Shown here piece by piece: positions 1 through 17,094 of a stretch of DNA of 17,094 nt. Numbering within the stretch: the first letter of the stretch is position 1; every line of letters starts with the position of its first letter. Below the pieces are notes generated by a model. That model was given only the letters and a program-made list of their open reading frames with translations. It was not told the DNA's origin and made no database searches. This DNA comes from an uncultured bacterium (GTDB lineage Bacteria > Patescibacteriota > Minisyncoccia > Phycocordibacterales > UBA1006): the NCBI GenBank assembly GCA_937898165.1, contig CALDKO010000018.1, positions 1 through 17,094 on the forward strand, given 5' to 3'. Both the position numbers and the translations under genes were made by a program.

Positions 1-153
1 ACCTGTCACTGCTGCCATTATTACCATCGTAATAACCATAGTTTTTGCAAAAAACTTATATGATGCGTTCATTTGAAAATCAATCAGCTCTTTTCGTTCT
101 GCAAGGGAGAGATTTTGAAATTGTTGCATGTCATTATGTTGGTTATTGATCAT
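1..153 (-). CDS. Partial CDS (runs off left window edge): small hydrophobic protein of unknown function
   Basis: Minus-strand ATG (rc of cat at 151-153) opens MINNQHNDMQQFQNLSLAERKELIDFQMNASYKFFAKTMVITMVIMAAVTG... with no stop before position 1. It is absent from the ORF track because the stop lies outside the window. The hydrophobic stretch at the window edge suggests a membrane segment. Confidence 0.3.
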   Translation of the reverse strand, partial: MINNQHNDMQQFQNLSLAERKELIDFQMNASYKFFAKTMVITMVIMAAVTG

Positions 154-207
154 AAAATATATAGTGAGTGAGTTACCTACTCTATAGATAGTATACAATG
201 ATTTTAT

Positions 208-612
208 TTATTTGAAAACAACCTCTGTATTTCCTCGAGCGACAACTGTATTATCCTGACGATACTCGACAATAATCCTTCCTTGGATTTCTGATGTTTC
301 TACAGTGTATATGTTTTTTGGATATATGGGGGCAAGGAAGTCTACTGACAAGTTTTTCGTCAATGCCGTGCCTGACTTGCCAGAAAACAGTTGTGCATGA
401 ATTCCAGAAATACTATCAATCACGAAACATGTAATGCCGCCATGGATAATTCCATCATTACCAACTAATTTTTCAGGAAATGAAATAGTGCACGATATTT
501 TTTCCTTTGAAACATCAATGTTGCGGATATCAAATTCAAACAGATCCATCCATTTTTTGCTAACACTTGCATACTTTGCAAGTTTTGGGTACATGAATAA
601 TTTTTCGAGCAT
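208..612 (-). CDS. PaaI/YbgC-type hotdog-fold acyl-CoA thioesterase
   Basis: 134-aa ORF carries the hotdog thioesterase signature ...NDGIIHGGITCFVIDSISG... (HGG motif), and the size is typical for this family. Its start at 612 is 2 nt from the msrB stop at 614, so the two are probably co-transcribed. Confidence 0.75.
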   Translation of the reverse strand: MLEKLFMYPKLAKYASVSKKWMDLFEFDIRNIDVSKEKISCTISFPEKLVGNDGIIHGGITCFVIDSISGIHAQLFSGKSGTALTKNLSVDFLAPIYPKNIYTVETSEIQGRIIVEYRQDNTVVARGNTEVVFK

Positions 613-613
613 A

Positions 614-1027
614 TTATTTTTTCAAGTTAATTATAACATCCTCATCAGCAACTGGCGGAAGAGGCTGTCCTTCCGGAATAAATTTTAGTGCTACGGAATT
701 CACGCAATGACGAACATTTTTATCAGTCAGATATTCACCATTGAATACATGACCCAAATGTCCACCACAATGCGAACATGAAATTTCCGTATAGATTTCA
801 CCTGGACGAAGTTTCCGTGCAACAGCACCAGGAATTTCATCATCAAATGCCGGCCAGCCACAATGTGCATCAAATTTGCTTTCTGATGTATATAAAGGAT
901 TATTGCACCAACCACATACGTAGATTCCTTTTTGATAATGATTATCGTACTCACCAGAAAAAGGCATTTCAGTGTCGCCTTTTGCAAGTACATTATATTG
1001 TTCTGGTGTAAGGTCGTTCTTTTTCAT
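614..1027 (-). CDS. msrB: Peptide-methionine (R)-S-oxide reductase MsrB (SelR domain)
   Basis: 137-aa ORF with a two-CxxC zinc site (CGWCNNPLY ... CSHCGGHLGHVF) and the catalytic region RHCVNSVALKFIP. It aligns along its full length with bacterial MsrB and overlaps the upstream gene by 4 nt (1024-1027). Confidence 0.9.
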   Translation of the reverse strand: MKKNDLTPEQYNVLAKGDTEMPFSGEYDNHYQKGIYVCGWCNNPLYTSESKFDAHCGWPAFDDEIPGAVARKLRPGEIYTEISCSHCGGHLGHVFNGEYLTDKNVRHCVNSVALKFIPEGQPLPPVADEDVIINLKK

Positions 1028-1434
1028 AAATTATTGTTATTCATATATTTTTTTATAAGTTCAACATCTTTTTTGTCTTTTTCGCGCTCACTTTTTTCTT
1101 TAAAGAATAAGCAAGTCTTCAAATCTTGAAATGGAATTCCATTTATTATTTCAGCATTGGCACGCTGGTAAACGAAATTATATTTGTCATCCTGCACAAA
1201 ATTTCGATGCATGCATTCAATATTTTCAAATGAAATTTTCGAAACATGCTCACCAATTTCGACAGTATGTATTTTTGATAAATCATCAAATAATCTGTCG
1301 GAAATTAAAATATCTAAATCACCACACTCACGAATATCGCGAATTGCCAAAGGTCCTGAAGAAACAATCAGGTAATCTTTTACTGGAAAATTTAGTTGTT
1401 TTAATTCAATTAGAAATTTATCGATATTTCTCAT
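1024..1434 (-). CDS. Putative minimal nucleotidyltransferase (Pol-beta superfamily-like), function unknown
   Basis: 136-aa ORF; its N-terminal third contains ...VSSGPLAIRDIRECGDLDILISD..., which matches the hG[GS]-x9-13-DhDhhh nucleotidyltransferase fold signature (compare the Lnu/ANT-type small NTases). It has a K/E-rich C-terminus and is translationally coupled on both sides. Confidence 0.4.
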   Translation of the reverse strand: MRNIDKFLIELKQLNFPVKDYLIVSSGPLAIRDIRECGDLDILISDRLFDDLSKIHTVEIGEHVSKISFENIECMHRNFVQDDKYNFVYQRANAEIINGIPFQDLKTCLFFKEKSEREKDKKDVELIKKYMNNNNL

Positions 1435-1437
1435 ATA

Positions 1438-2373
1438 TTATTTATGGCTATATTTTACTTGGTCTATAAATGACTTAAATCCTTCAACATCTTCTTTGGT
1501 TCCTAATAAATGACTTTGTTCAGGACTAAATACAACATACTGCTCTTCTTCTGGAAAAGTATCGTCATCTTGTAGCCATCTATCCTTTCCTATAACAATC
1601 CCATCATAACCTTCTTTTTCTAAAGCAGTTACTAAACTACGTCGCTTTTTAAAAAACCAATCTTCATCTTCTTCACCATCTCTAAACTCAATAAGATCAT
1701 CAGACTCAAGAGCATCTTTAAACGATGTTGCTACTAAATAATGTTTTTTATGTCCAAATGCTTCCCAAAAAGTATCGTATTTCTTGAACTTAGTTATATT
1801 AACTATTGCTGGATGAACTTTATTATAATCTCTCTCAAACCTTTCACTGAACATTTCAACTGCTTTTACAGATTCAGCAAAAAAAGACATCTTTGTCTTT
1901 GGGAATTCAACCGCCATTTCTTTCAGTTTCTTTTGCTCTTTCATTAAAAAATAAACACTTGAACATACACCAAATTCTGTTTTTTCATAAAAATCCAAGT
2001 AACTTATATCTCCTCGATTTCTCCAAAATGAAGATAGCCCAGGCTCTCTTAAATCTTCTTCTGAATATTTTAGTGTAATATCTTCTCTTGTTAGACCAAA
2101 ATCGTTATGTATTTTTTCAAGTCTAGAATCGATATCAGTTTGTAATTTTATGAATTTATCATTTTTTCTTTGATCAAGATCATAAACCCTCTCTTGAAAA
2201 ACAATTTTATTTATTTTTGTCTCAGGAAAAATTGAATCTACATATTGTGAATATTGTTCTTTGGTTCCGATTTTTGATAATTCAGGATTTTGTTCAAACA
2301 CAAAATCCACTCCATCTTTTATGGTTGGAATTTTATTTACATCTATTTTCTTTTTTAGGATCAAGTTTTCCAT
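1438..2373 (-). CDS. Hypothetical protein, 311 aa, no recognisable domain
   Basis: Long uninterrupted ORF packed 3 nt after the metG stop and 3 nt before the NTase-like gene. It is an acidic, KE-rich cytoplasmic-looking protein with no motif I can assign. Confidence 0.55.
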   Translation of the reverse strand: MENLILKKKIDVNKIPTIKDGVDFVFEQNPELSKIGTKEQYSQYVDSIFPETKINKIVFQERVYDLDQRKNDKFIKLQTDIDSRLEKIHNDFGLTREDITLKYSEEDLREPGLSSFWRNRGDISYLDFYEKTEFGVCSSVYFLMKEQKKLKEMAVEFPKTKMSFFAESVKAVEMFSERFERDYNKVHPAIVNITKFKKYDTFWEAFGHKKHYLVATSFKDALESDDLIEFRDGEEDEDWFFKKRRSLVTALEKEGYDGIVIGKDRWLQDDDTFPEEEQYVVFSPEQSHLLGTKEDVEGFKSFIDQVKYSHK

Positions 2374-2376
2374 AAA

Positions 2377-3819
2377 CTATTTCCGCCCAAACAACGGTTC
2401 GCTTGGTTTTTCTCGTTTAATAATCAATTCCTTAATTTTATCAGCAGTTGTTGGCATGATCGGTTGTAACAGTACGGATACCCGTGCAAGTCCTGTAATT
2501 ACATGATGCACATCAGCGCGCGCTTTCTCCGGATCAACCTTAAACGTTTTAAACGGTTCTGTATCGGTAATATATTTATCCAAATCTGCAATTTCCGCCC
2601 AGATTGAATTGGTTACTTCTGCATAATCAAATCGTTCGTAGGCAGGATGCGCAATGTCTGCAAATTGTGGAAATACCAAATCACTGATATCTACATCATA
2701 TGATTGCGCCATGGTAAGAGATCGCGAAACCAAGTTCCCAATTCCGTTTACCAGATTTGCATTATACGTTGTCGCAACTCGATCGAGTGTAAATGGAGAA
2801 TCCTCAAACATGGAAACTTCTTTTGATACAAACAGTCGCAACATGTCGGTTCCGTATTCATCTACTACCTGGTTCGGTGTTACCACGTTTCCAATAGATT
2901 TAGACATTTTAATTCCACCGTCACCGGTAAAAAATCCATTGATGACAATCTGATGCGAATTTGGCAGATCTGCCGCCATCAACATCGCCTGCCACATTGC
3001 AGACTGCTGACGTAGGTTATCCTTTCCACAATACTGTGTTGGATTTCCATTTTTCCAAAATGTTTCAAACTGATCATTATTTTCCGGCCAACCAAGAGTC
3101 GAAATATAATTCACTAACGCATCAAACCACACATACATAACCTGATTATCATCACCTGGAACAGCAACACCCCATGGCATTTTTGATTTCAATCGTGATA
3201 TTGAAAAATCTTCGAGTCCTGATTCAATAAATGTTTTTATTTCATGGAAACGAAAATCAGGCACCACAAAATGAGGATTCTTTGCATAAAAATCCAAAAG
3301 GGGTTTCTGAAATTCAGAAAACTTAAAGAAATAATTTTCCTCATCAATCAATTCAATTGTATAGGTCGGATGAATTGGACATTTCCCATCAACCAATTCT
3401 GAATCTGTTTTTTCAAGCTCACACCCAACACAGTATTTTATCTGATACTGTTTTTTATAAATATATCCGTTTTGTTCAACTCGCTTCCAAAATTCCTGTG
3501 CAGCAGATTCATGATGTGTATCAGTTGTTCGGATGAAATGAATATCATCTGAAATGCCGAGCATTTCTTTCAATCCACGAAACATCACCGCATGGCGATC
3601 TACATATGACTGTACGTCCTCGCCTACCTTTCCCGCATCTGCCCATAATTTCTGACCATGCTCATCAGTTCCAGTGTTAAAAAATACCTCATATCCCATC
3701 AGTTTTTTATAACGGGCCAAAATATCGGCACGGATAATTTCCATCGCAAAACCAACATGCGGTTCTGCATTTACATATGGGAGCGTGGTAGTAATATAAA
3801 AAGGTTTTTGTTCGTTCAT
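2377..3819 (-). CDS. metG: Methionyl-tRNA synthetase (class I aaRS, short form)
   Basis: 480-aa ORF with the N-terminal HIGH-region variant ...TTLPYVNAEPHVGFAME..., the KMSKS motif (GIKMSKSIGNVV), and MetRS-typical CxxC knuckles (CVGCE...GKCPIH). Confidence 0.92.
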   Translation of the reverse strand: MNEQKPFYITTTLPYVNAEPHVGFAMEIIRADILARYKKLMGYEVFFNTGTDEHGQKLWADAGKVGEDVQSYVDRHAVMFRGLKEMLGISDDIHFIRTTDTHHESAAQEFWKRVEQNGYIYKKQYQIKYCVGCELEKTDSELVDGKCPIHPTYTIELIDEENYFFKFSEFQKPLLDFYAKNPHFVVPDFRFHEIKTFIESGLEDFSISRLKSKMPWGVAVPGDDNQVMYVWFDALVNYISTLGWPENNDQFETFWKNGNPTQYCGKDNLRQQSAMWQAMLMAADLPNSHQIVINGFFTGDGGIKMSKSIGNVVTPNQVVDEYGTDMLRLFVSKEVSMFEDSPFTLDRVATTYNANLVNGIGNLVSRSLTMAQSYDVDISDLVFPQFADIAHPAYERFDYAEVTNSIWAEIADLDKYITDTEPFKTFKVDPEKARADVHHVITGLARVSVLLQPIMPTTADKIKELIIKREKPSEPLFGRK

Positions 3820-3869
3820 ATATACTACTATACATAAAAACCATTATTTAATAAACCTGATTAAGTTAA

Positions 3870-3897
3870 TTGACAAAAGTATAAAAAGTAGTATAAT
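3870..3897 (+). promoter_or_regulatory. Sigma-70-type promoter, TTGACA-N16-TATAAT
   Basis: Perfect -35 hexamer TTGACA (3870-3875) and perfect -10 TATAAT (3892-3897), 16-nt spacer, about 25 nt upstream of the ATG at 3922. Confidence 0.5.
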
Positions 3898-3921
3898 TAA
3901 GGAAACAAAAAATAAAACACT

Positions 3922-4332
3922 ATGGGAACAATTAAACAGCCGATATTCCCTACTGTAGAGGAACTTGGCGACGCATGCTTTAATGAAAAGGTATTCAAAA
4001 AAATAATAAGGGTAACTAAAAAAGTCTCTCCGGTTAAAATGGCAGCGGTATTCAAATTCACAGGGATGTATAATAAAAAATATGGAACTAACTTTTTTGT
4101 AACATACAAACGAGTTGGAACCTCAGACACCTATGAGCTCAAGAATATAACCTGTACTAAAAAACCAGAAGAAACCGTTAAGGAAACTGACCAAGGATTA
4201 GTCAAAGGTAATCAGTATGTATTGTTTGATCCAAAAACAGTAATGCATACAACCCAGCCTACTTTGAAAAAAATAAGTTGGATGACTGCACCAGATGTCG
4301 ATTGGCCATTAGGTTATCCAAAAGAAATTTAA
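3922..4332 (+). CDS. Hypothetical small protein (136 aa), basic (K-rich), unknown function
   Basis: ORF bracketed by a consensus promoter upstream and a textbook intrinsic terminator directly after the stop. No recognisable motif. Confidence 0.55.
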   Translation: MGTIKQPIFPTVEELGDACFNEKVFKKIIRVTKKVSPVKMAAVFKFTGMYNKKYGTNFFVTYKRVGTSDTYELKNITCTKKPEETVKETDQGLVKGNQYVLFDPKTVMHTTQPTLKKISWMTAPDVDWPLGYPKEI

Positions 4333-4359
4333 CACTCCTACATTAGGAGTGTTTTTTTA
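4332..4359 (+). terminator. Rho-independent terminator
   Basis: Perfect 9-bp stem ACACTCCTA/TAGGAGTGT with a CAT loop, followed by T7. Confidence 0.7.
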
Positions 4360-4364
4360 TATAC

Positions 4365-4391
4365 AAAAAATCACCCATTGGGTGACTTTTT
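4365..4391. terminator. Bidirectional hairpin terminator (serves the minus-strand gene ending at 4398)
   Basis: A6-TCACCCA-T-TGGGTGA-CTTTTT: a GC-rich stem flanked by an A-run and a T-run, so it gives a U-tract in either orientation. Confidence 0.55.
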
Positions 4392-4397
4392 GAGCAA

Positions 4398-5069
4398 TTA
4401 TTTCATTGCAAGAACTTTTGGCGCATCGATTTTCGAGATTTTATCCATAACACCAAACACGAGTGGTTGGTATTTTGGGTTTACCATATTATACGCAGAC
4501 ATTTTCTGTGAAAGAGTTTTGTCTTTGTAATATTTAGCGGTACTTTCTCGGTTACCAGCCAAATGGGCAGTAACTTCGTTGATAGCTTGTTCCTTTGATG
4601 CAAAATCCTTACATTTTAAACCGGCTTTGTCAGAACATCCCCATCCAAACATGTTGTCTGGATCTTTTTTAGGAACGAACTTACCACCAGTAGATTCGAT
4701 CATGGCTTTTGCTGCAACGAAACGCCAATCGATACCTTCACGGTCAGCTGCTGTAACGAATACTTTACCATATCCTGCCGCAGGCAAGTTATATTGTGCA
4801 AAGTATGCGTCGATTTTAGCTGCTCGTTCGGCAACAGTTAATCCGTCAACGACTTTTTCTTCGTCGGCTGAAACGGTGTCTAAGGCTTGTGCTTGTGCTG
4901 TGTGTGCCCAGAATGAGGTAATCAGGATAGTCGCAACAAGTGCAACGGTTATCGATGATTTACCAACACTGGTAAAGAAAGTAAATGACTTAGTAATAAT
5001 GTGGGCACCACGTAATGAATTGTATATATTTTTGGGCATAATTGACGGTTGTGCTCCGTCGAACGTCAT
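4398..5069 (-). CDS. Secreted or membrane-anchored protein, weakly lysozyme-like (transglycosylase/Rpf-like)
   Basis: 223-aa ORF. It has a positively charged N-region, a hydrophobic core (SSITVALVATILITSFW) and an AHTAQAQA signal-peptidase-type site. The mature part contains ...IDWRFVAAKAMIESTGGKFVPKKDPDNMFGWGCSD..., which loosely resembles the catalytic E-S/G-rich region of GH23/Rpf-type lysozyme-like folds (weak). It is noticeably more GC-rich than its neighbours and has an alternative start at the internal Met (MPKNIY). Confidence 0.55.
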   Translation of the reverse strand: MTFDGAQPSIMPKNIYNSLRGAHIITKSFTFFTSVGKSSITVALVATILITSFWAHTAQAQALDTVSADEEKVVDGLTVAERAAKIDAYFAQYNLPAAGYGKVFVTAADREGIDWRFVAAKAMIESTGGKFVPKKDPDNMFGWGCSDKAGLKCKDFASKEQAINEVTAHLAGNRESTAKYYKDKTLSQKMSAYNMVNPKYQPLVFGVMDKISKIDAPKVLAMK

Positions 5070-5156
5070 GTCTGATGTCTATTCCTCCGTAGGTAAAACC
5101 TGGTGAAATAAAAAGACCCGAAAATGGGTATGTTTGTAGTGTAGCACATGCAAGTC

Positions 5157-5185
5157 TTGCTGTCAAGAGATTTTTATGGTATAAT
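5157..5185 (+). promoter_or_regulatory. Sigma-70-type promoter with extended -10 (TTGCTG-N17-TGgTATAAT)
   Basis: -35 TTGCTG at 5157-5162, TG at 5177-5178, and TATAAT at 5180-5185. It lies about 88 nt upstream of the DUF167 ORF. Confidence 0.5.
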
Positions 5186-5273
5186 GGTGTTAATTCTGAA
5201 AATACGTTGATTTATAAGGCTTTTTTAGGACCTCATTTTTAGCTGTCTTACCTAATTTTTACCAAAATTTTCC

Positions 5274-5501
5274 ATGCAAATTATTATTCGAGTTCGAGCC
5301 TTCCCTGACGCAAAAAAGGAGCATATTGAAGAGACTGAGCCTCATATTCTGCGGATTTTTGTTCGGGAACCAGCAAAAGATAACCGTGCCAACCGAAAAA
5401 TATTAGATTTGGTCGCTGATTTCTATACTATACCCAGAAATAAACTCCGTATGATCTCTGGTCATCATAGAATGAGTAAAATGATAGAAGTATTACACTA
5501 A
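5274..5501 (+). CDS. DUF167 / YggU (UPF0235) family protein
   Basis: 75-aa ORF aligning with E. coli YggU: ...IFVREPAKDNRANRKILDLVADFYTIPRNKLRMISGHHRMSKMIEVL matches the V.V.A.P.dG.AN..L...L......V....V.I..G..s..K.I.I pattern. Confidence 0.75.
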   Translation: MQIIIRVRAFPDAKKEHIEETEPHILRIFVREPAKDNRANRKILDLVADFYTIPRNKLRMISGHHRMSKMIEVLH

Positions 5502-5526
5502 AAAAGCCTCTAGTAGGCTTTTTTAG
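5502..5526. terminator. Bidirectional intrinsic terminator between convergent genes
   Basis: A5-AAGCCT-ctagt-AGGCTT-T6, located between the stops at 5501 (+) and 5530 (-). Confidence 0.65.
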
Positions 5527-5529
5527 TTC

Positions 5530-6282
5530 TTATTTAAAATATTCAAGTTTTGCAATACTCTTAATTTCTGAAAATGGAACTATTACCACCGGCTCACCCT
5601 CTACATAGGGTGCTACCTGGTACGCCCCAAATAAAATTACCAAGTTCCCATTCTCATTAATATACCAATGGTTCCAATTTTCTGGATTAGTATCAGCCCC
5701 TTCCTTGAAAAAGGCATCACCATACTGTTTACTGAGAATTCCTGAAGCATAGCCTGATAACACTGCTAAATACTCTGGTGTTGAAACACTGAACACATCG
5801 GCTAATGTAAGTAGTGTTCCTTTGTTGTCTACAGGAATGGTAAATATAAAAGGTGTAGGGTGTGCTCCACCGGTAAATTGAGATCCATGAAACACGGTTG
5901 TTGAACCATTTGGTGATTTTTTTATCTCATACGTAATAGTTAAAAATCCTTTATTTCCGTTTGTAAACATTTCCTTTAACACAGGATCTTCCGGAGTAAA
6001 TGATTTTACAAACTCATCATGTGCGTCATCGATATATTTTTTAATTTCTGTATCAATAACAGTATTATTGTAATAAGGATAACGAATTGAAATCTCGTAT
6101 AAATTTCCTGTTTCTGTTATTTCTTTATCAACAGGTTCTAGGGCAACAATTTGATCAGCTGGTGGTGCAACAGGCACTGGCGTAACCGCTAATTTATTAC
6201 GAATTACTAACCAACCAAAAACCCCAACCAAAATAAGGATTACAACAGCACTGATAGTTTTTTTATTAGATGGATTTTTCAT
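5530..6282 (-). CDS. Membrane-anchored DUF4163 + DUF3298 (RsiV/PdaC-type extracytoplasmic domain) protein
   Basis: 250-aa ORF with an N-terminal TM segment (ISAVVILILVGVFGWLVI). It has a DUF4163-like start (YEISIRYPYYNNTVIDTEIKKYIDD), a central FTGGAHP motif, and a C-terminal VILFGAYQVAPYVEGEPVVIVPFSEI, which mirrors the yev-AP-y..G...v.iP end of DUF3298 seen in RsiV and PdaC. Confidence 0.7.
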   Translation of the reverse strand: MKNPSNKKTISAVVILILVGVFGWLVIRNKLAVTPVPVAPPADQIVALEPVDKEITETGNLYEISIRYPYYNNTVIDTEIKKYIDDAHDEFVKSFTPEDPVLKEMFTNGNKGFLTITYEIKKSPNGSTTVFHGSQFTGGAHPTPFIFTIPVDNKGTLLTLADVFSVSTPEYLAVLSGYASGILSKQYGDAFFKEGADTNPENWNHWYINENGNLVILFGAYQVAPYVEGEPVVIVPFSEIKSIAKLEYFK

Positions 6283-6290
6283 ATATTGTT

Positions 6291-6333
6291 AGTATACCAA
6301 AAAATCCCTTAATAAGGGATTTTTTGGTATACT
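6291..6333. promoter_or_regulatory. 43-bp perfect palindrome (21-bp arms, 1-nt centre) immediately upstream of the DUF3298 gene start
   Basis: AGTATACCAAAAAATCCCTTA-a-TAAGGGATTTTTTGGTATACT with no mismatch. It lies between the stop of the upstream gene (6343) and the ATG at 6282, with only 8 nt between the palindrome and the ATG. As a 21-bp stem it would occlude the RBS region in the RNA. Confidence 0.6.
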
Positions 6334-6342
6334 ATTAAAAGA

Positions 6343-7113
6343 TTATTGAGCCTTTGGAAAAGCTAATTTTAATTTGTCCTGAGCTGCAGTCATAGCAGTT
6401 TTGAAATCACTGATAGCTTTATCAATAGCTGTTTTTCGTGTTGCAATAGCTGCATCAACATCAGCTTTTTTTGTAATAAGATCTTTTACTGCTTTAAATG
6501 CATCTTTTGCTGCTTTTATATCAGCATCAAAAGCTGCTTTTACGGTAGCTGAATCAGTTCCGGCTGTACAACTTGTTTTTGCTTTGTTGATAGCAGTAAT
6601 TCGTGCAGTATTAAATTCTGCCACAGCTGTGTCAACTTTAGATTTTTGAGTATCTGTTAATCCATCAACCGCTCCTCGGAAATCACGGATTGCAGCATCA
6701 ATAGCAGTACGACGTGCATTGATTGCTGCTGTCACAGAAGCTTTAAATTCTGTAACTGCTGCTTTTTGTACATCAGTAGTTGCTTTTGTATCAAGAGTCG
6801 CAAATCGTGTATCATGACGAGTATCTGCCTGACCTCGATGATTAGCTATTTGAGCATCTCGATCTGATCGATGACCTGCTTTTTCTGTTGCACGATCATT
6901 TCGACGAGTTTGTAGTTGTTGTAATTTTTGATTAACTTTTGTATCTAAATCTGTTGATCGTCGATCAATCATCACACAAAACTGAGAACCATCGCCTTTT
7001 AATCCTTTTGTAAGATCAACTTTATCAAGTCGAGCTGCAAAAGAGATTTGTGGAGCACTAATCACTACCAATAATACCAATGTTCCAATTTTCAAATATG
7101 TTTTTTTGTTCAT
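6343..7113 (-). CDS. Secreted alanine/threonine/lysine-rich protein with internal approximately 35-aa tandem repeats
   Basis: 256-aa ORF with a signal peptide (LKIGTLVLLVVISAPQISFAA). It is followed by a charged RSDRD segment and at least three repeats of the form F+xxVTAAINARRTAIDAAIRDF / FNTARITAINKAKT / IATRKTAIDKAISDFKTAMTAAQ. Coiled-coil/helical-repeat character; GC-richer than its neighbours. Confidence 0.6.
   Translation of the reverse strand: MNKKTYLKIGTLVLLVVISAPQISFAARLDKVDLTKGLKGDGSQFCVMIDRRSTDLDTKVNQKLQQLQTRRNDRATEKAGHRSDRDAQIANHRGQADTRHDTRFATLDTKATTDVQKAAVTEFKASVTAAINARRTAIDAAIRDFRGAVDGLTDTQKSKVDTAVAEFNTARITAINKAKTSCTAGTDSATVKAAFDADIKAAKDAFKAVKDLITKKADVDAAIATRKTAIDKAISDFKTAMTAAQDKLKLAFPKAQ
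6400..6760 (-). repeat. Imperfect in-frame tandem repeats (about 100-140 nt units) inside the secreted protein gene
   Basis: Recurring DNA blocks atcaatagctgtttttcgtgttgcaatagctgc (6421-), gttgatagcagtaattcgtgcagtatt (6588-) and atcaatagcagtacgacgtgcattgattgctgc (6700-) encode the repeated TAIDxAI motif. Confidence 0.5.
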
Positions 7114-7131
7114 ATAATAAGTATTTTATAA

Positions 7132-7614
7132 TTAACTAGTAATATCATCTAATAAAGCACTGTCATCTGTAGTGGTCGCCTCTGCGGCAAATTCTTGTTG
7201 GATCAATAGATCTTCTTGGTTTAAATCAGCAACAATATCTGCTGCAATATCTACTGAAACTGATCCATTTGCCGCTTGTGTAATAGTATTTCCTGCTGTA
7301 ACGGTTGAAGGAGTTGTTTCTGTGAAAGTAACATCAGATAAAGGTTGTGGTTGATTTTTTACATACCCATGACGAATCGTAGGTATAATAACAATAATAG
7401 CCAATAATGCGACTGAACCTGCAAGGATTAATTTATTTTTTGACATAAGAATGAATATTCCAAAGGGTGATAATGTTCCCTTCTGGTGTGTATTACGATC
7501 TAATAATGGATTTGTGACACTCTCGATTATACCATGAAACTCTGCGCGCGAAGGAACCGCAATGGTTGATTGTTCGTCCTTGAATAGTTGTTCAATTGTT
7601 TTATTAATTTTCAT
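7132..7614 (-). CDS. Single-pass membrane protein; candidate anti-sigma factor
   Basis: 160-aa ORF whose start overlaps the sigma-factor gene by 11 nt. It has an approximately 70-aa cytoplasmic N-terminus, one TM segment (LILAGSVALLAIIVIIPTI) and an acidic extracytoplasmic tail, with no Zn-finger anti-sigma motif. The assignment rests on position and topology only. Confidence 0.5.
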   Translation of the reverse strand: MKINKTIEQLFKDEQSTIAVPSRAEFHGIIESVTNPLLDRNTHQKGTLSPFGIFILMSKNKLILAGSVALLAIIVIIPTIRHGYVKNQPQPLSDVTFTETTPSTVTAGNTITQAANGSVSVDIAADIVADLNQEDLLIQQEFAAEATTTDDSALLDDITS

Positions 7615-8158
7615 ATGGATTGTGTTGTTTATGTAAGACTCTCATCGCGCGTGATACGGTCTGCCGAAGCGCTTCTTCGTTTTTTCCTGTAATAGCAGCA
7701 ATTTCAGGATATTCTAATTCCTGTAAATACCGCAACGTAACAATTTCACGCTGTGATTCTGGTAATGTACTCAGTATTTTTTGTATAAAATCTTTTTCAT
7801 CATATACAATAGTGTTTTGTTCTGGATCAAGCAATGAATCATCGGGGGTTTTTTCAATAAAATGTTCAAACGCATCAAAACTTATTGTATGTTTTTTACG
7901 CAAGTAATCAATGGTTTGATTACGGGCAATGGTATACAAATATTGTAATGCCTCATCTTTTCTGATCTGATCCCTATTATTAAATGCCTTGAGAAAAACT
8001 GTCTGTATAATATCCATGGTCGTTTCTTTGTCTCTAATCCTATAAAAAATGTATTTATACAGCGGTGTAAAAAATTCTGTATAGAGCACCTCAAAAGAAT
8101 CCTGGTTTTGTTTTGCATCAGGAATAACGTAATGAAAGCTTAAAAGATCTTCTTTCAT
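7604..8158 (-). CDS. ECF-type RNA polymerase sigma-70 family factor
   Basis: Region 2 (DIIQTVFLKAFNNRDQIRKDEALQYLYTIARNQTIDYLRK) and region 4 (LPESQREIVTLRYLQELEYPEIAAITGKNEEALRQTVSRAMRVL) are both recognisable. Start placed at the internal Met (MKEDLL..., 8158) because the ORF-track start at 8206 lies inside the upstream terminator hairpin; this gives a 185-aa ECF-sized product. Confidence 0.85.
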   Translation of the reverse strand: MKEDLLSFHYVIPDAKQNQDSFEVLYTEFFTPLYKYIFYRIRDKETTMDIIQTVFLKAFNNRDQIRKDEALQYLYTIARNQTIDYLRKKHTISFDAFEHFIEKTPDDSLLDPEQNTIVYDEKDFIQKILSTLPESQREIVTLRYLQELEYPEIAAITGKNEEALRQTVSRAMRVLHKQHNPYEN

Positions 8159-8194
8159 AATGGTATTACGTAGTATACCCCAAATCTGTGACAA

Positions 8195-8226
8195 ACAAAA
8201 AACCACCAGATTACTGGTGGTTTATT
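8195..8226 (-). terminator. Rho-independent terminator of the UVR-domain gene
   Basis: AAACCACCAG-atta-CTGGTGGTTT (10-bp stem), followed on the minus strand by TTTTTTTGTTTG. Confidence 0.7.
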
Positions 8227-8752
8227 TACCTTGTTTATTTTTTTCTTGTAATTGATCCCGAATTTTTGCGGCTTTTATCCAATCTTCATTTTTCTTTGCT
8301 TCCTCTAGTTCTTTTTCAAGTTCTTGGATCTCTGTAAGAGGTATATGCTCATCAATTTCAATTGGTTCTACATTTAATATTGGAATAGCTTCTTCGTTTT
8401 CATCTACTAATTCTAATTTAACACTTGAAAAGTGTATATATTTTCCGATATAACGCATAAAGTAATGATAGGCACCATCACTCTCTAATTCGAGAGGTTG
8501 ATCTAATTCAGTAAGATCGAGCATCCAATCGCGATCACTGAAGCCTGGTCCCAATCTGGTTATCGGAACATATTCAAACTTTTTATTCTCTTCAATGTCT
8601 TGTTCAAAAACAACTTCATTTTCGATATCAATAAAAATTCCTTTCCTTGTTGCTATTAAGTCATCTATCAAAATAAAAACTTTTTTGCCGACAAGGGTGT
8701 TCTCGATTCGATCTTCAAATTTCATTACCCTAACGGTTCCTTTAACTGGCAT
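8222..8752 (-). CDS. Hypothetical protein with C-terminal UVR (UvrB/UvrC-type) motif
   Basis: 176-aa ORF whose C-terminus IQELEKELEEAKKNEDWIKAAKIRDQLQE matches the UVR helical hairpin motif found in UvrB and McsA. The remainder is acidic and unassigned. Confidence 0.6.
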   Translation of the reverse strand: MPVKGTVRVMKFEDRIENTLVGKKVFILIDDLIATRKGIFIDIENEVVFEQDIEENKKFEYVPITRLGPGFSDRDWMLDLTELDQPLELESDGAYHYFMRYIGKYIHFSSVKLELVDENEEAIPILNVEPIEIDEHIPLTEIQELEKELEEAKKNEDWIKAAKIRDQLQEKNKQGK

Positions 8753-8795
8753 AGCGATTAATTTTATTTTGTTATCAATTATATGTTTCTCAGAA

Positions 8796-8824
8796 ACAAT
8801 ATCACGAATATTTTAAATGGTCAA
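8796..8824 (-). promoter_or_regulatory. Candidate promoter for the UVR-domain gene (minus strand, TTGACC-N17-TATTGT)
   Basis: The reverse complement reads TTGACC(8824-8819)-17 nt-TATTGT(8801-8796). A GTTTCT-c-AGAAAC inverted repeat sits at the predicted transcription start (8785-8797). Confidence 0.35.
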
Positions 8825-8828
8825 TTAT

Positions 8829-8852
8829 AAAAACCACCGGACGGTGGTTTTT
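8829..8852 (-). terminator. Rho-independent terminator of the Excalibur-domain gene
   Basis: AAACCACCG-ga-CGGTGGTTT stem with T-runs on both sides. The stem sequence is nearly identical to the terminator at 8195-8226. Confidence 0.6.
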
Positions 8853-9225
8853 ATTTAACTCCTTTTGGTAAACTCTCACATGCTTGACCATCATTATTAC
8901 CATCCAATCGATTGGTATCTTTACTTGGGCCACCAGCATTAATGAAAAACTTTTGAGCTTCTGGTTGAGTTTCAAAATCATCACAGTTATATTCATCAGT
9001 TGCCTTTCCTCCTTCCGTTACGACATTACCTTCCTTATCACGCATAACCTTTGCATCTGCCATCGATGACCCAGATAACAGCTTCCCCAGATCCCAATCG
9101 TTGTTGGTTGCCTCTAATCCGAATCCTGCCAAGAGAATTCCAATAACACCAATCAACACTGGTTTTATAATTTTCTTTGTACCTTCACTCGCATTTGCAA
9201 GTGGTTTAAATTTTGGAATTGCCAT
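8851..9225 (-). CDS. Membrane-anchored Excalibur (extracellular calcium-binding) domain protein
   Basis: 124-aa ORF with an N-terminal TM (IIKPVLIGVIGILLAGFGL). The C-terminus YNCDDFETQPEAQKFF...DTNRLDGNNDGQACESLP matches the Excalibur DxDxDGxxCE signature. Confidence 0.75.
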   Translation of the reverse strand: MAIPKFKPLANASEGTKKIIKPVLIGVIGILLAGFGLEATNNDWDLGKLLSGSSMADAKVMRDKEGNVVTEGGKATDEYNCDDFETQPEAQKFFINAGGPSKDTNRLDGNNDGQACESLPKGVK

Positions 9226-9236
9226 ATATATTTACC

Positions 9237-9324
9237 AAACTGAATATAATAAATAAGCTGCGACCAGGATCAGCACTACTATAATAATGAGGCGCACATT
9301 TTTGTTTCCACGTATGTTTTGCAT
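9237..9324 (-). CDS. Candidate 29-aa hydrophobic micro-ORF upstream of the Excalibur gene
   Basis: MQNIRGNKNVRLIIIVVLILVAAYLLYSVW-stop: a charged N-terminus then a single TM-like helix. It ends 11 nt before the Excalibur gene ATG, has no clear SD, and is below the ORF-track length cutoff. Confidence 0.2.
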
Positions 9325-9373
9325 AGCTACAGTATAGCGTGGTTTGGCTACATATTCCACTATGGTATATTAT

Positions 9374-9401
9374 TTGACAAATAATAATAGTATGCTAATA
9401 T
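9374..9401 (+). promoter_or_regulatory. Candidate sigma-70 promoter TTGACA-N16-TAATAT in the 375-bp divergent intergenic region
   Basis: TTGACA at 9374-9379 and TAATAT at 9396-9401. It lies about 200 nt upstream of the flotillin-like ORF; a perfect TATAAT (9534-9539) without a good -35 lies closer. Confidence 0.3.
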
Positions 9402-9601
9402 GATAGAAACAGTATATACATTGTAAAATACGCAGTTTTTGGTGCCTAGGTACCAAAATCGCCGGACAAAATTTACCATTTGGTTGTTAACCAAAGTCTG
9501 TCATTCAGGTAAATGGAAGTAATTATCCCTAAGTATAATTTGACATGATCACGTCAGAAACAACGATCAAAAAATTCATAAACACATAAAAAGAAATTTA
9601 G

Positions 9602-11962
9602 ATGTTAGACACAATTTTAGCAATTTTAACGCATTTTGTGGTACCAATAATCATTATTGGTATCATCCTCTTTGTGATTTTAAATTCATTCACCATAGCA
9701 AAAGGTGACGAGATTATCACACTGGAAAGACGTTGGTTTGGTGCACAGATGCCTGATGGCAGAACTGTTGCCCTAAGTAACGAAGTAGGTATTCAAGCAA
9801 GAATACTTGGACCGGGATTTCACTGGTTAATACCTTTTATTTATAAAACAACCAAACACAAATTCATTGTTATTGAAAAAAACATGATTGGTGTTGTCCG
9901 GGCAATAACCGGTGCACCTATCCCTACTGGAGAAGTTATGGCGAAAAAAATCAGTTGTGATTTATTCCAGGACGGTGAAGCATTTTTGAAAAACGGTGGA
10001 GAAAAAGGACCCCAGTTAGACATTTTACCGGACGGTGAATATAAAATTAATCCTCATTTGTTTGAGGTTGATATTGTTCCCGCAACAATCGTTGGTGACG
10101 ATGAAATTGCCGTAATTGAATCAATTGCAGGTAAACAAATCAGTCGCCCTGGTGGACGTTTTGGTAAACCTGTTGATTGTGAAGATTTTGAAAATGCAGA
10201 CCTGTTTTTACAAAACGGTGGAGAAAAAGGACCCCAGATTGCTTTTCTAAAGACCGGATTTTATCGTATTAATACGATCTTATTCAAAATAGAAAAGAGA
10301 CGAATCGTTGAAATTGAAGGTGGTAAAATTGGCCTCATTGAAGCCGCTGATGGAGAAAGAATTCCGGAAGGGCGATTATTGGCCAAAAAAATTGACGGCC
10401 ATAGTAACTTCTTTGACGGCCAGGCATTCATTGCTAACGGCGGTGAACGTGGACGTCAACTGGATGTTCTTATGCCGGGTAAATACCCAATCAATACAAT
10501 GCTGTTCAAAATCATCGAAGTAGTTGATTGGACAAATGTTCAAGCCGATCAGGTAGGTATTGTAACTGTAAAGGAAGGTCTGCCTATTGTAGACCCCACA
10601 AAGATTGCAGCCGAAGAATTGGGCTTGGATGTTCACAATAACTTCCAGGACTCAGCAGCGTTTTTAAACGCAAAGGGCCAAAAAGGTTTGCAGATACCGG
10701 TACTTCGTGCAGGTAATTATGCAATTAACCCTTGGTTTGCTGCTGTCGAAAAAGTTGAAATGACGCGCGTCGATATCGGATTCTGCGGTGTAGTTACCAG
10801 CTTCGTTGGTGAAGAAGGTGAAGACGTAAGTGGTGAAGATGTAAATGCAAAAATTGTTGAAAACGGTAAAAAAGGTATATGGGCAAACCCATTAGAACCT
10901 GGTAAGCACCCTATCAACACAAAAATCTGTAAGGTTGATATTGTTCCAACAACTCAAATATTATTGAATTGGGCAAACAATCAATCAAGTGCGCATGAGT
11001 TAGATTCTAACCTGAGCACTATTACATTACGTACCGCAGATGCATTTAGTGTAAACATGGACGTTTCCGTGATCATACACATTCCGATGAAAAACGCCCC
11101 AAAAGTAATCGCAAACTTAGGTTCTGTGAAAAATATGATTTCTCAGGTTCTTGAACCGGCAATCAGTTCACATTTCCGTAATGCTGCGCAATATATTAAA
11201 GCGTTAGACCTGTACACTGAGCGTAGAGAGCTGCAAGCAAAAGCAAAAGCTCATATCGACGCTGTTCTAAAAGTTCACCATATCGATTCAAAGGAAACTC
11301 TGATTGCAGATGTTGTATTGCCGGGTGAATTAACTAAGACAGTGACCGATCGACAAATTGCTGAGCAGGAAAAAGCAACCTATAAAACTCAAAAAGATGC
11401 CCAAATCGAAAGACGTGGACTTGAAAATGAGACAGCTCAAGCTAACATGCAAACAAAAGTTGTTGAATCTGAACGTAATGTTGAGATTGAGAAAAATATT
11501 GCAGACGGAAAAATCAAATCTGCAGAAGGTTTGAAAAAAGCTGCGATATTAAGTGCAGAAGGTACATCGGAAGCTACCAAACTGAATGCTGCTGCAAACG
11601 CAGAAGCAACAAAACTTACTGCTGGCGCAAACGCAGAAGCTACCAAACTGAATGCTGCTGCCGACAAAGAGAAAGGTATGGCTGAAGCTGCGGTTATCCT
11701 TGAAAAAGGTAAATCTACTGCTGAGGCTTATAAACTCGAAGTAGCCGCTATGGGTCAAGAAAATTTCGGAAGAATAAACTCTTTAAAAGAGGTCAAAGAA
11801 CTGAAATTGAAACTTGTTCCTGATGTTCTCATCATGGGCGGTGGTTCCGAAGGTGGTAGTATGGAAAACTTCTTTAAATTATCATTACTTGAAAAAGTAA
11901 CCGGTAAAGATTTCTTAGCAATTGCTCAAGAAGCCACAAAAAAAGAAGAAGAGAGAAAATAA
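9602..11962 (+). CDS. Flotillin/SPFH (band 7)-family membrane protein with an expanded tandem-repeat N-terminal region
   Basis: 786-aa ORF with an N-terminal TM (VVPIIIIGIILFVIL). It then has an SPFH-like start (ITLERRWFGAQMPDGRTVALSNEVGIQARILGPGFHWLIPF) and 5 repeated units of the pattern F.dG.AFL.NGGEKG.Q...L.pG.Y.INP.LF.V.IV. The SPFH core follows (LRTADAFSVNMDVSVIIHIP ... ISQVLEPAISSHFRNAAQYIKALDLYTERRELQAKAKAHI), then an EA/K-rich flotillin-type helical region and a C-terminal LIMGGGSEGG. Confidence 0.8.
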   Translation: MLDTILAILTHFVVPIIIIGIILFVILNSFTIAKGDEIITLERRWFGAQMPDGRTVALSNEVGIQARILGPGFHWLIPFIYKTTKHKFIVIEKNMIGVVRAITGAPIPTGEVMAKKISCDLFQDGEAFLKNGGEKGPQLDILPDGEYKINPHLFEVDIVPATIVGDDEIAVIESIAGKQISRPGGRFGKPVDCEDFENADLFLQNGGEKGPQIAFLKTGFYRINTILFKIEKRRIVEIEGGKIGLIEAADGERIPEGRLLAKKIDGHSNFFDGQAFIANGGERGRQLDVLMPGKYPINTMLFKIIEVVDWTNVQADQVGIVTVKEGLPIVDPTKIAAEELGLDVHNNFQDSAAFLNAKGQKGLQIPVLRAGNYAINPWFAAVEKVEMTRVDIGFCGVVTSFVGEEGEDVSGEDVNAKIVENGKKGIWANPLEPGKHPINTKICKVDIVPTTQILLNWANNQSSAHELDSNLSTITLRTADAFSVNMDVSVIIHIPMKNAPKVIANLGSVKNMISQVLEPAISSHFRNAAQYIKALDLYTERRELQAKAKAHIDAVLKVHHIDSKETLIADVVLPGELTKTVTDRQIAEQEKATYKTQKDAQIERRGLENETAQANMQTKVVESERNVEIEKNIADGKIKSAEGLKKAAILSAEGTSEATKLNAAANAEATKLTAGANAEATKLNAAADKEKGMAEAAVILEKGKSTAEAYKLEVAAMGQENFGRINSLKEVKELKLKLVPDVLIMGGGSEGGSMENFFKLSLLEKVTGKDFLAIAQEATKKEEERK
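9719..10966 (+). repeat. Five to six in-frame tandem protein repeats (about 60-75 aa each) within the flotillin-like gene
   Basis: Units begin near aa 40, 120, 195, 268, 345 and 415. Units 2 and 3 share an identical 26-nt core aaaacggtggagaaaaaggaccccag (9990-10015 and 10213-10238). Later units are diverged (ctaacggcggtgaacgtggacgtcaactg). Confidence 0.65.
11570..11665 (+). repeat. 33-nt tandem repeat, about 3 copies, encoding EATKLNAAANA / EATKLTAGANA / EATKLNAAADK
   Basis: gaagctaccaaactgaatgctgctgcaaacgca, gaagcaacaaaacttactgctggcgcaaacgca, gaagctaccaaactgaatgctgctgccgac, lying in the flotillin-domain EA-rich helix. Confidence 0.6.
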
Positions 11963-11992
11963 TTAAATAGATTTTGGTTTTATAAACCAAAA

Positions 11993-12017
11993 CCCGTCTC
12001 AATTGAGACGGGTTTTT
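11993..12017 (+). terminator. Rho-independent terminator of the flotillin-like gene
   Basis: CCCGTCTC-aatt-GAGACGGG followed by TTTTTAT. It is preceded by a second AT-only hairpin TTTTGGTTT-tat-AAACCAAAA (11972-11992). Confidence 0.7.
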
Positions 12018-12034
12018 ATGTATTATTTTTATAA

Positions 12035-12070
12035 CAAAAAAACAGGATGTATAACATCCTGTTTTGTTTT
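12035..12070. terminator. Bidirectional intrinsic terminator (serves the minus-strand gene ending at 12089)
   Basis: A6-AACAGGATGT-ata-ACATCCTGTT-TTGTTTT: a 10-bp stem with A/T runs on both sides. Confidence 0.65.
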
Positions 12071-12088
12071 ATTTAATTTTAAAACATA

Positions 12089-13804
12089 TTACAAAAACAT
12101 GTACCACGGCTTTGGGTAAAAGTTCGATAACTTTTGTATGATATTCATCCATTCCTGTGTTTCTTCCGGAAATAAATCCAGCAATTGCTTTACTTTCAAT
12201 GGATCACGTTGAGATCGTAGATAATTATCTAACAATTCTGATGATTTTTCATAAGCAATTTTTCTGTTTACAGAATCTGCAGACATCCCATTGAAAAAGT
12301 TTATCGCCTCTTCAACATCTTGAAACCTTTTGATTTTTTTCAATTCCAACTCTTGTTCTTCCAGTTTTTGTTGCTGTAATAAATTTTCAGCAGCTTCTTC
12401 TGGTGTCGGTGTTTCAATAACAGGAGTCTGTATCTCAGGTTCAACGTAGGCAGATACTTTTTGACCAAATTTCTTTGCCATCAGATATTCTGCATAGGAA
12501 TTACGATCAATTGAAACAGTATTAGCATCATCAGCAGATGAACAAAGTTCAACAGCTTTTAAGTCTAACTGTTTTTTTTCATTTGAATCTTCCTCTACAT
12601 ATTCTTCCAACTTTTCCAGATCATTTAATGAAGCTTTTTTGATAGCCTCGGTGATGTATTTATCCAGTTTCTCCCGAGCTAACTGCTCCAGATAACCATC
12701 ATTGTTTGCGATAATACCATTCAATTCGTCATGATCTTCTACCAGAGAAACAAGTTTCTCTTCTAAGATTTTTCGGTTTACATCGTCTTTATCAAATTCG
12801 TTAATGATATCCTCAAGCTCGTTGGTATCGGTCAGGTTTTTTGCATAAGCCATCGTTAAGTCTGTTTTTTTCTTATTGGCCATTCTACCAACCCGTGATT
12901 CACTATCGAACCCATCAATGATTTCATCCAATGTTTCACAATGTTCATAATCATTAGATTGTTCGATGACAGCCAACGCTAGAATTTCATACGCTTCCGA
13001 TGAACTGTTAAACGCTCCTGATTCATTCCATAAACTTTCTGGGTCATTCGGACATAATGTAGCAATTTTTTGTGCTAACATTACCTCTTCGTCACTTCCG
13101 GTTGTAGGGATGTAATCATTAATACCTTCTGTATCATCAATGGATGTCATAGCAGAAATTTCTTTCCGCACTAATTCCATATGCTTCTGGATTAATGCAT
13201 AATATTCCCAAGTTCCCTCATCGAAATTCTGATTATCAATAATTTCTTTGGTTTCTGATGCAGAAGTCGCCAGGGACAGAATTTTTTCTACTATTATTTT
13301 TTTTGAATCATCGTAATAGTTTTCATCCTCGTATAATGAAATTAATTCATCAATTGAGTTTTCGTTTTTGATCGTGTCGGACTCTATTTTGAAAATTTTA
13401 TCAATCAAAAGAGTTTCTTCATTACTGCCTGATGGAGTTTGCTGGAGTAATTCTTCTAATTCGTCCTTATCATTCGTATTTTCATACGTTTCTTTGATCA
13501 ATCCAATTAATTTTTCATAGGCAACCACGTATCCAACCTCATCAAAAGAAAGAGTGGAGAGAATCCCCCATAATGTATCAACATCGTCAGCTTCTTTTAT
13601 TTGTTGCTGGATATCAATCTTTTGTACTGGTGGAACATAAACCGGTTGTTTCCTTTCTAGGACATAATAAACGTCCTGTGTAGTAAAACTTAATTTCCTG
13701 GGTTTACAATTTCCTGTTAAAATTTCTGCTACTTCTGTTTTTGACATTCCTAAATCCTGTGCAAGTTTTGAAATGTTCACATCTTTTACCGAGTTGTATT
13801 TCAT
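12089..13804 (-). CDS. Large, highly acidic (D/E-rich) hypothetical protein with N-terminal helix-turn-helix
   Basis: 571-aa ORF whose N-terminus VNISKLAQDLGMSKTEVAEILTG reads as an HTH. The rest is low-complexity acidic helical sequence with no enzymatic motif. It is divergent from the palindrome at 13896-13932. Confidence 0.6.
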   Translation of the reverse strand: MKYNSVKDVNISKLAQDLGMSKTEVAEILTGNCKPRKLSFTTQDVYYVLERKQPVYVPPVQKIDIQQQIKEADDVDTLWGILSTLSFDEVGYVVAYEKLIGLIKETYENTNDKDELEELLQQTPSGSNEETLLIDKIFKIESDTIKNENSIDELISLYEDENYYDDSKKIIVEKILSLATSASETKEIIDNQNFDEGTWEYYALIQKHMELVRKEISAMTSIDDTEGINDYIPTTGSDEEVMLAQKIATLCPNDPESLWNESGAFNSSSEAYEILALAVIEQSNDYEHCETLDEIIDGFDSESRVGRMANKKKTDLTMAYAKNLTDTNELEDIINEFDKDDVNRKILEEKLVSLVEDHDELNGIIANNDGYLEQLAREKLDKYITEAIKKASLNDLEKLEEYVEEDSNEKKQLDLKAVELCSSADDANTVSIDRNSYAEYLMAKKFGQKVSAYVEPEIQTPVIETPTPEEAAENLLQQQKLEEQELELKKIKRFQDVEEAINFFNGMSADSVNRKIAYEKSSELLDNYLRSQRDPLKVKQLLDLFPEETQEWMNIIQKLSNFYPKPWYMFL

Positions 13805-13895
13805 TGGTGTTTTAATTTTTTAAAGTTCATGCTAAATCATCAGCGATTTATGGGGTTGCAGCAAATATCCCGTTTGCAACAGTGTACTATATAAA

Positions 13896-13932
13896 TATAA
13901 CTGTGTCAAATATATTATTTGACACAGTTATA
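13896..13932. promoter_or_regulatory. Perfect 17-bp inverted repeat (3-nt spacer) in the divergent promoter region; candidate operator
   Basis: TATAACTGTGTCAAATA-tat-TATTTGACACAGTTATA. Each arm contains TTGACA reading outward. On the plus strand, TTGACA(13919-13924)-N17-TAGTGT lies just before the ATG at 13961. The symmetric arrangement faces the minus-strand gene that starts at 13804. Confidence 0.6.
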
Positions 13933-13960
13933 CAAATAAAGTAGTGTAAAGAAAAAAGAT

Positions 13961-14764
13961 ATGTTAGGACCAAAAAATTTAATCCTTGTCAGACACGGTA
14001 GATCTGAAGGAAATTCCGTGAACAGCAAGTTCAGAAAATCGGGAATGAGCGAATTATTTACTCAAGAATTCCTGGACAGACATGAATCAGAGTATCGCCT
14101 AACCGAACAAGGTGTCAAACAGGCAAAAGAAGCTGGAGATTGGCTGGTAAATAATTTTAACGAAGCTTTTGATCGAATGTATGTTTCGACCCATATTCGT
14201 GCGATGGAAACAGCTGCACATCTGGGGTTACCTGGAAACTGGATAACAGATTTCCGATTACGGGAACGCGATGGCGGATTGTTTAATACTCTTTCACCCA
14301 AAGAACGCGACGAATTATTCAAACACCAACAGAAACATGCAAAGGAAAAACCGTTTTTATGGAGACCTCCGCAGGGCGAGTCAATTGCTGATGTAACGCT
14401 TCGAATGAAAAGTGTTATCGAGACGCTATACCGTGAATTTGAAGGAAAAAACGTGATTATCGTTAATCACGGTCATGTGATACGAGCATTTCGCATTCTA
14501 CTCGAACGAGTTCAGAATTATGATGAATTATGCAGCAACCAAGGCGAATACGCGGTTCATAATTGCTCAATCTGGCATTACACAAGACAAAATCCAAAAA
14601 ATCCAACAGAACGATTGAGTAGTAATTTAAATTGGGTACGTACTATTGATCCAACCACTGATTACAATCAACATGTCGGCGAATGGAAAACGATTGTAAG
14701 GAAAAAATACACCAACGAAGAATTATTCAGAGAAGTAGAAAAAATTGCTCGATTAAAAAAATAA
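13961..14764 (+). CDS. Histidine phosphatase superfamily (phosphoglycerate-mutase-like, branch 1) protein
   Basis: 267-aa ORF with the catalytic RHG motif (LILVRHGRSEGN) and a second His region (IIVNHGHVIRAF); the PPQGES segment is typical of the PGAM-like fold. Confidence 0.85.
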   Translation: MLGPKNLILVRHGRSEGNSVNSKFRKSGMSELFTQEFLDRHESEYRLTEQGVKQAKEAGDWLVNNFNEAFDRMYVSTHIRAMETAAHLGLPGNWITDFRLRERDGGLFNTLSPKERDELFKHQQKHAKEKPFLWRPPQGESIADVTLRMKSVIETLYREFEGKNVIIVNHGHVIRAFRILLERVQNYDELCSNQGEYAVHNCSIWHYTRQNPKNPTERLSSNLNWVRTIDPTTDYNQHVGEWKTIVRKKYTNEELFREVEKIARLKK

Positions 14765-14768
14765 AAAC

Positions 14769-14797
14769 AAACCTTCCCTACTACAGGGAAGGTTTTT
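14769..14797. terminator. Bidirectional intrinsic terminator
   Basis: AAACCTTCCCT-actaca-GGGAAGGTTT followed by TTTATTT; the minus strand reads TTGTTTTTAT after the stem. Serves both the plus-strand phosphatase gene and the minus-strand small ORF. Confidence 0.7.
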
Positions 14798-15044
14798 ATT
14801 TAGTATCATTATATGGCCAATAATCAGGTGTGCATATTTGAATCGTTTGATTTGGTTGAGTTATACAAACGGTTCTCTTTGGCCAGGTAACCAATAGTTG
14901 GAAAATGCCAATTAATACCATTGCCAATGTTAGTAAGGTAACTACACGAGTTAGTTTGATCATTTCCTTGGTAGTATTGCGTTCTTCTTTTTCCAAACGA
15001 TCCAGGGAGTCATCTATTTCTTTAAAATTTTCATTTTGGTTCAT
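14796..15044 (-). CDS. Small single-TM membrane protein, hypothetical
   Basis: 82-aa ORF with a charged N-terminus, one hydrophobic helix (VVTLLTLAMVLIGIFQLLV) and a Cys-containing tail. Lies 24 nt downstream of the GNAT gene, with a terminator directly after its stop. Confidence 0.4.
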   Translation of the reverse strand: MNQNENFKEIDDSLDRLEKEERNTTKEMIKLTRVVTLLTLAMVLIGIFQLLVTWPKRTVCITQPNQTIQICTPDYWPYNDTK

Positions 15045-15068
15045 ATACCCCAGTATACCAAAAATAAC

Positions 15069-15500
15069 CTATTTTGTTTTCATAACCACAATACGATATC
15101 CAACCATTGGTGCAATAAATATATCAAATAATTGCTTTCGTAATTTCATAACACCTGCCGGATGATCCACGACTGAAAAACCATAACGGCTATAAATTTC
15201 TGACATGCCTGGTGTACAGAGTAAGTATAATTCTGAGTAATCATTTTTGGCCTGATCAGATAATTGCTCTGCATATCCATGACGACGAAATTCAGGATAT
15301 ACATACAATGTTCCCAGTTCTGTTGTATCACCAAACTGTTTTATAGTTAAAAACCCAACTATGTTTTCTTTATCATATCCCACATATATTTTTGAGTTTT
15401 TAAAAATTACCAACGGATCAAGAGTTGGTGTGTTTTTTATAATAGTCCACATAATTTTAGGATAATGTAACACCGTAGACTTAATTATATTCATATACAA
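15069..15500 (-). CDS. GNAT-family N-acetyltransferase
   Basis: 143-aa ORF with acetyl-CoA binding motif A (LGTLYVYPEFRRHGYAEQL) of appropriate size. Confidence 0.8.
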   Translation of the reverse strand: MYMNIIKSTVLHYPKIMWTIIKNTPTLDPLVIFKNSKIYVGYDKENIVGFLTIKQFGDTTELGTLYVYPEFRRHGYAEQLSDQAKNDYSELYLLCTPGMSEIYSRYGFSVVDHPAGVMKLRKQLFDIFIAPMVGYRIVVMKTK

Positions 15501-15513
15501 ATTATATCATACA

Positions 15514-15542
15514 AAAAAACCGCTTTGTTAAAAAGCGGTTTT
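15514..15542 (-). terminator. Rho-independent terminator of the apt gene
   Basis: AAACCGCTTT-gttaa-AAAGCGGTTT with flanking A7/T4 runs. Confidence 0.65.
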
Positions 15543-15559
15543 GTACTTAATAGTACATA

Positions 15560-16165
15560 TTAATATTTTACCAATGAAACAATTTTGTCATCAGAAACAT
15601 ATTTCCGAAGAATTTCACGACCTGGTAAAAATGTTAATTCCATAACAAAGTGAAAGCCAATAATTTCAGCTCCACATTTTTTGATAATTTCTGCAGCAGC
15701 CGATGCTGTGCCACCTGTTGCCAGCAAATCATCATGGATTAACACACGATCACCTGACTGAATCAACCCTTTTTGAACCTGAATAGTTTCAAATTGCTTT
15801 CCGCCATCTGCTTTATATTCCTTTTTAAATGTTTGTGAGACCACCTTACCAGGAAGCTTTCCTGGTTTTCTGGCCATGATCATCGGTACAAATGCGGCAG
15901 AGGCAAGACTGAAACCAAACAAAAACCCTCTCGCATCAAAACAAACAATTTTATTAAACGCATGATCACCAGCCTGATCTCTTGGTAATAATTGTTTCAA
16001 GAAATGAAGTGTTTCGCTGGATAATTCTGGATCACACAAAATACTTTGTATGTCTTTAAATTTAACTTTTGGCTCTGGGAAATTATAAAATGTCTTAATC
16101 TTTTTTTTCAGAAATTTCTCGAATTCCTGAATGTCTTTAAAATCTGTAATTGTTGGTGTTTTCAC
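15560..16165 (-). CDS. apt: Adenine phosphoribosyltransferase with approximately 45-aa N-terminal extension
   Basis: PRPP-binding motif VLIHDDLLATGGTASAAAEII. FKDIQSILCDPE and ARGFLFG...KPGKLPG align with E. coli Apt. Confidence 0.9.
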   Translation of the reverse strand: MKTPTITDFKDIQEFEKFLKKKIKTFYNFPEPKVKFKDIQSILCDPELSSETLHFLKQLLPRDQAGDHAFNKIVCFDARGFLFGFSLASAAFVPMIMARKPGKLPGKVVSQTFKKEYKADGGKQFETIQVQKGLIQSGDRVLIHDDLLATGGTASAAAEIIKKCGAEIIGFHFVMELTFLPGREILRKYVSDDKIVSLVKY

Positions 16166-16250
16166 TTTTTTAAATTTATAAGGTATGCAATATCAATTCA
16201 CTGTAACTATATCATATGGGCATTTAGTGTCAAATGTACATTATAAGAAA

Positions 16251-16283
16251 ATTCCTACTCTTTCATCCTGAAAGAGTAGGAAT
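16251..16283 (-). terminator. Long hairpin terminator of the Nudix-like gene
   Basis: ATTCCTACTCTTTCA-tcc-TGAAAGAGTAGGAAT (15-bp stem); the minus strand has TTTTCTT after the stem. Confidence 0.55.
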
Positions 16284-16293
16284 GTATTATTAT

Positions 16294-16824
16294 TTAAAAC
16301 TGATCCAACGCAGGCTTATTACCTGTTTTCAGATAGTCTGCATAAGCAACTAACATGTGCCCGTGATCAAGCCCAAAATCATCCGGGTTAACAATGTTAA
16401 CATCGATATAAAATGCTTCAGACCCTTCATCTCCATCTGGAGCTGGTTCACTGTTAGATTCTGCCATGAGAACGATATCAAACGAATGATATGTTTCAAT
16501 CTGAATATCATGAGGGATACCATCGGGAAATTCATTACCATCCAAAAACCATTCCAGTTTCAATGTGCGAACATCACGCAAAGGCTTTGATCCTGTGCAA
16601 AAGAAACTGATCATTTTCAAGTCAGTTATACTGACCTCTTCTTTTGCTTCAATGATCAATGTCTGCAACCAATTATGATGTCCAACTTTTACCTTACCTC
16701 CCGGCAGAACAAGTTTATTGCCATGCTTGCCCGTACTGCGAAGCACTACTACCATCCATGGCTCGGTTTCCTTGTAAATAATACCAGTAGATGTCGGTAT
16801 TGCAGGTTTCAAAAGATTGTTCAT
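16294..16824 (-). CDS. Nudix-fold hydrolase-like protein with a partly degenerate Nudix box
   Basis: PGGKVKVGHHNWLQTLIIEAKEEVSI aligns with the MutT box PGGKIEMGETPEQAVVRELQEEVGI. EAKEEV is retained (the RE-x2-EE core), but the Gx5E Glu is replaced by His and the box Arg by Ile. Confidence 0.5.
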   Translation of the reverse strand: MNNLLKPAIPTSTGIIYKETEPWMVVVLRSTGKHGNKLVLPGGKVKVGHHNWLQTLIIEAKEEVSITDLKMISFFCTGSKPLRDVRTLKLEWFLDGNEFPDGIPHDIQIETYHSFDIVLMAESNSEPAPDGDEGSEAFYIDVNIVNPDDFGLDHGHMLVAYADYLKTGNKPALDQF

Positions 16825-16938
16825 AATGTATTTTTTTAATGATGAATTTATTCAATTCATACTAACAAGAAAAATAGATATTGTCAATAATTGATAGTTA
16901 AGAAAAAATAAAAAACACTCCCGGTATGGGAATGCTTT

Positions 16939-17043
16939 TTATTTTTTCTTTGTAGTTTTTACAACTTTCTTTGCAATAACTTTTGCTGATGCAGCTGTTT
17001 TCACTGCTTTTTTAACAGCAGCTTTTAAACCTGTGTCAGTTGC
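16939..17043 (-). CDS. Partial CDS (5' part lost at contig end): Lys/Ala-rich C-terminal tail, histone H1/HU-tail-like
   Basis: Minus-strand frame reads ...ATDTGLKAAVKKAVKTAASAKVIAKKVVKTTKKK-stop (stop rc at 16939-16941). The frame continues into adapter sequence, so the true upstream part is missing. Confidence 0.3.
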   Translation of the reverse strand, partial: ATDTGLKAAVKKAVKTAASAKVIAKKVVKTTKKK

Positions 17044-17094
17044 AGATCGGAAGAGCACACGTCTGAACTCCAGTCACATCACGTTATCTCGTAT
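17044..17094. other. Illumina TruSeq indexed-adapter read-through (technical artefact, not genomic)
   Basis: AGATCGGAAGAGCACACGTCTGAACTCCAGTCAC + index-like ATCACGTT + ATCTCGTAT: an exact match to the TruSeq index adapter backbone, present at the 3' contig end. Confidence 0.9.

What the first reader, a model, noticed from the sequence alone, without database searches (positions are those of the whole stretch)
17044..17094. Contig terminates in Illumina TruSeq adapter read-through
AGATCGGAAGAGCACACGTCTGAACTCCAGTCAC-ATCACGTT-ATCTCGTAT is adapter plus index, not biology. It means reads were not fully trimmed before assembly. The true genomic continuation after 17043 is unknown, and the last minus-strand gene (K/A-rich tail protein, 16939-17043) is artificially truncated. 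Any ORF or frame extension into 17044-17094 is spurious. It also raises the prior for other assembly artefacts such as repeat collapse in 9700-11000.
Basis: established knowledge. Interest (0 to 1): 0.55.

Follow-up and report, generated by a model that had tools for sequence, protein, structure and literature searches.

The report
Illumina adapter left on contig end
The last 51 bases of this contig are a synthetic Illumina sequencing adapter with its sample barcode, so they should be trimmed; other assemblies of the same bacterium show the real sequence that follows.

Summary
Confirmed artefact. Window 17044-17094 matches the TruSeq-type i7 adapter exactly: 34-nt constant part, then the 8-nt index ATCACGTT, then the first 9 nt of P7. 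About 1e-22 such matches are expected by chance. The window is the whole 17,094-nt contig, so the adapter sits at a true contig end in forward orientation. This is the pattern already described for MGnify and other genome databases (PMC11536531).

Three independent assemblies of the same or closely related Candidatus Saccharibacteria locus match the window up to 17045. They then continue with CTATTTTTTTTGTAAC..., not with adapter.

The truncated minus-strand gene is a 202-aa CxxC-x17-CxxC zinc-finger protein (TIGR04272/PF23477) with a K/A-rich C-terminal tail. Only its last 34 codons and stop codon remain. A 39-aa ORF (16939-17058, minus strand) that starts at a GTG inside the adapter is spurious.

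A sister contig from the same project series ends in the same adapter with a different index (TAGCTTGT), so incomplete trimming appears recurrent in this series.

The window's 786-aa SPFH protein is full length, like 119 of its top 120 homologues. The sister contig is the one missing a 222-nt repeat unit. There is no biological novelty.

The parts
17044..17077 (+). Constant part of the Illumina TruSeq-type indexed (i7-side) adapter as seen by Read 1 read-through: the A-tail/ligation stem AGATCGGAAGAGC followed by the complement of the Read-2 primer site.
   Evidence: It matches 34/34 exactly and is unique in the window; 0 of 200 shuffles gave a hit. It is the reverse complement of GTGACTGGAGTTCAGACGTGTGCTCTTCCGATCT. 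The same backbone is printed in the P7 index primers of PMC10484680.
17078..17085 (+). 8-nt i7 sample index ATCACGTT (reverse complement AACGTGAT).
   Evidence: It sits exactly between the 34-nt constant part and ATCTCGTAT. AACGTGAT is 'indexT1' in published P7 index primers (PMC10484680). Sister contig L014 has a different 8-mer, TAGCTTGT, at the same position, and its reverse complement ACAAGCTA is in the same primer set.
17086..17094 (+). First 9 nt (ATCTCGTAT) of the P7 flow-cell binding sequence. The contig ends inside it.
   Evidence: It is a prefix of ATCTCGTATGCCGTCTTCTGCTTG and the reverse complement of ...ATACGAGAT in the P7 primers of PMC10484680.
16939..17043 (-). Genuine 3' end (34 codons plus TAA) of a 202-aa CxxC-x17-CxxC zinc-finger gene with a K/A-rich C-terminal tail. 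Its 5' 168 codons are cut off by the adapter-terminated contig end.
   Evidence: It translates to ATDTGLKAAVKKAVKTAASAKVIAKKVVKTTKKK*. This is identical to the C-terminus of the 202-aa ORF L001:751-1359. That ORF hits PF23477 (60.1 bits, cut-off 27) and TIGR04272 (59.8 bits, cut-off 36) at residues 60-96. Forty-two homologues carry PF23477, and most are around 200 aa.
16939..17058 (-). Spurious 39-aa ORF. Its GTG start and first 5 codons (M/V-L-F-R-S) are encoded by the adapter and fused in frame to the genuine 34-codon gene remnant.
   Evidence: the ORF listing reports it. The in-frame TGA at 17074-17076 stops any longer extension. This exact 39-aa product is not in the 15-billion-protein collection.
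16919..16931 (.). G+C-rich hairpin flanked by T/A runs, between the zinc-finger gene's stop codon and the NUDIX gene's promoter-like site. It is a likely terminator of the truncated gene. This is genuine sequence, listed as context only.
   Evidence: One terminator-like site was found against 0.1 expected in shuffles, and a promoter-like TTGACA-17-TAGTAT lies at 16887-16859 on the minus strand. The region is identical in L001.
9990..10237 (+). One repeat unit inside the 786-aa SPFH/flotillin gene, bounded by two 26-nt exact repeats (9990-10015 and 10212-10237). Sister contig L014 lacks 222 nt here.
   Evidence: The longest exact direct repeat in 9600-11100 is 26 nt, at 9990 and 10212. L014 joins window 10015 directly to 10238, a 222-nt difference. 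The resulting protein is 713 aa against 786 aa. Of the top 120 homologues, 119 are 765-827 aa. The alignment with a 777-aa homologue from a 426-kb contig has no gaps between residues 65 and 664.

Best explanation
Window 17044-17094 is synthetic. It is the Illumina TruSeq-type i7 adapter: the ligation stem and Read-2 primer site, the 8-nt index ATCACGTT, and the start of P7.

Mechanism:
- A library fragment ended at genomic base 17043 and was A-tailed and ligated to the adapter.
- Its insert was shorter than the read length, so Read 1 ran through the insert into the adapter.
- The reads were not, or not fully, adapter-trimmed before de Bruijn-graph assembly.
- In this low-coverage population the adapter-bearing read or reads extended the contig as a dead-end tip, and the contig was output with 51 nt of adapter.

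Consequences: the contig stops inside a gene, and that 202-aa CxxC-x17-CxxC zinc-finger gene keeps only its last 34 codons. A 39-aa ORF with an adapter-encoded start can be called by mistake. The true sequence after 17043 is AGCTATTTTTTTTGTAACAACTTCTTC..., as in sibling assemblies.

Shown here: the identity of the sequence, its absence from homologous loci, the truncation, and recurrence in a sister assembly.

Inferred: the short-insert read-through, the lack of trimming, and the low-coverage tip. It is also an inference whether the adapter caused the break or merely capped a coverage gap.
For: - The match to adapter, index and P7 is exact: 34/34 and 9/9 around an 8-nt index. The chance expectation is about 1e-22.
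- The index is a published P7 index, AACGTGAT = indexT1 (PMC10484680).
- The adapter is in forward orientation at the 3' end of a complete contig. This is the pattern reported for adapter-contaminated MGnify and other genomes (PMC11536531).
- L001 is 99.95% identical to the window over 15014-17045, then continues with non-adapter sequence.
- L013 and L003 agree with L001 across the junction. They also agree for 969 nt beyond it, at 100% and 94.8% identity to L001.
- Sister contig L014 (ERZ650265) ends in the same adapter with index TAGCTTGT, from the same index set. There the window itself supplies the true continuation, inside its sigma-factor gene at about 8053.
- The sibling contigs carry SPAdes-style coverage values of about 2-4x, consistent with a tip that survives at low depth.
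- GC content is 47% in the tail against 35.6% in the rest of the contig.
Against: No result argues against it. Three points remain open.

- No reads are available, so the short-insert read-through, the number of supporting reads and the cause of the contig break are inferred.
- The adapter stretch is 51 nt here and 49 nt in L014, so termination is not at a fixed adapter position. I cannot say what set the length (read end, quality trimming or assembler behaviour).
- Only 9 nt of P7 are present, so the rest of P7 cannot be checked.
Confidence: 0.97

Rival explanations
1. It is still an artefact, but not a simple short-insert read-through. The alternatives are a library chimera (an adapter or adapter-dimer ligated internally to a fragment) or sequence added after assembly.
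For: The contig ends inside the adapter, so whatever followed it in the source read or reads cannot be seen. Adapter lengths differ between the two contaminated contigs, 51 nt against 49 nt.
Against: The adapter starts at its first base directly after the insert, with the expected A. It then continues in the canonical order stem, Read-2 site, index, P7, which is exactly what read-through gives. Forward orientation at contig 3' ends is the signature of read-through contamination (PMC11536531). A chimera would more often be internal to a contig.
Confidence: 0.02
2. The 51 nt are genuine genomic sequence of the organism, by chance resemblance or natural acquisition.
For: There is none beyond its presence in a deposited contig.
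Against: About 1e-22 matches are expected by chance. Three independent assemblies of the locus, one 99.95% identical, carry a different and mutually consistent sequence that completes a conserved 202-aa gene. In frame, the adapter would replace the conserved gene body with a stop codon. The index position varies by sample in a sister contig.
Confidence: 0.001
3. The adapter is a sign of a generally unreliable contig, with collapsed repeats at 9700-11000 or chimeric joins elsewhere.
For: - Two assemblies disagree with the window.
- L014 lacks 222 nt between the 26-nt repeats at 9990 and 10212.
- L001 diverges at 15014 into a Sipho_Gp157 gene.
- The related MAG contig L012 lacks window 9339-15060 altogether.
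Against: - The window's 786-aa protein has the family-typical length; 119 of the top 120 homologues are 765-827 aa.
- It aligns to a 777-aa homologue from a 426-kb contig with no gaps between residues 65 and 664, so the short form is the odd one out.
- DNA repeats in that region are at most 72% identical over 69 nt, and the longest exact repeat is 26 nt.
- The arrangement across 15014 is confirmed by L005 (99.96% over 13228-16055) and nine other contigs.
- The left edge of the 9339-15060 segment is spanned by L014, at 99.95% over 8053-10015.
- No internal adapter is present.
Confidence: 0.05

Closest known systems
Illumina TruSeq-type indexed adapter (i7 side), as trimmed by cutadapt, Trimmomatic or fastp and screened by UniVec or FCS-adaptor
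   Same: The 34-nt constant sequence is identical. An index of allowed length sits at the canonical position, followed by the canonical start of P7.
   Different: The index is 8 nt (ATCACGTT), not the 6-nt TruSeq LT index ATCACG. From my own knowledge, not tested here, it is the 8-nt extension used in Sanger-type iPCRtag primers and several commercial kits. The library kit cannot be named from the sequence.
Adapter contamination at contig extremities in public microbial genome databases (Moeller et al. 2024, BMC Genomics, PMC11536531)
   Same: A forward-orientation adapter lies at the very end of a contig, adjacent to the forward-specific part CACACGTCTGAACTCCAGTCA. The assemblies are of ENA/MGnify style, and the contig is broken inside a gene.
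   Different: This is one more instance of the same pattern. In this case the missing continuation could be recovered from sibling assemblies, and a second contaminated contig from the same series was found.
CxxC-x17-CxxC domain proteins (TIGR04272 / PF23477 zf_Tbcl_2), common in Patescibacteria/CPR
   Same: The full-length version of the truncated gene (L001:751-1359) matches both models above their cut-offs. Its homologues are annotated accordingly, some of them in Candidatus Paceibacterota.
   Different: The window retains only the K/A-rich tail, without the zinc-finger domain. From the window alone the gene could be mistaken for a histone-H1-like or 'tail' peptide.

Membership tests
Illumina TruSeq-type i7 adapter read-through | 13-nt ligation stem AGATCGGAAGAGC directly after the insert, with its leading A from A-tailing | tested here: met
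   It matches exactly at 17044-17056 and is the only occurrence in the window even with 2 mismatches allowed.
Illumina TruSeq-type i7 adapter read-through | Complement of the Read-2 sequencing-primer site (ACACGTCTGAACTCCAGTCAC) following the stem. This distinguishes the i7 arm from the i5/universal arm (GTCGTGTAGGGAAAGAGTGT). | tested here: met
   The 34/34 match covers 17044-17077. Only the shared first 13 nt match the Read-2-side (universal) adapter.
Illumina TruSeq-type i7 adapter read-through | Index of 6-8 nt at adapter position 35 that belongs to a real index set and varies between samples | tested here: met
   The window has ATCACGTT, the reverse complement of AACGTGAT (indexT1 in PMC10484680). 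Sister contig L014 from another sample has TAGCTTGT at the same position, and its reverse complement is in the same primer table.
Illumina TruSeq-type i7 adapter read-through | P7 sequence ATCTCGTATGCCGTCTTCTGCTTG after the index | tested here: met
   The first 9 nt are present and exact at 17086-17094. The remaining 15 nt lie beyond the contig end and cannot be tested.
Illumina TruSeq-type i7 adapter read-through | Absence from the homologous genomic locus in independent data | tested here: met
   L001, L013 and L003 all continue CTATTTTTTT... after ...GTTGCAG. L001 is 99.95% identical to the window up to 17045.
Illumina TruSeq-type i7 adapter read-through | Position at a contig extremity, forward at the 3' end or reverse-complemented at the 5' end | tested here: met
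   The window is the whole 17,094-nt contig and the adapter occupies its last 51 nt in forward orientation. The pattern is as described in PMC11536531.
Illumina TruSeq-type i7 adapter read-through | Junction supported only by short-insert reads whose mates overlap fully | not testable with these tools
   No read data are available.
CxxC-x17-CxxC domain protein (TIGR04272 / PF23477), for the truncated gene | 37-residue CxxC-x17-CxxC treble-clef zinc-finger domain scoring above the curated cut-off | tested here: met
   This was tested on the full-length orthologue L001:751-1359, which is identical to the window over the shared 34 codons. PF23477 scores 60.1 bits (cut-off 27) and TIGR04272 scores 59.8 bits (cut-off 36), at residues 60-96. 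The domain lies in the part missing from the window.

The most novel reading that the evidence does not exclude
The adapter is certainly an artefact. The most novel reading left open concerns the contig itself, which comes from a Candidatus Saccharibacteria population with strain-variable content at two places close to the artefact. The first is a 5.7-kb segment (window ~9339-15060) that carries a flotillin-like SPFH gene 77% identical to Chitinophagales proteins. A related MAG lacks it, and one near-identical contig has a phage Gp157-like gene in its place. The second is a different gene neighbourhood upstream of the NUDIX gene in that MAG. If real, this would be a cargo-swapping hotspot with cross-phylum gene transfer in a CPR bacterium. 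It would also mean the contig break near 17043 has a biological contributor (strain microdiversity) as well as the adapter.
Probability: 0.15. Interest if true: 0.3.

Novelty: not a real feature. Interest (0 to 1): 0.04.

Why it matters
This matters only for data hygiene.

- The 51 nt should be trimmed and the contig end flagged.
- The 39-aa ORF that starts in the adapter must not be annotated.
- The terminal gene should be marked partial.
- A second contig from the same ERZ6502xx series carries the same adapter with another index. The whole assembly series therefore probably needs adapter screening and re-assembly, which PMC11536531 shows can improve contiguity.
- There is no consequence for biology. 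For anyone who needs the locus, the missing gene (a 202-aa CxxC-x17-CxxC protein) and about 1.25 kb of continuation can be taken from L001 and L013.

Tried and rejected
- A literature search for the bare 8-mer ATCACGTT was too unspecific: 683 papers, mostly unrelated primers. Searching the index in its adapter context found the primer table in PMC10484680.
- A scan of viral contigs for the exact 51-mer gave 0 hits.
- A literature search for SRP135725, the study named in the title of MAG contig L012, gave 0 papers. The sample type remains unknown.
- An exact look-up of the spurious 39-aa ORF found that it is not in the protein collection, so I have no evidence that it was propagated.
- The look-up of encoding contigs for the 786-aa protein reported nothing on record, although the cluster look-up knows the protein. 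I worked around this through cluster member P0044 and locus L014.
- I considered whether the contig ends at a k-mer hub inside the adapter. I rejected this as an explanation of the length, because the adapter stretch is 51 nt here and 49 nt in L014. I could not work out what sets the length.
- The 'phage tail protein' reading of the K/A-rich ORF is rejected. It is the C-terminus of a cellular zinc-finger protein.
- Repeat collapse in the window at 9700-11000 is rejected.
- A chimeric join in the window at 15014 is rejected, because L005 and nine other contigs span it.

Full report
**Observation.** The end of the window reads ...CCTGTGTCAGTTGC|AGATCGGAAGAGCACACGTCTGAACTCCAGTCAC|ATCACGTT|ATCTCGTAT.
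- The 34-mer AGATCGGAAGAGCACACGTCTGAACTCCAGTCAC occurs once, at 17044-17077 on the + strand, with 0 mismatches. Nothing else in the window comes within 3 mismatches on either strand, and none of 200 dinucleotide-preserving shuffles gave a hit.
- A script confirmed the parse: the constant part, then an 8-nt index, then ATCTCGTAT, which is a prefix of the P7 sequence ATCTCGTATGCCGTCTTCTGCTTG.
- A 6-nt index parse fails, because it leaves TT unexplained.
- From the window's base composition, about 9e-23 matches to the 43 fixed bases are expected on both strands.
- The tail is 47% GC against 35.6% for the rest of the window.
- No 11-mer of the TruSeq Read-1 or Read-2 adapters, Nextera, P5 or P7 occurs elsewhere in the window. 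The 5' end is clean.
- The proteins of the window are on record on a contig of exactly 17,094 nt, with sources NCBI and ENA. The window is therefore the whole contig, and the adapter sits at a real contig end.

**The index is a real index.** A published primer table (PMC10484680) lists the primer 'Rev-P7-indexT1' as CAAGCAGAAGACGGCATACGAGAT-AACGTGAT-GTGACTGGAGTTCAGACGTGTGCTCTTCCGATC. Its reverse complement is exactly the window's adapter, index and P7. From my own knowledge, ATCACG is TruSeq index 1, and the 8-nt form is used in Sanger-type and several commercial index sets. I did not test which kit was used.

**Independent sequence across the junction.** An exact-protein look-up of the neighbouring NUDIX gene (16294-16824, minus strand) returned L001, a contig from a different assembly (ERZ650289 NODE_5215, 3,972 nt).
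- L001 is 99.95% identical to window 15014-17045, with 1 mismatch in 2,032 nt.
- At 17046 the two part. The window continues ATCGGAAGAGC..., and L001 continues CTATTTTTTTTGTAACAACTTCTTC....
- Two further assemblies show the same continuation in a four-way alignment: L013 (ERZ650271 NODE_7971) and the more distant L003 (ERZ724529, about 81% identical to the window).
- Beyond the junction, L001 is 100% identical to L013 and 94.8% identical to L003 over 969 nt.
An insert ending at 17043, plus the A-tail and GATCGG, reproduces the observed string. An insert ending at 17044 or 17045 would not. This last point is inference from adapter chemistry.

**What was cut off.** The minus-strand frame gives ATDTGLKAAVKKAVKTAASAKVIAKKVVKTTKKK*, from 17043 down to the TAA at 16941-16939.
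- In L001 this is the C-terminus of a 202-aa ORF. That ORF has a G/R-rich N-terminus, a CxxC-x17-CxxC zinc finger at residues 60-96 and the K/A-rich tail.
- It scores 60.1 bits on PF23477 zf_Tbcl_2 (cut-off 27) and 59.8 bits on TIGR04272 (cut-off 36).
- Forty-two homologues all carry PF23477. Most are around 200 aa, and some are annotated in Candidatus Paceibacterota.
- The window thus keeps 34 of 202 codons. The intact gene would span 16939 to about 17547.
- It is not a phage tail protein.

**Spurious ORF.**
- Reading on into the adapter gives ...M*LEFRRVLFRS fused to ATDTG.
- The in-frame TGA blocks an edge-running partial gene.
- A GTG at 17058 yields a 39-aa ORF, MLFRSATDTG...KKK, whose first five codons are adapter.
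- That product is not in the protein collection.

**Trimming failure appears recurrent in this series.** I fetched L014 (ERZ650265 NODE_6920) to test the repeat-collapse idea, and it turned out to end in ...CACCGCTGTAT|AGATCGGAAGAGCACACGTCTGAACTCCAGTCAC|TAGCTTGT|ATCTCGT.
- The backbone is the same and the 8-mer at the index position is different. Its reverse complement ACAAGCTA is in the same published primer table.
- Here the window supplies the truth: it continues ...CTGTATAAATACATTTTT through its sigma-factor gene at about 8053.
- Moeller et al. 2024 (PMC11536531) describe exactly this pattern in MGnify and other genome databases. Forward adapters concentrate at contig ends, next to CACACGTCTGAACTCCAGTCA, and reverse complements concentrate at contig beginnings. 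They argue that such contamination breaks contigs.
- The sibling contigs carry SPAdes-style k-mer coverages of about 2-4x. This fits a surviving low-depth tip, although I do not know the coverage of the window's own contig.

**Mechanism.**
- Shown: the 51 nt are adapter, index and P7. They are absent from the locus in other assemblies. They truncate a gene and create a false ORF.
- Inferred:
  - A fragment ending at 17043 had an insert shorter than the read, so Read 1 ran into the i7 adapter.
  - The reads were not adapter-trimmed, or not fully.
  - The assembler kept the adapter-bearing extension as the contig end.
- Not decidable without reads: whether the adapter caused the break or merely capped a coverage gap. 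The adapter stretch is 51 nt here and 49 nt in L014, so termination is not at a fixed adapter position.

**The side claim of repeat collapse at 9700-11000.** The 786-aa ORF (9602-11962) is an SPFH/Band_7 protein with five divergent repeats of roughly 74 aa upstream of the Band_7 domain.
- At DNA level the best repeat pair is 72% identical over 69 nt. The longest exact repeat is 26 nt, at 9990 and 10212.
- L014 is 99.95% identical on the left side and 98.6% on the right, but it joins window 10015 directly to 10238. It lacks exactly 222 nt between those two 26-mers, which gives a 713-aa protein.
- Of the 120 best homologues from many phyla, 119 are 765-827 aa, and the only short one is that 713-aa protein.
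- A 777-aa homologue from a 426-kb contig aligns with no gaps between residues 65 and 664.
- The 33-nt tandem array at 11570-11661 has the same copy number in L014's protein and in the partial cluster member P0045.
- The window is therefore the full-length form. The collapse or deletion, if it is an artefact, is in the sister contig.

**Other cross-checks of the contig.**
- L005 (99.96%, window 13228-16055) and nine further contigs confirm the order GNAT, 82-aa ORF, His_Phos, 571-aa ORF.
- L014 spans 8053-10015.
- L001 is the outlier at 15014 (see noticed in passing).

**Context.** The contig encodes the following:
- MetRS, MsrB, a thioesterase and an ECF-type sigma factor;
- an Excalibur-domain protein and the SPFH protein;
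- a histidine phosphatase, a GNAT acetyltransferase, adenine phosphoribosyltransferase and a NUDIX hydrolase.

The closest species-representative genome contig is titled 'uncultured Candidatus Saccharibacteria bacterium' (L012, 81-91% nucleotide identity).

**Verdict.** This is a known technical artefact, not a biological feature. Trim 17044-17094, mark the terminal gene partial and screen the assembly series. Interest is very low.

Noticed in passing
L014:1-49 (ena:ERZ650265:NODE_6920), equivalent to window ~8053: A sister contig from another sample of the same ERZ6502xx series also ends in the TruSeq i7 adapter, with index TAGCTTGT. It breaks off inside the sigma-factor gene, which is intact in the window. 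This points to incomplete trimming across the series.
   Followed up: yes
window 9990-10237 (26-nt exact repeats at 9990-10015 and 10212-10237): L014 lacks exactly 222 nt (one 74-aa repeat unit of the SPFH protein) between the two 26-nt repeats, giving 713 aa instead of 786 aa. By comparison with 119 homologues, the window's form is the normal one. Whether the short form is a collapse or a real deletion allele is open.
   Followed up: partly
window ~9339-15060: This 5.7-kb segment holds the SPFH gene, a 571-aa acidic ORF with no Pfam hit, a histidine phosphatase and an 82-aa ORF with a hydrophobic stretch. The related Saccharibacteria MAG contig L012 lacks it and joins 15061 almost directly to 9338. 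Both edges carry CAGTATA, which could be chance. The SPFH protein is 66-78% identical to proteins from Chitinophagales, Thermoanaerobaculia, Verrucomicrobiota and others, which suggests horizontal transfer.
   Followed up: partly
window 15014 / L001:3285-3972: L001 is otherwise 99.95% identical to the window. It diverges after the first roughly 10 codons of the 82-aa ORF (14796-15044, minus strand) and continues with a Sipho_Gp157-like phage gene (PF05565, E = 3.5e-31) that lacks the first 35 model positions. The window's arrangement is backed by L005 and nine other contigs. The L001 segment was not found in any other fetched locus. It could be alternative cargo at a hotspot or a chimera in L001.
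   Followed up: partly
window 16889 onward / L012:1-4493: In MAG contig L012, homology with the window stops at 16889. The genes upstream of the NUDIX gene are a 154-aa ORF and a 366-aa ORF, neither of which was scanned against a domain library. There is no CxxC-x17-CxxC gene. The neighbourhood just beside the artefact is therefore also strain-variable.
   Followed up: no
window 11982-12023: A near-perfect palindrome (27 nt exact: AAAACCCGTCTCAATTGAGACGGGTTT) lies between the convergent SPFH gene and the 571-aa gene. It is probably a bidirectional terminator.
   Followed up: no
window 1438-2373 (minus strand): A 311-aa ORF has only a sub-threshold hit to ART-PolyVal, the ADP-ribosyltransferase of polyvalent proteins (23.7 bits, cut-off 31.2). 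It lies directly downstream of MetRS.
   Followed up: no
window 6343-7113 (minus strand) and 12089-13804 (minus strand): Two sizeable ORFs have no Pfam hit. One is a 256-aa A/T/K/D-rich ORF with a hydrophobic N-terminus that may be a signal peptide. The other is a 571-aa, very acidic E/D-rich protein.
   Followed up: no
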